From: an uncultured Lentisphaerales bacterium | GTDB lineage: Bacteria > Verrucomicrobiota > Lentisphaeria > JABSQK01 > UBA12247 | Assembly (NCBI GenBank): GCA_943788985.1 | Contig: CALSSJ010000012.1 | Span: 192,001-256,000 of the forward strand | Reading direction: 5' to 3' | DNA: 64,000 bases | Shown here: positions 1 through 64,000 of the stretch, piece by piece | Layout: each line of letters starts with the position of its first letter | Position numbering within the stretch: position 1 is the first letter of the stretch | The notes under the pieces: model-generated | Told to the model about the DNA's origin: nothing | Databases searched by the model: none | What the model saw: only the letters and a program-made list of their open reading frames with translations | Translations under genes and position numbers: made by a program

Positions 1-1
1 C

Positions 2-241
2 GCTCGGGCGCTGGTCACGGATCCGCAGATCATCGTCGCCGACGAGCCGACCGGCGACCTGGATCGCGAGTCGGCCGCCGCCATCATGCAGTTGCTGCAG
101 CGACTCAATCGCGAGCTGGGGCGGACGCTGATCATGGTGACGCATGACGAGAAGGCGACCCGCTTCGCCACCCGCACCCTGCATCTGGACAAGGGGCTGC
201 TGGTGGAGTCAGCCGCCGGAGCCATGGCAGACGAGGACTAA
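2..241 (+). CDS. ABC transporter ATP-binding protein, LolD/MacB-type, 5'-truncated by window edge
   Basis: Hand translation of frame 2 gives [21 protein letters not shown]...LIMVTHD (Walker B, D-loop, H-loop); TAA at 239-241. Confidence 0.9.
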
Positions 242-242
242 G

Positions 243-1391
243 ATGTTAAAGCCCAGATACCTGCCATTTGTCGTCAAACACATAACCCGACACCGCTGGC
301 GCAGTGCCCTGACCGTGCTCGGAGTGGGCACCGCGATGTTTCTATTCTGCGGCGTCCGGGCAATGCACGAAGGCGTGCAAGAGGCGACCGTTTCCAGCGC
401 CGGCGAAACCACCCTCGTGGTTTACCGCGAGAACCGCTTCTGCCCCTTCACCAGTAAGCTCCCGCAGGACTACGGCCGCCAAATCGCAAAGCTGCCAGGC
501 GTCGATTCCGTGGTCCCGATGAAGATCATGGTCGGCAACTGCCGGGCATCGCTGGACGTCATCACCTTTCGCGGGGTACCGCCGGCTGACTTCAACAGTG
601 TTGCCGCTAACTTTCAGGTCGTCGATGGCTCGGTGGCCGAGTGGCGAAAGCGAAGCGACGCCGCCTTGATCGGTCTTCGCGCTGCGACTCGACGCGGATT
701 GCGCGTGGGCGATCGACTCGAGATCGCGGGGATCACCATCACCATCGCCGGCATCGTCGAATCCGACCGGCCACAGGATCAGGACTCGGCCTTTACCCAT
801 CTGGATTTTCTGCAGCGGAGTTCCGGCGCCGGGCTTGGCGAGGTCACTCAGTTCAATGTTAGTGTCAGCGACCCGCAGCAATTGGACGAGGTCGCCCGAC
901 GCATCGATGCGTTCTTCGCAACTGCCCAGGATCCGACGGCCACATGGAGTGAAAAAGCGTTCACGGCGCGCGCTGTGACCGACATTATTGAGCTGGTGAG
1001 TTTTGCTGCCTGGCTCGGCTGGGGTGCACTTGTTGCGGTCTTCGCACTGGCCGCCAACGCCATCATCCTGAGCGTCCAAGAACGCGTGCGCGATCACGCC
1101 GTGCTACAGACCCTCGGTTTCGGAACCGGGCTTATCGCGCGGCTGATTGTCGTCGAGAGCGCGTTGCTGAGCCTGCTGGGTGGGGCGATCGGAATCGCGG
1201 CCGCCGCGGCCGTGTTGCATTGGGGGCGTTTTTCCCTGTCTGTCGAAGGCCAGAGCGTGCAGGCCAACACGAATCCAGAGACCATTGTCCTTGGCCTTGT
1301 CTACTGCCTGCTGCTGGGAATCGGCGCCGGGCTCTTTCCCGCCTGGCAGGCAAGCCGTCGCGACATCGTTACCTGTTTTCGGGCGGTATAA
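243..1391 (+). CDS. ABC transporter permease, MacB/FtsX family
   Basis: N-terminal TM (RSALTVLGVG), periplasmic domain, then QERVRDHAVLQTLGF and a C-terminal GLFPAWQASR FtsX-like segment; ATG 1 nt after the upstream stop. Confidence 0.9.
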   Translation: MLKPRYLPFVVKHITRHRWRSALTVLGVGTAMFLFCGVRAMHEGVQEATVSSAGETTLVVYRENRFCPFTSKLPQDYGRQIAKLPGVDSVVPMKIMVGNCRASLDVITFRGVPPADFNSVAANFQVVDGSVAEWRKRSDAALIGLRAATRRGLRVGDRLEIAGITITIAGIVESDRPQDQDSAFTHLDFLQRSSGAGLGEVTQFNVSVSDPQQLDEVARRIDAFFATAQDPTATWSEKAFTARAVTDIIELVSFAAWLGWGALVAVFALAANAIILSVQERVRDHAVLQTLGFGTGLIARLIVVESALLSLLGGAIGIAAAAAVLHWGRFSLSVEGQSVQANTNPETIVLGLVYCLLLGIGAGLFPAWQASRRDIVTCFRAV

Positions 1392-1392
1392 G

Positions 1393-2553
1393 GTGCGCAT
1401 TCTCCCCTACGACTATGCCGTTCGCAACCTTGGCCGGGCACCCTTGCGCCTTGTGGCCACGGTCGGCGGCTGCACCATGGTGGTGCTGATCATGATGGCT
1501 GCCACCGCCTTTGTGCAGGGCATGCGCCGATCGCTGACCCCCAACTTGCAGAGCCGCAATGTGCTCTTGCTCAGCGCCGGTAGCGAAGAAAGCCTTGAGC
1601 GCAGCCAGATTAGCGCGGCCATACCGGGCCACGTGCGGGCCTCAGTCACCGGCATCAAGCAGCGGCTTGGCGAGCCCTTCATCTCACCTGAGATCCATCT
1701 CGCGCTGATTGTTTCTCGACCGCAGCAAAGCGAAGAGCTACGGGCGATCGTTCGTGGTGTCGACACCGGCGCCTTTCTCGTCCATTCCCGCGTGCAGTTG
1801 ACCGCTGGCCGCCCGCCGCAGCACGGGCACAACGAACTGCTCGTTGGCGCCCTCGCCGCGGAAAAGCTCAATATCCCGGAAGCCGACCTTGCCATCGGCA
1901 AGTCGCTCATCGTCGAGGGCAACCCTTGGACCATCGTGGGCCGATTTGCCGCGCCAGGGACGGTGATGGATGCGGAGATTTGGACAAGCTACACCGATCT
2001 TCAGGTCGCCACGCAGCGCAACAGCCTGTCCTGTATCGTTATGACACTGGATGAGGCAGAGCTGGCCGACCTTGCCGCCTGGACCGCGGTGCGATTGGAT
2101 TTGGAGCTTGTTGCCATGAGTGAAGGCGAGTATTACGCGTCCCTGCGGCAATTCTACGGACCGGTGCGCGCCATGATCTGGGTGACAGCTTTGCTGATGG
2201 CCCTGGCCGGTATTCTTGGCGGGCTCAACACGCTATTTGCAGCCTTTGCGGCGCGAACACGCGAGCTCGGCATGCTGCAAGCGCTCGGCTACTCGCGCGG
2301 TGCGATTCTGCTGAGCCTGCTGCAGGAGTCTATGCTGGCTGGAGCCGCAGGCGCCTTGATCGGAGCGCTCATTTCCTACTTTTTATTGCATGGCAACGCT
2401 GTACGTTTTTCTATGGGCGTGTTTGAGTTGCAGGTCGACGCGGTCACAGTCTTTATCGGCATGCTCAGCGGTCTCGCGCTTGGCTTTATCGGCGCCCTGC
2501 CGCCAGCCTTTCGCTGTCTGCGGGAACCCATTCCCAGCGCCTTGCGCACCTGA
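1393..2553 (+). CDS. Second ABC transporter permease, MacB/FtsX family
   Basis: GTG start directly after the previous stop; YAVRNL..., ARTRELGMLQALGYSR and GALPPA motifs. Confidence 0.88.
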   Translation: MRILPYDYAVRNLGRAPLRLVATVGGCTMVVLIMMAATAFVQGMRRSLTPNLQSRNVLLLSAGSEESLERSQISAAIPGHVRASVTGIKQRLGEPFISPEIHLALIVSRPQQSEELRAIVRGVDTGAFLVHSRVQLTAGRPPQHGHNELLVGALAAEKLNIPEADLAIGKSLIVEGNPWTIVGRFAAPGTVMDAEIWTSYTDLQVATQRNSLSCIVMTLDEAELADLAAWTAVRLDLELVAMSEGEYYASLRQFYGPVRAMIWVTALLMALAGILGGLNTLFAAFAARTRELGMLQALGYSRGAILLSLLQESMLAGAAGALIGALISYFLLHGNAVRFSMGVFELQVDAVTVFIGMLSGLALGFIGALPPAFRCLREPIPSALRT

Positions 2554-2589
2554 TTTTTCTTCACCCCAACCCCACCCACAGAGATTCCC

Positions 2590-3099
2590 ATGATGAAAAT
2601 TCGCCACCTCCTCGCCCTCGCAGTCCTCGCCGCCATTGTCACTGGCTGCGGCAAGAAAGAGTCAGCCGCGACACCTATGCCTGCGGTCAGCCTGATCCCT
2701 GAGGCGCTCATTGTCAGCAGCATCGCAGGAACCGCAGTCACGCCAACGGCCGCCAAAATCACGGCCAAAGCCGGGGACGCCATTGTGCTCACCGGGCACA
2801 TCGCTGGCCGCGCCCAGCCCTTTGTTGCCGGTCGCGCCATCTTCACCTTGGTCGATACGAAATTGCCACAATGTACGGATGGGTGCAGTGCCCCATGGGA
2901 CCTCTGCTGCGAAGAAGCTGCGGATATCGCAGCCGCTGCCGCCACCGTCCAGGTCGTCGATGCCGAAGGCAACCCGCTAAAGCAGTCCTTAGAAGGTCCA
3001 CTCAAGCCTGGCCAGACCATCGCCGTGTCCGGCAAAGTAAAGCAAAACGACGGCATAATCTTCGTCATCAGCGCCGACCAGATCGCCGTGTTGAAGTAG
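2590..3099 (+). CDS. Cys-rich lipoprotein of unknown function
   Basis: Lipobox IVTGC after a hydrophobic signal; motif CTDGCSAPWDLCC. Confidence 0.75.
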   Translation: MMKIRHLLALAVLAAIVTGCGKKESAATPMPAVSLIPEALIVSSIAGTAVTPTAAKITAKAGDAIVLTGHIAGRAQPFVAGRAIFTLVDTKLPQCTDGCSAPWDLCCEEAADIAAAAATVQVVDAEGNPLKQSLEGPLKPGQTIAVSGKVKQNDGIIFVISADQIAVLK

Positions 3100-3363
3100 T
3101 TTTCAGTAATCAGTGGACCGGGAATGAAGCTACCCGGAAGGGGGGATGTCGTATAGCCGGGGTTGTCGCTCCGTGTCAGCCATAGATAGGGCATGGCTTG
3201 GCAGCTGCCTTTTTAGTTTTTTTCCTTTTTTGCAGAATAACGGGCGAAAACTAGACAGATAGAAAACCTGCTTCAGTGTCTGTTTTTTATGAATACGGAG
3301 CTGGCACCAACTGCTAGTTCCAATGATCCACAGAGTTTGCAATAGAATCCCCCGTTGGGCACG

Positions 3364-5166
3364 ATGACAGATCCTACAGACGCACCGGCTGACTACCGAT
3401 TTCAGGTCAATCTGAAGGACCTAATCGGGATCTTATCACACCATCTCTACTCTACCCACGACGTGTTTCTGCGTGAACTCACGCAGAACTGCTGCGACGC
3501 CATCAGCGCCCGACGGCGCGTCGACGCAGAGTTCGAGCCTCTGATTGAATTCGAACTGCTCGAGGGAGGCGACACGCCGACGTTGCTGGTGGCGGACAAT
3601 GGCTGCGGCCTAACCGCAGAGGAGATTCACGAGTTTCTGGCTACGATCGGAACCAGCAGCAAGCGGGAAGAAGCAGATTTCATCACGACACGGGCAGACT
3701 TTATTGGCCAGTTTGGTATCGGTCTTCTGTCCACCTTCATGGTGTGTGACGAGATCGTGCTGCTGACGCGCTCGCACAAGAGCGAGCAAGCTTATGAGTG
3801 GCGTGGGCACAGTGATGGCACCTATACACTCACGGAAAGCGACGCCGATCTCACGGTCGGCACGCGCGTGTTTCTCCGTGCGTCTGCGGACTCCGCAGAT
3901 TTGTTCACTGGCGATCAGATCCTAGAACGTTTACGCCACTATTGCAACTACCTGCCAACCCCCATCTTCCTCACCTGGGCTGACACACGGAAGCAAGTGA
4001 ATGAGGTGGCGCCCTGGTCGCGTACATGCCCTGCTGCAGATAGCGAAGCGGCGGCTGTCAAGCTGGCACAGCGTTGCTTTGGCGAGGGGCAGATTCTCGA
4101 TGTGTTTGCCATTGAAGGGGACTATGTCAGCGGCCACGCCTTCCTGATGCCCTTTCATATGATCGGCGGTGCCCGGCGTAACGCGGTATACATCCGCAAT
4201 ATGTTCATTGGCGCGAATCTAAATGACCTGATGCCTGATTGGGCCTGCCTGTTTGCGATCGTGCTTAACAGCGATCACCTGACGCCCTCAGCATCCCGTG
4301 AGGCGCTCTACGGTGACGAGCACCTCGCCGCTGCCCGCGAGGAGATCGAGCGCGCACTCAACGTCTACCTGCGCCGGCTCGCCAGCGATCGCCCCGCGGT
4401 CTTGACCGAGTTGATTCTGCAATACGAGCCACTGCTAAAGAATCTGGCCGCTCAAAATGATCACTTCCTGCAGTGTATCTTTGGCGTTCTTACTTTCGAG
4501 ACCAGTCGCGGTCGCCTGCCATTGAGCGAGGTGCTGGCCGATCCCGGCGGGGCTTCCTTCGTCACGGACGTGGATGAGTTTCATAAGCTGGTGCCAATCG
4601 CCTCGGCCTCTGGCCACGTCGTGATCAACGCTGGCTACGCTTTCGAGCCCGTCCTGATGAGCAAGCTTCATCTCCTGCATGGCCCCAAACTGCGCCCGAT
4701 GGACAGCGCAGCGCTGCTCGCCTGCCTCAAGGAAGTGAACGATCCAGAAGCCGCCGAGTGGGCGGAAACGCACGACCTACTCTCCCGCGTGCTGCGTATC
4801 TACGGCGTCCGCCCGCGTCTGGTGCGCTTTCAGCCAGACACCATCCCGATGCTCTATTTCCAGGGCGAGGCGCAACGGGAGGCACGGCGCATGCAGCACT
4901 TTGAGGAACAGGCGGATGACCTTTTCCAAAGCGTCCTGTCCGAATTGTCGCTTCCGCCAGATCCTAACGAACTGCTGGTGAACGTCGAGAATCCTCTAAT
5001 TCAGAACCTGCAAGCCTGTGGTGACACGGGCTTTGCCGAATCGGTGGCCAAGCTGCTCTATGTCCAATCCCTACTGCTGGGGCGATATCCTCTAGGCCAT
5101 CAGGAGTTGCTGCTTCTAAACGAGAACGTCGGTGCGTTGCTGCAGCGAACCTTGCTGGGAGACTGA
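3364..5166 (+). CDS. HtpG/Hsp90-family GHKL ATPase (atypical paralog)
   Basis: FQVNL...LYS...FLRELTQNCCDA, DNGCGLT, IGQFGIGLLSTF, GTRVFL; middle-domain ASRE arginine motif. Confidence 0.9.
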   Translation: MTDPTDAPADYRFQVNLKDLIGILSHHLYSTHDVFLRELTQNCCDAISARRRVDAEFEPLIEFELLEGGDTPTLLVADNGCGLTAEEIHEFLATIGTSSKREEADFITTRADFIGQFGIGLLSTFMVCDEIVLLTRSHKSEQAYEWRGHSDGTYTLTESDADLTVGTRVFLRASADSADLFTGDQILERLRHYCNYLPTPIFLTWADTRKQVNEVAPWSRTCPAADSEAAAVKLAQRCFGEGQILDVFAIEGDYVSGHAFLMPFHMIGGARRNAVYIRNMFIGANLNDLMPDWACLFAIVLNSDHLTPSASREALYGDEHLAAAREEIERALNVYLRRLASDRPAVLTELILQYEPLLKNLAAQNDHFLQCIFGVLTFETSRGRLPLSEVLADPGGASFVTDVDEFHKLVPIASASGHVVINAGYAFEPVLMSKLHLLHGPKLRPMDSAALLACLKEVNDPEAAEWAETHDLLSRVLRIYGVRPRLVRFQPDTIPMLYFQGEAQREARRMQHFEEQADDLFQSVLSELSLPPDPNELLVNVENPLIQNLQACGDTGFAESVAKLLYVQSLLLGRYPLGHQELLLLNENVGALLQRTLLGD

Positions 5167-5170
5167 ACCA

Positions 5171-8026
5171 ATGAGAAGCTCTGTGGATTTCGAACTGGAG
5201 GCCGAGAGCCTGCCCGACGGGATTGAGAAGGGCCGCCTGCTGGAGCGCGCCGCGGAGCTCTCCGAGCTGGATGGCGACACCTCCCGGGCCTTCGCCCTGC
5301 GCTACGCTATGCTAAGGGCGCAATATGGCTGCGCCGCAGACGAAAAGGTAATTGGTATCTTTTCTTGGATGGCGCGCACGATCGACCGCGAGCCCGAAGT
5401 TCGCGCCCAGTGGACAGACTCATTCATGTGGCTCTACAAGTGGGTTTTGAATTCCTGTCAGCGGTTGAGTGCTATCCCGCGAGGAAAAATAGAGGCACTG
5501 CATGGCGACTATGAGCGGCGCGTGAGGGCGCTCGGCTACAGCCTGTATAGCGTCTACCAGCAGCGTATGGACCTTGCCTGCTACTTCGGCGAGCTGGACC
5601 AAGCAGAGGACTACTGGCGCCAGATGCGAACGCACAGCCGCGATGATCACTGCGACTGTGAGGCATGCGTGCCGAGCAATGTTTCCACCCTGCTCAGGAA
5701 GTTGGGACGTCACGACGAGGCATGGCACCAGTACGACCGCGTGATCTGCGGGGAGCTATCGTGCGACCAAGTCCCGAGCGTGTCCTGGCCGAGGCTGGCG
5801 GTGCTGGCCTTAAACGCTGGAGACGAATCGCACGCTGCACTTTACGCGAATGCTTGGTCTGAAACTCTCACCAGGGTCGAGATTACTTACACGCTTGAGG
5901 ATTTGATTCACTATATGTGGCGCCGTGGGCTCTGGGGCGATTTCCGTCACTACCTGCGCGTGCACGCCAATCCTACGTTCTTTTCGGTCATGAACCAAGT
6001 ACCGATCTGGCGGGAGTTGGATGCGGCGCTGGTTCGCTTTGCGCCGCACTTCGCCGAGACTGAATTTCTAGGCCCGATGCGCATCACGGACTCCTTCACT
6101 GTGAGTACCTGGGCAGAGTTGGCTGCGAAGGCACACGCGACTGTCGCCGAGGAAGACACGCGCTTTGACCGACGCAATCGTACGCCACACTTTTGCGAGC
6201 AGCATCAAGCCAGGCTCGAGCGGGCAGAATCACTGCAGAGCGAGCCAGTCCATTCGGAGTTGACCACGGCTGCCAGCAGCCGCGACAGCGTGGCGTCAGC
6301 GGAGGAAGATGTCCGCTCAGAAAGTTTTGCGGAGTTCGCACAACGGTTTCGTGATGAGATCGAGTCATGCTACGGGTGGGAAGACGAGCGCCAGGCCCTG
6401 GCTGGTCTTGATGCTTTGGCATTGCTCGAGATTGTCCGGGACGGAGAAGCGGATGCCCGCAGCTACGCGGCGCTGCGGGAGCTTGCCGAGCACTACGCCG
6501 ACTCCGTTGAGTGCGTCGCCGCGACCGCCCATCAGATCTACAATGACTGGCGTCCGTTCATGGCGCGCGCGGTTCTGCATTATCGGGAGGACGTAAAGGG
6601 GCTGGATATGCTGCTGCCGGAAGTCCTGCGCTGGCCTTCGGATCTCACAGACTACCTGTTGCGACGCCTAGTGGAGCTAACTGCGGGAGCGGCCCGGAGC
6701 CGCTACGTATTGCGCACAGCGGAGATTGCCGCCCAACGTTACGAGGATGAGCAGGCCCTGGCATTGGTCGAGCAAGTTGAGAAGGCCCCGCCCACTGCGC
6801 TAGAAGACCAGTTCGCCCTCGGGCAACTGCTCAATCATCTGGGCGCACCTGAGCGCGCGCTTGACCTGTGGCCCAGCATTCTTGAGCAAACCAGCGGGGA
6901 GATGTACCGCGAGGCGCTATTGGGCTCTGCCTATACCTATCACCAGTTGCAGGACTACGCCGCTGCGGAGGACACCTACCGGACATGCCTTGGCATGTTT
7001 GAAGAGCCCCCGGTGAATCTGCTGCTGGCGCTGACTGCTAGCATTCGGCAACAGGACCGCCCAGGCGACGCTTTGCCCTTCGCCAAGCGAGCGCTCGAGG
7101 CGTCCGATTGGGAAACAGGGGCGTTCCTCGAAATTGGTCATTGCCAGTTCGATCTTGCGGAGTTCGCAGAAGCTGCCAGAAACTATGCGGAGGTATACCA
7201 ATTCGACGACTCCTTGGAGATTGCCGAACGCTATGCATTGGCATTGCGCTATGCGGAAGACTACGCTGAGGCGGCGACCGTCTTTCGTACCTGTCTCACG
7301 ATGGCAGAGGAGGAGGAAGAACCGATGGAGGCGTTTCAGTTCGGCCTGGCATTCTGCATGATCGCTGCCAGACCATCGCCCACTGGTCGCAGGATGATGC
7401 GCGAGCTTATCTTGGGGGAGGGAGAGTTTGCTGCCGATGCGTTCTCAGCGCTGAAAGAGGATGTCTGTGAGCGCGATGGTGTGGCCAGTTGGTCCCGTGT
7501 GGTCGCTCTTTTGCTGAAACGGATGCCGAACAGCACCAAGGTCATCACCGAGCGTGCATGGTGTCTGCACACAGCCGGCAAAATCCGCGATGCCCATACG
7601 CTCCTCGAGGCCCATCGCGATGATGACCAGTGCTTGGCTCAGCTGGCGATGCTGCAGACCGATCGGGACGCCGCGTTGGACTTGCTTCCGCTAGACCGCG
7701 TGGCCGGATCCCCGTGGTTGCTGTTCGTGCGCTGGGATCAGCTCGCTGCGCTCGAGCGCTGGGCTGAAGCCGAGCAGACGCTTCACGAAGTCGCAGAATT
7801 GCTTGGCGAGGTGCCATCTGTCGCCATCCGTCGGGCGGACCAACACGTAGCCCAGGAGGAGTACGCCAAAGCCGATGCAATTCTAGACGAGCAGTTCGAG
7901 AGGCTACAAGACCTGCGCATCCTCGAGCGACGCCTTGTTACGCTCGAGGCCCTCGGCGATACCGAGCAACTTGCCGCGGTCCGCAACATCGTGGATGCGG
8001 CGAATCTGGAAGAACCGGCGGAATAG
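5171..8026 (+). CDS. Large TPR/alpha-solenoid protein with N-terminal Cys cluster
   Basis: About 950 aa, acidic and Ala/Leu-rich, with helical repeats (YAAAEDTYRTCL, FAEAARNYAEVY, YAEAATVFRTCL); DDHCDCEAC and SCDQVP motifs; starts 4 nt after the Hsp90 stop. Confidence 0.8.
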   Translation: MRSSVDFELEAESLPDGIEKGRLLERAAELSELDGDTSRAFALRYAMLRAQYGCAADEKVIGIFSWMARTIDREPEVRAQWTDSFMWLYKWVLNSCQRLSAIPRGKIEALHGDYERRVRALGYSLYSVYQQRMDLACYFGELDQAEDYWRQMRTHSRDDHCDCEACVPSNVSTLLRKLGRHDEAWHQYDRVICGELSCDQVPSVSWPRLAVLALNAGDESHAALYANAWSETLTRVEITYTLEDLIHYMWRRGLWGDFRHYLRVHANPTFFSVMNQVPIWRELDAALVRFAPHFAETEFLGPMRITDSFTVSTWAELAAKAHATVAEEDTRFDRRNRTPHFCEQHQARLERAESLQSEPVHSELTTAASSRDSVASAEEDVRSESFAEFAQRFRDEIESCYGWEDERQALAGLDALALLEIVRDGEADARSYAALRELAEHYADSVECVAATAHQIYNDWRPFMARAVLHYREDVKGLDMLLPEVLRWPSDLTDYLLRRLVELTAGAARSRYVLRTAEIAAQRYEDEQALALVEQVEKAPPTALEDQFALGQLLNHLGAPERALDLWPSILEQTSGEMYREALLGSAYTYHQLQDYAAAEDTYRTCLGMFEEPPVNLLLALTASIRQQDRPGDALPFAKRALEASDWETGAFLEIGHCQFDLAEFAEAARNYAEVYQFDDSLEIAERYALALRYAEDYAEAATVFRTCLTMAEEEEEPMEAFQFGLAFCMIAARPSPTGRRMMRELILGEGEFAADAFSALKEDVCERDGVASWSRVVALLLKRMPNSTKVITERAWCLHTAGKIRDAHTLLEAHRDDDQCLAQLAMLQTDRDAALDLLPLDRVAGSPWLLFVRWDQLAALERWAEAEQTLHEVAELLGEVPSVAIRRADQHVAQEEYAKADAILDEQFERLQDLRILERRLVTLEALGDTEQLAAVRNIVDAANLEEPAE

Positions 8027-8101
8027 CGGTGAACAGAATTACCGCTGCTATCGGTAGCGTGTTGCGGCGCTTTACCCGCACCGCCTGGGGCAGAGGGGGA
8101 A

Positions 8102-8194
8102 AACCACGGAGGCACTAAGGCACGGAGAGGAAGGATTCTGGTCTGTTATTTAATGCCTGCAACTCTACCTCCGTGTCTCCGGACCTCCGTGGTT
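8102..8194. repeat. Intergenic palindromic (REP-like) element
   Basis: Perfect 11-bp arms aaccacggagg (8102-8112) / cctccgtggtt (8184-8194), with inner arms cacggag / ctccgtg. Confidence 0.7.
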
Positions 8195-8409
8195 AATTTC
8201 GGTCAAGCGCCCGCTACTGATCTTTCGGGTATAGTCATCGAGCCAGGAAAAACACGCCACAGGTACAGTAGGGAAAGACCTTGCTGGTTTGCTAAAAAGG
8301 AGTGCGCCGGGCGTCAGCTGGCGTCCTTGCTTGCATGAATAGAGAATTTGCCGCGCTTATCGGTATGTTGCCGCGCGGTAGCCACAACCCAGGTCGATCG
8401 GAGATATAG

Positions 8410-9468
8410 ATGAAACAGAGAATGCAATGCGTTGCCAAAATCGTTCTGGGCTTGTGCCTCTGCGGTGGAACTGCCTTTCAAGCGAGTGCCGAACCTACCG
8501 ACGCAGCGAAGGCAGCGAGGAAAGCAAAGCGCGCGCAGGCGGCGAAGATGCCGGCGAAGAAGAAGCCGAGGTATCTGGAGACGGGGGGAGAACGCAAGCT
8601 GAATGTTGTCTATAAGACAGTCGGCAAGCGCGAGCTGCAACTGGACCTCTATTATCCCACGGCAAAGCAGGGCGAGACCACCCCCGTGATCTTTTACACG
8701 CACGGTGGCGGCTGGGCAGCTGGCTCGCGCTTCGGCGCAGCGAATGCTTCCTTTGGCGTGATCCACAAGAAATTAATCAGCGAAGGGTTTGCCGTCGTAT
8801 CGATCGGGTACCGGCTGGCGAGAAAGGAGAGCGGTGTGGCGATTCGCGACTGCGTAATCGACGCCAAGGATGCCATGCGCTACATCGCCAAGAACAGCGA
8901 TTCGCTGGGGCTCGACCCCAATCGTTTCTTCATGTTTGGCGACTCCGCAGGTGGGCAGATGGCCCAGATGCTGCTGCTGGCATCGCCTAAGAGCTTGCCG
9001 GGTGCGCCGGCGCTTGCCGATGCGTCCTACAAGACAGTAGCTGCTGTCTCTTGGTATGGCCCCTGCGACTTCGAGAAGACCAGCCTTTTCAACCACGACG
9101 ACCGGGAAAATTTCCGGGATCGCTTCGGGCCACGTATCCTCAACAGCGACCCAAAAGTTGGCACGGAGAAGAAGCTGGCGCTCTATCGCGAGATGAGCCC
9201 GATCAATTATCTGAGGACAGACAGCCCACCCTTGTTGATGATTCAAGGCGATAAGGACACCACCATCCCGGTGAAGCACGCCTATTACATGCAGGAGAAG
9301 GCCAAGGAGTTGAAGGCCCCCGTCGAGGTCATGATCATCAAGAATGCAGGGCACAACTGGCGCAAGGTTGAGGCCGATATCGCGCCGACCCGGAACGAGA
9401 TTATCGAGGCAACGGTGCAGTTCTACCTGCATCACGCTGGAAAGATTAGCACCGCACCCGCAGAATAA
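8410..9468 (+). CDS. Secreted alpha/beta hydrolase (HSL/BD-FAE-like esterase)
   Basis: Signal peptide; HGGGW oxyanion motif, GDSAGG nucleophile, [13 protein letters not shown]. Confidence 0.88.
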
Positions 9469-9539
9469 TCGACACCCCATCCGGAGAGAGATCGTGCCTC
9501 TACTTCAAGGGCGATGGCACACACCGGAGCAAGATCGGC

Positions 9540-10473
9540 ATCACCCCGCAGCGCTCAAAGGGCGTGGCGGGCAGCTGTGACCCCGCCGGCAAGGTACTGA
9601 GCGTGGTCACGTGCCATGTGCAGGATGCTGCCAATGGCTTCGTGAACTCCATGTGAGAGCACCAAGGCAAGCCCTGTCGTGTGGGGACTTGATCAATCTC
9701 TACAACGATGGCTCACCGGGCCCCACAAAGCCACCATTATGCCCGAGGCGGTCAACACCGCGCTGCATCAGTGGCTACAGGACGAGGCCAACGTGCGTAT
9801 ACACCGCACCACAAACAAGCGCCCAGTCGACATGTTTGAGGAGGAAAAGCCAGCGCTACAACCACTTCCGGGCATCTCCCAGCCGTGCTGTGCGGTCGAT
9901 CGTAGCGTCAGCAACAGTTGCTGTCGAATCACCGTCGGCGACAACTACTACAGCATCCCAGCTGCCTACGCTTCGTAGCGGCTGATCTTGCAGCGCGGAG
10001 TCGATCGCATTTGTGTAAGAACCACCGAGGACGTCTTCGTCGCCGAACATATCCGCGGCTTCGCTCGCAAGCGCCCAGTCATCGATCCGCAGCACGAGAA
10101 ACAGATCGAAGACCTCACCAGCCGCGCCCGCCATAACCGGCAGGTTACCCTCTTCCTGCAACTCGGTAGCAGCGCATTCTCCTACCTGGACGGGCGCGAG
10201 GAGAAGCGCGTAAACTACCCGAGCCACATCCGGCGCATCAATGACGTTATTGCCACCTTTGGCTACGATCAGGTTGCTCGTGCCTTGGCTGAATACTAAC
10301 GGTAAAACGGTGCCTGTGGCGCTGACCACATCCACAACCTACATGGTTTGCGTCTGCGCAAAAAACAGCAAGAAGCAGGTGGGCCCTTACATCTCACCAG
10401 AAAAGCCGACCTGCTCCATATCGAGTTTCCCCCGGCCAAACTCAAGCTCTACGATCAGGACACACAGCTATGA
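9540..10473 (+). pseudogene. istA: IstA transposase remnant (C-terminal half)
   Basis: NTALHQWLQDEANVRIHRTTNKRPVDMFEEEKPALQPLP and ITVGDNYYSIP; stops at 9976-9978 and 10297-10299; 5' part missing. Confidence 0.8.
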
Positions 10474-11205
10474 CCGAACGCCTCCGGGCCACGATTAAGG
10501 AACTCAACCCCAGCTAGATCGCTGATAACCTCGACATCGAAACTGCCGAAGCCATCCGGCTCTCACGTCCGGCCCATGACCTCATCGAGCAGCTTTTCGA
10601 AGGCCCACTAGCTTATCGTCACAACCGCAGCGTCGAGCGCCGCATGCGTCAGGCCAAACTATCGCGGCGCAGGAGCTTGACTGACTTCGACTTCTACTGG
10701 CCATCGGTCATCAATGCCGACCAAGTTCGCGCGTTGTTCACCTTAGGCTTCCTGCGTGATGCAGACCAACATCGTCTTCATTGGCACCGTTGGCTTAGGG
10801 AAGACTCATCTTGCCTGCGCCCTCATCGCTAAAGCCTGCGAAAAGCGTAAGAACGCGTTGTTCAACCCATCAGTGAGCATGATCAACGAGTTCATCGACG
10901 CTCGTAAATACGGTACGTTATCCAAAGCCATCAAGCGCTCCCTACGCTGCGATCTATTGGCCATCTACAAACCTGGTTAATTACCCATGGACAAACTCAT
11001 TGCCGAGCTGGTATTTCGGGTTCTTGCAGGTCGTTACGAACGCGGCTCCACCATCATCACAATCAACCGTGTCTGCAAGGACTGGACCGTGACTTTTGCA
11101 GGTGACAGTGCAATGACGGCCGCCGTCCCAGACCGCATCGTCTATCATTGCCATACCGTTGTTATTGAGGAGTAGAGCTACAGAATGAAAGACCGCGTAA
11201 GCTAG
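10470..11205 (+). pseudogene. istB: IstB helper ATPase pseudogene
   Basis: LTDFDF, Walker A GTVGLGKTHLA, RYERGSTIIT, AVPDRIVYHC, IEE*SYRMKD; several stops and a frameshift. Confidence 0.85.
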
Positions 11206-11268
11206 CTAAGGGCTCATGGTGGCCGCATCGCAGCCCCTTCCTTTTTGGTGGGGCCAGCATTTATGCCG

Positions 11269-11853
11269 CTACTGAGGCCACCTCGGCATCTTCCGGAAGT
11301 CGTTTAGCATCGCCTCTTGACCTTGTGAGATGACCTCCGGTGTCGGATGTACGAGAGGGCATCCTTTTACGGCGATGCCCTTGCCGTAGACGTACCTTTC
11401 CAGTTGGACTAAAATCCCCGAGGCGATCAAGTCTTTCAGCGGCGATAGGACCGTGACCTCGGTCTCCGCCAGATTGAGAGTTCGCAGCGAAGCAAGGCCT
11501 GTGAAACAGGCAACAGATATTAGCTTGGAGTTGGCGCGGAGGTCGAGAGTGGGGATTATTATCAGGACCCAGGCGATTGCCCAGGCACACTCGTTATCAA
11601 TCTGGCAACGCCATAGGATAAGCGAGCGCAGCCGTTTGAGAGGCTTTAGCTTCTCTGCGACGTCCTCGCAAGTTTCCTTGAGTTGGCTAACCTGCTTTGC
11701 TCGTAGTTCAGGCTGCCACTCCGGCGGCGAGGGTGAGAGCCACCTGTCATGCCCGAGTAGAGCAAAGTCTTCTCGCCCTTCATCGCGGACCCGGGCAATG
11801 ACAGCGTCCAGTTGCTAGTGCGTAATCCGCGGCAGCGTTCCCTCTCTGGCCAT
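11269..11853 (-). pseudogene. LRR protein N-terminal remnant, Roco (LRR-Roc-COR)-like
   Basis: Hand translation, not in the ORF track: MAREGTLPRITH*QLD...LKRLRSLILWRCQI...TLDLRANSKL...LASLRTLNLAETEVTVLSPLKDL...GCPLVHPTPEVISQGQEAMLNDF; internal TAG at 11815-11817; runs into the IS21 end. Confidence 0.65.
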
Positions 11854-12153
11854 CCTTCTGACTCTCGTATGTATACTCTTTATCTAGGCTGCTTCGGGGC
11901 CGTATGGCGGCGCACATTTTATGCGTTCATGTGCAGTGAAATAAGAGGCAAATGCCAAAGATGAAGGCACTGACGGAAAGTTTTGCGAATTTCTCGCTAT
12001 ACTGCTCGGAGTGACAGCTCGGCGCGAGCTGGCGGGGGGGCTTAGTCAACGACGGGAGTCGCGTGGGACGCTGTGAAGACCCGGCGGAAGAACGGCACTG
12101 CCGTGCCTGACTACGAACAACGAAATCGTCCAAGGGACGATTGGATCAGCAGG

Positions 12154-14124
12154 TCAGACGACGCGGTCGTTGCCGCCATCGATCGGGATCTGCGCCCCGG
12201 TGGTCCGGGCGAAGAGGGGGCCAGCAAGGGCTTCGACTAAGGCGGCGACTTCCTGGGAGGAAACTGCGGTCTTGAGCAGATTGCGGGTGGTGTACTCGGA
12301 GACGGTCAGGCCGTAGTTGGCAGCTCGGGTCTCGAGCACGCCATCAGACCAGATGCCGGTGTCGTAGACAGCGTCAGGATGAAGGATGTTGACGCGGATG
12401 TTGTCGGCGGCTAGTTCGAGCGCGGCGACGCGTACGAGCTGGGTGAGACCGGCTTTAGCCGCGGAATAGGCGACGGCGCCGGGACCCGGTGCCGGGACGT
12501 TCTTGCTGCCGATGACGACGATAGCTGGATCGATGCCCGCACGGAGAAAGGGGATGCTGACCTGGAGTAGATTTTTGTGCTGGGTGAGGTTGAGCTGCAG
12601 GCTCTGGTCCCAGGTTGCATCGCTGAGGGTTTCGATTGGCTCGCCTGGGCTAAAGACGCCCGCGTTGCTGACGACGATGTCGAGGCCACCGAAGTGGCGC
12701 ACTGTGGCGTTTACTGCCTGGCGGATGGCCTCAGGATTGCGCAGATCGCAGATGAGACCGAGGGCCGCCGGGCTGTTGAAGAGCGTGGTGATTTTTGGGT
12801 CTACGTCCAGTGCGACGACGGCCGCGCCAGACTTGAGAAACTGTTCGCAGGTGGCGCGGCCAATGCCGCTAGCGGCACCGGTGACGAGGGCAATCTTGCC
12901 GCGAAGAGGTGGGGCACTTGCTTGCTTGCGAAGTTTGGCTTGCTCGAGCTCCCAGTACTCGACGTCGAAGATGTCAGCTGGGGAAAGGGCTTCCCAGCCG
13001 CCGAGGGATTCGGCAAGCTGCACGACTTTTGCGGTATGGGCCGCGATGTCGGCGATGATCGCAGCTTCGCGGCTGTCTGCACCGAGGGCGATGAGCCCGG
13101 CACCTGGCCAGATGGCCCAGCGCGGGGCCGGGTCGAGGCAGGTCAGGCCGTCCTGATTGTGCTGGTCGAAGTAGGCGCGGTAGGCGCTGGCGTAGTCGGA
13201 GATGTCTTGCTCGGCGTTGCCAGTCAAGACAACGGGCGTGCGCTTGGTCCGAATGGAATGGTCGGGAGTGACGGGGCCGCGGGCGCCAATCGTTGCGATG
13301 TCGGCACGATCAGCGTAGGCTCGCAGGGCAGGGCTGTCGTCCAGCTTGGCGAGGACTGGGATGCCGCGGAAGCGTGAGACGCAGGCGCGCAGCTTTGCCA
13401 GAGCCTGAAGGTCTATGGCGGGCTCAGCGGTGGCGCGTGGGGCTAGGGAAGCGCGACTGCTGAGGTATTCTTCTGCCTGGGTGACGAGCTTGATGTGTTG
13501 CTCGTACGAGGCTCGGGCATCGTCATGAAAGGTGAAGAGGCCGTGATTGAGCAGGACGATGCCGTCGAGTTGGTCCCAGTCGACGTCGCGGGTGCGCTCG
13601 TAGACTGCTTTGGCGAGGACGAAGCCAGGCATGACATAGGGAATGGTGAGGATCCGGGGGCCGAAGACTTCGCGGACGCGGGCTTCATTGTCGGGCGCGT
13701 TAGTGATCGCCAGGACGGCGTCTGCGTGGGAGTGGTCGACAAAGCGGAAGGGAATGATGGCGTGCAGGATGGCTTCGACGGAGGCGTTGGGGGCACCCGG
13801 ATCGAGCATGGCGAGGCGCTGTTGGCGGACCATCTCGGTGTCGGACAGGGATGCGCATTTTGCCAGTTGGAGGAGGACGTCGAGGCGGAGTGGTGCGAAC
13901 CCCGCAACTTCGATGGTGGCAAGGTCCCAGCCGCTTCCTTTGACGAACAGGGTCTCGAGCGGCGTGCCGAAGAAGTCATTCTCGGTCATCTTGACGCTGG
14001 TGTTGCCGCCGCCATGGAGGACGAGGTCAGGGTCTTGCCCGAGCAGGCGTGAGGTGTAAACGCGCAACGCTTTTGGGTCGTCGCCACAAGCGGCTGCTGC
14101 TGAATCATTCCAGAGGCTTTTCAT
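12154..14124 (-). CDS. Bifunctional class II aldolase / short-chain dehydrogenase (RhaEW/YuxG-like fusion)
   Basis: Aldolase motifs HGGGNTSVK, SVEAILH, DHSH, NHG; SDR motifs TGAASGIG, NAG, YSAAK. Confidence 0.9.
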   Translation of the reverse strand: MKSLWNDSAAAACGDDPKALRVYTSRLLGQDPDLVLHGGGNTSVKMTENDFFGTPLETLFVKGSGWDLATIEVAGFAPLRLDVLLQLAKCASLSDTEMVRQQRLAMLDPGAPNASVEAILHAIIPFRFVDHSHADAVLAITNAPDNEARVREVFGPRILTIPYVMPGFVLAKAVYERTRDVDWDQLDGIVLLNHGLFTFHDDARASYEQHIKLVTQAEEYLSSRASLAPRATAEPAIDLQALAKLRACVSRFRGIPVLAKLDDSPALRAYADRADIATIGARGPVTPDHSIRTKRTPVVLTGNAEQDISDYASAYRAYFDQHNQDGLTCLDPAPRWAIWPGAGLIALGADSREAAIIADIAAHTAKVVQLAESLGGWEALSPADIFDVEYWELEQAKLRKQASAPPLRGKIALVTGAASGIGRATCEQFLKSGAAVVALDVDPKITTLFNSPAALGLICDLRNPEAIRQAVNATVRHFGGLDIVVSNAGVFSPGEPIETLSDATWDQSLQLNLTQHKNLLQVSIPFLRAGIDPAIVVIGSKNVPAPGPGAVAYSAAKAGLTQLVRVAALELAADNIRVNILHPDAVYDTGIWSDGVLETRAANYGLTVSEYTTRNLLKTAVSSQEVAALVEALAGPLFARTTGAQIPIDGGNDRVV

Positions 14125-15179
14125 ACGGAGGAGTCGGCTGGTTCGTAGAGGTTTGCCAGGTTGGTGGCGTAGGGGGGAAGCACGAGCCCGCGATCGGTGA
14201 TAAGCCCGGTGACTAGGTCATGCGGCGTGACGTCGAAAGCTGGATTGCGCACTTGTATGTTCTCGGGGGCGGTGCGACGGGCGCCAAAATGGGTGACTTC
14301 TTCGGCGCTGCGCTCTTCGATCGGGATGCCGCTGCCGTCGGGGGTGCTGAAGTCGATAGTGGAGGAGGGCAGGGCGACATAGAAGGGGATGCCAAAATGC
14401 TTGGCGCAGATGGCGACGCCGAGGGTGCCGATCTTGTTGGCCACGTCACCGTTAGCAGCCACGCGGTCGGTGCCGGTAATGACGAGGTCGATCTCACCGG
14501 ATGCCATCATGTGAGCGGCCATGTTGTCGGTAATGGCGGTGACGTCGATGCCGCTGCGCTGAAGCTCCCAGCAGGTGAGGCGGGCGCCTTGGAGGAGCGG
14601 GCGGGTTTCGTCGGCAAAGACGCGAAAGTTGCGGCCCTGTTGCTGGGCGATGTACATGGGGGCGAGGGCGGTGCCGATGCCAGAGGTAGCGAGAGCGCCA
14701 GCGTTACAGTGTGTGAGGACACCCATTCCATCTTGGATCAACGGCGCACCATGTTCGCCCATGGCCTGGCACAAGGCTTGGTCTTCGGCGTGAATTTTCT
14801 GGGCCTGGGTGACGAGCGCATCGTACATTTGCGCGGCGGCCAGGTTGCTGAGGGATTCTGCTTTGCGGAGCATGCGATCCAGCGCCCAGCTGAGGTTTAC
14901 AGCGGTTGGGCGAGAGTCCGCGAGATAGGCGGCTTGTGCGCGCAGACCGGTGAGGAAGGCGGCGGGACTGGCGTTACGGAGTTCGCAAACCGCAACAAGT
15001 AAGCCATAGGCGGCGGCAACTCCGATGGCTGGCGCACCGCGGACTTTGAGCTGCTTGATGGAGTCCCAGACTTGCTCAGCGCTGGTCTGCTCTTCCATCA
15101 CTTCTTCCAGCGGCAACCGGGTCTGGTCCAGAAGGAAGAGGGCGCCATTGCGCCAGCTAACAGTTTCAGGGAGCGTCAT
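14121..15179 (-). CDS. mtnA: S-methyl-5-thioribose-1-phosphate isomerase
   Basis: LDQTRLP, VRGAPAIG, SRPTAVNL, LTHCNAGALAT, ETRPLLQGARLT, NGDVANKIGT, NPAFDVTP. Confidence 0.95.
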   Translation of the reverse strand: MTLPETVSWRNGALFLLDQTRLPLEEVMEEQTSAEQVWDSIKQLKVRGAPAIGVAAAYGLLVAVCELRNASPAAFLTGLRAQAAYLADSRPTAVNLSWALDRMLRKAESLSNLAAAQMYDALVTQAQKIHAEDQALCQAMGEHGAPLIQDGMGVLTHCNAGALATSGIGTALAPMYIAQQQGRNFRVFADETRPLLQGARLTCWELQRSGIDVTAITDNMAAHMMASGEIDLVITGTDRVAANGDVANKIGTLGVAICAKHFGIPFYVALPSSTIDFSTPDGSGIPIEERSAEEVTHFGARRTAPENIQVRNPAFDVTPHDLVTGLITDRGLVLPPYATNLANLYEPADSSV

Positions 15180-15451
15180 GGGACGGACAATACTGCGAAT
15201 CTGCTGGCAAGCAACTGCTAGCAGTCTGTCGGACTTGGGATGATCCGCTGCAAACCTGCGCGACTTCGGATTATTTCGCGGGTAATTTGGGTTGGGTACG
15301 CAGGGGCATCGGCGAGGTGTCCCCAGTGCACCGGAGCATCCAAAATCCCTCTCGCACTCACCTGCCAATTTACGATTCACCACACTAGTGCCTTTTGACT
15401 TGATAACGCTGGTGCATAGGGTCGGCGATCGAAACAGCGAAGGAGAGGGGC

Positions 15452-17008
15452 ATGGCCGTAGCGGAGACCTCGGAGCGACACACGGAGACTGAACTGGCTG
15501 ACGCTCCGGAGAACAACCTGATGCAGAGGCTGTTTTGTTCTCCCAACCGTGTCTTTTTGATCTCGTTTGTGCTCTTGCTGCTCTATAACATCGAGGCAAT
15601 CCAGGATCCTCCGTATTGGGACGAGATCGTGGGGCGTTTTAATACGGCTATTTTGTTGAAACAGACGGGGTGGGACTTTAGGCAGCTGTTCGTGCTTGAG
15701 CCGGGCTATTATGAGGGCGGATCGGCAATCGGAAAGTCCTTTTTGCTTACCTATGTAGAGGCTGTGATGTATGCGGTTCTGCCGCCGGCTGCGATTTTTG
15801 TGCTGCTGCATGTGATGACGATCGCTCTGGCAGCACTGGCCTTTACGTTGTCGTTCGTGCTGCTGGAAAAGCGTGTTGGTGCTGGTCTGGCTGGGCTCTG
15901 GTCGGGGGCAGCAGCGATGCTGCCGATGTGGAATGGGCAAACGGCGGCGCTGGGCAATGATGTGCCGGCCGCAGCCGCGGTGATGCTTGGACTCTACGCG
16001 TTCGACCGGGAACGATATGGCTGGTGTTGTGGTTGGGTGCTTCTGGCGTACCTGTTGAAATCCACGGGGATCATCTTGGCCCTAGCGCTGGTGACTTGGG
16101 CGGTGATTACAGCGGTGGCGGCGTGGCGCACGTCGCGGGTTGAGAGACAGTTTAGTGGAAGGGATATTAGCTTGTTGGTCGGGCCACTGCTGCTGATCAT
16201 TGGGCTGCGGTTTGGTGTTGATTACGGCGAGGGGATGGAGGGCGGCGCACAGCACTTGGCGCAAGGACTGGGCCGGGTGATGGGGTATGGAAAGTTGTGC
16301 ATCCCGCTTCTGTGCTTGAGTGTCCCGGTGCTGATTCTGGTAAGCGCTGGCTTCTTTCTGCGCAAGGGACTGTGGGCCCGGATTCTTGCGCATCGCTTGG
16401 AGTTGATGATTACGATTCTGGTGCTGGGTTTTTGGGCTTCGTTTGTTCTGTATGTGCACTCGCTGCCTCGGTATGCGTCGTTCGCGGTGTTTCCGACCGC
16501 GATGGCGATGTGCCTGATGCTGCCGCGACGGGTGGCCACGGGCCTGGGCATGGTTGTGCTTTGCTGGGGGGCGATCAACCAGCATGGGCTGTTGCTGCCG
16601 AAGTTGCCGTCGTACGTCGGGCGCTCTGGCGAGTATTTGGAGCGGAGCCGTGAGTACTTGGAGGATCTGGCGAGTAACCGGGCGCTTTGCAAATACCTGG
16701 AGGAGAATCACTTTGAGCGAACGATTGTGACCAAGTACCCGCACCTGCACATGCTGTGCTTGCCGGAACTGGGGTATGTGAGTCGGGCGCTGCCGAACGT
16801 GGTCGGGACAGGACTGGTGCCGACCACGGGAGCTGCCAAGCTGTTGCCAAAGGGGCAGGTGATCCCTGCTGGAGCGCTGGTGCTGTATGCGCCGAGCACG
16901 TTCGACTTGCTTTGCGATGTTTCTTTAATGCCTGGCCCCAAAGATCGGTTGATCGAAGGCGATCAGAGCCTGGCCACGCCTGTCCTGATCTATGAGCGGG
17001 GCCAGTAG
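15452..17008 (+). CDS. Polytopic membrane protein, GT-C-like glycosyltransferase
   Basis: More than 10 hydrophobic segments; DPPYWDE acidic motif after TM1; LLKSTG and LPRY. Confidence 0.55.
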   Translation: MAVAETSERHTETELADAPENNLMQRLFCSPNRVFLISFVLLLLYNIEAIQDPPYWDEIVGRFNTAILLKQTGWDFRQLFVLEPGYYEGGSAIGKSFLLTYVEAVMYAVLPPAAIFVLLHVMTIALAALAFTLSFVLLEKRVGAGLAGLWSGAAAMLPMWNGQTAALGNDVPAAAAVMLGLYAFDRERYGWCCGWVLLAYLLKSTGIILALALVTWAVITAVAAWRTSRVERQFSGRDISLLVGPLLLIIGLRFGVDYGEGMEGGAQHLAQGLGRVMGYGKLCIPLLCLSVPVLILVSAGFFLRKGLWARILAHRLELMITILVLGFWASFVLYVHSLPRYASFAVFPTAMAMCLMLPRRVATGLGMVVLCWGAINQHGLLLPKLPSYVGRSGEYLERSREYLEDLASNRALCKYLEENHFERTIVTKYPHLHMLCLPELGYVSRALPNVVGTGLVPTTGAAKLLPKGQVIPAGALVLYAPSTFDLLCDVSLMPGPKDRLIEGDQSLATPVLIYERGQ

Positions 17009-17102
17009 GGCGGGAAAACCCGGCCTGTTTTCAGGGAAGTACGTTGCGTTCAGGCAGAGCTGTTGTACTTAGGCGTAACGATTGAATGGTTTTGGGGGAC
17101 TC

Positions 17103-18470
17103 ATGCACAAGCCGTCTAGCCAGACGTCCAGACCGAATATCGTCTTTTTTCTGCTGGATGATCTCGGGATCAAGGATCTGGGCTGCTACGGCAGCGCGTT
17201 TCACGAATCGCCACGCATTAACCAAATGGCTGCGGAGGGGATGCGGTTTACGAATGCGTACGCCTCGCATCCAGTCTGTGGGCCTTCGCGGACTGCGATT
17301 CTGTCCGGGCGATCGCCCGGACGGCTGGGCGTGACGAACATTGGCGGGAAGATCGCGGGGGCTGGCGTGCCGTGGCCGAAGGTGCTGCAGGAGGCGGGCT
17401 ACGCGACCTGCTTTGTCGGGAAGTGGCATATGGGCTCGCGGGAATCGGTGCTGGAGAGTGGTTTCGATGTGAACGTGGCTGGCTGCGAAATTGGGCAGCC
17501 TTCTGACTTCTACTATCCGTACCGGTTCTATGACGATGGGCGAGCTTGCGACGGTGATGTCCCTGATATGGCGGATGGCAAGCCTGGGGACTACCTGACT
17601 GACAAGCTGACCGATAAGGCGCTCGACTTTGTGGAGGCGCATCAGGAGGAACCGTTCTTGGTGTACCTCTCGTATTATCAGACGCACAAGCCTCGAATTG
17701 CACCGGCACAGGGCAAGAAGGAGCATGTGGCGCACTTTCAACAGAAACTGGCGGGAATGCCAGAGCCTGCTGGTCCGACGACGCGGGTAGAGGTGCACGG
17801 CGAGGCGCAAACCGTGGAGTGCCTGGTGCAACGCAATGCGGAGTTCGCAGGGCAGATCAAGGCGGTGGACGACAATGTCGGGCGGGTTCTTGACCGATTG
17901 GAAGAGCTGGGGCTGGCTGAGAATACGATCGTGATCTTCACGGCGGATCAGGGGAGCGTCTGCACGAGCGAGGAATTCATGGTGTCGAGTCAGCAGCCGT
18001 ACCGGCTGGGCAAGGCCTGGATGTTCGACGGTGGGCTGCGGGTGCCGTTTTTGGTGCGTTGGCCGGGAATGGTTCCGGCGGGAGCGAAGAGTGACGTGGT
18101 GACAATTAGCACCGATCTTTATCCGACGATGTTGGCGGCAACTGGGCTGCCGGGGCGGCCTGAGCAGCATCAGGATGGGGCGAGTATTTTACCGGTTCTG
18201 TGCGAGGAGAAAGGCTTGCCTGAGCGGGCGCTGGTGTGGGTCTATGATTATGACCACGGCGAGCTTGGGCATAAGGCATCTGTGGCGATCCGCCATCGGG
18301 GGCACAAGCTGATTTACTGGCTCGGCGACGGCCATGCAGAACTTTATGATTCGGAGACCGATGTGGCTGAGGCGCAGGATCTCAGCGCGGAGTATCCGCA
18401 GCTGGTGGCATCCATGATTGATGAATTGAAACAAGTGGACTACATGGAGCAGTACCTATGTCAGAGTTGA
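17103..18470 (+). CDS. Sulfatase (formylglycine-dependent, Cys type)
   Basis: RPNIVFFLLDDLG, CGPSRTAILSG, GKWHMG, DGGLRVP. Confidence 0.95.
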   Translation: MHKPSSQTSRPNIVFFLLDDLGIKDLGCYGSAFHESPRINQMAAEGMRFTNAYASHPVCGPSRTAILSGRSPGRLGVTNIGGKIAGAGVPWPKVLQEAGYATCFVGKWHMGSRESVLESGFDVNVAGCEIGQPSDFYYPYRFYDDGRACDGDVPDMADGKPGDYLTDKLTDKALDFVEAHQEEPFLVYLSYYQTHKPRIAPAQGKKEHVAHFQQKLAGMPEPAGPTTRVEVHGEAQTVECLVQRNAEFAGQIKAVDDNVGRVLDRLEELGLAENTIVIFTADQGSVCTSEEFMVSSQQPYRLGKAWMFDGGLRVPFLVRWPGMVPAGAKSDVVTISTDLYPTMLAATGLPGRPEQHQDGASILPVLCEEKGLPERALVWVYDYDHGELGHKASVAIRHRGHKLIYWLGDGHAELYDSETDVAEAQDLSAEYPQLVASMIDELKQVDYMEQYLCQS

Positions 18471-20401
18471 CGGTGCCGGGAATTTTTGGTAATGGGATGG
18501 TTTTGCAGTGCGAGGCACCTGTGCCGGTGTGGGGCAAGGGGCCTGCGGGCGCTGAGATTTCGGTCTGCTTGAGGGCCAAGATGGCACGGGCACGCGTGGC
18601 GGATGATGGCTGTTGGCGGCTGGAACTGGAGCCACTGGCTGCCAGTGCAGAGCCGGCTGAGCTGCGAATTTCGGCAGAACCGGCTGCGGTGAATGGCAGC
18701 GTGACGATTCAGAACGTCCTGGTGGGCGAGGTCTGGGTTTGCTCCGGGCAGTCCAATATGGAATGGATTCTGCGTGATACGGAGAATGCGGTGGTGGAGA
18801 TTGCGGGAGCGGACTACCCGGAGATTCGCCGGTTTAAGGTTCCGCATTTGAGTGAGTTCGAAGAGCAGGATGACTGCCCCGGAAGCTGGGCAGTGTGCTC
18901 GCCCGAGACTGCAGCGTCCTTTACCGCGGTCGGGTACTACTTCGCAAAGGGGATTCGGCGCAGCAAGGATATTCCGGTGGGACTGATCAGCTCAAACTGG
19001 GGCGGGACGCCGGTCGAGAGCTGGAGCAGCCTGCCCGCTCTTCGGGCGCACGCAGACTGGGCAGATTTCGAGAAGCGGATCGCCGCTGTTCAGGAAACGC
19101 TGGCTGATCCGGAGAATGGAGATGATGTACGGGAGTCCGCAGCTTTTGCCCAGGCTCAGGAGGCATGGGATGTGCTGGCCGACTCGGAGCAGGCGTTTGC
19201 GCGGGTAGGGTTTGACGATAGCGCCTGGGACACGATGCTGGTGCCGCAGTTGTGGGAGAAGGTGGGGCTTGAGGTGGACGGGGTGGTCTGGTTCAGGACG
19301 ACGATCGAGCTACCGGCGGACTGGGCAGGCGAAGATGCGGTGCTAAACTTGGGCCCTGTGGACGACTACGATAATACGTTCTGGAATGGGACGCGGATCG
19401 GCGGTGTGGGGCCGGATACGGCGAACTCGTGGCAAGTACCACGGCAGTACACGATTGCTGGAGAGCTGATCAAGCCGGGGCGTAATTTGCTGGCGGTTCG
19501 TGTGTTCAATGTGATGGGGGCCGGGGGGATCTGCGGGACGCCCGAGGGATTGGCGCTTTGCCGCGCGAGCGGAGGAGCGGGGCTCAACCTGGCAGGTGAT
19601 TGGCGCTATCAAGTTCATCTGCGCCGGCCGTTGGGGGAACCACTTAATATGGGCTGGTTGCCGGGCGGGCTGTACAACGCGATGATCCATCCGCTTATTT
19701 CGTATGGGATTCGCGGGGTAATCTGGTATCAGGGCGAGTCGAATGCGGATCGGGCTCTTCAGTATCAAACGCTTTTTGCCGATATGATTCGGGACTGGCG
19801 GTCGGCATGGGGGCAGGGAGACTTTCCTTTCTATTTTGTGCAACTGGCCAATTTTAATGAGCCGCAGACGGAGCCCGGAAGTGGGAATTTTGCGGAGCTG
19901 CGGGAAGCGCAAACGATGGCTTTGGCACTGCCAGAGACGGGGATGGCTGTGATCGTAGATATTGGCGAAGCCGTGGATATCCATCCGCAGAACAAGCGCG
20001 ATGTGGGCGAGCGTCTGGCAGTGATCGCGCGGAACCAGATTTATGGTGAGCCGGAGCTGGTTTACTCAGGACCGCTGTACGAGTCGCAGCAGGCCGTGAA
20101 TGGCAGGCTGCAGCTCAAGTTTACGCACGCTGGTACTGGGATTACCACGGCCGAGATTCACAGCGAAGGGAAGTACACGGTGCGGGAGCCGGGCAAGATC
20201 GCACCGAGCGGTTTCGCGTTGGGCAAGCCTGATGGGAGTTGGGTCTGGGCGCAGGCTCGGATTGTCGGGCTGGACACGATTGAGCTCTGGCATGATGAGG
20301 TACCGGCGCCCAGCGATGTTCGCTATGGCTGGCACGACAACCCGGTGTGCAATGTCTACAATCGCGAGGGCTTGCCCGCCGTTCCGTTTCGAACTCGATA
20401 A
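18458..20401 (+). CDS. Sialate O-acetylesterase-family (SASA) carbohydrate esterase with inserted beta-sandwich
   Basis: GEVWVCSGQSNM, WGGT, GVIWYQGESN, DIHP. Confidence 0.92.
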   Translation: MSELTVPGIFGNGMVLQCEAPVPVWGKGPAGAEISVCLRAKMARARVADDGCWRLELEPLAASAEPAELRISAEPAAVNGSVTIQNVLVGEVWVCSGQSNMEWILRDTENAVVEIAGADYPEIRRFKVPHLSEFEEQDDCPGSWAVCSPETAASFTAVGYYFAKGIRRSKDIPVGLISSNWGGTPVESWSSLPALRAHADWADFEKRIAAVQETLADPENGDDVRESAAFAQAQEAWDVLADSEQAFARVGFDDSAWDTMLVPQLWEKVGLEVDGVVWFRTTIELPADWAGEDAVLNLGPVDDYDNTFWNGTRIGGVGPDTANSWQVPRQYTIAGELIKPGRNLLAVRVFNVMGAGGICGTPEGLALCRASGGAGLNLAGDWRYQVHLRRPLGEPLNMGWLPGGLYNAMIHPLISYGIRGVIWYQGESNADRALQYQTLFADMIRDWRSAWGQGDFPFYFVQLANFNEPQTEPGSGNFAELREAQTMALALPETGMAVIVDIGEAVDIHPQNKRDVGERLAVIARNQIYGEPELVYSGPLYESQQAVNGRLQLKFTHAGTGITTAEIHSEGKYTVREPGKIAPSGFALGKPDGSWVWAQARIVGLDTIELWHDEVPAPSDVRYGWHDNPVCNVYNREGLPAVPFRTR

Positions 20402-20420
20402 GGAGTCGGAATCACAAAAC

Positions 20421-22682
20421 ATGAAGAGCCTGATAGTCATGAGTTTAATCACTGCCACATTTGCTGCGACAGCAGAGGAAACATTACCCGCACTGAAGGA
20501 TGGCACGGGGCCGCAAAATTTTGAGGAGCTGTGGGCTGGTTTTGACCCGCAGGCGGAGCCGCTGGATGTGGAGGTACTGCAGGAATGGGAAGAGGATGGA
20601 GTGCTGTTGAAGGTGCTTCGCTATCGCATCGGTGTGTTCAAGGGGCAGAGGGCGATGATGGCGGCTGTGTATGGTGCGCCGAAGGACGGCAGCGACTTGC
20701 CAGGGTTGGTGCAGATTCACGGTGGTGGCCAGTACGCGCACTCGAATGCTTGCCTGACTAATGCGAAGCGTGGCTACGCGACCCTTTCGGTCGCTTGGGC
20801 TGGGCGGCTTTCGGGCGGGGGCTATCATGTCAGCCCGGGCGTGGTGAAGCTCTACTGGGAAGGCAAAACCGATGACCCGAGTTATAAAGTGACGACTGAT
20901 TGGGGCGCGTTGGACGGGTATCACGCGCCGTTTCGCTATCAGCATGCATTTTCGGTTGCGAAGCCCCATGAGCACTCGTTCGACGCGGTGGCTTCGCCAC
21001 GGAATGACTCCTGGTTTCTCTGTGCGCTCGGAGCGCGCCGAGCCCTGACATTTCTGGAGCGGCAGCCAGAGGTGAATGGCGAGAAACTTGGCGTCTATGG
21101 GCACTCGATGGGCGGCAAGCTTACGGTGATGACAGCCGGTGCAGATGCTCGGGTGAAAGCCGCAGCTCCGTCCTGTGGCGGAATCAGCCATCGCAATGAT
21201 AAGGATCCGCTGATTTCTACGACGACGTGCGATGATGTGTACTTGAAGCGCTTGAGCTGTCCGATCATGTTCTTGAGCCCGGCGAACGACTTTCACGGCC
21301 GGATCGATGACTTGGAAACGGCAGTTAGGGAGATCAAAACTGAGGAATGGCGAATTACTTCGGCCGCGCATCATAACCACCAAGACACTGCTGACTATGA
21401 GGTCGCGACGCAGTTGTGGATGGACGAGCACCTAAAGGGTACGTTTAGCTGGCCGGAGACGCCGCAGGTGGAGCTGACGCTTGTGGGTAAGGAGATGCCC
21501 GAGGCGCTGGTGACTCCGGATGCGTCACGGCGAATTTTGTCGGTGGATGTGTATTATTCGCAGCAGTTTGATCAGCCAGCCGGGGATCGGTTCTGGCATT
21601 ATGTGGCACCTGTTCAGAACGGTGGAAGCTGGCTGGCCAAGCTGCCGCTGCACAGTGTGGACAAGGAAGTTGCGGTGTTCGCGAACATACGCTATGCCTT
21701 GGACGAGCCGGTTACGGGGGCAGGCTACTACTACGGAATCTACACGACGGAGGCAGCAAACCTTTCGTCCTTGCTACAGGTGATCAGCGTCAAGGAGTTG
21801 AAGGCGGCGAAGATCGGCGCGACGATGAAGCAGTCGCAGCTGATTGAGAGTTTTGAGGGGGATTGGGAGAAGGAGTGGTTTACGTACAAGCAAGATCCGG
21901 CGCTGTGGGGAAGAACCACGCGGAAGGCCTGTGACGATGCCTACCGGGCTCCGGCCTTTGCTAAGCTGGCCCTCGAGGTTCAGGCCGAGCAGGCGAATAC
22001 ACTGAGGGTGGGGCTGGGCCAGATGAACGCTGAAGTCGCGCTGGAGGGTGGGGGCAATTGGCAGGAGGTCGTACTATTTCCCGTGGACTTTGCGGATGCT
22101 GATGGCGCCGTCCGGCTTGACTGGGAGGGCGTTTGGGAGCTTTCGCTGGACAAGAGCGGAAAGTGGCAAGGAGCCGCGCCAGCGTTTCGGAATCTGCGTT
22201 GGCAGGAGGGGATGCGCGAGGAATTGAATGCGCGCCGTGAGGTGAAGCTGCTCCAGGCACCAGTCGTGGCTGGCAAGGTTTTCTTGGACGTCGAGTATGC
22301 GGATGCGGCGACGCACGGTTACAAGATCGCGATGAATAGCTGGCTAGATGGGAAGCCACTGGTAAGAGACGGGAAGACCTACGCCAACGGGCTTAGTACT
22401 CATGCCGCTTCGGAGCTGGTCTTCTTTCTGGGCGGGAAGTTCGAGGGGTTCGATGCCATTGCGCTAGCCGGGCCGGGCGCCACAGTCGCTTTCTCCGTGC
22501 GCGTCGATGGTGCCACGGTGTTCGAGAGCGGGGCGCTTAAGCCGGACCAGTCCAAGCCCATTGCCCTGTCTTTACGCGGTCGGCAGGAGCTGAAGCTGGT
22601 CGTGACAGACGGCGGCAATGGCAAGGGCGGCGATCACGCCTGCTGGTTGGACGCGCAACTGACGCTGTCCGCTGAGAAGTAG
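20421..22682 (+). CDS. Secreted alpha/beta hydrolase with C-terminal NPCBM carbohydrate-binding domain
   Basis: Signal peptide after an AGGAG RBS; HGGG and GHSMGG; C-terminal GLSTHAASEL...LKLVVTDGGNGKGGDHACW. Confidence 0.8.
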   Translation: MKSLIVMSLITATFAATAEETLPALKDGTGPQNFEELWAGFDPQAEPLDVEVLQEWEEDGVLLKVLRYRIGVFKGQRAMMAAVYGAPKDGSDLPGLVQIHGGGQYAHSNACLTNAKRGYATLSVAWAGRLSGGGYHVSPGVVKLYWEGKTDDPSYKVTTDWGALDGYHAPFRYQHAFSVAKPHEHSFDAVASPRNDSWFLCALGARRALTFLERQPEVNGEKLGVYGHSMGGKLTVMTAGADARVKAAAPSCGGISHRNDKDPLISTTTCDDVYLKRLSCPIMFLSPANDFHGRIDDLETAVREIKTEEWRITSAAHHNHQDTADYEVATQLWMDEHLKGTFSWPETPQVELTLVGKEMPEALVTPDASRRILSVDVYYSQQFDQPAGDRFWHYVAPVQNGGSWLAKLPLHSVDKEVAVFANIRYALDEPVTGAGYYYGIYTTEAANLSSLLQVISVKELKAAKIGATMKQSQLIESFEGDWEKEWFTYKQDPALWGRTTRKACDDAYRAPAFAKLALEVQAEQANTLRVGLGQMNAEVALEGGGNWQEVVLFPVDFADADGAVRLDWEGVWELSLDKSGKWQGAAPAFRNLRWQEGMREELNARREVKLLQAPVVAGKVFLDVEYADAATHGYKIAMNSWLDGKPLVRDGKTYANGLSTHAASELVFFLGGKFEGFDAIALAGPGATVAFSVRVDGATVFESGALKPDQSKPIALSLRGRQELKLVVTDGGNGKGGDHACWLDAQLTLSAEK

Positions 22683-22689
22683 GCGTCGG

Positions 22690-24039
22690 ATGAATAATGG
22701 CATCACCGAGAAAGGCATGTTGGTCACGCACGCGGCAGTGGATGGCGAGCCGTTGTCAGAGGACTATCGAATTTGGGTCAATAGCCAGAGCGTTCCTGTG
22801 TACGTGGCACAGCTGGATGACTATCGAAACAGTCCGCTGGACATGGAGGACTTTTACTCGTTCGCGAGCTTTGAGTTTGCGGGGCCAGTGACGGTGGTGA
22901 TCGAGTCGAGCGAACCACTGACGGCGCTTTCGATTCGACCGAATGCGGAGGATGTGGCGGTCGAACTGGAGGGGAATAGGGCTACGTTTGCGCTGGAGCG
23001 CTGCGAGAACTTCTTGATCGAGCGCAACGGCAACGGACGCAAGGATCCGCTGCTGCTGTTCGCGAATCCAATGGAGGTTGAGCCACCAGTGGCGGGTGCC
23101 CCGGACGTGGTGCACTTCGGGGCAGGGCGGCATAACCCCGGTCTGATCGAACTGCACAGCGGCCAGACGCTCTATATTGCTGGGGGAGCGATTGTCACGG
23201 GTAGGGTGGTGGCCCGGGGAGACGGCATCCAGATCCTGGGGCGCGGCCTGCTGGAGAACTCGGCGCAGGAATACTACGGGAAGCATATGGTCCTGTTCGA
23301 GAACTGCACAAATGCGAGGATCGAGGGCATCGTGTTGCGCAAGGCCAGTCAACATTGGACGCTGGTGACGAAGCAATGTGACGGCGTGGTGGTCTCAAAC
23401 GTCAAGATCTGCGGGTCTTTCTACGGGAACGATGACGGCATCGACCCGGTGAATACCCGGAACATGCTGGTGGAAAAATGCCTGATCCGAACCAAGGATG
23501 ACTGCCTGGCGTTCAAGGGGATGGATGACGCGCTAAGCAACTGCGAGAACATCACCGTCACCCACACGACGATGTGGACGGACCAGTGCTGCACGATTCT
23601 GTTGGGAGATGAGTCCCGCGCCGCGCACATGCGAAACATTACGATTAAGGACTGCTTCGTGCCCTACCTCAGTTATGAGGGATATCCGAAGAAGTTCCTG
23701 ATGTTGCACGCAGGGGAGGAGATGCGGCTGGAGAACATCCAGATCGAGAATATCCAGATTTGCGGCGAGGGCCAGGATCACAATTACATCGAGATGTGCT
23801 GTGAGTTCAACCAATACTGTAAGTCGCAGACTGCGGGAATCATCAGCAACATTTTGCTCAAGGACATCCATCTGACGGGGGATGACGGCGGCTACGTGAT
23901 CCTGCTCAAAGGCTACGACGAGGCCCACCCGATTGAGGATGTCGTGTTCGAAAACTGTACGATTAATGGCCGTCGGCTGACTGCCGAGTATCCGAATCTC
24001 GAGGCCAACGAGTTTGTCCGGGGGACGACGTTCGGCTAA
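22690..24039 (+). CDS. GH28-like beta-helix glycoside hydrolase
   Basis: NDDGIDP and TKDDCLAFK acidic motifs; repeated NITI/NIQI beta-helix strands. Confidence 0.75.
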   Translation: MNNGITEKGMLVTHAAVDGEPLSEDYRIWVNSQSVPVYVAQLDDYRNSPLDMEDFYSFASFEFAGPVTVVIESSEPLTALSIRPNAEDVAVELEGNRATFALERCENFLIERNGNGRKDPLLLFANPMEVEPPVAGAPDVVHFGAGRHNPGLIELHSGQTLYIAGGAIVTGRVVARGDGIQILGRGLLENSAQEYYGKHMVLFENCTNARIEGIVLRKASQHWTLVTKQCDGVVVSNVKICGSFYGNDDGIDPVNTRNMLVEKCLIRTKDDCLAFKGMDDALSNCENITVTHTTMWTDQCCTILLGDESRAAHMRNITIKDCFVPYLSYEGYPKKFLMLHAGEEMRLENIQIENIQICGEGQDHNYIEMCCEFNQYCKSQTAGIISNILLKDIHLTGDDGGYVILLKGYDEAHPIEDVVFENCTINGRRLTAEYPNLEANEFVRGTTFG

Positions 24040-24205
24040 GCGAAGGCCCCGCGTGGAAATAAGGGTACATTTTTCTGCTGGCCATTTTTTCTGGCAAGGC
24101 GGAAACGAATCCGTACTTACGGGTACGCGTCGCTCCACGTGCCTAGCATCTCACGATTCGGCGCTCCCGCCAAAATGTAACGTTAATTGCGCGCGGGCCC
24201 CAAGT

Positions 24206-25201
24206 TTACTTGATCCGCAGCGTGATCGTGGACTTCTCGCGGTCTTCGCTGAGGACCACGGCGAGGCGGCCACTTTCGCAGAGTTGCTTTCCATTGTAGA
24301 TCTGGAAGGCACCATAGCGCTTGTCTGGCCTACTCTTGACCGGCTCCAACTCGATTTCGACTTTACGCGCCCCCCATGGGCCGTGAAGGACGGCGTCGGT
24401 AACATTAGGTACTCCCGTCATCGCTTGTGAGAAGGAATAGGTACCGCGGAGCTTCGGGCCTGACAGCTTCATCTCCCAGCCTTCTGTTTCGGCATCGATC
24501 TCTTGTTGCTCCTTGTTCTGAAAATCAACGCTGGGCAAGATGTAGATGCAGGGCACCAGGCTGGCTGGTAGCGGGAGACGAGATGGCTCATCGTAGGCGA
24601 CTTTAAAAGTCACGCCTTTTTCGTCGAGTGCGATGGTCAGGGTGAACGTGGCTTCGTCTGTAAACGTACCTTCCACGGTCAACTCGCTCGGCTTGGTCAG
24701 GCGCTGTGGTTTCGGCGCCTGCTCGATACTGGCGATTTCCTTGTGCTGGGTCCGAGACTCAGGGGGCATCCGTTCATTGGTGTGCGTGCGGTGAATGCGA
24801 AATACGATACCGGGACCGACCACTTTACCGTCCTCCAGCACCTGGACAAGCAAGGCGCCGCCAGCTTGAAGCATAGCGCGATAGTGTTGGGTGGTATAGA
24901 GAGTGTTCACGCCTTTCAGACCGCTGGCCGTAAACGCCGGAAGCTGGCCTTCCCTCGTGGCGATGGCTCCAGTCCCGCCGCCCTTCTGCCCGCGTGCCCG
25001 AGCTTTTTTCTGGTCTGCTGGGCTCAGGCGAGCCAGCGGGATGATACGCTCGCGCCCGTCCGCATCTTTGAGAACGACGGTGTTGCCTTTAACCCCGACA
25101 AACTCCGCCTCAAGGGATTTGCCGCTCGCGCTGGTCCAAGACTCTAGGGGGCCGGCGACGAGAAGCGGGGCGGCAAGAAAAAGGACAATTAGTCGGCTCA
25201 T
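24206..25201 (-). CDS. Secreted SHD1-domain protein
   Basis: Signal peptide, then WTSASGKSLEAEFVG...IPLARLSPADQ; paralog of 51308-52348. Confidence 0.75.
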   Translation of the reverse strand: MSRLIVLFLAAPLLVAGPLESWTSASGKSLEAEFVGVKGNTVVLKDADGRERIIPLARLSPADQKKARARGQKGGGTGAIATREGQLPAFTASGLKGVNTLYTTQHYRAMLQAGGALLVQVLEDGKVVGPGIVFRIHRTHTNERMPPESRTQHKEIASIEQAPKPQRLTKPSELTVEGTFTDEATFTLTIALDEKGVTFKVAYDEPSRLPLPASLVPCIYILPSVDFQNKEQQEIDAETEGWEMKLSGPKLRGTYSFSQAMTGVPNVTDAVLHGPWGARKVEIELEPVKSRPDKRYGAFQIYNGKQLCESGRLAVVLSEDREKSTITLRIK

Positions 25202-25365
25202 GGTCGTTATACCTGGTCGGTGCCTGTCGAATACACCAAGATTTTACCCATTCTTTGGGGATATGCAAGCGATTAAACTCCGACATGCCGGTGCACCAAG
25301 TACCTCGACAAATGCACAGTTTAGCAGGGCATCGCGGAATGGATTCGTCCCCAAAGAGCGGACCG

Positions 25366-25917
25366 ATGACAGAGATTTTGGCCTATGGGAATGACTTGGA
25401 GGGCATGAGCAATTCAGCGGTTGCTAGCAAACCGTCCTACAGGCGCCTGTGGGAATACGGTTTGGTTGGCCTCTGTTGCCTCGTACTGGTCGTGGGGTAG
25501 TTCGTATTGCCCCTTGGTTTGCAAGACCTGAAGCGCTGCGTGCAGGCGCGGGTGTGGGAGGGCGCCATCGGCTGGGTGGCAGAGCGCGAGACAATCAGCG
25601 ATGGCACACCGGGCTTGATGGTGAGTTATCGCGATCGGGGCGCTGAAAGCATCTACGGTGGGACCGCGCACGTCACCTTGAACGCAAAGGAGCATCTCAA
25701 AAGGCTGTTCGGCCAACCTGAAACACGTCCAATTCGAGGAACGCGAGTTCCACTACACGTAGAGCTTTGCAGGTCGGCTCTACACTGGCGATGTCTTCTC
25801 AGTCTGGGTCCCTGTCGCGAGCGAGTCCGAAGCGGAAGAGCATGCCGTGACTGCCTTGCTGGCCCTGCCGGAGCCCGGGCCTCATCGAGGCCTTTTTCAC
25901 GTTGCCAGCAAGATTAA
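25366..25917 (+). pseudogene. Degenerate membrane protein remnant (possibly DUF3592-like)
   Basis: TM segment interrupted by an in-frame TAG (25498-25500), then a soluble segment LMVSYRD...IYGG. Confidence 0.25.
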
Positions 25918-26246
25918 TTCGGGCTGTGAAGGCGGCGGATAGCGAGGTGGTCTGTGGTCAGTGTACGCGCCAATTCGCGCGGCTTGCCGTCTGTTCGCGA
26001 GACGCATGATTTACTGGTGCTGGCCCCATCAGAAGGCGACGAGGATTCTCTGGTTCGAGCAGATGGGGTCGAGTCGGGGGAGTAGCCGCGCAAGACTAAC
26101 CAACCGATATGGCTTTTGATTCGCCGAGGTCTGCTATTGCTACTAATGAACCAACGCGTTATGGTCCCGGTAGCTTCACAGCCACCGGGCCGCAACGGCT
26201 GGGCTGAGATCATGAATAAGAACAAGAGCCAAAAGGCAAACGCCCA

Positions 26247-27314
26247 ATGCCATTGATTCCACGCCGTGGGAAAGCACGAGCTGGCGCAAAGCCAGGCATC
26301 GAAAGCATCGGAAAGCTGGACCAGAAACCCAGCGAAGATGCACCAAGCATAGAAGTCTTCTATGTGTCAGAAGAGGTGGTTAGCCGCCAGATTTTCGATG
26401 ATATTCACGCGGCTTTCGGGGCCACCCAGGGAAAGGGCTTTCGCTGGATCAATATTAACGGCTTGCACCCGTACTTGGTTAACGCCTGCCACCTTGAGTT
26501 TGGGATTCACACGCTACACGCTGAGGATGTGTTGCACGTGCACCAGCGCCCTCGGCTGGAATCTGAGGATAGCAACTATCTTTTTATCCTCACACGCATG
26601 CTGATGCGCCGCGATGAGGCCTTAGCTTCGGAGCAGATTAGTATGTTTCTTTTTGACGATGTATTGCTTACGATTCAGGAACGCGAGGGCGACGTCTGGG
26701 GGCCAATTCGCAAGCGGCTCGAGACATCCGGCGTGCGCATCCGGGGCCACGGGGCAGATTTTCTGGCCTATGCCCTACTTGACGCGATTGTTGACCATAC
26801 CTTTCCGCTGCTGGAGCACTATGGTGACGAGCTTGAAACCCTTGAGGAACAAATTTTGGAGCAGCCAGACCAGAGCCACATTGCGAGTCTACACGCCGTG
26901 AAGCGTGACTTGCTGATCTGTCGACGTACGATCTGGCCGACTCGCGAGTTGGTGGACGCGCTGCGGCGGTATGATGGCCCACTGATTGGTGAGTCCACCC
27001 AGCGCTTTCTGGCGGACGTGCACGAGCATGTCATCCAAATCATTGAGGTAGTGGAGTCCTATCGCGAGATGGGCAGAAGCCTCACGGATTTGTATATGAC
27101 CAGTGTCTCCAACCGGATGAACGAGATCATGAAGGTGCTGACGATCATGGCTGCCTTTTTTATCCCGATTACTTTTGTGGCCGGGGTCTATGGCATGAAC
27201 TTTGAGCATATGCCGGAGCTCGCGTGGCGGTGGTCTTATCCTTGTTTCTGGGTGGTGATTCTGAGCATTACATGTGGTTTGTTCGTGACTTTTAAACGTC
27301 GGAACTGGCTCTGA
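26247..27314 (+). CDS. corA: Magnesium/cobalt transporter CorA
   Basis: WININGLH, EQISMFL, MNEIMKVLT, YGMNF (GMN signature), MPEL. Confidence 0.95.
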   Translation: MPLIPRRGKARAGAKPGIESIGKLDQKPSEDAPSIEVFYVSEEVVSRQIFDDIHAAFGATQGKGFRWININGLHPYLVNACHLEFGIHTLHAEDVLHVHQRPRLESEDSNYLFILTRMLMRRDEALASEQISMFLFDDVLLTIQEREGDVWGPIRKRLETSGVRIRGHGADFLAYALLDAIVDHTFPLLEHYGDELETLEEQILEQPDQSHIASLHAVKRDLLICRRTIWPTRELVDALRRYDGPLIGESTQRFLADVHEHVIQIIEVVESYREMGRSLTDLYMTSVSNRMNEIMKVLTIMAAFFIPITFVAGVYGMNFEHMPELAWRWSYPCFWVVILSITCGLFVTFKRRNWL

Positions 27315-27331
27315 ATGAAACCTCTTGAACA

Positions 27332-28141
27332 ATGCCAGAGAATGGTCTACCCGGAGTTGAACCAGGTGACAGCATGAGCTTCTGGTCTAGCTACAGCTTT
27401 CGAGAAGACCAAGTTGCGCGCTTCGCAATTGGCCCGTTGACTTGCTGGCTGCATCGTACGAAGGACGAGTGGCGTGTGGCTCACGCACATGGAGACGCGC
27501 TCAATGCGTGCAAAAGTACGTTCGATGGTGCGCCAGTTGATGGGCTAGACTGGCACCGTTGGATCGACATGACCGACGGGCGCTTGCGCTTGGTGCCAGC
27601 GATGCCAGACCGTGCTGTGATCGTGCGGCCGGATGCACGCTTCGCGATTAGCCCCGGTGCCCGTGGTACCTTCTATGTCCGCATCCCGGTTTGGTTTCGG
27701 GTGATTGTGGGCGACAACGAGACGCCGCTGACCGAGTTGCCTACCATCTTGCTTTCGAACAGTTGGTTTGGCGATCCGGCCGAGGGGGACTTTTGCTACT
27801 CGCTGCGGACCACTGCGCAGCGTGACCTTGACGCGTATGATCCGCAGCCATTCCGAGCGCGCTGTGCGGTGCACGTGACGAATCGATCGGCCAGCGACGA
27901 ACTTAATGTCGAGCGACTGTGCCTGCGCGCTAGATCACTGAGCGTCTATGAATGCCAAGGGATGCTGCAAACCAATGCCATCACAGTGGACTACCATGGC
28001 GAGGATGAACTACCGGATGTCGAACACCGTACCACACCGCCGGGCGACCAGGCGACGCTGTTGTGCGAGCCACGCGATATCAGCGCGCGGGAGCGCCTCA
28101 AACGTCGTCTGAACACCTTCACCCGGTTTCGTACATCATGA
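27332..28141 (+). CDS. Hypothetical protein co-oriented between corA and mscS
   Basis: Clean 269-aa ORF; stop overlaps the mscS start (ATGA); alternative start at 27373. Confidence 0.7.
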   Translation: MPENGLPGVEPGDSMSFWSSYSFREDQVARFAIGPLTCWLHRTKDEWRVAHAHGDALNACKSTFDGAPVDGLDWHRWIDMTDGRLRLVPAMPDRAVIVRPDARFAISPGARGTFYVRIPVWFRVIVGDNETPLTELPTILLSNSWFGDPAEGDFCYSLRTTAQRDLDAYDPQPFRARCAVHVTNRSASDELNVERLCLRARSLSVYECQGMLQTNAITVDYHGEDELPDVEHRTTPPGDQATLLCEPRDISARERLKRRLNTFTRFRTS

Positions 28142-29004
28142 CCGATAAGCTCGCCCAGTTTCTAAATTACCCGCCGGTTTACGATGGTCTGCGGGCCATT
28201 ATTCTTGCGATTGTTGGGATCATTATCCTGCGTTATTCCAGTCGCCTTGTCATGCGCGTGCTCGGCGCTTACGCCTCCCAGCAGGCCCGGATGATAGTGG
28301 GCAAGGGGATGCTCTATCTTGGCTCCTTGCTCATCCTCCTACTGGTACTGCATAACTTGGGCTTCAAGCTGACCGCGTTGCTCGGCACGGCTGGGATCGT
28401 CGGCATGGCGGTGGGTTTCGCCAGCCAGACCAGCCTGTCAAACATTATCAGCGGGCTGTTCATGATGGGCGAGAAGGCGTTTGAAGTAGACGACCTTATT
28501 GAGGTCGGCACGCTCCGTGGCTTCGTGATGTCGATTGATTTGCTCAGCGTGAAACTTCGCACGCTTGACAACAAGCTGGTGCGTGTTCCTAACGAGAGCC
28601 TGTTCAAAGAGAATGTGGTCAACATCACTCGCTTTCCGATTCGACGCTGGGACAACACCATTGGTGTCGCCTACAAGGAGGATATCTCTCAGGTCATCGA
28701 GGTGCTCAAGGATGTGATCGACAAGAACCGCTTCTGCCTGGACGAGCCCGAGCCACTGATATTCCTCGCTAAGTTTGCGGATTCCGCCTGTGAGATTTTC
28801 GTGGGCGTGTGGTTCGAGAAGAACAGCTTTCTCGACCTACGGAGCACGCTTCTCCCTGAAATTAAAGCCCGCTTCGACGCAGAGGGTATCGAGATTCCGT
28901 TCCCCCATCGCACTATTTACACGGGCAGCGCGACGCCGCCATTTCCGGTGGAGATTGGGGGGAGCGGTTCAAGCGCCGGAGACCAGGGGGCGACTAGTCG
29001 TTGA
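28138..29004 (+). CDS. mscS: Small-conductance mechanosensitive channel, MscS family
   Basis: GIVGMAVGFASQTSLSNIISG, VRVPN, GIEIPFP. Confidence 0.92.
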   Translation: MTDKLAQFLNYPPVYDGLRAIILAIVGIIILRYSSRLVMRVLGAYASQQARMIVGKGMLYLGSLLILLLVLHNLGFKLTALLGTAGIVGMAVGFASQTSLSNIISGLFMMGEKAFEVDDLIEVGTLRGFVMSIDLLSVKLRTLDNKLVRVPNESLFKENVVNITRFPIRRWDNTIGVAYKEDISQVIEVLKDVIDKNRFCLDEPEPLIFLAKFADSACEIFVGVWFEKNSFLDLRSTLLPEIKARFDAEGIEIPFPHRTIYTGSATPPFPVEIGGSGSSAGDQGATSR

Positions 29005-29772
29005 TGCGGTCGCGGAGTGGTTTCTGAAGGTGTTTTTTAGGTCGACCCGACCGTCGCCACAGCCGCCGTTCCCGGCTGAGCGCACGCCGACGCCATGGAG
29101 ATCTTCGGTGCCTTTCCGGGCATAGGGATCTTCTCCGGCGACCAGGACGATGTCGCGAAAGTCCCTCCGTCCCCGAGGCAAGATGCTGCTGGCGCTCATA
29201 TAGTGATTGACGGGGACGCGGCGAAAGGTCCCGGCGGGGGCACTGTTAGGCTGTGATTTGTGCAGGAGATAGCCGTTGAAAAAGAAGATGCTGCCAGCAC
29301 TCACTTCGACCGGAACAGCTTTCTGCTCCTGATCGTGTGGAAAGTTATAGGACATGACGTTGCAGTCGTAATCCGGGTCATTGTGCGGGTACTGGGAATA
29401 AAGGACACCGGGACGATGGGAGCGGGGAATGACCCAGAGGCAGCCGTTCTGTACGGTGGCGTCATCGATGGCAATCCAGGCGCCGGTGAGCGAGCGGTCG
29501 CGGGTGGGAATGTAGTCTTCGTCCTGATGTCAGGCTGGGCCGGGCTTGCCAGCAGACTTGACGAACTGCATCGATTACCTGGACTTTATGTTGGGACCGA
29601 TCACGTGCGTTAAGGCTTTGACAATGGCCGGGTGGGCCAGGTGCCGGTGCAGCGTTTCTGAAATCTTGTGGGGATTATGGATGCAAAGAAATTGGGAGAT
29701 TAACTCCTGCGCCGGTATGGAGGCAAGCATCTCCGGAGACACGCCGCCTTCAACGACCAAGTAGCCGCTTCC
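28969..29772 (-). pseudogene. Phytanoyl-CoA dioxygenase (PhyH) family pseudogene
   Basis: GYLVVEG..., PA*HQDEDYIP (TGA at 29530-29532 replaces Trp), AWIAIDDATVQNGCLWVIP, FFNGYLLHKS; frameshift near 29575; 5' end missing. Confidence 0.8.
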
Positions 29773-29897
29773 TTAAGGAAAGTTCGCGGCGTCTTCGCCG
29801 AGGCTCGAGACCGTAAATGTGCCGGGAGTTTTGGTGTAGGTCACAGAGGGACTTCTTCTTCTGAAAACTGAGTAGGAAGAGAGTTGGGCTAGCGAGC

Positions 29898-31166
29898 TTA
29901 TTGTCCGGGCTTGTCCCCGAAACAGAAGAGGGTGGTGTGATTGCGAATGAGTACCCGCCCATCGACCACTACGGGGCTGGCTGCGATTGAGCCAGGGATG
30001 CGCCCAGTGGTGATGTCCTTGAGGCCATCTTTGGTGACGGTGCCGCAGAAGAGGGTGCCGTCGGTCGCTGCGCAGTAGAGCTTGTCTCCGGCTAGAACGG
30101 GAGAAGAGAAGAAGCGGATCCTCTCGATTGGAAGCTGTGATTGCCAGTGCACTTTCCCGGAGGCAGCCTCGAGGCAACTGACTTGGCCACGATCGCCAAG
30201 CAGGTAAACGAGGCCCCCGCGCGAGGTCGGTGACGCGACATCCGATCCTATCGAATCCTTCTGCCAGAGGCCACCGCCAGTTCCCGGATCCGTGGTCTCA
30301 CCTAGCCGTGTTCCAGCCAGGCTGCGGCCGCGGGCAAAAGGAATGATCGCGACGCTATCGGCGATAACCGGGGAGGCAATGACACGCCAGTTATGCTTGC
30401 CTCGCGGATTGTAGCTGCCCGCGTGCCAGAGTAATTCGCCTGTATCTGCGGCGTTTCCGGAGAGATGGTCTGCGGCCCAGCAGATGATGGTCTCGCGACC
30501 GTTTACATCCATGACGATAGGCGTGGTGTATGCGTCGTAGGATTCCTCGACTGAATCGAAGGTGCGCGCGATCTTCCACACTTCTTTTCCCGTCTCGCAG
30601 TCGAGGCTGGCCAGATAGGAGCCTCCGCCGTTCTGGAGGACGGCAATCACCAGCTTGCCGTCAGCTAGGACTGGGGACGTGCCGAGATCCCAGCCGAGCG
30701 TATCCTCACCGTAGCGCTTCTGGAGGTTTACTTCCCATTTCAGTGTGCCAGTCAGGGTGAGTGCGGCCACCTTTCCTGACTTGAAATAGACGTAGATGCA
30801 CGTGCCGTCGGTAATCGGGGAGGGGTTGCAACTACTGGCCGTCTTGTAGCGGGCTTGTACGCTTTTTCCAAAGCGATGGCGCCAGATTTCTTTGCGGTTG
30901 AAATCGTAACAGACAACGGTGTCCCGCCCGTCGATGTCGCAGGTGAGCATGATGTGCTCGTTCCAGACGATCGGGGTGGAAGAACCGAGGCCTGGTAACG
31001 GAAGCTTCCAGAGCAAGTTCTCATCGGGATTCAGTGTCGCCGGTGCGGCCGGATCGTCCACCGATCCGTTGGCGGTGGGGCCACGCCATTGCGGCCAGTT
31101 CGCGGCTGCTGCGGAACAGGTGACGAGGCTTAAGCAAAGGATGGAAGTCAGGATATGGGCCTTCAT
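29898..31166 (-). CDS. PQQ-like beta-propeller protein (BamB-like, PVC type)
   Basis: Signal peptide; NWPQWRGP, GSSTPIV, GTSPVL, FSSPVL repeats. Confidence 0.88.
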   Translation of the reverse strand: MKAHILTSILCLSLVTCSAAAANWPQWRGPTANGSVDDPAAPATLNPDENLLWKLPLPGLGSSTPIVWNEHIMLTCDIDGRDTVVCYDFNRKEIWRHRFGKSVQARYKTASSCNPSPITDGTCIYVYFKSGKVAALTLTGTLKWEVNLQKRYGEDTLGWDLGTSPVLADGKLVIAVLQNGGGSYLASLDCETGKEVWKIARTFDSVEESYDAYTTPIVMDVNGRETIICWAADHLSGNAADTGELLWHAGSYNPRGKHNWRVIASPVIADSVAIIPFARGRSLAGTRLGETTDPGTGGGLWQKDSIGSDVASPTSRGGLVYLLGDRGQVSCLEAASGKVHWQSQLPIERIRFFSSPVLAGDKLYCAATDGTLFCGTVTKDGLKDITTGRIPGSIAASPVVVDGRVLIRNHTTLFCFGDKPGQ

Positions 31167-31557
31167 AAGGATCTCGCAGGAGCAGGGGGAGTCGCAGGAA
31201 CCGCGATAGTGTAGCGCGTCCGGTAGACTGGGCAAGTTAGCAGCGGCTGGTGCGCTGCTGCCCCGCATGGGAGACAGCTAACGCTGATGAACGCCAACGA
31301 GGCCGCCGTAACTCTTTCCGGAATGGGATATCCACGAAAGATCAGTGGTGTTCGCGACCTGGCGCGTTAGCTTTCCAGCTGGTAACATTCACGGGAATCT
31401 ACTGCGAGGCCGTAATGCACTCACTCTCAACAACTTGCGTTGTTCGCCGAATTCGACGTATCTTGAGAGGACTTCATTCGCCTCACTGCCGCAAAATGCT
31501 GGTGGCAAGCCCGTCACAGCCTCTCGCGACGAATGGCATGAATGATTCCGGCTAACC

Positions 31558-32262
31558 ATGGATCGAATCACACACATCACTTTCGACGCTGGCGGAACAC
31601 TGCTCTATCCGTATCCTTCAGTCGGCGAGATCTATGCTGAGTATATGGGCCGGCATGGGCTGCACTTGGCACCGGCGTGCATCGAGGCTGCATTTAGCCG
31701 GACGATCAAGGCCGCTCAGAGTCAGACCCGCATGGCGGTGACGGATCACGACGACAAAGAGTGGTGGCGGCAAGTGGTGGCAGAAACAATTGCGGATCTT
31801 GGGACCGTCGACGATTTTGACGCGCTGTTCGAGGAGCTGTGGGTTGCCTTTGCCGAGCCCCGCTACTGGCGCCTTTTTGAGGGCGCGGCGGATACTCTGG
31901 CTGCCTTGAAAGGGCAGGGGTATCAGCTCGCCATCCTGTCGAATTGGGACAAGCGCTTGCGGACTCTGCTCGATGGTTTTGGCCTATCGCAGTACTTCAC
32001 TCACGTCGTGATTTCGGCGGAAGTTGGGATCGAGAAGCCTGCTGCGGAGATCTTCCAGCATACGGAACGTGAGCTGGCCACCGCGCCGGAGACTATTCTG
32101 CATATAGGGGACAGCCGCCGGCACGATCAGGCGGGTGCCGAAGCTGCAGGCTGGCAGTGGTTGCTGATCGACCATGGCGAGGGCACGAGCACTCCAGATA
32201 CGCTGGCGAACCTGCCGGAGTTGCTCGAGCGGCTCGGCGGCAAGGGGGCTCGAAGCCAGTGA
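31558..32262 (+). CDS. HAD-superfamily hydrolase (subfamily IA, REG-2-like)
   Basis: FDAGGTL, LSNWD, EKP, HIGDS motifs. Confidence 0.9.
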   Translation: MDRITHITFDAGGTLLYPYPSVGEIYAEYMGRHGLHLAPACIEAAFSRTIKAAQSQTRMAVTDHDDKEWWRQVVAETIADLGTVDDFDALFEELWVAFAEPRYWRLFEGAADTLAALKGQGYQLAILSNWDKRLRTLLDGFGLSQYFTHVVISAEVGIEKPAAEIFQHTERELATAPETILHIGDSRRHDQAGAEAAGWQWLLIDHGEGTSTPDTLANLPELLERLGGKGARSQ

Positions 32263-32679
32263 GTTCCGGGCAAAGATCAGCGAGGGCATTTTTGCCTGTG
32301 GGCACCCCGCGTTGCTGGAGGCGCGAAGCCGACGATTCATACTGCGGCAGCTTCGGGCTTGGTAGCGATCGTTCGCGTCTTTTCGGATGCGGACCCCGCA
32401 GCAGTGAATCATCTGGGTGGTGATGGCGGTAGGCCGTTTAATTTTGCCCGGAGCGTGGACGTGGTCCAGCTGCTGATGGTACGAAATTCCTGCTCTGCGC
32501 TCGGGCGAAACCAGACATCTTTTGGGCGGTGGCGCTCGTCGATGTCGTGCCGACGCGAGAGGCTATTGCCGCGAATCCGGACTGCGTCTGCTACCGCATT
32601 AGCGTACACTCAGGGCCGTTTCCGGGCATCGGCTTTGAGGGCAAGGGCGAGAGCATTCTGCAGTGGCGGCTCGGTTTTT

Positions 32680-33480
32680 ACCGCGAGGCATACGACTTGA
32701 TGATCGCTGCCACCGGTCGTTACGGCGTGGCAAAGCAGATGGGCAATCAGGGGGATTCGCCCGGCCAACTATTCCAGTTTGAGGCTTGGCAGGAAGCCGG
32801 AAGGATTGAGGATGTCACTCGCGCAGACTCGTACGCGAACAAATGGCGCCGCTAGCACCAATGGGACGCATCCCCGTTGCGGTGGAATTGCCAAAGTCCA
32901 TGAACTAGGACCTATGGCTGGGGACGACGCGTGAGACGACGTTCAGTTCGAAGTTCCACCCCGGGAACTGGCGCGGCTGGGATCGATATGGCTGCGGTTG
33001 CCTTGGCGACTCGGTGCCGTACATCGTCGATACCGTTCATCGCTCCCCAGAGTTGGGGCCGCTGGAGAAGATTGAGCTTCCCTCATTGGTGCAGCCCAAC
33101 CAGTCCATCTATCCGCTGGCGAGCACTTTAAAGTTTGGCTGTCCCGCGCGAAGCGAGGATCCTGCGATGACGCTCAGTTGGTACGATGGGCACGGCAAGA
33201 CGCCGCCTATCCCCGTTGCGTTTGCCGGTCGCGACACCAACTGAGAGCCGGGCAAGTTTATCTACGCGAAGGGGCACATCCTGCAGCGGGACCATCCCGG
33301 GAGGCGGTTGCAGATCATCCTGTACGAGAAGATGCGCGAGATGTTGGAGGCTGGCACCATGCCGAAGGATTTCAGTAAGAATTCGGATCACTACGCGAAC
33401 TTCCTGCTTGCTTTTCGCGGGGACGAGGAGCCCTACTCGCCATTCTCGGTGTCCGGACTGCGATCGCAGATGTTGGCCCT
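32680..33480 (+). pseudogene. Gfo/Idh/MocA oxidoreductase remnant
   Basis: YGVAKQMGNQG, FHPGNWRGW, GCLGD, LSWYDG, HYANFLLA; multiple stops and frameshifts. Confidence 0.75.
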
Positions 33481-33632
33481 AGCCCGAGTTGCGAACTGCA
33501 ATTCGGATTTTGCGGAATTGTGGGCATCTTTTCTACGGCTTCTCGGTCACAGTCCGGAGAACGAGCTTCGTAGTTACTGCAACGTCAACTGCTTTCCTTG
33601 AAGTCGCGACATGACGGTGCCATCGCATTTTC

Positions 33633-33740
33633 ATGTACTTCGCCACACGCACATCTCGAGGCAAACAGATCCTGCAACTGCTTGAGTCCTACCGCAATGC
33701 AGACAGCCAACCACGCAACCGCGTGGTCCCATCTTTGTAC
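33633..33740 (+). mobile_element. IS1634-like transposase N-terminal stub
   Basis: MYFATRTSRGKQILQLLESYRNADSQPRNRVVPSL resembles the IS1634-type N-terminus (LQLVESYR...PRQRVV.SLG); the rest of the gene is absent. Confidence 0.55.
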
Positions 33741-33840
33741 CTGCAACGGCACGCAATTGGTCGCGAGTTCTGTGACGATGTGACGCTCGAAGACAACCGC
33801 GCCCCTGGCTTTGCGGGCGGCTCAGGGGAGCGAGGGGAGA

Positions 33841-33916
33841 TGGTACCCGGGAGAGGAATCGAACCTCCGGCACAGAGTTTAGGAAACTCCTGCTCTATCC
33901 ACTGAGCTACCCGGGT
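33841..33916 (-). tRNA. tRNA-Arg (anticodon CCT)
   Basis: Minus strand ACCCGGG-TA-GCTCAGTGGATAGAGC-A-GGAGT-TT-CCT-AA-ACTCT-GTGCC-GGAGG-TTCGATT-CCTCT-CCCGGGT-A-CCA; 76 nt with encoded CCA. Confidence 0.97.
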
Positions 33917-34086
33917 GCCTGTTGCGGCGGACTACAGCCGCGATGGTAAGGAAAGTAGTCACGAACCGCACCTTTGCAATCGCATGTCACGCGGTCGCGC
34001 GAGCGAGGGCTTGCGGTTAGGCGGATTCTTCGTATGGTACCATGCCAGTTAGTGCGTATGAATGATTCTTCCCTGAGGTTCCTGAA

Positions 34087-36174
34087 GTGAAACGATTTAT
34101 AGTGATTTTTTCTATCTGCCTGGCTAGCGTATGGCTGCAGGCTGAGCCTGTGCGCTTGGATGTTGCGCGGGCATTACGTCATGTCTCTGATGCCATCGTG
34201 CTGGTCACGATGGATACCGGAATCCTGGAACAGCACGCCCCGGGCCTGATTTTCGAGCGGATAGATAACCGCGTTTACATCGTCACCGACGCTGCTGTTG
34301 TGCAGACTCCGGAAGGGCAGGGCATTCACCGTGTCTGGGTGCGCTATAATGATCGCGGTATCTCCAAAGCCGATCTTTTGGACGATCAGTTCGCCGATGG
34401 CCTGGCACTGCTGGAAGCGACCTTTCGGCATCCGCATAATCCGCTCGAACAGTCAGAGCGCCATACGCGGGAGGACGTTATCACCGGCTACCTGTGGGGC
34501 TATCCGCTTTCGGATCCGGCCGTGAGACGTCTGCTGACTAAGGGCGGCGGGCTTGGCGCAAGCTGGGCCATTTCAGACTTCCAACCCACTCGTGATTTGC
34601 TTGGGCAGGTAGAATCTTTTCACATCGCCTATCGCCCGGTGGCCGGCGAAATCGACGGCACGCCAGGAACTGTGGCTGTGGATCGCTTCGGCGATGCGGT
34701 TGGTGTCGTCTCGGTGCTCGAGCCCACTGCGGACCAATCTCTGACGATCACGCCGATTCAGGACATTCGCGCGTCGCTGAAGGGCATCGTTCGCGAACTG
34801 TCGTTCGAGCCTATTCGCGGGCGCCGCGGCTATTTTCGAGTAAATGGCCGCACCGCGGACCCATGCCGTCGCGTAGGGGCCGTGATCCTAACGTCCAAGC
34901 GCTGGCAGCGCGACCAGGCGATGCCGCTCCAACAAGCTGATGGCTTCTGGCCACGGATGGCCCACGATGCCCGCGAGCAACAGCTGGATCTGGACGGAAA
35001 CATCATCAGCGGCGAAATTCGCCTGCGTCCCAGCAGTGATGCCGACGAGGCACATCTCTGCCAGATTAAGCTGCTCTACGGAGATCGCCAACCCTCGTTC
35101 TGCCAACCGCAGGTAGTCCACCTGTGGGGCGAACTGCCCGATAACAGCAATTGGTTTGCCCAGGATTACAGCGAGCACATGGAGCTGCGTGCTTCAGACG
35201 TTCGCGCCGGGCCGGTGGAGACAGTAAACAAGGTATCACTAGATGGCCGCAGCATCATTCGTCCCATGATCTGGTCGGCAGATGACCGGAACGTGCTGCT
35301 GCTGCACCGCACTGGCATTCTCGAAGAGCGAACGTTGCCTGACCTGGGCGTCAGCCGGACGTTGAAGCTGGGGCGTCGTCCTGTGGACATGGCCCGCACT
35401 AAGCTGGGCCTAGCCATTCTTGTCGATGATGCTGTCCTCTGGATTGTGGACGAGAGAAGCTTGAAAGTAACCCGCCGCATTCCTGTTCCCGGTGCCCGGG
35501 CCATTGAAGGCAATGCGAGTAGCTACGACGTCTTGGTGCTGACCGCAGATAGGGACCAGATCGACATCGTCAGCCTGGCAGGGCAGGGCACCAAAGTGCT
35601 GACTGCTAAGGAGCTGTGGATGGGCCAGAAGAGCTGGGTGCGTAAGCACGAGGCGGCCGAGGGGCACACACTCGCCGAGTTCTCCGACTTCTCCTTGGCC
35701 CCGGACGGCCGCCAGCTGCTGGTGCGGTCCAACCATTGCCTGCATCGATTCGTGTTCGAGTACCGCAGCCTCCACTACAAGGAAATGGGGCCGCCGATCG
35801 GCGAGGAGCCCGGTCGCCTCGTCTTTACGCGCGATTCTGCGTCCTTCGGCTTCGTCAATGTCAGCGATCAGCTGCTGCCCGCGCATCCTCCTGTCGGTTT
35901 TGGGAGCTATATCTACGCCACCCGCAACATTCAGGCACCGGTCCTGACTCTAAACTATGGCGCGATGCCTCGCGTGGTTGCTTTCAACGAAGGCATTATC
36001 TACGCCCAGAACAAGGACCAGAGAATGATTCGCTACGCACCGCGCGTCGGTGTCCGTGATGGCTATCGGTTTGATACGCGCGGTCGTACGCTCGACATTC
36101 TGCCGGTTCCCACGAGTGAGTCCGAGGAAGTTGTCATCTTGAGCGAGTCTGACCTGCTCTGGGTTTCCTTCTAA
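34087..36174 (+). CDS. Secreted protein: degenerate trypsin-like domain plus C-terminal beta-propeller-like region
   Basis: Signal peptide; VYIVTDAAVV, DGLALLEA, WGYP, GTPGTVAVDRFGDAVGVV; beta-rich repeats (WSADDRNV, LAPDGRQL, FTRDSASF). Confidence 0.55.
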   Translation: MKRFIVIFSICLASVWLQAEPVRLDVARALRHVSDAIVLVTMDTGILEQHAPGLIFERIDNRVYIVTDAAVVQTPEGQGIHRVWVRYNDRGISKADLLDDQFADGLALLEATFRHPHNPLEQSERHTREDVITGYLWGYPLSDPAVRRLLTKGGGLGASWAISDFQPTRDLLGQVESFHIAYRPVAGEIDGTPGTVAVDRFGDAVGVVSVLEPTADQSLTITPIQDIRASLKGIVRELSFEPIRGRRGYFRVNGRTADPCRRVGAVILTSKRWQRDQAMPLQQADGFWPRMAHDAREQQLDLDGNIISGEIRLRPSSDADEAHLCQIKLLYGDRQPSFCQPQVVHLWGELPDNSNWFAQDYSEHMELRASDVRAGPVETVNKVSLDGRSIIRPMIWSADDRNVLLLHRTGILEERTLPDLGVSRTLKLGRRPVDMARTKLGLAILVDDAVLWIVDERSLKVTRRIPVPGARAIEGNASSYDVLVLTADRDQIDIVSLAGQGTKVLTAKELWMGQKSWVRKHEAAEGHTLAEFSDFSLAPDGRQLLVRSNHCLHRFVFEYRSLHYKEMGPPIGEEPGRLVFTRDSASFGFVNVSDQLLPAHPPVGFGSYIYATRNIQAPVLTLNYGAMPRVVAFNEGIIYAQNKDQRMIRYAPRVGVRDGYRFDTRGRTLDILPVPTSESEEVVILSESDLLWVSF

Positions 36175-36234
36175 GAGCCATCCTGTAACGCCCCCGCAAC
36201 CCAACCGCGTTGCGGCAAGACTGCGGCAGCTATT

Positions 36235-37659
36235 ATGAGCTCTCCTCTCCTTCATAAGCCCCTTTGGCGTCCCGCCGATCTCGGGCAGCCAATCCCTAGT
36301 TGGCCACATGCGACCAGTGTCTGCCTGCCGACCTGGGCCGATAATGTCGGCTACGAGGAGGGCGAGGAGCGTGTGCTCAGCCAGTTGCGCTGCGGTTATC
36401 CACGCTTTGTCCTACACCGCTGGACTGAGGAACTGCATCAGGTTGCAGCGACAACCCTGGGGACTGACATGGCCCGCGTATTTGGCGTCGAAGCCACTGC
36501 TTGCCGGGCCGCAGCGTATATCGGCGGTGCCACCGTGCGCGAGTTTCGCGGGGCCTGGGCCGTTGGGTTTGCGGAGTCCGCAAAAGAAAGGGCCAAGCAG
36601 TTTTGGCAGCACGGGGGCGAGGGGGTCTCCTGGCGCCAAGCGAGAGCCTTGCTGGACGGCGTGTATGTTGCGGAGTTCGCGGGCGCAGACGCCCGGTCAG
36701 CGATTGCGGACCTTGCAGGCGTTCCAGCCGCTGATGTCTTTCTATTCAGCAGCGGCATGGCTGCCGTGTATGCGGCCTGGCGTTGCGTGACCGACGGCGA
36801 CGCGCCGACCATTCAGTTTGGCTTTCCGTACATCGACACGCTGAAGATTCAGCAGCGGTTTGGCAATGCCTCGCAGTTTTTTGCGAACTGCGCAACGGCC
36901 GACCATGTAGCCTTGGAGTCGCTGGAGAGCGCCTCGGCGGTGTTCTGCGAAGTGCCGGCCAACCCGCTGTTGCAGATGCCGGACGTGCCGCGTCTCGCGC
37001 GTTGGTGTCGCGAGCGGGGCGTGCCATTGGTGGTGGATGACACCGTTGCGACATTCGCAAATGTAGACCTGCTGCCGCACGCAGACCTGATCGCTTCAAG
37101 CTTGACCAAGTTTGTCTCCGGGCTCGGAGATGTAATGGCTGGCTCACTGATTTTAAATCCTCGCTCCGCGCATTATGCACGGCTTCGCGCGCGGCTAGCT
37201 GCGGAGTTCGCACCGTCGCTTTGGTGCGAGGATGCGGCCGTGCTGCGCAGGAATGCCGCCGGTTTTCAGCAGCGGATAATGCGAATTAATCGAAACGGCG
37301 AGGCGCTGGCCGACTTTTTGTACGGGCACCCCGAGGTCGCCCGCGTCTACTATCCCAAGTATCAGGACCGTGCGCACTACGATGCGTTGCTGCGCAAAGA
37401 CGGCGGTTATGGCGGGTTGCTCTCGTTTCTATTGCGAACTCCGCAAGACGCCGAGGCCGTATATGACCGCCTGGAGGTTTGCAAAGGGCCCAGTTTAGGA
37501 ACGGAATTTACCCTGGTCTCGCCCTACACCATTCTGGCGCATTACGATGAACTGGCGTTCGCTGAGTCATGTGGTGTATCCCGGTACTTGCTGCGTGTGA
37601 GTGCGGGAATCGAACCTGATTTGATCGATCGGTTTGAAAAGGCCTTAAGCCTCCCGTAG
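36235..37659 (+). CDS. PLP-dependent cystathionine gamma-synthase-like enzyme (long, Str2-like form)
   Basis: [27 protein letters not shown] (PLP Lys), KGPSLGT, LLRVSAG. Confidence 0.85.
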
Positions 37660-37709
37660 ATTTGAGCCGTTACACTTTTTTCCTCACCCCCATCATCTGG
37701 AGCCTCTTC

Positions 37710-38681
37710 ATGGGTTACTCAGCAGACAATTCTCTTTCCATCGGCAACACCCCACTGGTTAAAATTAACCGTCTTCCGGGCGCTGATAAGGCCACCATCC
37801 TGGCCAAGATTGAAGGCCGGAACCCTGCCTACTCCGTGAAGTGCCGAATCGGTTCGAACATGATCTGGGACGCAGAGAAGAGCGGCAAGCTCAAGCCCGG
37901 CGGCCATATCGTGGAGCCAACCAGTGGCAATACTGGGATCGCCCTGGCGTACGTGGCAGCTTCGCGCGGCTACAAGCTGACTATCACGATGCCCGAGTCG
38001 ATGAGCATCGAGCGTCGGAAAGTGCTGAGCGCACTTGGTGCAACCGTGGTGCTAACGCCTGCTGCGAAAGGGATGAAGGGCGCGATCAACAAGGCTGCGG
38101 AGATCGCAGCAAGCTCCGATGAGTATTTCATGCCCCAACAGTTTGAGAATCCGGCCAACCCCGAGATTCATGTCAAGACCACTGGTCCGGAGATCTGGGC
38201 AGATACAAATGGCGAGATTGACATCCTGATCTCCGGCGTCGGCACCGGCGGTACGATCACCGGTGTGTCACGCTACATCAAGAAGGAGAAGGGCAAGGCG
38301 ATTACTTCGCTCGCCGTAGAGCCGGAAGAGAGCCCCGTGATTACGCAGGCACTCGCCGGTCAGGATCTGAAGCCTGGACCCCACAAAATCCAAGGAATAG
38401 GAGCCGGGTTCATCCCGACAAACTTGGACCTGTCCGTCGTGGACGGCGTGGAGCAAGTCACAAGCGCCGATGCGATTGCTGTCTCCCGTGAGTTGGCCCG
38501 CCAGGAAGGGCTCCTCAGTGGGATTAGCTGTGGCGCTGCCATGGCCGCCGCGTCCAAGGTCGCCCAGCGCCCAGAGAACGCCGGAAAGACCATTGTGGTG
38601 ATTCTGCCCGACGCTGGCGAGCGTTACTTGAGTGGCGCCCTGTTTGACGGCGTGTTCGGCGATGACGGAATGGCTCTCTGA
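37710..38681 (+). CDS. cysK: Cysteine synthase A (O-acetylserine sulfhydrylase)
   Basis: [47 protein letters not shown]. Confidence 0.96.
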
Positions 38682-38715
38682 GGACGGGGGAAACGGTGCC
38701 AGGGTCGGCGCTGAC

Positions 38716-39531
38716 ATGAAGCCTGTCCTCGGGATAACCGTTGAGCCCGATCAGGTCCATGACCTGATCGGGCAAGAGTCCTTCGGTCAGGCTTGGCATG
38801 GCTTCGAGCTGCCAGGCTTTGTGCTGGGAGACCGCACCTGGGATGAGACGCTCAGTCAGGTGCAGCGCGGGATCTCGCACGTACGCGACATCCTGCCGGA
38901 CGACGTCGCCCGCTATCTGCCAGAGACGGATACCACGGCTCGCCGTGCGATTCTGGACTCTCTGGTGGAGCAGCTTAAGCTGACTGTTGACTACGGGGTC
39001 AAGTGCTGTACGCTTGAACTGGGAATCGAGCGGATTGCTGTGGAACATCGGGAAGCAGCGTTGCTGGCGCGCGAGGACTTAATCAAGCGACTGTTGCCGG
39101 TTGCGGATTCGCTCGATGTCTCGATCTGCCTGCCGCAACGCGAACCATGCACGCCACCGGGCGCGCATTTTGCGGAGTACGCGACCCAGTTGGTGACCAC
39201 GCTTGATCACGACGCCTGCAAGCTGACGCTAAACGTGTTCCCCAATGAGTTGCACACACTGACGGTGACTGAGTTGGTGCAGCGCAGCTATTCGCATGTA
39301 GGCGTCATCCGGTTTTTCTACGAGCCAGGTATCGGACTACGACTAGATCGCGAGCAGCAGCTAATCTGGGCGCGGGCATTACATTTACGCCGTTATGATG
39401 GGCTGGTGGTGTTCTGTCCGCTGGTCAAGGATCGTGACAAATTTTGCTTTGAGGCTGATCAACTGCTGGGGCTGGTTCAAGAGATCTGGCTGGAGCAGAA
39501 CCGGGAGTTCGACACGGTCGATGGCACCTGA
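38716..39531 (+). CDS. Hypothetical protein, possibly a TIM-barrel (xylose-isomerase-like) fold
   Basis: Clean ORF in operon context; alternating beta/alpha pattern, YDGLVVF; no clear catalytic motifs. Confidence 0.5.
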   Translation: MKPVLGITVEPDQVHDLIGQESFGQAWHGFELPGFVLGDRTWDETLSQVQRGISHVRDILPDDVARYLPETDTTARRAILDSLVEQLKLTVDYGVKCCTLELGIERIAVEHREAALLAREDLIKRLLPVADSLDVSICLPQREPCTPPGAHFAEYATQLVTTLDHDACKLTLNVFPNELHTLTVTELVQRSYSHVGVIRFFYEPGIGLRLDREQQLIWARALHLRRYDGLVVFCPLVKDRDKFCFEADQLLGLVQEIWLEQNREFDTVDGT

Positions 39532-39541
39532 CCTGGATCAT

Positions 39542-39570
39542 TCCTGAGATCTCGTCGTGAGAGCTCAGGA
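39542..39570. terminator. Intergenic stem-loop
   Basis: tcctgag(a)tctc / gaga(g)ctcagga inverted repeat after the 39531 stop; no clear U-tract. Confidence 0.3.
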
Positions 39571-39605
39571 CTTAATCAGGCTAAATAATTCTACAAGGAG
39601 AACGC

Positions 39606-40952
39606 GTGGCTAAATCACAACGTGGCAGCCTGACGCGTATACAATCACAGGCACGTACTGCTGCGCGGGCAGTGTACGAGGTATCTGCGGATGTATGGGC
39701 ATCCGGCAAGCCAGCGGATCGGCTGCTGGCTGCTTATTTTCGGAAGCACAAGAAATATGGCGCCCAAGACCGGCGGCTGATCAGTGAGACTTTCTTTGCG
39801 GTCTTTCGCTGGTGGGGCTGGTTGCGTCTGCTCGCTCGCGATGAGGCCGGGATGTGGGAGCGCGACGCCGAGCGTGCGACGCAGTCGGTCGAATGGCAGT
39901 CGATGCTGGTGGGGGCACATGTGCTGGATACGGTCGCGCTGCACCCGGTCGCGGCCGTGTGGAAGGATCGCGTTGCCGAGAAGCGCCGGACTGCGTCCTA
40001 CGTCACTTGTGTCGGAGACAAGCCGCTGATGGAGCGTGCCGAGATGATGGAAAGCCTGTTTGGCCTTTCGGTGAGGCCGCATGACTTGTTGCCGGATTGG
40101 TTGCGCGAGGAGACGGGTGAGATGTCCTACGACTTGCTGGAAATGCTGCAGCGGCGCCCGCCACTTTGGTTGCGGACTTCGCACAGCACGGTCGATAAGG
40201 CGATCTCACGCCTCGCGGATGAGGACCTGACTGCGGAGGCATTTCCGGCGCTGCTGGGTGCGATGCGGCTGGTGCCTACCCGGGTGAATCTATATGAGTC
40301 GGCAACATTCAAGGCTGGGCTGGTCGAGATTCAGGATCTGGGAAGTCAAGCAATTGGTGCTGCCTGCAGCCCTGCGCCGGGACAGCGCTGGTGGGATGCC
40401 TGCGCCGGGGCCGGAGGAAAATCGCTGCAATTGGCTAGCATGATGAATGAGAAGGGGTTGGTGCTGGCTACAGATATCCGGGAGTACAAACTCACGGACC
40501 TGCGCAAGCGGGCCCGCCGCGCACACTTGTCCAACATTCAGGCTAAGCCTTGGGACGGCAAGGAAATACCAGGGAAGCCCGGGAGCTTTCATGGGGTGCT
40601 GGTGGATGCGCCATGCACGTGCACCGGCACCTGGCGACGGAATCCAGACGCGCGCTGGACGATGAAGCGCGAGGAGATCGCAGCCGCGGTTGCGACGCAG
40701 AGTGAGATTCTAGAGGCTGTCATCCCCGCCCTGAGGCAGATGGGCGTGCTGGTCTACGCGACCTGCTCGCTGTGTGATGCGGAGAACGAGGGCGTGGTTC
40801 AGGGATTTCTGGATCGGCATCCGGAGTTCTCGCTGGATCCGATGGTTCATCCGTTGCACGGGGGCATGACCGAAGGGATGTTTCGGGTTACGCCAACCTC
40901 GTTCGACTGTGATGCGATGTTTGTTGCTCGGATGCGCCGTCTCCGAGATTGA
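39606..40952 (+). CDS. RsmB/NOP (Fmu/Sun) RNA m5C methyltransferase family
   Basis: EIQDLGSQ, DACAGAGGKS, VDAPCTCTGTWRRNPD, YATCS. Confidence 0.92.
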   Translation: MAKSQRGSLTRIQSQARTAARAVYEVSADVWASGKPADRLLAAYFRKHKKYGAQDRRLISETFFAVFRWWGWLRLLARDEAGMWERDAERATQSVEWQSMLVGAHVLDTVALHPVAAVWKDRVAEKRRTASYVTCVGDKPLMERAEMMESLFGLSVRPHDLLPDWLREETGEMSYDLLEMLQRRPPLWLRTSHSTVDKAISRLADEDLTAEAFPALLGAMRLVPTRVNLYESATFKAGLVEIQDLGSQAIGAACSPAPGQRWWDACAGAGGKSLQLASMMNEKGLVLATDIREYKLTDLRKRARRAHLSNIQAKPWDGKEIPGKPGSFHGVLVDAPCTCTGTWRRNPDARWTMKREEIAAAVATQSEILEAVIPALRQMGVLVYATCSLCDAENEGVVQGFLDRHPEFSLDPMVHPLHGGMTEGMFRVTPTSFDCDAMFVARMRRLRD

Positions 40953-41033
40953 TTCGTCGCGCTGCTGTGTGGGCGCGATTTACCGAAATCGAAATTGCGC
41001 AGTGGAAATCCCTGCGAAAAACGTATAGTCCTT

Positions 41034-41057
41034 AATTCCTGTAGGGGAATAGGAGTT
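41034..41057. promoter_or_regulatory. Candidate Rrf2 operator overlapping the RBS
   Basis: Imperfect inverted repeat AATTCCTGT-n6-ATAGGAGTT (7/9) 9 nt upstream of the Rrf2 gene. Confidence 0.5.
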
Positions 41058-41065
41058 TTAAGGGC

Positions 41066-41476
41066 ATGCATCTTTCCTGTAAGGCAATCTACGGATTACG
41101 GATTCTGTACCACGTGGCTGAAGCGACGCAGCATGGCGGGCTTGCGCGCGGCGCGAAGCTGGCGGTGGCCTTGTCGATGAATGATTCGAGCCTGGAACAG
41201 ATCTCGGGACTGTTGCGCAAGGCCGGGCTGATCAAGACGGTCCGTGGCCGCAATGGCGGCTACACGCTTGGGGCGCATCCTGAAGAGATTACCTTGCTGA
41301 GGATTATTGAGGCGGTGGATGGTCCGCTATCGATGCTGGGAGATGTGAGCGGCGAACACTGTACAGACCCCGCCTGGGAAGTGCTATCGGAGACGATGGC
41401 CGCAAAGGCGGGGACTGTGACCTTGGCCAAGGTCCTAGCGGAGAACCGACCACAAATGAATGATTTTGTTATCTGA
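41066..41476 (+). CDS. Rrf2-family transcriptional regulator (CymR-like context)
   Basis: YGLRIL, LEQISGLLRKAGLIKTVRGRNGGYTL, ITLLRIIEAVDG; lacks the three-Cys Fe-S ligand set. Confidence 0.9.
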   Translation: MHLSCKAIYGLRILYHVAEATQHGGLARGAKLAVALSMNDSSLEQISGLLRKAGLIKTVRGRNGGYTLGAHPEEITLLRIIEAVDGPLSMLGDVSGEHCTDPAWEVLSETMAAKAGTVTLAKVLAENRPQMNDFVI

Positions 41477-41490
41477 TTCGAGGAGTAATT

Positions 41491-42393
41491 ATGTCAACCT
41501 ATAAGTTATCGCATCTGGATGCGCTGGAAGCTGAGGCGATCCATATCATGCGGGAAGTAGCGGCGCAGTTTGAACGGCCGGTTCTGCTGTTTTCCGGCGG
41601 GAAAGATTCTATTGTGATGGTGCACCTGGCGCTGAAAGCCTTTCGGCCCGCTCGGCTGCCGTTTCCGGTGATGCACGTGGATACCGGGCACAACTTCCCG
41701 GAATTGATTGAGTATCGGGATAATCTGGTGCGAGATATGAACCTGCGTTTGGTGGTAGCCTCTGTGGAAGACGCGATCAATACAGGGATTGCGGACCAGC
41801 CACCGGGAGAGATTAGCCGTAATCAGGCGCAGGCCCCGACGCTGGTGCATGCGATCGACGAGCATCGCTTTCAGGCTGCGTTTGGTGGCGGCCGCCGGGA
41901 TGAAGAAAAGGCGCGGGCCAAAGAGCGCGTGTTCTCATTTCGTGATGCATTTGGCGGGTGGGAGCCCCGCAGCCAGCGGCCGGAGTTGTGGAACCTGTAT
42001 AACGGTGGTATCCATGAGGGGGAGAACATCCGCGCCTTCCCGATTAGTAATTGGACAGAACTGGACGTTTGGCAGTATCTGGATCGCGAGAAAGTGCCGC
42101 TGCCAAGTCTGTATTTCTCCCACCAGCGCGAGGTGTTTATGCGCGATGGCCAGTGGCTGGCGACTTGCGAATATCTGCAACCGCGTGATGGTGAGGAAGT
42201 TCGCACGATGCAGGTGCGTTGCCGTACGATTGGCGACATGGTCTGCACGGGCCTGGTGGAATCCGACGCGGCGACCGTCGCGGACATTATCGATGAAGTG
42301 GCAGCCACTCGGGTCTCAGAGCGCGGCGGGCGGGCCGATGACAAGTTTGCAGAAGACTCGATGCAGAAGCGTAAAGAGAAGGGGTATTTCTAA
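41491..42393 (+). CDS. cysD: Sulfate adenylyltransferase subunit 2
   Basis: LFSGGKDS, HVDTGHNF, GGGRRDEEKARAKERVFSFRD, KEKGYF. Confidence 0.97.
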   Translation: MSTYKLSHLDALEAEAIHIMREVAAQFERPVLLFSGGKDSIVMVHLALKAFRPARLPFPVMHVDTGHNFPELIEYRDNLVRDMNLRLVVASVEDAINTGIADQPPGEISRNQAQAPTLVHAIDEHRFQAAFGGGRRDEEKARAKERVFSFRDAFGGWEPRSQRPELWNLYNGGIHEGENIRAFPISNWTELDVWQYLDREKVPLPSLYFSHQREVFMRDGQWLATCEYLQPRDGEEVRTMQVRCRTIGDMVCTGLVESDAATVADIIDEVAATRVSERGGRADDKFAEDSMQKRKEKGYF

Positions 42394-43709
42394 TGAGCAC
42401 GTGGCTTACAGATCATAAAGTTGAGCTGCTGCGGTTCTCGACGTGCGGAAGTGTCGATGATGGAAAGAGCACGCTGATTGGGCGGTTGCTTTACGATAGC
42501 AAGAGCCTGTTTCAAGACCAGCTGGATGCCTTGGAGAAAACCCGGGAATTTCTGGGTGACCAAACGGTGAATCTCGCGAATCTGACCGATGGCCTGCGTG
42601 AAGAGCGCGAGCAAGGGATCACGATCGATGTGGCATACCGCTTTGTGGCGACACCGAGGCGAAAGTTCATCGTGGCTGATACACCAGGGCATGTGCAGTA
42701 CACGCGCAACATGGTGACCGGCATGTCGACTGCGAATCTTGCAGTGATTCTGATCGATGCCCGGCATGGCGTCATTGAGCAGACGCGGCGCCACGCCTAT
42801 ATCGCCTCGCTGCTGGGGACGCCTCACATCGTGGTGTGCGTGAATAAAATGGATCTTGTCGACTACTCGCAAGATGTATTTGAGGCGATCCGCGAGGATT
42901 TCGATAACTTCGCCACACGCCTGCAGACACAGGATATTCGCTTCATTCCGATGAGCGCCCTGAACGGGGACAATGTGGTCGATAAGTCGGATAAGATGCC
43001 GTGGTACGATGGCCCAGCTTTGCTGAGTTTCATGGAGAAACTTCATATCGCCAATGATGGCAACCTGAACGATCAGCGATTTCCGGTGCAGTGGGTGGTG
43101 CGTCCGCAGACCGAGGAGCACCATGATTTTCGTGGGTACGCTGGCCAGGTCGCTGGGGGCGTGTTTCGGCCTGGTGATGACATTGTTGTGCTGCCATCCG
43201 GGGTGCGGTCCAAGGTGGCTTCGATTCACCTGCATGATCAGGAGTTGGACGAAGCGTTCGCGCCGCAGTCCGTCACGATTCAGCTGCAGGATGATGTGGA
43301 CATCAGCCGGGGTGATCTGCTGGTCGGTCCAGATAGCGCACCGTACGTAAGTGGAGAGGTCACGGCCATGGTCTGCTGGCTTCATGAGAAGCCGCTACGC
43401 GTGGGCGGCCGGTATCGTCTGATGCAGAACTCGAACGAGACGCGTGCCATCGTTCGCGAGTTGGAGTATTGCGTGAATGTCAATACGCTGCAGGAAGACG
43501 ACGATTCGGACTCGCTGCGTTTGAACGAAGTCGGCCGTTTGGTCATCAAGACGCAGAAGCCCCTCTGCTATGACGAATACAGACGCAATCGCGTAACCGG
43601 CTCATTTATTCTAATTGACGAGTCTACAAACGCGACTGTCGCGGCGGGAATGCTGCTCCGGCCGCCAATTCCACCGCCCCCAGTCGAGTTTGCGGACTAC
43701 GCAATTTGA
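42393..43709 (+). CDS. cysN: Sulfate adenylyltransferase subunit 1 (GTPase), no fused APS kinase
   Basis: CGSVDDGKSTLIGRLL, QGITIDVAY, DTPGH, NKMD, GSFILID. Confidence 0.97.
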   Translation: MSTWLTDHKVELLRFSTCGSVDDGKSTLIGRLLYDSKSLFQDQLDALEKTREFLGDQTVNLANLTDGLREEREQGITIDVAYRFVATPRRKFIVADTPGHVQYTRNMVTGMSTANLAVILIDARHGVIEQTRRHAYIASLLGTPHIVVCVNKMDLVDYSQDVFEAIREDFDNFATRLQTQDIRFIPMSALNGDNVVDKSDKMPWYDGPALLSFMEKLHIANDGNLNDQRFPVQWVVRPQTEEHHDFRGYAGQVAGGVFRPGDDIVVLPSGVRSKVASIHLHDQELDEAFAPQSVTIQLQDDVDISRGDLLVGPDSAPYVSGEVTAMVCWLHEKPLRVGGRYRLMQNSNETRAIVRELEYCVNVNTLQEDDDSDSLRLNEVGRLVIKTQKPLCYDEYRRNRVTGSFILIDESTNATVAAGMLLRPPIPPPPVEFADYAI

Positions 43710-43726
43710 CCGGAGACTGAGCGAAA

Positions 43727-45493
43727 ATGCGCGATCTGGTCGAAACGCAGTACTTGGACCTGCAACTGCCGGAGGAAGGTCTAGAGCTTTCCTCTGGCAA
43801 GCGGCTCTCTGCTGTCCGGATTGCGTACGAAACTCACGGGGTGCTTGCGGAGTCCGCAGATAATGTCGTGTTCATCTGCCACGCGCTGACTGGAGACTCG
43901 CATTGTGCGGGCTACCACAGCGACGACCCGAAGTCTCGTGGCTGGTGGGAGCCGCATCCGGATTCTGATCAGCCGCGTCTGATCGGGGTCGGGGCGGCGA
44001 TTGACACCAAACGGTTCTACGTGGTCTGTGCCAATATTCTTGGCGGGTGTGCGGGGACGACTGGGCCGAAGTCCAATAACCCGGAAACCGGAGAGCCATA
44101 CGGCATTGAATTCCCGTTGGTTACGATCAAGGACGTGGTGCGCGTTCAGCGGCTGTTGCTGGACCAGCTTGGCGTGAAGCGTTTACACGCGGTGGTGGGC
44201 GGCTCGATGGGTGGGATGCAGGCGCTTGAATGGGCAATTTCCTTCCCAGAGTACGTGGCGCGTTGTGCCTGTATCGCGACGGCAGCAAGCCTCTCGCCGC
44301 AGGCACTGGCGTTTGATATCATCGGGCGGCAGGAGATCGAGAACGATCCGAACTGGAATGGGGGGCATTACTACGGGCAGGCCATTCCTAGGGCCGGGCT
44401 GTCGCGCGCTCGCCAAATCGGCCATGTGACCTATCTCAGCGACCAGTCGATGTACGCCAAGTTTGGGCGCGACGAGCATGATCGGCCGAGACCCGAGGAC
44501 AGTAGTAAATTCTCGACCAGCTTTGAGGTGGAGTCGTACCTGAACTACAATGGCAACAGCTTTGTGGATCGATTCGACGCGAACTCCTATCTCTATATCA
44601 GCCGGATGATGGATATGTTCGATCTGGCGAAGGAGCACGGATCTTTGCGCGAGGCATTGGCGAAAACCGCATCGAAGTTCCTGATCATCTCGATCGAATC
44701 GGATTGGCTGTTTCCGCCGCCCCAGCAGCTCGAACTGCTGCACGAGTTGCTAGCGCTTCGTCGGGAGGTGAGCTACCTGAACATGAACTCGCACTTTGGG
44801 CATGACGCGTTCCTGATCGAGTACGATCTGCTGTGTCCGGCCCTGGGGGCCTTTCTCACGGGCGAGGAACCTCGCAAGCCGGCCCCTGTGAATCGGCAGG
44901 ATCTTAATGTGATCAAGTCGATGGTTCCGCGAGGAGAGCGTATTTTGGACTTGGGTGCCGGTGAGGGAAACATGATGCTGGCTGTCCAGCGCGCGACCGG
45001 CAGCACGGGAATCTGTTTAGACCTTAGCTATGGCAAGGTTGTCAGCTGCATGGAGAAGGGCCTGAGTGCCATCCAGTTAGACGCAGACAGCGGCCTAGAG
45101 TTGATCTCTGATGATGCGTTCGACTGCGTGATGACCAACCAGACCATCCAACAGTTGCACAGTGCACTTGGCGCGATGAAGCAGATGTTGCGAATTGGGC
45201 AACGTGCGATTGTGAGCTTTCCCAACTTTGCCTACTATCGCTATCGCTTGGCATTGCTCTACAGCGGGAAGTTGCCCGTCTCCGATGACCTGCCATTTGA
45301 ATGGTACGATACGCCGAATATCCATCTGGTTACCCTGACAGATTTTGTCGAGCTTTGTGAGAAGAACGAGATTCGCATCAATGCGCTTGAGTGTGCAGCC
45401 GATCACTGGCTGGGTCGAGCGCTGTTGCAGTGCGGTATGCGCAGTGCCGGGGCCGAGCGAGGGATCGCCTGCATCGGGAAAGCGAACGGCTGA
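43727..45493 (+). CDS. metX: Homoserine O-acyltransferase MetX fused to a MetW-like methyltransferase domain
   Basis: HALTG, GGSMGG, RFDANSY, SDWLFP, GHDAFL; then ILDLGAGEG, VSFPNFAYY, WYDTPNIH (MetW). Confidence 0.92.
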   Translation: MRDLVETQYLDLQLPEEGLELSSGKRLSAVRIAYETHGVLAESADNVVFICHALTGDSHCAGYHSDDPKSRGWWEPHPDSDQPRLIGVGAAIDTKRFYVVCANILGGCAGTTGPKSNNPETGEPYGIEFPLVTIKDVVRVQRLLLDQLGVKRLHAVVGGSMGGMQALEWAISFPEYVARCACIATAASLSPQALAFDIIGRQEIENDPNWNGGHYYGQAIPRAGLSRARQIGHVTYLSDQSMYAKFGRDEHDRPRPEDSSKFSTSFEVESYLNYNGNSFVDRFDANSYLYISRMMDMFDLAKEHGSLREALAKTASKFLIISIESDWLFPPPQQLELLHELLALRREVSYLNMNSHFGHDAFLIEYDLLCPALGAFLTGEEPRKPAPVNRQDLNVIKSMVPRGERILDLGAGEGNMMLAVQRATGSTGICLDLSYGKVVSCMEKGLSAIQLDADSGLELISDDAFDCVMTNQTIQQLHSALGAMKQMLRIGQRAIVSFPNFAYYRYRLALLYSGKLPVSDDLPFEWYDTPNIHLVTLTDFVELCEKNEIRINALECAADHWLGRALLQCGMRSAGAERGIACIGKANG

Positions 45494-45499
45494 TTGTGC

Positions 45500-45676
45500 T
45501 TAGTTGGACGCCATGAACACCACTACGACAGCAACGATCAGCCCGCCGATCAATGCGGCAAGTGTGATATAGCCAGCAAAGGCATTGCGTCGTGTTCCTG
45601 GGGGAGGCGGCGGCATAAAATCGTGCCTTTGTGGAGCGAGCGGGTGATTTTCTTTATAAGGTAAGCATAAATTCAT
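45500..45676 (-). CDS. Small 58-aa membrane-anchored protein
   Basis: Hand translation MNLCLPYKENHPLAPQRHDFMPPPPPGTRRNAFAGYITLAALIGGLIVAVVVVFMASN*; below the ORF-track cutoff. Confidence 0.45.
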   Translation of the reverse strand: MNLCLPYKENHPLAPQRHDFMPPPPPGTRRNAFAGYITLAALIGGLIVAVVVVFMASN

Positions 45677-45846
45677 TCCTGTCAGGAGAATATTTTCAGT
45701 AACGCGCCCGGATTAAAGCTTTCGTTTATTTCAGGTTTCCGCAGAGACGCGCGAATCTGGGGCACTGCTGTTTCGCACCTGCCACACTCTGGCGAAAATG
45801 GAGCCCAGGGAGCTGGCCCTCACGGCGCGCGATCATCTACCGACCG

Positions 45847-46745
45847 CTAGAGATCGCCGATAATGCGGCTTGGGGTGGTGGTGGCACCGATATCGCCGTG
45901 GAGGATAAGCTCGATGGCTGCGCCCAGGCTCCGGGATGCGCGAGTGCGAAGCAGATGGATCGGCGTCATGGACTCACCAGCATTGATGCCGGTGAGCAAC
46001 TCGTAGGATAATTCTGCCCAGCGATGGTGATCTGCCTGTGGCTTCAGGCCACGATCGAGATCGAGGCTACTGGAGACGTAGGGGGGCTGGACGCGTGTGG
46101 CTGCCGGGCCCCCAAAGTTCAGAACCTCAATGGTGCCTTGGTCGCTGACAAAGATGGAATCTCTGCGAAGGCGAATCCCGCAGACGCCCGAGGCATGGAA
46201 GTCATCGACGGCGCATTGGCGAAGCGCGCCTTCGATGTCGGACAGGTCGGACTTGGCACTGACGCATTGCATGAGCGGTCGCATTGAGACTAGCTGGTAG
46301 ACGATGACCCCGAGCCTGCGGTCTGCGTGCGCGCCGTAGGCTTCTGGCCGGACAAAGTAATGGCCGGAGGACTGCTGAATGATTTCTGCGGCTTGGAGCA
46401 TCGCCTGGACCTAGTCGAAGGAAGGCGTATCCCACCAGGGCAGAGCTCTGATGCCAAGCGAGACGTAGTCAACTGCCCCCGCTTTGATGGCGCGCACGAC
46501 ATGGAGCACCTCATTGGGACCAATACCGACGATAATCAGGCAGGGAAAGTGTCGTTTGAAGGCTTCGATGGAAGCTTCTGCGGCCTCGTCCTCGCCTGCG
46601 CTGTAGGCCATGACGGAGCGAAAATTACGTGACGGCAGATAGTTCTGAACTTGAGCCGCGTTTATTTTAGCGGGCTCGAAAATTACGATCTAAGGGCGGT
46701 AAAGGCTGCCGGATGCTTTGGCAATAGAATTTTTTTAGCTTTCAT
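45847..46745 (-). pseudogene. Degenerate receiver domain plus kinase-like hybrid
   Basis: VVRAIKAGAVDYV receiver tail; in-frame TAG at 46411-46413; then kinase-like VLNFG...PPYVS...QAD...LSYELLTG. Confidence 0.55.
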
Positions 46746-46879
46746 CAGGCACTCGCTTGCTCACAAAATTTGTCTTTCGTACTACGGCAGGTGTCTGCGG
46801 CTTCTCAACTGTAAGTGGGCGTCGGTATTAGGTGTTATTGTTTGTAAGGTGCCGAATATTATGTTCTTATGGCCCTCGC

Positions 46880-47657
46880 AAAGGAGAGCCTGTTTTGATC
46901 GTCGATGACGATTCCGCGCTGCGTCGAATGCGGGCGCTGATGGTGGGAACTGCGCCAAATTTTGAGGTGAGTACGGCTGCGGATGCCAGCACGGCCTTGG
47001 AGCATCTACGGGACAATCGCGTGGATATTGTGCTGGCGAACGTGATTATTCCTGTCACTGGCGGGATGAAGGTCGGGGCGCAGGTTTATCTAGTGAAGCC
47101 AGTTAAGCGAGAGAAGCTATTGATCGCGCTTTGCTGGACGCGATCGCGGTCACCTGCGATTGGGGTTACCGGAGAGATCGGGCCGTAGCAAGTGCTGCGC
47201 TTGGTGTACTGAAGGCAACTCACGCCGCCGGGATTGTGCACGGAGACTTCGAACCAGCCAACATCATGCTGGAGCAAGGCGGGCGAACTGTACTGGCGGA
47301 TTATGGCTTGGCTCAACTGCCGGGTGAGTCTCGCGAGTAGATGACGAGCACGCCGTTCTACTTCTCACCCTAGCGATTTACCACCGGAGTGACCACCAGG
47401 CAGAGCGATGTTTTTCGTTTTGGACGGTGGCTTTTGAGCTGCTGGCCGACCGCCGGCCATCTGACTCGGCGTCGTTTACGCAACTGAGCGGTCAGATTGT
47501 GAGCGAGGAGCCGAGCTGGCCCGATCTGTCTCCAGTGTTTCCGGCGCGGGATCAGGATGTATTGCGCAGTTTTCTGGCGAAGAAACCTGCGGATAGGCCG
47601 GTGGTTCGCGACGTGTTTGTTCCCCTGCGTGATGCTGAATCTGGGATCGGCGCTTGA
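46880..47657 (+). pseudogene. Degenerate receiver domain plus Ser/Thr kinase hybrid
   Basis: VLIVDDD, GAQVYLVKP, HAAGIVHGDFEPANIML, LADYGLA, TPFYFSP*, SDVFRFG, LAKKPADRP; deletions, stops and frameshifts. Confidence 0.75.
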
Positions 47658-47715
47658 AGTCAGCTTCGCCGCGTCCATCTGTGTGCTGCACGGGTCGTAT
47701 TTTCGAGGAGTATTC

Positions 47716-48165
47716 ATGTCGCTAAAACGAATTCCAGCTGAGATTCGAAGCTACGGAATCTATAACGGCTGGGACCGCGAGAGCAAAGAATTGCCGGAGA
47801 TTGTCAAGCACACGCATGATGTGCCTGCTGAACCGGGGGTGGAGTTCGGCTATATCGTGCGCATTCGCAAGGCCCGCGGAAAGTGGCTCAGGTTCTGCAT
47901 TGCGCATCCTGGAATTCCGGACGAGGATGGGCAGGTGATGCCGCCATTTGAAGGACGCGAGCGCATCAAGTCCAACGACTATCAGTTTTTTCTGGGTGAT
48001 TGTATCTGGGAACCTACGCACAATAAAGTAGGCCGCTGGCAGCTCTCTACATGGATTGAGGACGAGCTGGTGGCAGATCAGAAATTCATGGTACAAGTCC
48101 CGCAACCCGAGGCTAAGGAGAGTCCGCGCCCCAGCCCGTACAAGGACCCACAAAGACAATTCTAG
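47716..48165 (+). CDS. DUF3859-like protein
   Basis: GAGGAG RBS; SYGIY..WD...LP, EFGYIVRIRKARG, NDYQFFLGDCIWEP, KVGRW. Confidence 0.8.
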   Translation: MSLKRIPAEIRSYGIYNGWDRESKELPEIVKHTHDVPAEPGVEFGYIVRIRKARGKWLRFCIAHPGIPDEDGQVMPPFEGRERIKSNDYQFFLGDCIWEPTHNKVGRWQLSTWIEDELVADQKFMVQVPQPEAKESPRPSPYKDPQRQF

Positions 48166-48868
48166 TCTTCGAGGATGAGTGGCGAATGCGCGAGTTACTG
48201 CGTATTGCACTGACCCAGCATGGGCATCACTTGTTCAGCGCTGAGGATCGCGCAACGTGTCTTGCGATGTTAAAGCAGCATAAGATCGACTTGGTGGTCT
48301 TGGATCTGCGGATCCCGGGCTGAGTCATCGGGACATCAAGCCGGAGAATATCATGATCTGTAAGGGGAACAAAGCGGTCGTGATGGGCTTTGGGCTCGTA
48401 TTGCTGCCGAATTCAGAGCTGACGGGGAGCCATACGTGAATGGCTCCCCCAGCTACATGGCCCCTGAGTCCTTGCATTCCAGCCCAATCGATGCGCGGGC
48501 GGACATCTTCTCGCTTGGCGTGGTTTCCTACGAGCTGTTGACGCAACGGCGCCCGTTCGAATCCGACTCCATTATTTCCACGGGCATGCAGATTTGCTCC
48601 GTAGGTGGGGGCCGGCGAGTGACTTTCACCCCGGCGTTCCGCAGCTATTGATTCTATCGTGGCGTGTATGATGATCAAGAATACGGGTGAGAGATATAAG
48701 CACGCGGGCGACGTCTGGGGGCCAATTCGCAAGCGGCTCGAGCACCGTCCGCTGGAGTTAGCGCCGGAGCTTCTTAAGAATGCGAAGCGAAGCACGATGG
48801 GAACGAACCTGCGGGACGATGGCCTGGCGGATGGCGATTTTCACGACGCAGAGACAATTCTCAACTAG
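48152..48868 (+). pseudogene. Degenerate receiver domain plus Ser/Thr kinase hybrid
   Basis: TILVFEDE...IDLVVLDLRIPG*, then HRDIKPENIM, GSPSYMAPE, RADIFSLGVVSYELLT. Confidence 0.78.
48706..48742 (+). repeat. 37-bp exact direct copy of corA-internal sequence (26687-26723)
   Basis: gggcgacgtctgggggccaattcgcaagcggctcgag is identical at both sites. Confidence 0.9.
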
Positions 48869-50207
48869 ACTCGTCGGCCAGCTCGGGGGGCGACGGGTGC
48901 GAAGCGCAGTAGTAGCCGCACCACAGCACCACCAACGGGGCCACGTGCAGCAGCAGCCGATCGCTGAGATTGGGCAGCAGGTGCTTGAGCTCCCAAGGCG
49001 TAACCAGAATGACGGCGATGTAGACGCCGAGTACGCTGGCCACGAAAAGCGGAATCCACCATAGCTCGAGCTCGCGCAGGCGTCGGGCATTTAGAGCCAG
49101 CGTGACCAACGCCAGAACGGGCAGCAGGCCCCAGTGCGTCCAAGTGGCAGCTTCACGTGCAAACGCCACCAGAACGTGCGGGAGGCGGTCGCTGTGGTCC
49201 AAAAGGTTGGTGACAGAAATACGGGATGCGTAGTTCTCGTGGGTTCTCGGGAGGTCGCTGCGGAAGATGAACCACGGGGTCAGGGCCAGCAGGGTAAGCC
49301 CGTAGCCGATGGCGAGCGGGCGCAAGCGCGACCACTGTTTGCGGAGTCCGCAAATCACGGCAGTGCCGCCGGGAAGCAGCAGTAGCACAGCCATGCCCTC
49401 GTTCTTGGTGAAGATCACTCCGGCTAGACAAACCATCGCGATTGCTAGCATGCGCTTCTCACCACTTCTCTGCCACTGCCAAAAGGCAGACGCTGCGGCT
49501 AGAAGCATGAAGGAGAAGGTGGCGTCCGCGGTGAGGGCAGGCAGCCAGCGCTGGGCGGTTGGCAAGGTGACCACGATAAGGGCCGCGAGCGTGCCCAGGG
49601 GAATCCCCGCACGGGAGCGAACGATGCCGTACACAATCGCAGCAGTGCCGAAAAGTTGGGTGACGTAGAGGTCGGCAAACTGAAATGCGCTAGCATCCCC
49701 GGCGGTGTTTGCGAGAGCAGCCAAGAGAAATGGAACCAGGAGTGGGTAGTCTAGATGGCTGAAGCTTAGGGTTGTGTCTTGGAAGTAACCGCTGGTGAGG
49801 ACTGGCTCGTGAGCCAGCACATTTGCCTTAAGACACCAGATCGCTAGTGCATCCCAGTAGCGGATACCGCAGACGTAGGCTGTGTACCAAAGCACAGCAG
49901 CCGCACCCAGCACCACCAGTATGCCAAGAGTCGCGATTCCGCGGCTACAGCGGCCGACTTGCGCTGCTGGGGGCACGATGCTGAGCTGCACCTTGCGTGT
50001 ATAGCAAACGATTCCACCCAGCACGCATAGTGCGAGCAGTGGCCCGGGGCCGGGAAGGATGCCTGCGCAGGAAAAAAGGAAGAGGGCGACGGCTGTAAGC
50101 GCGTGCCCGCAGGCGATCGCGTAGCCCAGAATTTCGACGGTGATGGGGCGCTTGGTTGCGGAGATCGCAAGCCCTGAAATCAGGAGCGTGGCGAGGAGCA
50201 GAATCAT
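48861..50207 (-). CDS. Polytopic membrane protein, GT-C-like glycosyltransferase
   Basis: Many TMs; YWDALAIWCLKA, HLDYPLLVP, TKNEG; ATGA overlap with the upstream gene. Confidence 0.6.
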   Translation of the reverse strand: MILLLATLLISGLAISATKRPITVEILGYAIACGHALTAVALFLFSCAGILPGPGPLLALCVLGGIVCYTRKVQLSIVPPAAQVGRCSRGIATLGILVVLGAAAVLWYTAYVCGIRYWDALAIWCLKANVLAHEPVLTSGYFQDTTLSFSHLDYPLLVPFLLAALANTAGDASAFQFADLYVTQLFGTAAIVYGIVRSRAGIPLGTLAALIVVTLPTAQRWLPALTADATFSFMLLAAASAFWQWQRSGEKRMLAIAMVCLAGVIFTKNEGMAVLLLLPGGTAVICGLRKQWSRLRPLAIGYGLTLLALTPWFIFRSDLPRTHENYASRISVTNLLDHSDRLPHVLVAFAREAATWTHWGLLPVLALVTLALNARRLRELELWWIPLFVASVLGVYIAVILVTPWELKHLLPNLSDRLLLHVAPLVVLWCGYYCASHPSPPELADESS

Positions 50208-50665
50208 GGGGCAGGCACCGGGTACTGCTTGAAGTTGACCGTGTCTTTCTCGCGACGAATCTCCAAGATGGTAGTGACCTCTTGGGCATGGAGCCAGGAG
50301 ATAGTCGGGATGTTGTTGTGCTGCACAATATCTGCTGCATTGTTCAGCACCACGTCCTCGGTGGTCACGTACAGACGACGAGGATAGAAGGCGTTCACTG
50401 CGGCGTAATGAACGTTGCACAGTTCTACCTGGTCTGCGCCTCTGTCAGGGCGAAACCCCACATAGTTGGCATAGCAATTTCCCGCAGGAAGTTCTTGGAA
50501 GTAGGTGGCGTAACGGACGTTCCACAGCGCGCGGCCGCTTTGTTGCCTCAGCTGCAGCTTGCGCACTTTAGCCAAGCAATCTGGATGGTGCTGGAAGCCG
50601 ACGATGTTAGCCAGTACGGCCACGGAGAAAAGAGCAACAAGCAGCAGGTGCGTTTTCGGGGACAT
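50204..50665 (-). CDS. Hypothetical exported protein coupled to the GT-C-like gene
   Basis: N-terminal hydrophobic segment; stop overlaps the next ATG. Confidence 0.55.
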   Translation of the reverse strand: MSPKTHLLLVALFSVAVLANIVGFQHHPDCLAKVRKLQLRQQSGRALWNVRYATYFQELPAGNCYANYVGFRPDRGADQVELCNVHYAAVNAFYPRRLYVTTEDVVLNNAADIVQHNNIPTISWLHAQEVTTILEIRREKDTVNFKQYPVPAP

Positions 50666-50678
50666 AGAGGGCACCAGG

Positions 50679-51213
50679 TTAGCGGGATCTTCGGTTACTC
50701 GGCGCATCAGGGGCGCCAGTGGCAGGAAGATAGGTTCTCAAGCGCTTCTCGATACTGCTATACTCTGGATCTCTGGCGAGGTTGGTCCACTCCATGATGT
50801 CCTTTTTGTGGTCGTAGAGTTCTTCGCCGCCGTTGTAAATGATGTCGCTGTAGCGGCCGTCGTAGATGCGATGATTGCCCCGAAGATCTGCGTAGAACAT
50901 GTTGGTGCTGTTTCCGTAGACGCCGGTGCTACTCGGCAAAAAGCCGGAGAGAACAGCCGAGCGCGACGACCCACAGATCGGCGCGGCACAGACTGCTTTT
51001 TTGAACATGCCTGCGCCATCTTTGCAGCAGCGATCGAGATGGGGCGTCTTGGCCTGCGGGGGCCCGCCAAGCGGGCCGACCCAGTCATTGATACCATCAA
51101 ATAGCGCTGAATAGCACATTCGGGCGTTGAGCGAGCGGGGCGTCCGCCTGCCCCGAAAGAGCGAAGCAGAGGCCGAACAGCAGGAGTTGGCAGAAACGTG
51201 AATGTGATGTCAT
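50679..51213 (-). pseudogene. Sulfatase remnant with large internal deletion
   Basis: Signal peptide plus RPNVLFSAI, frameshift, DWVG...KTPHLDR...PICGSSRSAVLSG joined directly to the C-terminal EELYDHKKDIMEWTNLA. Confidence 0.8.
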
Positions 51214-51307
51214 GAGCGCTCGCTTCCTTTGGGGCTGTCGTGACTTTGACCGGATCTGTACCAGACACTGGCGTGCATTGGAACAGTCTGGGCCAAGCCC
51301 AAGCGTG

Positions 51308-52348
51308 TCATTTTACGGAGAACTTCATCTCCGCTTCCTCGCCTTTCTTCCTAATGTCTAGTACGAACTTTGCGCCGTCATGCAGCGCTCGCTGCGCGTA
51401 GATCGAGAAGCTCCCATAAATGCTTCTGCCGTCGCGCTTGTATGGCGTGATCTTTGTGGTAAGACTGCGGTTGCCCCACGGTCCGACTATAGTCGCTGTC
51501 TCGACGCCGGTCTGTGACTTGAGCGCGTTCCAGAATGTGAGCTTGGATTTCTGGATGTTCTTTCCCCTGAGCGACAGCGACCAGCCAGCGGTGGCTGCCT
51601 TGATCTGGGCCGTCTCCATGCTTTGGGCGTCCAGGGTCTGCGGCAGCCGCAAAATCAGACGCGTCATGGAATTGGCGTCGCTGACACTCGCGAGATCGTG
51701 CTCCAACTGAAAGGTGACCTCGTCCGGCTCTAGGTTGATTGCGAGTTTGTATGCGCAGCCATCTTGGAAGCTCCCCTTGATGCTGAGGGTATGTTCCTTG
51801 ACAGTGAGTATCGTTGGCTCCGGTGCTTCGGTGAAGTCAGTGTGTTTGAGATAGGACAGCCGCCCCGCCTTAGCCTTCGGATCCAACCGTAAGCGCTGCA
51901 CTTTCATTTCCATCGCCTTACCGACCGGCTCGCCGCCCGAGAGTGGTTGTAGGTAGAGACTGCCAGAGGCGCTCAGCTTGGCCACAAAGGTGGGCGCCTG
52001 ATAGACTGTGTGGCATTGCTTCCACTCACCATTGGCAAAAGTAGGAAGCTGCCCCTTCTTTGCCTTCGTAATGAGGTTCTCGCCTGCCTTAGCACCCTTG
52101 GCTCTCTTCTCTGGTGGTAAACCCGCCAATTTTCTGGCGGCCTTTCTGTCTGCCGGGATTAGGCTGGTAAGAGGAATGGCACCGATCTTCCCGTCCGGCG
52201 ATCGTAGCTGAACCTTTCCCGCTTTTACTCCGACGAAGCTGGCCTTGACTCCATTTCCTTTTGTACTGGTCCAGATTCGCTGCTCAGCTTCCTGTGCGCT
52301 GGCGGTCAGGAGCGAAACCATAAGCATGAGACGGATTAGTGAGGCCAT
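51308..52348 (-). CDS. Secreted SHD1-domain protein (paralog of 24206-25201)
   Basis: AGGAG RBS; signal peptide; RIWTSTKGNGVKASFVG...IPLTSLIPADR. Confidence 0.78.
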   Translation of the reverse strand: MASLIRLMLMVSLLTASAQEAEQRIWTSTKGNGVKASFVGVKAGKVQLRSPDGKIGAIPLTSLIPADRKAARKLAGLPPEKRAKGAKAGENLITKAKKGQLPTFANGEWKQCHTVYQAPTFVAKLSASGSLYLQPLSGGEPVGKAMEMKVQRLRLDPKAKAGRLSYLKHTDFTEAPEPTILTVKEHTLSIKGSFQDGCAYKLAINLEPDEVTFQLEHDLASVSDANSMTRLILRLPQTLDAQSMETAQIKAATAGWSLSLRGKNIQKSKLTFWNALKSQTGVETATIVGPWGNRSLTTKITPYKRDGRSIYGSFSIYAQRALHDGAKFVLDIRKKGEEAEMKFSVK

Positions 52349-52749
52349 TGAGGACTCCTTTGGTTGGCTGCAGGGAAACGTCCGCTGAAGAAGACCCCAA
52401 CTATCGCACAGGTCAAGGTTACCAACAAGTACAAACCTGTAATATTCGAAAAGGATCTGTGATCTCGGTAAGGCGCTCTTGCAGCGCCGAAGCAGCGAGT
52501 TACGACTGAACTATGCCAAACCCCGAAATTCCCACGCCTAGGCGCCGGAGCCCGCCGAGAGCTAGGAGCACGCGTGGCGTGCTCGTGGAAACGTTGCCAC
52601 CGTTGGTCCAGCAACCGCGTGTGGTTGGCGTTGGTAGACAGGTGATTGCGACCGAGGAAGTCTATTGTCCGGATGCAAGCAAGGTCTAGTGGCGGCCACA
52701 GGGCTGTGATGCAGTATACGCTGCGAAGGGAGAGGCACCTTTCCTCGCC

Positions 52750-53592
52750 GTGATTGGTCACTGCCTGGACTGTGGGAAGAGCGTGGCAGCCATCACTCTG
52801 GACAGGAGCCTGAAGCTGATGTATGACCTGCTCCGCGAGCTGGCTGCAACGGTCAGTTCACGGAAGATGTGCCACGCCGTCTGCTGCACACCGTCTCCAG
52901 TCATGTCCACGCGGACTTCGGGTAGGCGATCAACTTGGCTGGAATTGCTCGGGAGCTCAAGGTTTCCCGGAAGTAGCTCGCGCGGACCTGCCTGCACCAG
53001 TTCGACATCTCCTCTGGCGCCTGGGTGACGCAGGCAAAGATGCGAGAGGCAACCATCCTGCTGGCCGAGCCAGACTGGTCGGCTAAGGAAGTGCAACAGC
53101 GCGTCGAGAATACTTCGCAAGGGCAGGTAGACGGCAAATACCACAGTGGCGACCATCAGCTCTTCGGCCGAAGCCAGCAGTTGTCGGTACGTAGGTGGCA
53201 GGTCAAGCAACGTCACGACGTCAGAAACCGTCGCGCCTTGCTCAGCACGCTCGCGCATCGTGCTGAAGCACAGCTGCTTTGCGCTGGCCCGGCGAGTGTG
53301 CTGCGATGTCCGCCAACGCCTCCGGTAGCGGCTGTCCGTACCGAAGGAGAAGGGCCAGGCTGGCCAGAATCTCGGCTTTGGCCTCTCGGGTCATGATCGC
53401 CGAAATGGGTACAGGATCTACCACGAAAGACGAGGGTGGCTCACCTGAAACCACTCCGTACGCTGTAGGCCAATCGCCTTTCGGAGATCTGTAGGTCCCG
53501 AGCATCATCTCGATGACCGGGAGATGCACCGCATAGCCCGCATCGCAGTATTCGCGGCCCTTGGCGTGGTGCCAATGATGAAAGTCAGGCAT
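52750..53592. pseudogene. Mosaic of gene fragments: AraC-like HTH (+), GspF/PilC-like (-), sterol desaturase C-terminus (-)
   Basis: (+) TQAKMREATILLAEPDWSAKEV; (-) LASLALLLRYGQPLPEALADIA and EQGATVSD...YRQLLASAEE; (-) PDFHHWHH...MLGTYR. Confidence 0.5.
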
Positions 53593-53760
53593 AGAGCACT
53601 AATTGAAGCCAGGATAGCTTTGCAAAGGTAGGCATATTGCGCCTCAGCTTGGAGCAAGAACAAGCGCTGGATTCGCTTTTGTCGCAAGGGCATTCGGCAG
53701 AGAGCCGAGCACATCGTATGGTAACCGGGTTTTATTGCCCACATCCTGCCGAGTCCCATT

Positions 53761-55224
53761 ATGCCGGATAGCGCCGCGCCCCGCCCAAATATCGTGTTCA
53801 TCATGTCCGACGATCATGCTTCCCATGCCATGAGTTGCTACGGTAGCCGGATCAATACGACGCCCAACTTGGACCGGATTGCGAATGAAGGCATGCGGCT
53901 GGATAATTGCTTCTGCACGAACGGGATTTGCACGCCAAGCCGGGCCGCGATCCTGACTGGGCACCTACAATCACGTCAACAAGGTGACCACACTTGCCAC
54001 GCACTTGGACAACCGCATGACCACGTTCCCGGGCCTGTTGCGCGAGAGTGGATACCAGACCGCCGTCTTTGGGAAGTGGCACCTTGGCATGGGACCTGAT
54101 CATTGCCCGCGTGATTTTGATGATTGGGCAGTTCTGCCAGGGCAGGGCCTGTATCACAACCCAGACTTCATCTTCAAAAATGACGATGGTGGCGAAACTC
54201 GCACGGTGACGGGATACGTGACGGATCTGATCACTGACTTCTCGCTGGATTGGCTCAAACAACGGGATCCCGACAAGCCATTCTGCCTTTTGTATCATCA
54301 CAAGGCACCACATCGTTCTTGGGAGCCGGACGAGAAGCACGCACACATGTATTTGAACGAGGTTATTCCTGAGCCGGAAACGCTCTACGATGACTACTCC
54401 GAGCGAGCAGCCGCTGCCAAAGCAGCGACCATGCGCATCGGGCTGGACATGAATACCCAAGACATCAAGCGCGCGATCAATAAGAAGCTTCCGGAGATGG
54501 AGCTGCGCAAGTGGGCTTACCAGCATTACATCAAGGACTATCTCAGAGTCGTCGCCAGCATCGATGACAACGTTGGCCGGGTCCTCGACTACCTGGATGA
54601 GGCGGGGCTGAGCGAGAACACGATCGTGGTGTACACCAGTGACCAGGGCTTCTTTCTCGGTGATCATGGCTGGTATGACAAACGATTCATGTACGAAGAG
54701 TCGCTGCGGATGCCCTTTGTCGTCCGCTATCCGCGAGAGATTCAGGCTGGCAGCGTCAGCGAAGACATCGTCCACCAATGTCGACTTTGCGCCGCTGTTT
54801 CTGGAATTGGCAGGCGTGGACATTCCGGAAGCGTTCCAGGGGCGGAGTTTTCGCAGAGTCCTCCATGGCGAGGCAACCGTTGGATTGGCCCGAGGCTATG
54901 TACTATCGCTACTGGATGCACGCAGCCCATCATAACGTCGCAGCCCACTACGGGATCCGAACCAAGCGCTATAAGCTGATTTACTACTATTTTGATGGCT
55001 GCGGCCAGGAAGGCGCGATTGGCGCAACGGGGAGCGATGCTCGGCTGGCAGCGATTCACAATCGCGAGCCCGAGTGGGAGCTGTTCGACTTGGAGGCAGA
55101 TCCGTACGAACTCAGGAATGTGTACGGCAAATCAGAGTATGCCGACGTAGTCAGTGAGTTGACCGAGCGACTTCATCGCCTGCAAGCGGCGATAAAGGAC
55201 GAGCGTTACGTCAAGGATGCTTGA
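53761..55224 (+). pseudogene. Sulfatase split by three +1 frameshifts (true pseudogene or sequencing error)
   Basis: [68 protein letters not shown] in successive frames; shifts near 53960, 54772 and 54875. Confidence 0.88.
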
Positions 55225-56016
55225 GGAACGTCAGTCTGCGGCGTAAATAATCATGCCATCGCACAGGGGCTTTCGCGGATTCATTTTCATCCCGATCGCC
55301 GGTGAGCTACGGCGCGGCATCGCAGTTCGTTCCGTCAGCGTCTGGTTCCGATCTGGTAAGCCCGTCTGGGCCCTTCGTGCTGCCAGTCTTCTGGACCGCT
55401 ATCTCAACTAACTGTTGCTTGCCCTTTCTGGAAAGCTGGACTTGGGGAAGGCTGGGATCGTGGAGCCGCCCCAGGTATCCGAGCTGGATCGCGATGGCGA
55501 TCTCCACAGCACCAATCGTTCGCAGCAATGATTGGCCTCGCGTCTCGCTTTGTGCTGCCCAAATGCCGAAAGTGATTGGGGCTAATGCGAGCAAGGAAAA
55601 AGTTTCCCTGTGGGGGTGCAGATGTAGCAACAATGGCGCATCCCCAGCAACATCATAAGTGTCCTAAGAATCCAAGTTCGGAACACAGAGTGTTCGAGCC
55701 TGCGTTACAATACGCGTTAGCTCACTGCTCGGCGAATCCATGTTAGTGCCGGTGGAAATGTGGCTTCTGAATGCTGACTTCGCAATCTAGTGACGGACTG
55801 GTCGCAGAAGAGTTCGATCGCAAAAGCAGACCGACCTTACCGTATCCTTTTTTTTTGAGTGTCTGACTGTTGCGATTGATGGTCCGACCGACCTGTCGGA
55901 ATGATTCTGTGCCAATCGCCTGTCGGCATTGACGAACAGGCTAGCTCCGTTAGGTTTCGGCTGGGACTTTCGCTTAGAGGCGGAACACAAAGACACGTGC
56001 TGACAGTGGGCCGAGC

Positions 56017-58248
56017 ATGGAATTCAATTCAATTCAGGATCAAATCAACAGCGCCGAGCGCTTTGAGGAGATCATTTTTGATCTTGAGGAAGAGATCAAG
56101 GGGCTGCTTTGCGCCGAGCGCTTGACCTTCTATAAGCGCGACTCCAACGGGACCGAGATCGTGTCTTGGTATGGGGCCGACCTGGAAGAAGAGATTAGGC
56201 TGCCGCTTTCGCCCACATCGATCGCCGGATATGTGGCCATGAGTAAGCGCTCCGTAAAGATCGATGACGTGTACGATCCAGAGGAACTGGCGGCCGTTCA
56301 TCCTAAGCTGCGCTTCGACTACAGCTACGATCAGGAATCAGGCTACGTGACCCGGGCCATGCTGGTAGTGCCTATTGCCCACAAGGACACTCTCCTGGGC
56401 GTGATGCAGGTGATCAATCACATCGGCATCGAGAGCTTTAGCGCCGAGGACATCAGCCACGCTGAATCCGTGGCAGACCTGATCGCCCAGCGCTTTCGTT
56501 ATGAATTCAAGGCCACAGTTGGCCCCTATGATTATCTGCTGAAAAACAAGAAGCTCACGCTTGATCAGCTCGAGGAAATGGAGCAGCTTGCCGTCGAACG
56601 TGACCTCTCAATCTCCTCGCTTTTGCAGACGGAGTGTGCCATCACTCATGATGAAATAGGCCAGTCATTCGAGCAGTACTACCAGGTGCCGTTCTTCAAG
56701 TACAATCCCGACTTGGAGCTAGATACCGCGATCCTTGACCAGCTGAACAAGGGCTATCTAGCGCAGAACTTCTGGCTGCCGCTGGCCTACAGTCAGGACA
56801 AGGCGATCGTACTCATTGACGATCCCAACGATGCCGAGCGCATCATGGAGATCCAAAACGTTCTTACAGCCCAGAGCTATGAGTTTCTAGTCGGCACGCA
56901 GGATGACATCCTGCGCTTTCTCGGCTTCATCGAGGAACCGATCATTTCCGAGCCGGAAATGGACCTCGATGACCTGATCGCCAAGCTGGAGAGTAAGGCC
57001 CAGGAGGCGCTGGATGGTGATCAGGATGTGGTCAGCATCGACCAGACCAATCCCGAAGAGGGCGTGGTCGTGCAACTGGTGAACCGTATCATCTACGACG
57101 CCGTGGCCATGAACGCATCCGATATTCACGTGGAGCCCAGCAAAGGCCGGCTGTCTGGCACCGTGCGCATGCGCGTGGACGGCGTCTGTCGCGTAGTTCT
57201 TGAGGTCCCCAACCGCCACGTGCGCGCGGTAGTCAGCCGCATTAAGGTTCTCTCCCGTTTGGACATCGCCGAGCGTCGCAAACCGCAGGATGGCAAGCTT
57301 GCCGTCCGCATGGGGGGACGTCCACTTGAGCTACGAATTGCCACATTGCCGACCATCTGTGGCGAGAGTGTGGTCATGCGTATTCTCGCGCAGGGAGACG
57401 CGCTTCCCTACGACAAACTTGGCTTTTCGAAGCGTAACTATGAGATGATCGATACCTCGCTGGCGCACCCACACGGGCTTGTGCTTGTGGTGGGGCCAAC
57501 CGGGTCAGGAAAGACCACCACCTTGCACGGGTTGCTCGGCTATTTGAACACGCCAGAACGCAAGATTCTTACGGCCGAGGATCCGGTGGAAATCACGCAG
57601 CCCGGCATGAGCCAGGTGCAGGTGCAGCCCAAGATTGGCTACACATTTGCCATTGCGCTGCGCGCATTCCTGCGTTGTGACCCGGACATCATCCTCATCG
57701 GTGAGATGCGTGATCATGAGACCGCCAGCATGGGCGTAGAAGCCTCCCTGACCGGCCATCTGGTGTTCTCCACATTGCATACGAACTCTGCACCCGAGAC
57801 CGTCGTGCGTCTGCTTGAAATGGGGCTAGACCCGCTGAACTTTGCTGACGCTCTGGTCTGCGTGGTTGCCCAGCGGCTGATGCGGACCCTGTGCAAAAAC
57901 TGCAAAGAAGAGTACACACCCACGCAGGACGAGTTCGACCGGCTTGCGAACCTCTACGGTCTCGAATACTACCCCGAGTTGAACATTGACCTGACCAAGC
58001 TGAAGCTGATGCGGGGTGTGGGCTGCGAGGAGTGTGGGACGACTGGCTACCGTGGGCGTTGTGGCGTGCATGAAGTGCTGGTTAATTCCAAGGAACTTAG
58101 CGCGTTGATTGCCGCCAACACTCCTGCAAAGATTATTCGCGAGTTGGCCGTGAAAGAGGGGATGCGAACCGTCCAACAGGACGGTGTGATCAAAGTCTTC
58201 GAAGGGCTCTCCTCTCTCGACCAACTGCGGAAAGTCTGCGGGGATTAA
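56017..58248 (+). CDS. GspE/PulE/PilB secretion ATPase with N-terminal GAF domain
   Basis: GAF: SIAGYVA...IDDVYD...D..SGYVTRAMLVVPI...LLGVMQVIN; ATPase: GPTGSGKTTT, EDPVE, PDIILIGEMRD, TGHLVFSTLHTN, CKNC/CEEC. Confidence 0.93.
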   Translation: MEFNSIQDQINSAERFEEIIFDLEEEIKGLLCAERLTFYKRDSNGTEIVSWYGADLEEEIRLPLSPTSIAGYVAMSKRSVKIDDVYDPEELAAVHPKLRFDYSYDQESGYVTRAMLVVPIAHKDTLLGVMQVINHIGIESFSAEDISHAESVADLIAQRFRYEFKATVGPYDYLLKNKKLTLDQLEEMEQLAVERDLSISSLLQTECAITHDEIGQSFEQYYQVPFFKYNPDLELDTAILDQLNKGYLAQNFWLPLAYSQDKAIVLIDDPNDAERIMEIQNVLTAQSYEFLVGTQDDILRFLGFIEEPIISEPEMDLDDLIAKLESKAQEALDGDQDVVSIDQTNPEEGVVVQLVNRIIYDAVAMNASDIHVEPSKGRLSGTVRMRVDGVCRVVLEVPNRHVRAVVSRIKVLSRLDIAERRKPQDGKLAVRMGGRPLELRIATLPTICGESVVMRILAQGDALPYDKLGFSKRNYEMIDTSLAHPHGLVLVVGPTGSGKTTTLHGLLGYLNTPERKILTAEDPVEITQPGMSQVQVQPKIGYTFAIALRAFLRCDPDIILIGEMRDHETASMGVEASLTGHLVFSTLHTNSAPETVVRLLEMGLDPLNFADALVCVVAQRLMRTLCKNCKEEYTPTQDEFDRLANLYGLEYYPELNIDLTKLKLMRGVGCEECGTTGYRGRCGVHEVLVNSKELSALIAANTPAKIIRELAVKEGMRTVQQDGVIKVFEGLSSLDQLRKVCGD

Positions 58249-58303
58249 CGGAGTTGCAGGTGCTGTATCCGCCGGATTCAGTCGGCAATACAGCGGCTAG
58301 CTG

Positions 58304-59389
58304 ATGCGTATCCTGCACGTAGTCGAGGCAACTGGCGGGGGCGTCAGGCGACACCTTCAACTGGTCCTGCCCGGCCTCCGAGCACGGGGGCACGAAGTCG
58401 CGCTGGCCTACTCCCTGCGGCGCGCAGATCCCGGTTTTAGCCAGGACTTGGCCCAGTTCGAAGCCGCTGGCATCGTCCTGAGGGAGATTCCGATGCGACG
58501 CCTGCCGGCTCCCGCAGATCGTGCCGCCGCGCGGAAGGTTGCGGAGTTCGCAACGGACTTTGGGGCAGAGATCATGCATTGCCATGGGACCAAGGCCGGG
58601 ATTCTGGGGCGCATGCAACGGCGCATCCGACCCGTGGTCTACAGCCCGCACGCATTCCTCTTTCAAGGAGCGACCGGCTTCAAGCGCATCCTGCTGTTGA
58701 TGCTGGAGAACATGTTCGTGCGCCAGACGGCCGCGCTCATCTGCGTATCCGAGGCCGAGGAGCAAGTGGCCAGAGCTGCTGACCTGCGATTTGCGAAGGT
58801 CGCAATCGCCCGCAACGGTGTGCCAATCACGTCGCCTGCCAATCCGGCAGGTTTTGCGGAGTTCGCAATCGGCTGCGCCGCGCGGCTGGCCCCGCAGAAG
58901 GGGATCGACGTGCTGATTCGGGCGCTGGGCCAGGTGCCAGGCGCGAGGCTGACGCTGTGGGGGGATGGGCCGCTGCTGGCAGAGCTCCAGGCCTTGGCCG
59001 TAGCCGAAGGCGTCGCGGACCGTGTCGACTTTGCGGGGTTCGCAGAGGATGCTCGCGAGCAGGTGAAGAACATGGACCTTGGCGTGCTCCCCTCGCGGTT
59101 CGAGGGGCTGTCGTATCAGCTGCCTGGAAATGTTGGAAGCTGGCCTTCCAGTTGTCGCCAGCGACGTCCCCGGAAATCGCCTGCCCGCGATTGACGCCGG
59201 GCTGACGCTGGTGCTGCCCGACGATGCGGTCGCCCTGGCAGCTGCGTTGCGCCACCAGCAGGCACTGACCCCGGCCGAGCGCAGCGCCTGCGGCGCGCAG
59301 GCCAGAGCTGGCATTCACGAGCACTATTCTCTGGAGTCCAGCTCGCAGCACTCGAGACCGCTTATCGAGACGTAATGCGCATGAAGTGA
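58304..59389 (+). pseudogene. GT4 glycosyltransferase with two apparent frameshifts
   Basis: MRILHVV..GGV, HCHGTKAG, RLAPQKG, LPSRFEG | LEMLEAGLPVVASDVPG | QLAALETAYRDVMRMK*; shifts near 59123 and 59339. Confidence 0.85.
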
Positions 59390-59600
59390 GATGGGGCCGG
59401 GGTTGTGGCTCTAGCAGCCCGTGGATAAACTCCCGTCGTCGCGAGAACGACGAATTCCGAGGCGATTTGTCGCCTAAATACGCAAAACTGTAGCCACGCT
59501 GAACGTGTGCCCAGCAGACGTCAGGTTGTCCTCGGCTGCCAGTGATGTCGAAACCGAGCGCAGGTATTCACTGCCACAGTTGGGCCAGCCATACGAAAGA

Positions 59601-59652
59601 ATCGGCTCGAGTCGATTTCCAGCGACGACAGTCCTCTCGAGCCGATCTTTTT
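59601..59652 (+). terminator. Long-loop hairpin followed by a T-run
   Basis: atcggctcgag (59601-59611) / ctcgagccgat (59636-59646), then cttttt. Confidence 0.4.
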
Positions 59653-59790
59653 ACTCTTTCCGCTGATTCTATGCAGGTCGAAAGGGCTAAAATCACCAAC
59701 TTGTAACTAAATAGTTACCTGTGGCTTGGCTTCGCCGCTTTTAGGTGCAATGGTACCGCAACCGATCATCCGAAAGAGCGAGGGAAGAAC

Positions 59791-60936
59791 ATGAGCGACT
59801 TGAGACTTGGAATTGTCATGCACGGCATTACTGGCCGAATGGGGAAAAACCAACATCTAATCCGTTCGGTAAAGGCAATCATGGACGATGGTGGCCTACC
59901 GCTTGCCAATGGAGATGTGGTGAAGCTGGACCCGATTCTGGTGGGGCGCAATCTGGCCCGCGTCAAGGCTGTGGCCGATGAAGTTGGGATCGAGAAGTAC
60001 AGTGACGATGTCGACGCTGCGCTGGCAGATCCGGGCAACACCTTGTTCTTCGACGCGGCCTCGACGCAACGGCGTCCGGAATTGCTGCGGAAGGCGATTG
60101 CTGCTGGTATGCACGTCTATTGTGAGAAGCCGACTGCGGATCGTCTGGATGTGGCGCTGGCCCTAGCCAAAGAGGCCAATGCCGCCGGGGTGAAGCACGG
60201 CGTGGTCCAGGATAAGTTGTACCTGCCGGGTCTATTGAAGCTTAAGAAGCTGGTGGATGGGGGCTCCTTGGGGAAGATCCTTTCACTGCGAATTGAGTTC
60301 GGCTACTGGGTATTTACGGGAGATGGCGGTGAGCCGCAGCGCCCGTCTTGGAACTATCGCAAGGAAGATGGCGGCGGCATCATCATCGATATGATGTGCC
60401 ACTGGCAGTATGTTCTGGCTGGCATTTTTGGCCGTCCGTCGGCGATTTCCTGCACCATGGTCACACACATCGATGAGCGTGTGGACGAGAATGGCAAGAC
60501 CTACAAAGGAACTGCGGATGACGCTGCCTACGCCACGGTCGAGCTCGAGAATGGGATTATCGCCCAGATCAATTCGGATTGGTGCACGCGAGTGAATCGG
60601 GACGATCTGGTGACGTTTCAGGTGGATGGCACCAAGGGCTCTGCGGTCGCAACACTCACCAGCTGCAAGGTGCAGTCGCTGGCGGAGACGCCGCGCCCCG
60701 TATGGAATCCGGACGAGAAGCAGTCGCATTCGTTCCAGGATGATTGGCAGGAAGTGGACGCGGACCTCGAGGCAACAAATGGCTTCCGGATCCAATGGGA
60801 GCAGTTTGTCCGGCACATCTTCGAAGACGGGCCATGGTCGCATGGGCTGGATAAGGGGGCGGACTCTGTACAGTTGGCCGAGTTGGCGCTGATCAGCCAT
60901 GACGCACGCAGCTGGGTTGATGTCCCGCAGCTGTAG
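59791..60936 (+). CDS. Gfo/Idh/MocA family oxidoreductase
   Basis: GITGRMG, HVYCEKP, QRPSWNYR, GGIIIDMMCHW. Confidence 0.92.
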   Translation: MSDLRLGIVMHGITGRMGKNQHLIRSVKAIMDDGGLPLANGDVVKLDPILVGRNLARVKAVADEVGIEKYSDDVDAALADPGNTLFFDAASTQRRPELLRKAIAAGMHVYCEKPTADRLDVALALAKEANAAGVKHGVVQDKLYLPGLLKLKKLVDGGSLGKILSLRIEFGYWVFTGDGGEPQRPSWNYRKEDGGGIIIDMMCHWQYVLAGIFGRPSAISCTMVTHIDERVDENGKTYKGTADDAAYATVELENGIIAQINSDWCTRVNRDDLVTFQVDGTKGSAVATLTSCKVQSLAETPRPVWNPDEKQSHSFQDDWQEVDADLEATNGFRIQWEQFVRHIFEDGPWSHGLDKGADSVQLAELALISHDARSWVDVPQL

Positions 60937-60965
60937 AGTTTTTATTCGGTAAGGAAACTATTTCT

Positions 60966-62336
60966 ATGATTGACCTGCAGGCAGCACCGAAATTAGGCGA
61001 GCTGAGCCCCGCATTGGATCGCTTTTTTGAGCTGGCAAAGCACAAGACTGTGAATCTCGACAGAGAGTATGATGACTCGCAGGGCTCCCCTGTTTTTACC
61101 GTGGATGGCAAGTACACTACTCGTGGCTGGACGGAGTGGACCGAGGGATTTCGCTATGGTATCGCGGTGTTGCATTTCGATGCGACTGGCGATGAAGAAA
61201 GCCTGGCGTCGGGACGCAGACGGATTGTCGACCGCATGGCCAGCCATGTCAGCCATATCGGTGTCCACGATCACGGCTTTAATAACCTCTCGACCTACGG
61301 GAACCTGCGCCGGCTGATGAACGAGGGGCGCATCCCCGAGAACGAATGGGAGCGCCATTTCTATGAGCTGGCGATCAAGGTCTCAGGCGCGGTGCAGGCC
61401 GCACGCTGGACGGAGCGTCAGGGCGGCGGTTTTATTCACAGCTTTAATGGTCCGCATTCGCTATTCGTGGATACGATTCGCTCGGTGCGGATTCTGATGG
61501 CTGCGGATCGGTTGGGGCATGTGTTAATGGGGGAGGGCGATCAAGCCATTAGCCTGTTGGAGCGCGGGCTGCGGCACATCGAGTCCACGGCTGAGTATTC
61601 GGTCTACTACGGCGAGGGCCGGGATCGCTATGACGAGTCCGGGCGTACGGCGCATGAGATTGTGTTCAATACCAAGGACGGGGCCTATCGCTGTCCGAAC
61701 TCGCAGCAGGGATATACCGGCTTCAGTACCTGGACACGTGGCCAGGCCTGGGCGGTTCTGGGATTTGCTGAGGAGTTGGAATTGCTGGCTGAGACGCCCG
61801 CGGAGGCCTACAAGGAGTTCGGCGGGAAGAGCAAGTGGGAGAGGCTGATGCTGCGCGCGGCCACTGCCACCGCGGACAACTTCATTGCCAACACGCCGGT
61901 GGATGGCATCCCGTACTGGGACACCGGCGCACCACGTCTGCACTTGATCGATGGCTGGCGAGATCGCCCATCTGATCCCTATAACGAGTACGAGCCGGTG
62001 GACAGTTCTGCAGCTGCGATTAACGCGCAGGGGCTGCTTCGGCTTGGTCGCTACCTGAGTGGTAATGGGCAGGAGGTCGCAGGGGCGCGCTATCTGAAGG
62101 CGGGTCTGAAGGTGGCCCAGTCACTCTTTTCGGACCCGTACTTGTCCACGGATCCAAGCCATCAGGGGCTAATTCTGCATTCGATCTACCATGAGCCAAA
62201 TGGCTGGGACCACCGTCCTGATCCAAGCAAGGCTGCCTACGGCGAGTCTTCGATGTGGGGCGACTATCATGCGATGGAGCTGGCAGTGTATCTCCAGCGT
62301 CTTGCGGGAGATGGGCCGTATCTGACCTTTTTCTAG
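60966..62336 (+). CDS. GH88-like (unsaturated glucuronyl hydrolase-like) (alpha/alpha)6 protein
   Basis: WTEGF, HDHGF, STWTRGQAWA, IPYWD, DSSAAAI, WGDY. Confidence 0.85.
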   Translation: MIDLQAAPKLGELSPALDRFFELAKHKTVNLDREYDDSQGSPVFTVDGKYTTRGWTEWTEGFRYGIAVLHFDATGDEESLASGRRRIVDRMASHVSHIGVHDHGFNNLSTYGNLRRLMNEGRIPENEWERHFYELAIKVSGAVQAARWTERQGGGFIHSFNGPHSLFVDTIRSVRILMAADRLGHVLMGEGDQAISLLERGLRHIESTAEYSVYYGEGRDRYDESGRTAHEIVFNTKDGAYRCPNSQQGYTGFSTWTRGQAWAVLGFAEELELLAETPAEAYKEFGGKSKWERLMLRAATATADNFIANTPVDGIPYWDTGAPRLHLIDGWRDRPSDPYNEYEPVDSSAAAINAQGLLRLGRYLSGNGQEVAGARYLKAGLKVAQSLFSDPYLSTDPSHQGLILHSIYHEPNGWDHRPDPSKAAYGESSMWGDYHAMELAVYLQRLAGDGPYLTFF

Positions 62337-62424
62337 CGGAACGCGCAGTGACAAAGCGCGGCAAGCGGTTTAATGCTGTCCGTAGGATCGGGCAACTGTA
62401 ACCGTGTGATGGACGAAGAGCTTT

Positions 62425-63585
62425 ATGATTCAGCGTGAATCGGTAACGGTGCGAGCGATCGCCATCGCCTGGGCAGTCGCGATGATTGGAGGTGGGAATT
62501 TGCCGGCGAACCAAAGCGAATCATTTGTGGACGGCGTGTCTCCGGGCTCGCTCTTTCGGTATGGTGTCCATAGCCTGAAGTGGACGGCGGATGCGAATGG
62601 CAACGCTCTGATGGATCTGGGCGAGGTTGAGAGTGAGCGGGCTGGGCAGTGGGAACCGCTCACCAAGGGTGAGTTCGACCATACGGTCAAGCGCCGCCGT
62701 CTGTTGATGTACATGCCGAACGCATACATCTACAAGAAGACTCCCACTCGCGATCTAACACTGTATATCGATTTTCCTACGGAGTGGAAGGCTACGGATA
62801 AGCGCCCGGTAATGCTGTGGTTTTTTGGCGGTGCCTGGAATACTGGAGATCCAGCGGCCTTTAAGCCGCAGGCAGACTACTTCGCCAAACGTGGGGTGGT
62901 TGGGATCTGTGTGGATTATCGAACCCGGACCATGGATGATATTCGCGGTGACGGCTATATCTCCGCGCAGGATGGCAAGACTGCCATTCGCTGGGTACGG
63001 AAGAACGCGGCGAGCCTGGGCATAGACCCCGACCAAGTCATGGCCGGTGGCGACTCCGCTGGCGGGCACCTCGCTGTTGCGACGCAAATAGCGACCTTGA
63101 ATGACCCCGCAGATGATCTGTCGATCTCAGGCAGCGTGTCCGCCTTGCTGCTGCACAATCCCTACGTGGTTAGGATCAACGATAAGTGCTGGGTATTTCA
63201 GCTGGATTTCAAGACGCTTCCTCCGGTCTGGATCGCATATGGGGGCAAGGACGTAGCAGCCTATACCGACGACCCGACCACGGCGCGTACGACACAGAAC
63301 GGCGAAAGTTTTATTCGCAAATTGCAGCAGGCCGGTGCTACGCTAAGGACCTACATTAAGGAAGAGTGCAGGCATGGGTTCTGCTCGGGCGGACCTCACC
63401 TGAACCCCAGCACCCGGGATATGGATGACTTCCTGCAAAGCTGCGGGCTGTTGCCGGCGCCGATAGCTGAGGTGCCTGGCGAGATTATGCGACAGGTGGT
63501 GTCCCGACACATGCAGAAGGCGAGTGCAGGAGAGCTCCCGCGCAGCGTTCCGCGTGTCCTTGAATTTGCAAATAAAGCTAACTAG
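62425..63585 (+). CDS. Secreted alpha/beta hydrolase (esterase)
   Basis: FFGGAW, VDYR, GDSAGGH, HGF. Confidence 0.85.
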   Translation: MIQRESVTVRAIAIAWAVAMIGGGNLPANQSESFVDGVSPGSLFRYGVHSLKWTADANGNALMDLGEVESERAGQWEPLTKGEFDHTVKRRRLLMYMPNAYIYKKTPTRDLTLYIDFPTEWKATDKRPVMLWFFGGAWNTGDPAAFKPQADYFAKRGVVGICVDYRTRTMDDIRGDGYISAQDGKTAIRWVRKNAASLGIDPDQVMAGGDSAGGHLAVATQIATLNDPADDLSISGSVSALLLHNPYVVRINDKCWVFQLDFKTLPPVWIAYGGKDVAAYTDDPTTARTTQNGESFIRKLQQAGATLRTYIKEECRHGFCSGGPHLNPSTRDMDDFLQSCGLLPAPIAEVPGEIMRQVVSRHMQKASAGELPRSVPRVLEFANKAN

Positions 63586-63593
63586 CCACGGGT

Positions 63594-64000
63594 ATGTCTA
63601 AGATGAACGAAATGGACGTAATTGTTGAGTTATCGCACGAGTTCGGCGGTCCTGCGTATGTCAAAGGCGGAGGTGGCAACACCTCGGTCAAGAACGAAAG
63701 CACCTTGTGGGTTAAGCCCTCTGGGACCACACTTTCCGGATTGACCCCGGAAAGGTTCGTGGCGATGAACCGAGCCAAAATCGACGATCTGTACGCGGTG
63801 CCTACGCCTAAGGACGCTGGTGCCCGCGAGGAGACCGTGAAAAACCTGATGGCGGCGGCTGTAGAGAATGACGCGGGACGCCCCTCGGTAGAAGCACCGC
63901 TGCACAATGTCTTTGAGGCTACCTACGTCGTGCACACGCACCCTATGTTGGTGAACGGGCTGACCTGTGCCGTGGACGGCGAGGCCGCCTGTGAACGGCT
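63594..64000 (+). CDS. Class II aldolase family protein, 3'-truncated by window edge
   Basis: Hand translation GGGGNTSVK, VKPSG, RPSVEAPLH, VVHTHP. Confidence 0.88.
   Translation, partial: MSKMNEMDVIVELSHEFGGPAYVKGGGGNTSVKNESTLWVKPSGTTLSGLTPERFVAMNRAKIDDLYAVPTPKDAGAREETVKNLMAAAVENDAGRPSVEAPLHNVFEATYVVHTHPMLVNGLTCAVDGEAACER

Follow-up and report, generated by a model that had tools for sequence, protein, structure and literature searches.

A divergent bacterial Hsp90 and the conserved acidic protein encoded beside it: a candidate two-protein chaperone module

Several TPR co-chaperones of eukaryotes, such as Hop/Sti1, PP5 and FKBP51/52, recognise cytosolic Hsp90 by its C-terminal MEEVD. The bacterial Hsp90 has been described as working without co-chaperones (PMC9478669). 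Besides canonical HtpG (Group A or hsp90A), bacterial Hsp90 clades on long branches, separate from HtpG, were reported as Groups B and C by Chen et al. 2006 (PMC1525184), and Press et al. 2013 (PMC3708813) wrote of the hsp90B and hsp90C lineages that they "are ignored throughout the analysis"; the accessible text of these two papers gives neither a function nor a partner for the non-A lineages. In this study we analysed a locus in a 64,000-nucleotide stretch of DNA (hereafter the window) from a marine bacterium of the Verrucomicrobiota, where a gene encoding a divergent Hsp90 (A) is followed by a gene encoding an acidic protein with TPR-like repeats (B). We found no published description of such an A-B pair in the literature, and B could be the first protein known to serve a bacterial Hsp90 as a dedicated helper.

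An intact Hsp90 paralog beside the housekeeping HtpG

3364..5166, plus strand: gene A, divergent Hsp90 paralog of 600 aa (NCBIfam NF010683, PRK14083, 'HSP90 family protein')

The open reading frame of A runs from ATG 3364 to TGA 5164-5166, and its product ends with the residues LLGD. Comparison with curated protein models showed that A belongs to the NF010683 family, with a whole-protein score of 521.5 bits (E 2.8e-156, match 10-596; 522.1 bits in the genome search) over a curated cut-off of 455 bits. On the HtpG model NF003555, on the contrary, it reached 181 bits, under the curated cut-off of 371 bits, and does not score as a canonical HtpG. The canonical HtpG of the same genome is encoded on another contig (G000:C10), scores 707 bits, and is 23% identical to A. 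In a quick tree (LG+G4, 41 rows), A fell outside the clade formed by 17 canonical HtpGs, with an SH-aLRT support of 100. A preliminary description of this DNA had proposed that A is atypical with respect to canonical HtpG and is a paralog and not the only htpG of its genome, and both proposals hold.

We also looked at the residues required of an Hsp90 ATPase. The Bergerat/GHKL motifs, which the preliminary description had reported as intact, are all present, namely E38 and N42 (RELTQN), D78, G80 and G82 (DNGCG) and G115-G120 (GQFGIG); they occupy invariant columns of a 39-sequence alignment and align as well with the HtpG of the same genome. The catalytic arginine of the middle domain (R312, followed by E313, in SASRE) is also invariant and pairs with NVSRE of that HtpG. 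A profile of A aligned with E. coli HtpG (2IOP) from profile position 4 to 577 of 602, covering chain residues 6-610 (E 4e-54), and this alignment gives A the N-M-C three-domain architecture, in which the C-terminal dimerisation domain is predicted. A is an intact Hsp90, a paralog existing beside the housekeeping HtpG of this marine bacterium. The C-terminal tails of 37 relatives of A were short, variable, and polar or acidic, with no common motif among them, in agreement with the earlier remark that A has no MEEVD-type tail.

The partner protein and its conserved N-terminal domain

5171..8026, plus strand: gene B, acidic partner of 951 aa (conserved N-terminal domain, linker, TPR tail)
5171..6247, plus strand: N-terminal domain of B (aa 1 to about 359), conserved unit linked to the Hsp90 paralog; TPR-like superhelix that includes a beta-hairpin (aa 299-313)
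5651..5776, plus strand: Cys cluster region (aa 161-202), in which C163, C166, C198 and P202 are invariant and C161 and C193 lineage-specific
6248..6322, plus strand: probable acidic/Ser-rich flexible linker (aa about 360-384, boundaries approximate)
6323..8023, plus strand: variable acidic TPR-like tail (aa about 385-951)

B is a strongly acidic protein (pI 4.76, net charge -68), whose start at ATG 5171 agrees with the N-terminus of a 39%-identical homolog (P0004). Pfam gave only weak TPR matches (TPR_8/TPR_12, aa 550-612). Relatives of the N-terminal domain were sought in Pfam, NCBIfam, PADLOC and the PDB, and none was found; the PDB sequence-profile search with B reached at best E 0.07, revealing no sequence kinship to a solved protein. 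A profile of the domain, searched against 1.84 billion proteins, collected 2738 clusters at 50% identity, and B itself scored 329 bits on the HMM of this partner family. The N-terminal domain of B thus defines a large unnamed protein family. Its signatures (W..K, DCxxC, C...P and DxRN within a domain of about 340 aa) are all present in B, where W87, K90, D162, C163, C166, C198, P202, D333, R335 and N336 are invariant among nine sequences from three phyla.

AlphaFold2 modelled the N-terminal domain with a pLDDT of 85.6 and a pTM of 0.85. The best structural match of the model was MalT domain III (1hz4; Z 17.7, rmsd 5.8 with 319 aligned residues), and Rap and NprR followed with Z 13-14.5, values to be read considering that repeat folds often score high Z. 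Foldseek returned only generic TPR/PPR matches (best E 6e-4, TM about 0.4). The linker that follows is poorly modelled (pLDDT below 50 at aa 361-370), gap-rich and unalignable among homologs. Beyond it the protein becomes still more acidic (pI 4.51 and net charge -54 for aa 366-951) and diverges faster, as the tail is 35.8% identical to that of the closest homolog versus 44.7% for the N-terminal domain. Moreover, the partners of Bacillota described below lack the acidic TPR tail, which by these comparisons is optional and fast-evolving; the variability expected earlier of the C-terminal repeats was indeed found.

The five cysteines of the cluster (C161, C163, C166, C193 and C198) lie within DDHCDCEAC...ELSCDQVP. 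Three of them, C163, C166 and C198, and also P202, are conserved in 150/150 aligned family members, in 40/40 and, across three phyla, in 9/9; K90 is likewise invariant in 150/150. The region is modelled with a pLDDT of 93-98. The position after P202 is H in 67 sequences, Q in 54, and another residue or a gap in 29 (n=150), so that no residue stands out as a fourth metal ligand. The three invariant cysteines would most likely coordinate a metal ion or serve as a thiol switch. In another reading, B would be a regulator of A that senses thiols or metals: with its three cysteines as a redox or zinc switch, it would keep A inactive (or active) until the cell meets oxidative or metal stress, and the pair would be a stress-gated chaperone comparable to Hsp33. 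The invariant DCxxC...C cysteines with no invariant fourth ligand speak for such a sensor, and so does the scarcity of heat-shock operators upstream of the pair, as CIRCE was found in 0/75 and HAIR in 1/75 loci (up to 2 mismatches per half-site). However, the cysteines may be merely structural, and sensing overlaps with the adaptor role that we favour below and does not exclude it; as an explanation in its own right, we consider it distinctly unlikely.

Operon, surroundings and conservation of the pair

3195..3363, no strand assigned: lower-GC spacer upstream of A, presumed promoter/5' region
5157..5162, plus strand: GGGAGA, Shine-Dalgarno-like site for B, within the 3' end of A and 8 nt before ATG 5171
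8040..8056, no strand assigned: short, weak terminator-like hairpin 14 nt past the B stop, called on the minus strand
8102..8194, no strand assigned: imperfect inverted repeat (arms 8102-8127 and 8169-8194)

The stop of A and the ATG of B are separated by 4 nt (acca), the distance that had been noted when B was first described as an acidic TPR protein of about 950 aa with a Cys cluster. The GGGAGA inside A predicts that translation of the two genes is coupled. RNA-library contigs from two marine/estuary studies cover A and B as well as the upstream spacer (2900-3364), and one of them bridges the junction (5105-5636). Such contigs may derive from DNA carry-over, and the one across the junction is no proof that A and B share a transcript. 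The AT-rich spacer of the preliminary description corresponds to a GC content of 0.51 at 3001-3500 versus about 0.60 around it. A sigma-70 promoter scan of 3000-8500 gave 0 sites, a result that says little in the host phylum. The palindrome downstream is the inverted repeat listed above, with 26-nt arms that stand 41 nt apart and are 81% complementary. We also recovered the IS21 remnant 2.6 kb downstream of the pair, where pieces of IstB are spread over three frames at 10644-11175 (E 7.6e-14 and 7.5e-12). On the contrary, the LRR/Roco stub said to lie nearby was not found, as the ORFs between 9344 and 12133 had no such Pfam match. The neighbours of the pair in the window are a MacB/FtsX pump (an exporter) and an esterase. 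Two genomes of the same order, searched with the downstream esterase for synteny that would reveal an insertion of the pair, gave no match.

These surroundings bear on the possibility, raised in the preliminary description, that the pair is an anti-phage or conflict system. On an accessory islet, A would then be the GHKL ATPase, serving as effector or motor, and the TPR protein the sensor. Its sporadic presence in the window's phylum (2/301 genomes) and its incomplete presence in Streptomyces (72/101 species genomes) would fit such a system, as would the IS21 remnant, the fast evolution of the tail and a weak match of A (E 1e-11) to Tiamat TmtA in its GHKL part. In addition, a distant Hsp90-paralog-like ATPase stands beside TIR, helicase and vWA genes on a Pseudanabaena plasmid, but because no B partner occurs there, this is a different arrangement. 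Against a role in defence, PADLOC-DB 2.0 (library dated 2023) matched the N-terminal domain in 0/40 members of the B family and gave no match for full-length B, whereas the matches of A (TmtA and a type II REase) were confined to aa 16-130, a generic ATP-binding fold. Furthermore, domain searches recognised no enzymatic or effector domain in B, with nuclease, TIR and protease domains absent from both A and B, the neighbours in the window are the exporter and esterase genes, and the locus has stable flanks within Nocardia. Altogether we regard defence as very improbable.

We then asked how far the two genes are kept together. Among 79 actinobacterial loci found through B, the gene immediately upstream, in the same orientation, was A in 72. 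For 37 actinobacterial loci, the gap between A and B was 20 nt or less in 22 and an overlap of 4 nt in 5; no other gene was common to more than 14 loci (tblastn with reference ORFs). In even samples of two phyla (n=552), both genes occurred in 10 genomes, only one of them in 0, and neither in 542. The same 8 of 251 genomes of Actinomycetota hold A and B, all nine copies of A being directly followed by B, and in the window's phylum the same two genomes hold both. In one of the latter (G289) they lie on separate contigs, so A and B stay together even when unlinked. B can also occur without A nearby, as in 7 of the 79 loci and in one copy of G520, and tandem duplicates of B exist. The single Streptomyces genome checked for it (G302) had no canonical HtpG.

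A more distant arrangement was found in Bacillota, where A is followed by stand-alone copies of the N-terminal domain of B (the first ~340 residues), one in Paenibacillus and two in Listeria, with HMM E-values of 1e-63, 1.8e-53 and 4.4e-55. Because it stands alone after A in these genera, the N-terminal domain is the conserved unit of the partner, as the earlier proposal of a distinct Cys-bearing N-terminal part had anticipated. In the closest relative of the window's pair, A is 68% and B only 39% identical, both apparently on one 34,247-nt contig; such a difference is typical of a conserved engine whose adaptor evolves faster. The comparison of related loci used a sub-alignment of 11 sequences, since all 13 homologs together had no conserved stretch. 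A fusion of A and B was sought in a weak search among proteins of 1051-3000 aa, in which none of the 5352 candidates scored passed E 1e-10, and a metagenome scan with the window-type partner gave 606 pattern matches and 0 confirmed. We also considered a recent transfer of the pair from Actinomycetota and rejected it because the window's A clusters with that of G289 (SH-aLRT 99) and is not part of the actinobacterial clade (SH-aLRT 96).

These counts of linkage and co-occurrence tell us that the adjacency of A and B is not due to chance, and that the TPR neighbour of the preliminary description is strongly conserved with this Hsp90. That two functionally unrelated genes stand side by side by accident finds its only argument in the unlinked copies and, considering the linked loci, the shared genomes and the spread over three phyla, has practically no probability.

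Proposed role of the pair and comparison with known systems

We propose that the two proteins work together as a dedicated chaperone module of the Hsp90 type, with B as adaptor or co-chaperone, a reading to which, on the sequence evidence, we give even chances. A would be a divergent Hsp90 ATPase, predicted to be catalytically intact, operating alongside the housekeeping HtpG, and B would be its obligate partner. The N-terminal superhelix of B (about 340-360 aa) would be the part that docks on A or is acted on by it, while the acidic TPR tail (about 570 aa) would most likely bind clients or a scaffold. From such docking on A and such binding by the tail the role of adaptor or co-chaperone would follow, with B delivering substrates to A or holding them for it.

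The conservation of the pair fits equally well with B being an obligate client. In that case B would be a large, hard-to-fold solenoid in need of its own Hsp90 for maturation, metal loading or assembly, and the real activity of the module would be carried by B alone. The same linkage and co-occurrence data would support it, together with the copies of B without A nearby, the tandem duplicates, and the two B-domain genes per A in Listeria, which fit with several clients per chaperone. However, the activity that B should then carry is not reflected in any recognised enzymatic or effector domain, conservation is highest in a repeat scaffold resembling those that bind other proteins or peptides, and a discrete stand-alone domain of about 340 aa across three phyla better suits a docking module. 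A client role for B thus appears rather unlikely to us.

Returning to B as adaptor, we also put forward, more tentatively and as a possibility we would not yet call probable, that its Cys3 domain founds a family of bacterial Hsp90 co-chaperones, old enough to be common to Actinomycetota, Bacillota and the window's phylum. The family would dock on non-HtpG Hsp90s and use a metal or thiol switch to gate their ATPase, and TPR tails particular to each lineage would pick the clients. If true, such a family would overturn the textbook view of Hsp90 co-chaperones as exclusive to eukaryotes. In any case, a partner gene travelling with a non-HtpG Hsp90 in three phyla offers a concrete candidate, open to testing, for a helper of bacterial Hsp90. 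Its core domain of about 340 aa is of a size suited to biochemical and structural studies, and the pair is present in the much-studied Streptomyces and Listeria monocytogenes; therefore, genetics is feasible.

Compared with canonical HtpG (Group A/hsp90A, NF003555, 2IOP), A shares the N-M-C layout and the ATP-binding and catalytic residues, but identity to the HtpG of its own genome, model score and position in the tree all set it apart. It lies with the non-A lineages of HtpG, above the cut-off of NF010683. By analogy with the eukaryotic Hsp90 TPR co-chaperones, B would likewise be a TPR-type repeat protein serving an Hsp90 and possibly bridging it to clients, whereas A ends in LLGD with no MEEVD-like anchor. 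To our knowledge, the eukaryotic Hsp90 TPR co-chaperones lack the Cys3 signature. MalT domain III, Rap and NprR are ligand- or peptide-binding superhelices that may resemble the N-terminal domain of B, and then in fold only (identity 6-11%), and, unlike MalT and the RRNPP proteins, B has no associated NTPase or DNA-binding domain.

The same module can be recognised in genomes already annotated. In Listeria monocytogenes, lmo0942-lmo0941-lmo0940 correspond to an HSP90 family protein followed by two hypothetical proteins that match the N-terminal domain of B and, unlike B, have no TPR tail; from the gene order, lmo0941 and lmo0940 should be the two partner genes. Of these loci, lmo0942 has been mentioned as a neighbour of fri (PMC3534079) and lmo0941 has been given as 'function unknown' (PMC6901971). 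In Streptomyces globosus, an HSP90 family protein gene is followed 1 nt later by a gene for a hypothetical protein of 1033 aa, again the same module, and RefSeq labels the Streptomyces pairs as 'HSP90 family protein' and 'hypothetical protein'.

The gene pair and its surroundings

The preliminary description had proposed that an Hsp90-like gene and a following TPR gene form a chaperone/co-chaperone or conflict module. The gene pair, its 4-nt spacing, the Cys stretch, the lower-GC spacer, the inverted repeat and the IS21 remnant on which it drew were all borne out by the sequence. An LRR/Roco stub, also placed near the pair, was not found among the ORFs between 9344 and 12133.

Features of the locus (window positions)
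144–1391 and 1180–2553 (within 1–3099): two MacB_PCD/FtsX permease genes of an ABC exporter, ending just 5' of the pair
3364–5166, + strand: gene A, divergent Hsp90 paralog; ATG at 3364, stop TGA at 5164–5166, 600 aa, C-terminal end LLGD
8 nt 5' of the gene B ATG, + strand: GGGAGA, within the 3' end of gene A, read from the sequence
5171–8026, + strand: gene B; ATG at 5171, 4 nt past the gene A stop, 951 aa
8040–8056: small hairpin 3' of the gene pair
8102–8194: inverted repeat with 26-nt arms, 3' of the gene pair
10644–11175: remnant of IS21 IstB (AAA+ helper) in three frames (Pfam IstB_IS21, E 0.0038, 7.5e-12 and 7.6e-14)

The product of gene B is acidic (pI 4.76, net charge -68), with cysteines 161, 163, 166, 193 and 198 lying within DDHCDCEAC...SCDQVP, and the spacer 5' of the pair has a GC content of 0.51 versus about 0.60. 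The pair has the MacB/FtsX-type exporter as its nearest neighbour on the 5' side and a BD-FAE-type esterase on the 3' side. Near the IS21 remnant, 9344–10640 contained no recognisable IstA.

Gene A scored 521.5 bits on NCBIfam NF010683 (PRK14083, 'HSP90 family protein'; cut-off 455) and 181 bits on the HtpG model NF003555, below its cut-off of 371. The claim that it is a paralog held, as a canonical htpG (707 bits) was found on a different contig of the same genome, and gene A is 23% identical to its product. When gene A relatives were aligned (39 sequences), every catalytic signature fell in an invariant column: E38/N42, D78-G-x-G, GQFGIG and the middle-domain R312 (S-R-E). The profile of this alignment matched TRAP1 just as well as E. 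coli HtpG (2IOP), the latter over almost its full length (E 4e-54), and a profile search of solved structures gave none nearer to gene A than these two. In a quick maximum-likelihood tree (LG+G4, 41 rows), which has long branches and uneven composition and SH-aLRT as its only support, 24 paralogs split from 17 canonical HtpGs of the window's phylum (SH-aLRT 100). The window gene paired with the gene A of another genome of the phylum, G289 (SH-aLRT 99), outside the actinobacterial clade (SH-aLRT 96), and for this reason a recent import from Actinomycetota was rejected.

Co-occurrence and pairing of the two genes

We looked for both genes in two samples with one genome per species, the searches scoring the top candidates of a first pass only. 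Among 251 evenly sampled Actinomycetota genomes, 8 had NF010683 over cut-off (9 copies), and the profile of the gene B N-terminal domain matched the same 8 (10 copies); gene B adjoined all nine gene A copies, and one further gene B copy, in G520, stood alone. In the window's phylum (301 genomes), gene A was over cut-off in two, the window's own genome and G289, and the gene B profile matched the same two. Combining the samples, both genes were present in 10 genomes, of which two had been chosen as centres, one gene alone in none and neither in 542. In G289 the two genes lie apart, gene A on contig 61 (no gene B within 8 kb) and gene B on contig 53 (no gene A within reach), so co-occurrence persists without adjacency.

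At the contig 61 locus of G289 (L023), the gene of a TPR protein of 794 aa that lacks the Cys3 domain (8273–10657, - strand) converges on the Hsp90 paralog and ends 16 nt past the latter's stop. Upstream is the gene of a protein of 774 aa (2485–4809, - strand), whose residues 620–751 hold GreA/GreB N- and C-terminal domains.

Used as sole query in a word-indexed search of 5.8 billion proteins, gene B retrieved only 13 proteins, all of 865–965 aa and sharing a conserved stretch of about 340 first residues. An alignment of 11 of these sequences, without the window protein and the 39%-identical homolog P0004, was then scanned against species-representative genomes, where at least 601 stretches matched and at least 557 were confirmed. 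The best 80 of these confirmed matches fell into 79 loci, all in Actinomycetota, and a check of neighbour conservation (tblastn with the window gene A) showed that in 72 of these 79 the gene immediately upstream, on the same strand, is an Hsp90 paralog. The distance from the gene A stop to the start of the gene B match was at most 20 nt in 22 of 37 loci, and 5 loci had an overlap of 4 nt; larger distances are upper bounds. When all ORFs of four reference loci served as queries, only the two genes (and overlapping shadow frames) recurred in more than 14 loci; the flanks were common to members of one genus only.

Seven loci were without an adjacent gene A (L043, L047, L048, L049, L052, L061 and L087), two of them with tandem gene B duplicates. 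In these two, from Actinocrinis MAGs (L049 5776–12043 and L087 5578–11750), the tandem genes are full-length, of about 1030–1070 aa each, with no Hsp90 paralog within 6 kb upstream, and are thus orphan duplicated copies.

In Streptomyces, the gene B domain was found in 72 of 101 species genomes, twelve of them with two copies. In five genomes (G357, G327, G520, G494 and G342), the Hsp90 paralog fell into two score classes (about 858–870 versus 812–822 bits), and the partner domain next to it into two that track them (about 537 versus 481–498 bits). G357 has both classes, with one pair each; duplication and divergence seem to have involved the operon as a whole. Canonical HtpG was absent from the one Streptomyces genome checked, and one Nocardia and one Micromonospora genome had both Hsp90 types. 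Work on geldanamycin resistance has reportedly concerned a Streptomyces HtpG, which may be of the gene A type; to our knowledge, no partner emerged from it.

Among annotated plasmid-collection records, tblastn with gene B reached a third phylum, Bacillota, with matches in Paenibacillus cellulosilyticus and Listeria monocytogenes. The Paenibacillus record has an Hsp90 paralog that scores 615 bits on the paralog HMM built here and overlaps by 4 nt a protein of about 340 aa that matches the gene B N-terminal domain (E 1e-63). In Listeria, two hypothetical proteins of about 320 aa follow a RefSeq 'HSP90 family protein' encoded next to fri, and both match this domain (E 1.8e-53 and 4.4e-55). This Listeria group (NZ_LR134399.1, locus positions 2154–5939), the Hsp90 gene plus two tandem partner-domain genes, lies in divergent orientation to fri, with SMI1/KNR4 and LMW-PTP genes downstream of it; its record is filed as a 394-kb 'plasmid' yet has chromosomal-looking genes. 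As the domain stands alone beside the Hsp90 paralog in both genera, it is the conserved partner, and the long TPR tail is an optional extension. The closest relative of the window pair, whose two genes are each reported on a 34,247-nt contig, is 68% identical in gene A and 39% in gene B (44.7% in the N-terminal domain, 35.8% in the tail).

The N-terminal domain of gene B

A 40-sequence profile of the domain matched 2738 clusters at E <=1e-3 and 1676 at <=1e-30 among 1.84 billion representatives. The domain was N-terminal in all 150 matches listed, and full-length members were mostly of about 850–1080 aa. It has no Pfam family (7 of 40 members gave weak TPR matches), no NCBIfam family and no sequence relative in the PDB (best E 0.07). 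Residues E25, W87, K90, G140, D162, C163, C166, C198, P202, L214, A222, A319, D333, R335 and N336 are invariant across three phyla, and C163, C166, C198, P202 and K90 were present in 150/150 aligned family members, these being the best-scoring clusters, which lean towards Actinomycetota.

The AlphaFold2 model (pLDDT 85.6, pTM 0.85) shows helices throughout, wound into a superhelix, and a single beta-hairpin at 299–313; the Cys loops are its most confident part (pLDDT 93–98). The cysteines are predicted to cluster in space, because they stand at the starts of successive helices in the model. Foldseek returned generic TPR/PPR matches only. An exhaustive structure aligner placed MalT domain III on top (Z 17.7, 319 aligned, rmsd 5.8; such Z-scores are not proof of kinship for repeat proteins), followed by Rap, NprR and other ligand-binding solenoids. 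As a lead only, a language-model look-up turned up unnamed hypothetical proteins of about 360–380 aa from Bacteroidota and Bacillota (score 0.97).

Proposed roles and comparison with known systems

We are highly confident that A and B are functionally paired. The comparisons above show a two-gene unit under joint selection, an active-looking Hsp90 with a ligand-binding type of solenoid bearing a Cys3 signature. In the most economical model, which as a whole we give an even chance, the N-terminal domain of B would bind the Hsp90 paralog, the cysteines would hold a metal or serve as a thiol switch, and the variable acidic tail, where present, would recruit clients or a scaffold. That B is instead an obligate client of A is unlikely in our view.

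RNA-library contigs of two marine/estuary studies matched both genes at >=99%, and one (5105–5636) spans the A/B junction; the contigs do not prove a single transcript, and DNA carry-over is possible. In the T-run of the upstream spacer, contigs of two studies (X18 and X20) are one base short at 3217, either a strain difference or a homopolymer error. Contigs in X17 and X20 link 6570 back to 5368 through an identical stretch of 36 foreign letters; these are probably chimeric assemblies or derive from a related sequence in another organism.

A stress-gated regulator is an unlikely reading of the pair. In a scan that allowed up to 2 mismatches per half-site, CIRCE was found upstream of the operon in 0/75 loci and HAIR in 1/75. 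A defence system is very unlikely, and the anti-phage option of the preliminary description found no support: the B domain matched PADLOC in 0/40 members, gene A matches to PADLOC were limited to the generic ATP-binding fold, and the flanks of the pair in the window hold no defence-related gene.

Knowledge of divergent Hsp90 lineages in bacteria goes back to Chen et al. 2006 (PMC1525184); Press et al. 2013 (PMC3708813) explicitly excluded these lineages from their co-evolution study. A 2022 paper describes Hsp90 co-chaperones as exclusive to eukaryotes (PMC9478669). Our literature search found no paper on the A–B pair, and subscription-only papers and supplements may hold more; in the literature found, mentions of the Listeria genes lmo0942 and lmo0941 are limited to lists and the label 'function unknown'.

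On a Pseudanabaena sp. plasmid (NZ_AP017561.1, locus L109, 4932–7565), an 'ATP-binding protein' of 877 aa gives a full-length match (340 bits) to the Hsp90-paralog HMM and carries an additional C-terminal extension of about 240 aa. There is no B-type partner within 5 kb, and the neighbours, a TIR-domain protein, a DEAD/DEAH helicase, a TPR protein and a vWA protein, form a defence-like context. This Pseudanabaena arrangement differs from the A–B pair.

Follow-up and report, generated by a model that had tools for sequence, protein, structure and literature searches.

A candidate fused variant of the DHAP shunt encoded by overlapping mtnA and aldolase-dehydrogenase genes in an uncultured Lentisphaerales bacterium

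Results

The window analysed here is a 64,000 nt stretch of DNA from an uncultured Lentisphaerales bacterium (GCA_943788985.1 CALSSJ010000012.1:192001-256000), on the minus strand of which an mtnA gene runs directly into a gene for a class II aldolase fused to a short-chain dehydrogenase (SDR). Positions are counted from the first letter of the window, and the features of the locus are collected in Table 1. The mtnA stop codon TGA occupies 14123..14121 and the fusion ATG 14124..14122; as the plus strand reads TCAT at 14121-14124, the minus strand reads ATGA and the two codons overlap, just as an earlier, sequence-only reading of the locus had described. The mtnA product, of which a single copy was found genome-wide, scored 442.2 bits against the equivalog family TIGR00512 (salvage_mtnA; cut-off 279) and 479.6 bits against NF004326 (cut-off 271), and additionally matched PF01008 (IF-2B) at 3.3e-87.

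Table 1. Position and strand of features at the mtnA-fusion locus
Feature	Position	Strand	Basis or remark
mtnA, MtnA isomerase for 5-methylthioribose-1-P / 5-deoxyribose-1-P, 352 aa	14121..15179	-	TIGR00512, PF01008
Class II aldolase-SDR fusion gene, 656 aa	12154..14124	-	NCBIfam NF006196
ATGA overlap of mtnA stop and fusion start	14121..14124	-	Direct sequence reading
N-terminal Aldolase_II domain, residues 22-220	13465..14061	-	PF00596, 1.2e-14
Middle region, residues 221-405	12910..13464	-	Common to RhaE-type proteins; ends in invariant D384-W391 linker motif
C-terminal classical SDR domain, residues 410-651	12172..12897	-	PF00106, 1.1e-39
Intergenic region, mtnA to divergent ORF 15452..17008	15180..15451	.	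Presumed promoter region, from gene positions only
Terminator-like hairpin	12124..12142	-	8-pair stem, then T-rich tail; 12 bases past fusion stop

RNA-library contigs from two studies cover mtnA and the fusion gene, and the junction between them is bridged by one contig (X17 record 5, 13712-14250). No contig of set X18 spanned the junction, and sets X19 and X20 covered 9/30 and 8/30 bins, respectively; holes between contigs prove nothing in any of these three sets. No sigma-70-like site was found in the presumed promoter region, and scans for sigma-70 sites and for terminators returned counts no higher than in shuffled sequence, so that the hairpin behind the fusion gene is weakly supported. 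A search of Rfam with positions 9500-16000 returned zero families at E ≤ 1. The flanks vary from strain to strain at both ends of the pair, and a decayed IS21 element lies immediately downstream. Horizontal transfer of the pair was considered and set aside; its GC content is 62-65 % against 57-60 % in the surroundings, and the fusion groups with PVC sequences in the protein tree.

A scan of the ORFs from 3355 to 31268 revealed no rhamnose isomerase or kinase gene and no mtnB, mtnC or mtnD, in agreement with what had previously been said of the neighbourhood; with zero rha genes in this range, the fusion does not lie in a rha locus of the kind expected for RhaEW. The neighbours within the same range include a sulfatase, a SASA esterase, an NPCBM protein and a GH28 protein, and the mtnA-fusion operon itself encodes neither a kinase nor a phosphorylase that would serve a different sugar.

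The fusion protein scored 900.8 bits against NF006196 ('bifunctional aldolase/short-chain dehydrogenase'; cut-off 831), and the match is end to end, with residues 1-656 on profile positions 1-657. It fell below the cut-offs of both TIGR02632 (RhaD_aldol-ADH; 422 vs 567.75 bits) and NF006189 (418.6 vs 634 bits). As judged by profile scores, it is a member of NF006196 and lies outside the rhamnulose-1-P subfamily. The middle region shares a mean identity of 45 % with orthologues, and the adh_short (PF00106) match covers residues 410-591. Classical SDRs carry TGxxxGxG, NNAG and a catalytic Ser-Tyr-Lys set, with an Asp at the end of beta-2 conferring NAD preference. All of these are found in the fusion, in which T415-G416-x3-G420-x-G422, D440, N487-A-G489, S540, Y553 and K557 are invariant or nearly so across 73 orthologues. 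A sulfoquinovose-type role was set aside, as the match to 9gwu is that of a generic SDR.

In the N-terminal domain, E117, H131, H133, H194 and a GGGNTS motif are invariant across the same 73 orthologues, as are G38-S43 and G63-G65. We take these to be the three His metal ligands, the catalytic Glu and the Gly/Ser/Thr motifs that bind phosphate, the complete set expected of a class II aldolase fold. By way of the small aldolase encoded in the same genome, the HxH and NHG motifs can be matched to their counterparts in FucA and DrdA, with an hhalign probability of only 19.7 %. The N-domain profile reached a single PDB chain, 3m4r, and neither FucA nor DrdA at E ≤ 0.01, so that this two-step mapping of catalytic residues is weak. 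The role of Glu76 in DrdA is documented (PMC6079011). The nearest solved structure to the N-domain is 3m4r (222 aa, 'uncharacterized protein'; 8.3e-52 by protein, 1.7e-73 by profile), which differs in standing alone, lacking an SDR and having no function on record. With the catalytic motifs intact in both domains, both look active.

Salvage genes were sought in the rest of the source assembly, which is 83.6 % complete. At this completeness, no MtnK, MtnN, MtnC, ARD/MtnD or RuBisCO-like protein (RLP) was found, nor any MtnB over the cut-off (best 58.5 bits vs 137), and the set that defines canonical methionine salvage (MtnB, MtnC or MtnW/X, and MtnD) was not recovered. This agrees with the expected lack of mtnBCD, with the proviso that absence is unproven for an assembly in this state. 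The suggested survey for mtnP, mtnK and mtnN gave a mixed answer: MtnK and MtnN were not found, and an MTAP-like protein was, at 182 bits, under the curated cut-off of 274.85. Its gene stands in a row with purC and a gene for an MtaD/DadD-like amidohydrolase.

In order to judge the association of the fusion with MtnA more widely, we assembled 64 fusion-bearing genomes (50 from 80 distant orthologous loci, 13 from the same phylum, and the source genome). MtnA scored over its cut-off in 54 of these 64, against a background of 116/391 fusion-less genomes in the phylum sample, a co-occurrence that gives good support to a functional link of MtnA with the fusion family. MTAP was over its cut-off in 39/64 (48/64 at E ≤ 1e-40) and MtnB in 6/64. 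RhaA, the type of rhamnose isomerase covered by the search, was found in 4/64, and rhamnulokinase-like proteins at E ≤ 1e-60 in 9/64, none of them over the cut-off. The fusion was the sole Aldolase_II match in 29 genomes, 23 of which had MtnA over the cut-off. Within the source order, all five fusion-bearing genomes possessed MtnA and none of the four MtnA-less genomes possessed the fusion. Against a role beside MtnA stand three fusion-bearing genomes of one family with neither MtnA nor MTAP, the six that also encode MtnB, and six MtnA-positive genomes of the source order that have no fusion. The carriers comprise sulfur-oxidising Gammaproteobacteria and symbionts, Crocosphaera, Cyanothece, Omnitrophota, Chloroflexota, Bdellovibrionota and PVC bacteria.

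Physical linkage was far less common. An mtnA gene lay within 8 kb of the fusion orthologue at six of the 80 distant loci, and in the remaining 74 it was absent from the flanks examined. From the 924 kb of flanks, chance alone would give ∼0.26 linked loci, which corresponds to Poisson probabilities of 4e-7 for at least six and 2e-4 for at least four. The arrangements were mtnK-mtnA-fusion with overlapping genes (L042), fusion-mtnP-mtnA (L074), fusion-mtnA (L067, L079 and L082), and mtnA followed by two small ORFs and the fusion (L022); none of the six lies in a polysaccharide locus, and two carry mtnK or mtnP. On a fusion protein tree built with FastTree, the label 'mtnA-adjacent' changed six times, at least four of these changes being forced by well-supported branches. 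Linkage of the fusion to mtnA is rare yet recurrent, with at least four separate origins. Conservation of the neighbourhood, which had been put forward as a check, did not hold: beyond the 6/80, none of 13 same-phylum orthologues had mtnA within 1.5 kb, and none of 29 sampled mtnA loci of the phylum had an aldolase neighbour, unrelated genes flanking mtnA there. Around the 80 orthologues we found no conserved neighbours; the largest cluster was of GGDEF proteins (10 loci), and the others were lineage-specific housekeeping genes and sulfatases.

Discussion

On balance, we consider it probable from these sequence comparisons that mtnA and the fusion gene serve a variant DHAP shunt built around a fused enzyme, in which 5-methylthio- or 5-deoxy-ribulose-1-P would yield DHAP and an oxidised two-carbon fragment. 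The pair would form a two-gene operon that ends the disposal of the SAM by-products 5'-methylthioadenosine and 5'-deoxyadenosine. The deaminase-like and MTAP-like pair encoded elsewhere would supply 5-methylthioribose-1-P or 5-deoxyribose-1-P, which MtnA would isomerise to the ribulose-1-phosphates; the metal-dependent N-domain would then break the C3-C4 bond to release DHAP, and the NAD-type SDR domain would oxidise the two-carbon fragment to 2-(methylthio)acetate or acetate. We infer both the substrates and this order of reactions, and the SDR is taken to work oxidatively on the model of RhaEW. At equilibrium the aldol reaction lies on the side of condensation (PMC6079011); oxidation by the SDR would pull it towards cleavage and spare the cell a free reactive aldehyde. 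That the fusion acts on the MtnA product had been suggested from the sequence alone, and the suggestion gains from the co-occurrence with MtnA, the operons with mtnK or mtnP and the failure to find MtnB, MtnC and MtnD; it loses by the unconserved linkage and by the presence of rhamnose genes in the genome.

As described, the DHAP shunt and 5-deoxyribose disposal comprise MtnP or MtnN plus MtnK, MtnA/DrdI, and Ald2/DrdA (EC 4.1.2.62), with hosts including Rhodospirillum rubrum, extraintestinal Escherichia coli and Bacillus thuringiensis (PMC6079011, PMC10986504, PMC13474568). The present pair shares with it the entry isomerase MtnA, a class II metal-dependent aldolase-fold enzyme in the same operon (through the ATGA overlap here, and in L042 and L074), the mtnK or mtnP operons of relatives, and the expected products, DHAP and a two-carbon fragment. 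It differs in that Ald2/DrdA are FucA-like proteins of ∼210-220 aa, whereas the mtnA operon holds no such stand-alone aldolase and encodes instead a 656 aa protein of the RhaE branch, whose distance from FucA and DrdA shows in the failure of the N-domain profile to reach either. Furthermore, the aldehyde enzyme is separate in the shunt as described (PMC13474568), whereas here a dehydrogenase is fused, and the first step in the source genome would fall to an MTAP-like protein under cut-off whose gene adjoins a deaminase-like gene. A 237 aa class II aldolase, encoded elsewhere in the source genome in a row of DeoR, Zn-ADH and aldolase genes and matched by PDB 6btd (DrdA) at 4.8e-17, could be the actual Ald2-type enzyme, and we count it against our reading of the fusion. 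Fusion of an aldolase-fold MTRu-1-P enzyme to the enzyme of the next step is seen in Arabidopsis DEP1 (MtnB-HAD) and Tetrahymena MtnBD (PMC6079011, PMC6302742); there the partner is a HAD phosphatase or a dioxygenase, not an SDR, and the reaction is dehydration, not C-C cleavage. In the searchable literature, a scope outside which North et al. (2020) falls, we found no description of a fused shunt of this type.

The same net reaction could be reached in another order, with the fusion serving as an oxidise-first C-C hydrolase and not as an aldolase plus aldehyde dehydrogenase, although we hold this to be rather unlikely. Here the SDR would oxidise the C4 hydroxyl of 5-deoxy- or 5-methylthio-ribulose-1-P, ordinary chemistry for an SDR, to a 2,4-diketone, and the 'aldolase' metal site would use water to cleave this beta-diketone to DHAP and acetate or methylthioacetate, so that a free aldehyde would never form. 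The diketone derived from the 5-deoxy substrate would be identical to the one cleaved by LsrF during AI-2 breakdown. The mechanism would account for the behaviour of RhaEW, for which PMC3870299 reports no cleavage products when NAD+ is omitted. Its net reaction equals that measured for RhaEW in the same source. If true, the whole RhaEW family would be reinterpreted.

A distinctly less likely explanation is that the fusion is this organism's RhaEW, cleaving L-rhamnulose-1-P from pectin or rhamnogalacturonan and oxidising L-lactaldehyde, so as to give DHAP and, with NAD+, L-lactate, the adjacency of mtnA being incidental. The source genome encodes two RhaA, one of them adjoining a GH78 rhamnosidase, and one RhaB-like kinase (468 bits), and no RhaD was found in it, so that the rhamnose role is argued away only indirectly. 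Additionally, the operon faces the sulfatase, SASA esterase, NPCBM and GH28 cluster, and its product shares with characterised RhaEW (PMC3870299) the two-domain architecture, together with the metal ligands, SDR catalytic residues and NAD-type cofactor signature. A 355 aa RhaE-like protein at the window's end (63595 onwards) has moreover lost its SDR half, ending exactly at the position of the fusion's linker. Set against this, the fusion falls under the TIGR02632 cut-off, shares only 26-30 % identity per domain with the RhaEW-like proteins of the order, and has no rha locus around it; rhamnulokinase-like genes are as scarce among ortholog-bearing genomes as given above, and 60/64 of these have no RhaA. 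A relative of the 355 aa protein, in the form of a 640-696 aa fusion, occurs in 8/8 RhaA-positive genomes of the order and the NF006196 fusion in only 3/8, so that within the order RhaA tracks another aldolase family and not the fusion described here. The rhamnulokinase-like gene likewise neighbours a 30 %-identical paralogue, directly in genome G380 and within ∼7 kb in G130, and in both genomes the NF006196 orthologue lies elsewhere. The stereochemistry weighs on our own reading: the substrate of characterised RhaE is an L-threo ketose-1-P and the ribulose-1-phosphates are D-erythro, so that a change of specificity must be assumed for the fusion.

That MtnA has been repurposed, the pair degrading another deoxy- or modified pentose or hexose 1-phosphate from marine polysaccharides, was the alternative offered in the sequence-only reading. 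The polysaccharide-degrading surroundings, the promiscuity of MtnA-family enzymes on 5-substituted ribose-1-phosphates (as described in PMC6079011 and PMC10986504) and the three fusion genomes with neither MtnA nor MTAP speak for it; we nevertheless regard it as very doubtful, as the MtnA score lies far over an equivalog cut-off, the six linked relatives lie outside polysaccharide loci, two of them with mtnK or mtnP, and the operon has no kinase or phosphorylase for such a sugar. Adjacency by chance or recent rearrangement, with no common pathway, would fit the 0/13 linkage in the phylum, the decayed IS21 element just downstream and the strain-to-strain differences in both flanks, but appears very improbable in view of the four-base start/stop overlap, a pairing that arose at least four times elsewhere against 0.26 loci expected, and the strong genome-level co-occurrence. 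Extremely improbable is an MtnB-like dehydratase in the N-domain, of the same fold and metal site, with the SDR reducing or oxidising the diketone on an unknown route to methionine: MtnB is a member of that domain's Pfam family, occurs in fused form (e.g. DEP1, which also has aldolase activity on 5-deoxyribulose-1-P; both in PMC6079011) and is missing over cut-off from 58/64 fusion-bearing genomes, but the MtnB model is unmatched by the fusion, MtnC and MtnD to complete the route were not found in the source genome, and RhaEW, the nearest characterised relative, gives DHAP (PMC3870299).

For the fused DHAP-shunt variant that we favour, the consequences would reach beyond this organism. A 2026 review (PMC13474568) gives the aldehyde-handling enzyme of the shunt as unknown and only two variations as characterised, and some cyanobacteria are described as having mtnP and mtnA only, with no Ald2 and hence no known means of completing the salvage of 5'-deoxyadenosine (PMC8102628). 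If true, the fusion would be a third variation of the shunt and a candidate both for its missing aldehyde enzyme and for the missing step in those cyanobacteria, and the widespread rhamnose-type annotation of the family would be corrected. The fate of the sulfur would then be methylthioacetate, and not methylthioethanol feeding the formation of methanethiol and ethylene.

Gene context of mtnA and the aldolase–SDR fusion

We found mtnA and the gene for the aldolase–SDR fusion side by side on the minus strand (see the table), where the plus-strand TCAT at 14121–14124 reads as ATGA, so that the stop codon of mtnA overlaps the start codon of the fusion, as the sequence-only reading had claimed. 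A profile search of the assembly identified a single copy of mtnA. Within the fusion, Aldolase_II occupies residues 22–220 at the N-terminus and adh_short residues 410–591 at the C-terminus, and the protein, which among the NCBIfam subfamilies for such fusions belongs with NF006196, fell under the cut-offs of both rhamnulose-1-phosphate models, TIGR02632 (422 vs 567.75) and NF006189 (418.6 vs 634). On the basis of the codon overlap and a weak hairpin following the fusion stop, the pair is read as a two-gene operon; no Rfam family matched in the region around it. Parts of both genes are represented in RNA-library contigs from two studies, and one contig (record 5 of contig set X17, 13712–14250) spans the overlap, although DNA can be present in such contigs, which are no proof of a single transcript.

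Neither rhamnose catabolism genes nor mtnB, mtnC or mtnD were present among the ORFs scanned at 3355–31268, which bears out the earlier statement that rhamnose isomerase/kinase and mtnBCD genes are absent nearby. A polysaccharide-degradation cluster (17082–24039) lies on the mtnA side, beyond a divergent ORF, and a decayed IS21-family element (9600–11200) is situated just downstream of the fusion; transposase-like fragments upstream of its IstB_IS21 gene matched no Pfam family. RNA-library contigs from two runs of one study diverge from the window at 12085–12119 and 15337–15351, and as they switch to other sequence there, the two-gene module seems to have strain-variable sequence at either end.

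Features of the mtnA–fusion region and related genes. Positions are those of the window unless a genome or locus is named; G000 is the source genome (contigs C8, C12 and C30), L121–L123 are loci within it, and G419 is a surveyed genome.
Feature	Position	Strand	Remarks
IstB_IS21, broken over three frames	10644–10832, 10756–10980, 10987–11175		IS21 element
Terminator-like hairpin	12 bases past fusion stop	-	Weak: such sites no commoner than in shuffled sequence
Fusion gene	12154..14124	-	656 aa; NF006196 end to end, 900.8 bits (cut-off 831)
mtnA	14121..15179	-	352 aa; TIGR00512 442.2 bits (cut-off 279), NF004326 479.6 bits
Divergent ORF	15452–17008		518 aa; adjoins mtnA; no Pfam/family match
Sulfatase	17082–18470		Polysaccharide-degradation cluster
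SASA-type carbohydrate esterase	18458–20401		Polysaccharide-degradation cluster
Esterase-NPCBM protein	20100–22682		Polysaccharide-degradation cluster
GH28	22690–24039		Polysaccharide-degradation cluster
Stand-alone RhaE-like aldolase	63595–64000, continuing past window to 64662 (L122:5595–6662)		355 aa
DeoR regulator, Zn-dependent dehydrogenase (Zn-ADH), class II aldolase (237 aa)	G000:C12:175911–178477 (L121:3912–6478)		~14 kb before window
AraD-like class II aldolase/epimerase	G000:C30:125042–125656		In-frame TAG interruption
purC, MTAP/MTI-phosphorylase-like gene (238 aa), MtaD/DadD-like amidohydrolase (418 aa)	G000:C8:20771–23852 (L123:4772–7852)		
Divergent MtnA-like gene cluster (example)	G419:C49:11257–13241		

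Conserved residues of the fusion

Across 73 orthologs the aldolase domain retains, invariant or nearly so, the GGGNTS and KGSG motifs, E117, H131, H133 and H194, and the SDR domain its Gly-rich motif, D440, N487-A-G489, S540, Y553 and K557. D440 stands at the end of the second SDR strand, which we take to be an NAD-type signature. An alignment routed through the genome's small aldolase places the HxH and NHG motifs on the histidines that bind the metal in FucA and DrdA; at an hhalign probability of only 19.7%, this placement is a consistent register rather than proof. The nearest solved structure to the N-terminal domain is PDB 3m4r, an uncharacterised N-domain that stands alone.

Salvage genes in the source genome

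Throughout the 4.58 Mb assembly, which is 83.6% complete, no MtnK, MtnN, MtnC, ARD/MtnD or RuBisCO-like protein was found, and the best MtnB match reached 58.5 bits against a cut-off of 137; the genome-wide survey thus agrees with the proposed absence of mtnBCD. For the upstream steps (mtnP, mtnK or mtnN) it returned one MTAP-like gene, at 182 bits under a cut-off of 274.85, with MTAP and MTI phosphorylase as best families. This gene overlaps purC by 4 bases, and the best matches of the amidohydrolase beside it are MtaD/DadD-type deaminase models, all under their cut-offs. The phosphorylase and amidohydrolase are a plausible, as yet unproven, source of 5-methylthio- or 5-deoxy-ribose-1-P via inosine analogues, and the row may represent a deaminase-first route from 5'-methylthioadenosine (MTA) or 5'-deoxyadenosine to the ribose-1-phosphates.

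Co-occurrence and linkage of mtnA and the fusion

We surveyed 64 ortholog-bearing genomes, namely those of the first 50 among the 80 loci listed, 13 from the same phylum and the source genome. MtnA exceeded its cut-off in 54 (53/63 plus the source genome), MTAP in 39 (48 at E ≤ 1e-40) and MtnB in six. For 29 of the 64 the fusion was the only Aldolase_II match; 23 of these 29 encode MtnA over cut-off and two more carry MtnA fragments cut by contig ends, so that in such genomes the MtnA product is left without any other class II aldolase-fold enzyme. When the phylum was sampled evenly, MtnA occurred in 123/401 genomes, with 116/391 among those without the ortholog vs 6/9 among those with it (10/13 once the order is counted too). 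Within the order, MtnA was present in all five fusion carriers and the fusion in none of four genomes lacking MtnA, and six MtnA-positive genomes have no fusion. MtnA and MTAP were not found in G380, G301 and G182, three genomes (92–96% complete) that belong to a single family within the same class and carry an ortholog at 51–52% identity; in this lineage the fusion must have another substrate source.

Five fusion carriers from Omnitrophota and Planctomycetota (G416, G418, G419, G433 and G439) also possess a second, divergent MtnA-like gene (~200–217 bits, under cut-off); after it come a short MtnA-like piece and an Aldolase_II gene in an open frame of 344–402 aa. This is a separate, predicted isomerase–aldolase cluster, distinct from mtnA–fusion.

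Physical linkage was assessed on the 80 orthologs listed, which share 48–59% identity and represent at least ten phyla; at least 1.1 kb of flank was available on both sides in 61 of them, with 924 kb of flanks in total. The observed gene order placed mtnA within the examined flanks at six loci: mtnK-mtnA-fusion with overlapping genes in Polyangiaceae (L042), fusion-mtnP-mtnA in Zetaproteobacteria (L074), fusion-mtnA in three Betaproteobacteria (L067, L079 and L082), and mtnA, two small ORFs and the fusion in Arcobacter (L022). At one mtnA per 3.5 Mb, ~0.26 loci are expected by chance (Poisson P(≥6) = 4e-7; P(≥4) = 2e-4), a rough figure, as related genomes are not independent. Na+-dependent nucleoside transporter genes (PF07662/PF01773) were found 2–6 kb from the fusion at four loci (L012, L014, L015 and L032), from Omnitrophota, Planctomycetota and Woeseia.

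The pairing of mtnA with the fusion has arisen repeatedly: on a FastTree tree whose 89 rows comprise the window protein, 73 orthologs, a further 11 from the same phylum and four RhaEW-like outgroups, the label 'mtnA-adjacent' required six changes for seven rows, at least four of which are forced by well-supported branches, and its clustering was no greater than in 84/500 shuffles. Seven of the 80 loci (ORF call <600 or >760 aa) and L090 and L091 (interrupted or cut) were left out of this tree. The neighbourhood check suggested previously thus shows linkage that is recurrent but not conserved: within the phylum itself, none of 13 orthologs has mtnA within 1.5 kb, and the mtnA neighbours at 29 sampled loci are unrelated (e.g. 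Rce1-like, AIRS/ThiL-like, GT2 and FtsJ).

Other aldolases and rhamnose catabolism

The source genome contains four Aldolase_II domains, found in the fusion, an AraD-like protein, a 237-aa aldolase and a 355-aa protein. No curated model fits the 237-aa aldolase, for which 6voq, 6vop and 6btd (DrdA) are the closest entries in the PDB, and which could be a fuculose/rhamnulose-1-P aldolase or an Ald2-type aldolase. The 355-aa protein resembles just the N-terminal two-thirds of aldolase/SDR fusions and terminates exactly at the inter-domain linker, with no SDR remnant downstream of its gene; its relatives in the order are full fusions of 640–696 aa. Genes for a GFO/IDH/MocA oxidoreductase, a weak GH88-like protein and an esterase stand in one row with its own.

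The main rival explanation is that the fusion cleaves rhamnulose-1-P, which we consider improbable. Two RhaA isomerases are encoded in the genome, one of them adjoining a GH78 rhamnosidase; a RhaB-like kinase is present as well (468 bits vs a cut-off of 528), but RhaD is not. Rhamnulose-1-P must therefore be a substrate of one of the genome's aldolases, the fusion being a candidate; the RhaA and RhaB-like genes are scattered, with no aldolase alongside. Against this role, only 4/64 ortholog-bearing genomes have RhaA and 9/64 a rhamnulokinase-like gene (E ≤ 1e-60), none over cut-off. Furthermore, among 15 genomes of the order, RhaA follows relatives of the 355-aa protein (8/8 RhaA-positive vs 1/7 RhaA-negative genomes) and not the NF006196 fusion (3/8 vs 2/7). 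In G380 and G130, two genomes with both fusion types, it is a 30%-identical paralogue that lies near a rhamnulokinase-like gene (directly adjoining in G380, at a distance of ~7 kb in G130); the ortholog is located elsewhere. Given the RhaA distribution and the paralogue positions, the 355-aa protein is the better candidate for the rhamnose role in this genome, and the 237-aa aldolase the second.

Proposed function

We favour, with moderate confidence, the interpretation that mtnA and the fusion constitute a fused DHAP shunt in this genome. The sequence-only reading had proposed that the fusion cleaves the MtnA product and oxidises or reduces the released aldehyde; co-occurrence and recurrent linkage speak for this, and the lack of linkage in the 13 same-phylum orthologs and the presence of RhaA and RhaB-like genes speak against it, so that we regard it as partly supported. 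The gene order, the assignment to families, the motif conservation and the co-occurrence and recurrence were observed; which substrates are used, which way the SDR works and which of the two reactions comes first we infer as follows. On the model of the DHAP shunt, MtnA would yield 5-methylthio- or 5-deoxy-ribulose-1-P, from which the fusion would release DHAP; by analogy with RhaEW, oxidation by its SDR domain would turn the two-carbon fragment into methylthioacetate or acetate. The one characterised relative, RhaEW, produces DHAP and L-lactate from rhamnulose-1-P with NAD+ and shows no activity with NADH (PMC3870299), which is why oxidation is expected. Since the aldol equilibrium is on the condensation side (PMC6079011) and the aldehydes are reactive, a fused dehydrogenase makes sense. 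A reverse order, in which the SDR first oxidises the C4-OH to a β-diketone and the metal site then cleaves it hydrolytically with the same net reaction, appears unlikely, albeit it fits the report that RhaEW gives no cleavage products without NAD+ (PMC3870299).

A 2026 review describes the DHAP shunt in two variants, starting with MtnP or with MtnN and MtnK and both ending in the small aldolase Ald2, and calls its aldehyde-reducing enzyme unknown (PMC13474568), whilst a 2021 paper mentions cyanobacteria with just mtnP and mtnA and no Ald2 (PMC8102628). No description of an aldolase/SDR fusion in a DHAP-shunt role was found in the searchable literature, whose coverage does not extend to North et al. 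2020. mtnA and the fusion probably represent a DHAP-shunt-like pathway with a non-orthologous enzyme, fused to a dehydrogenase, in place of Ald2.
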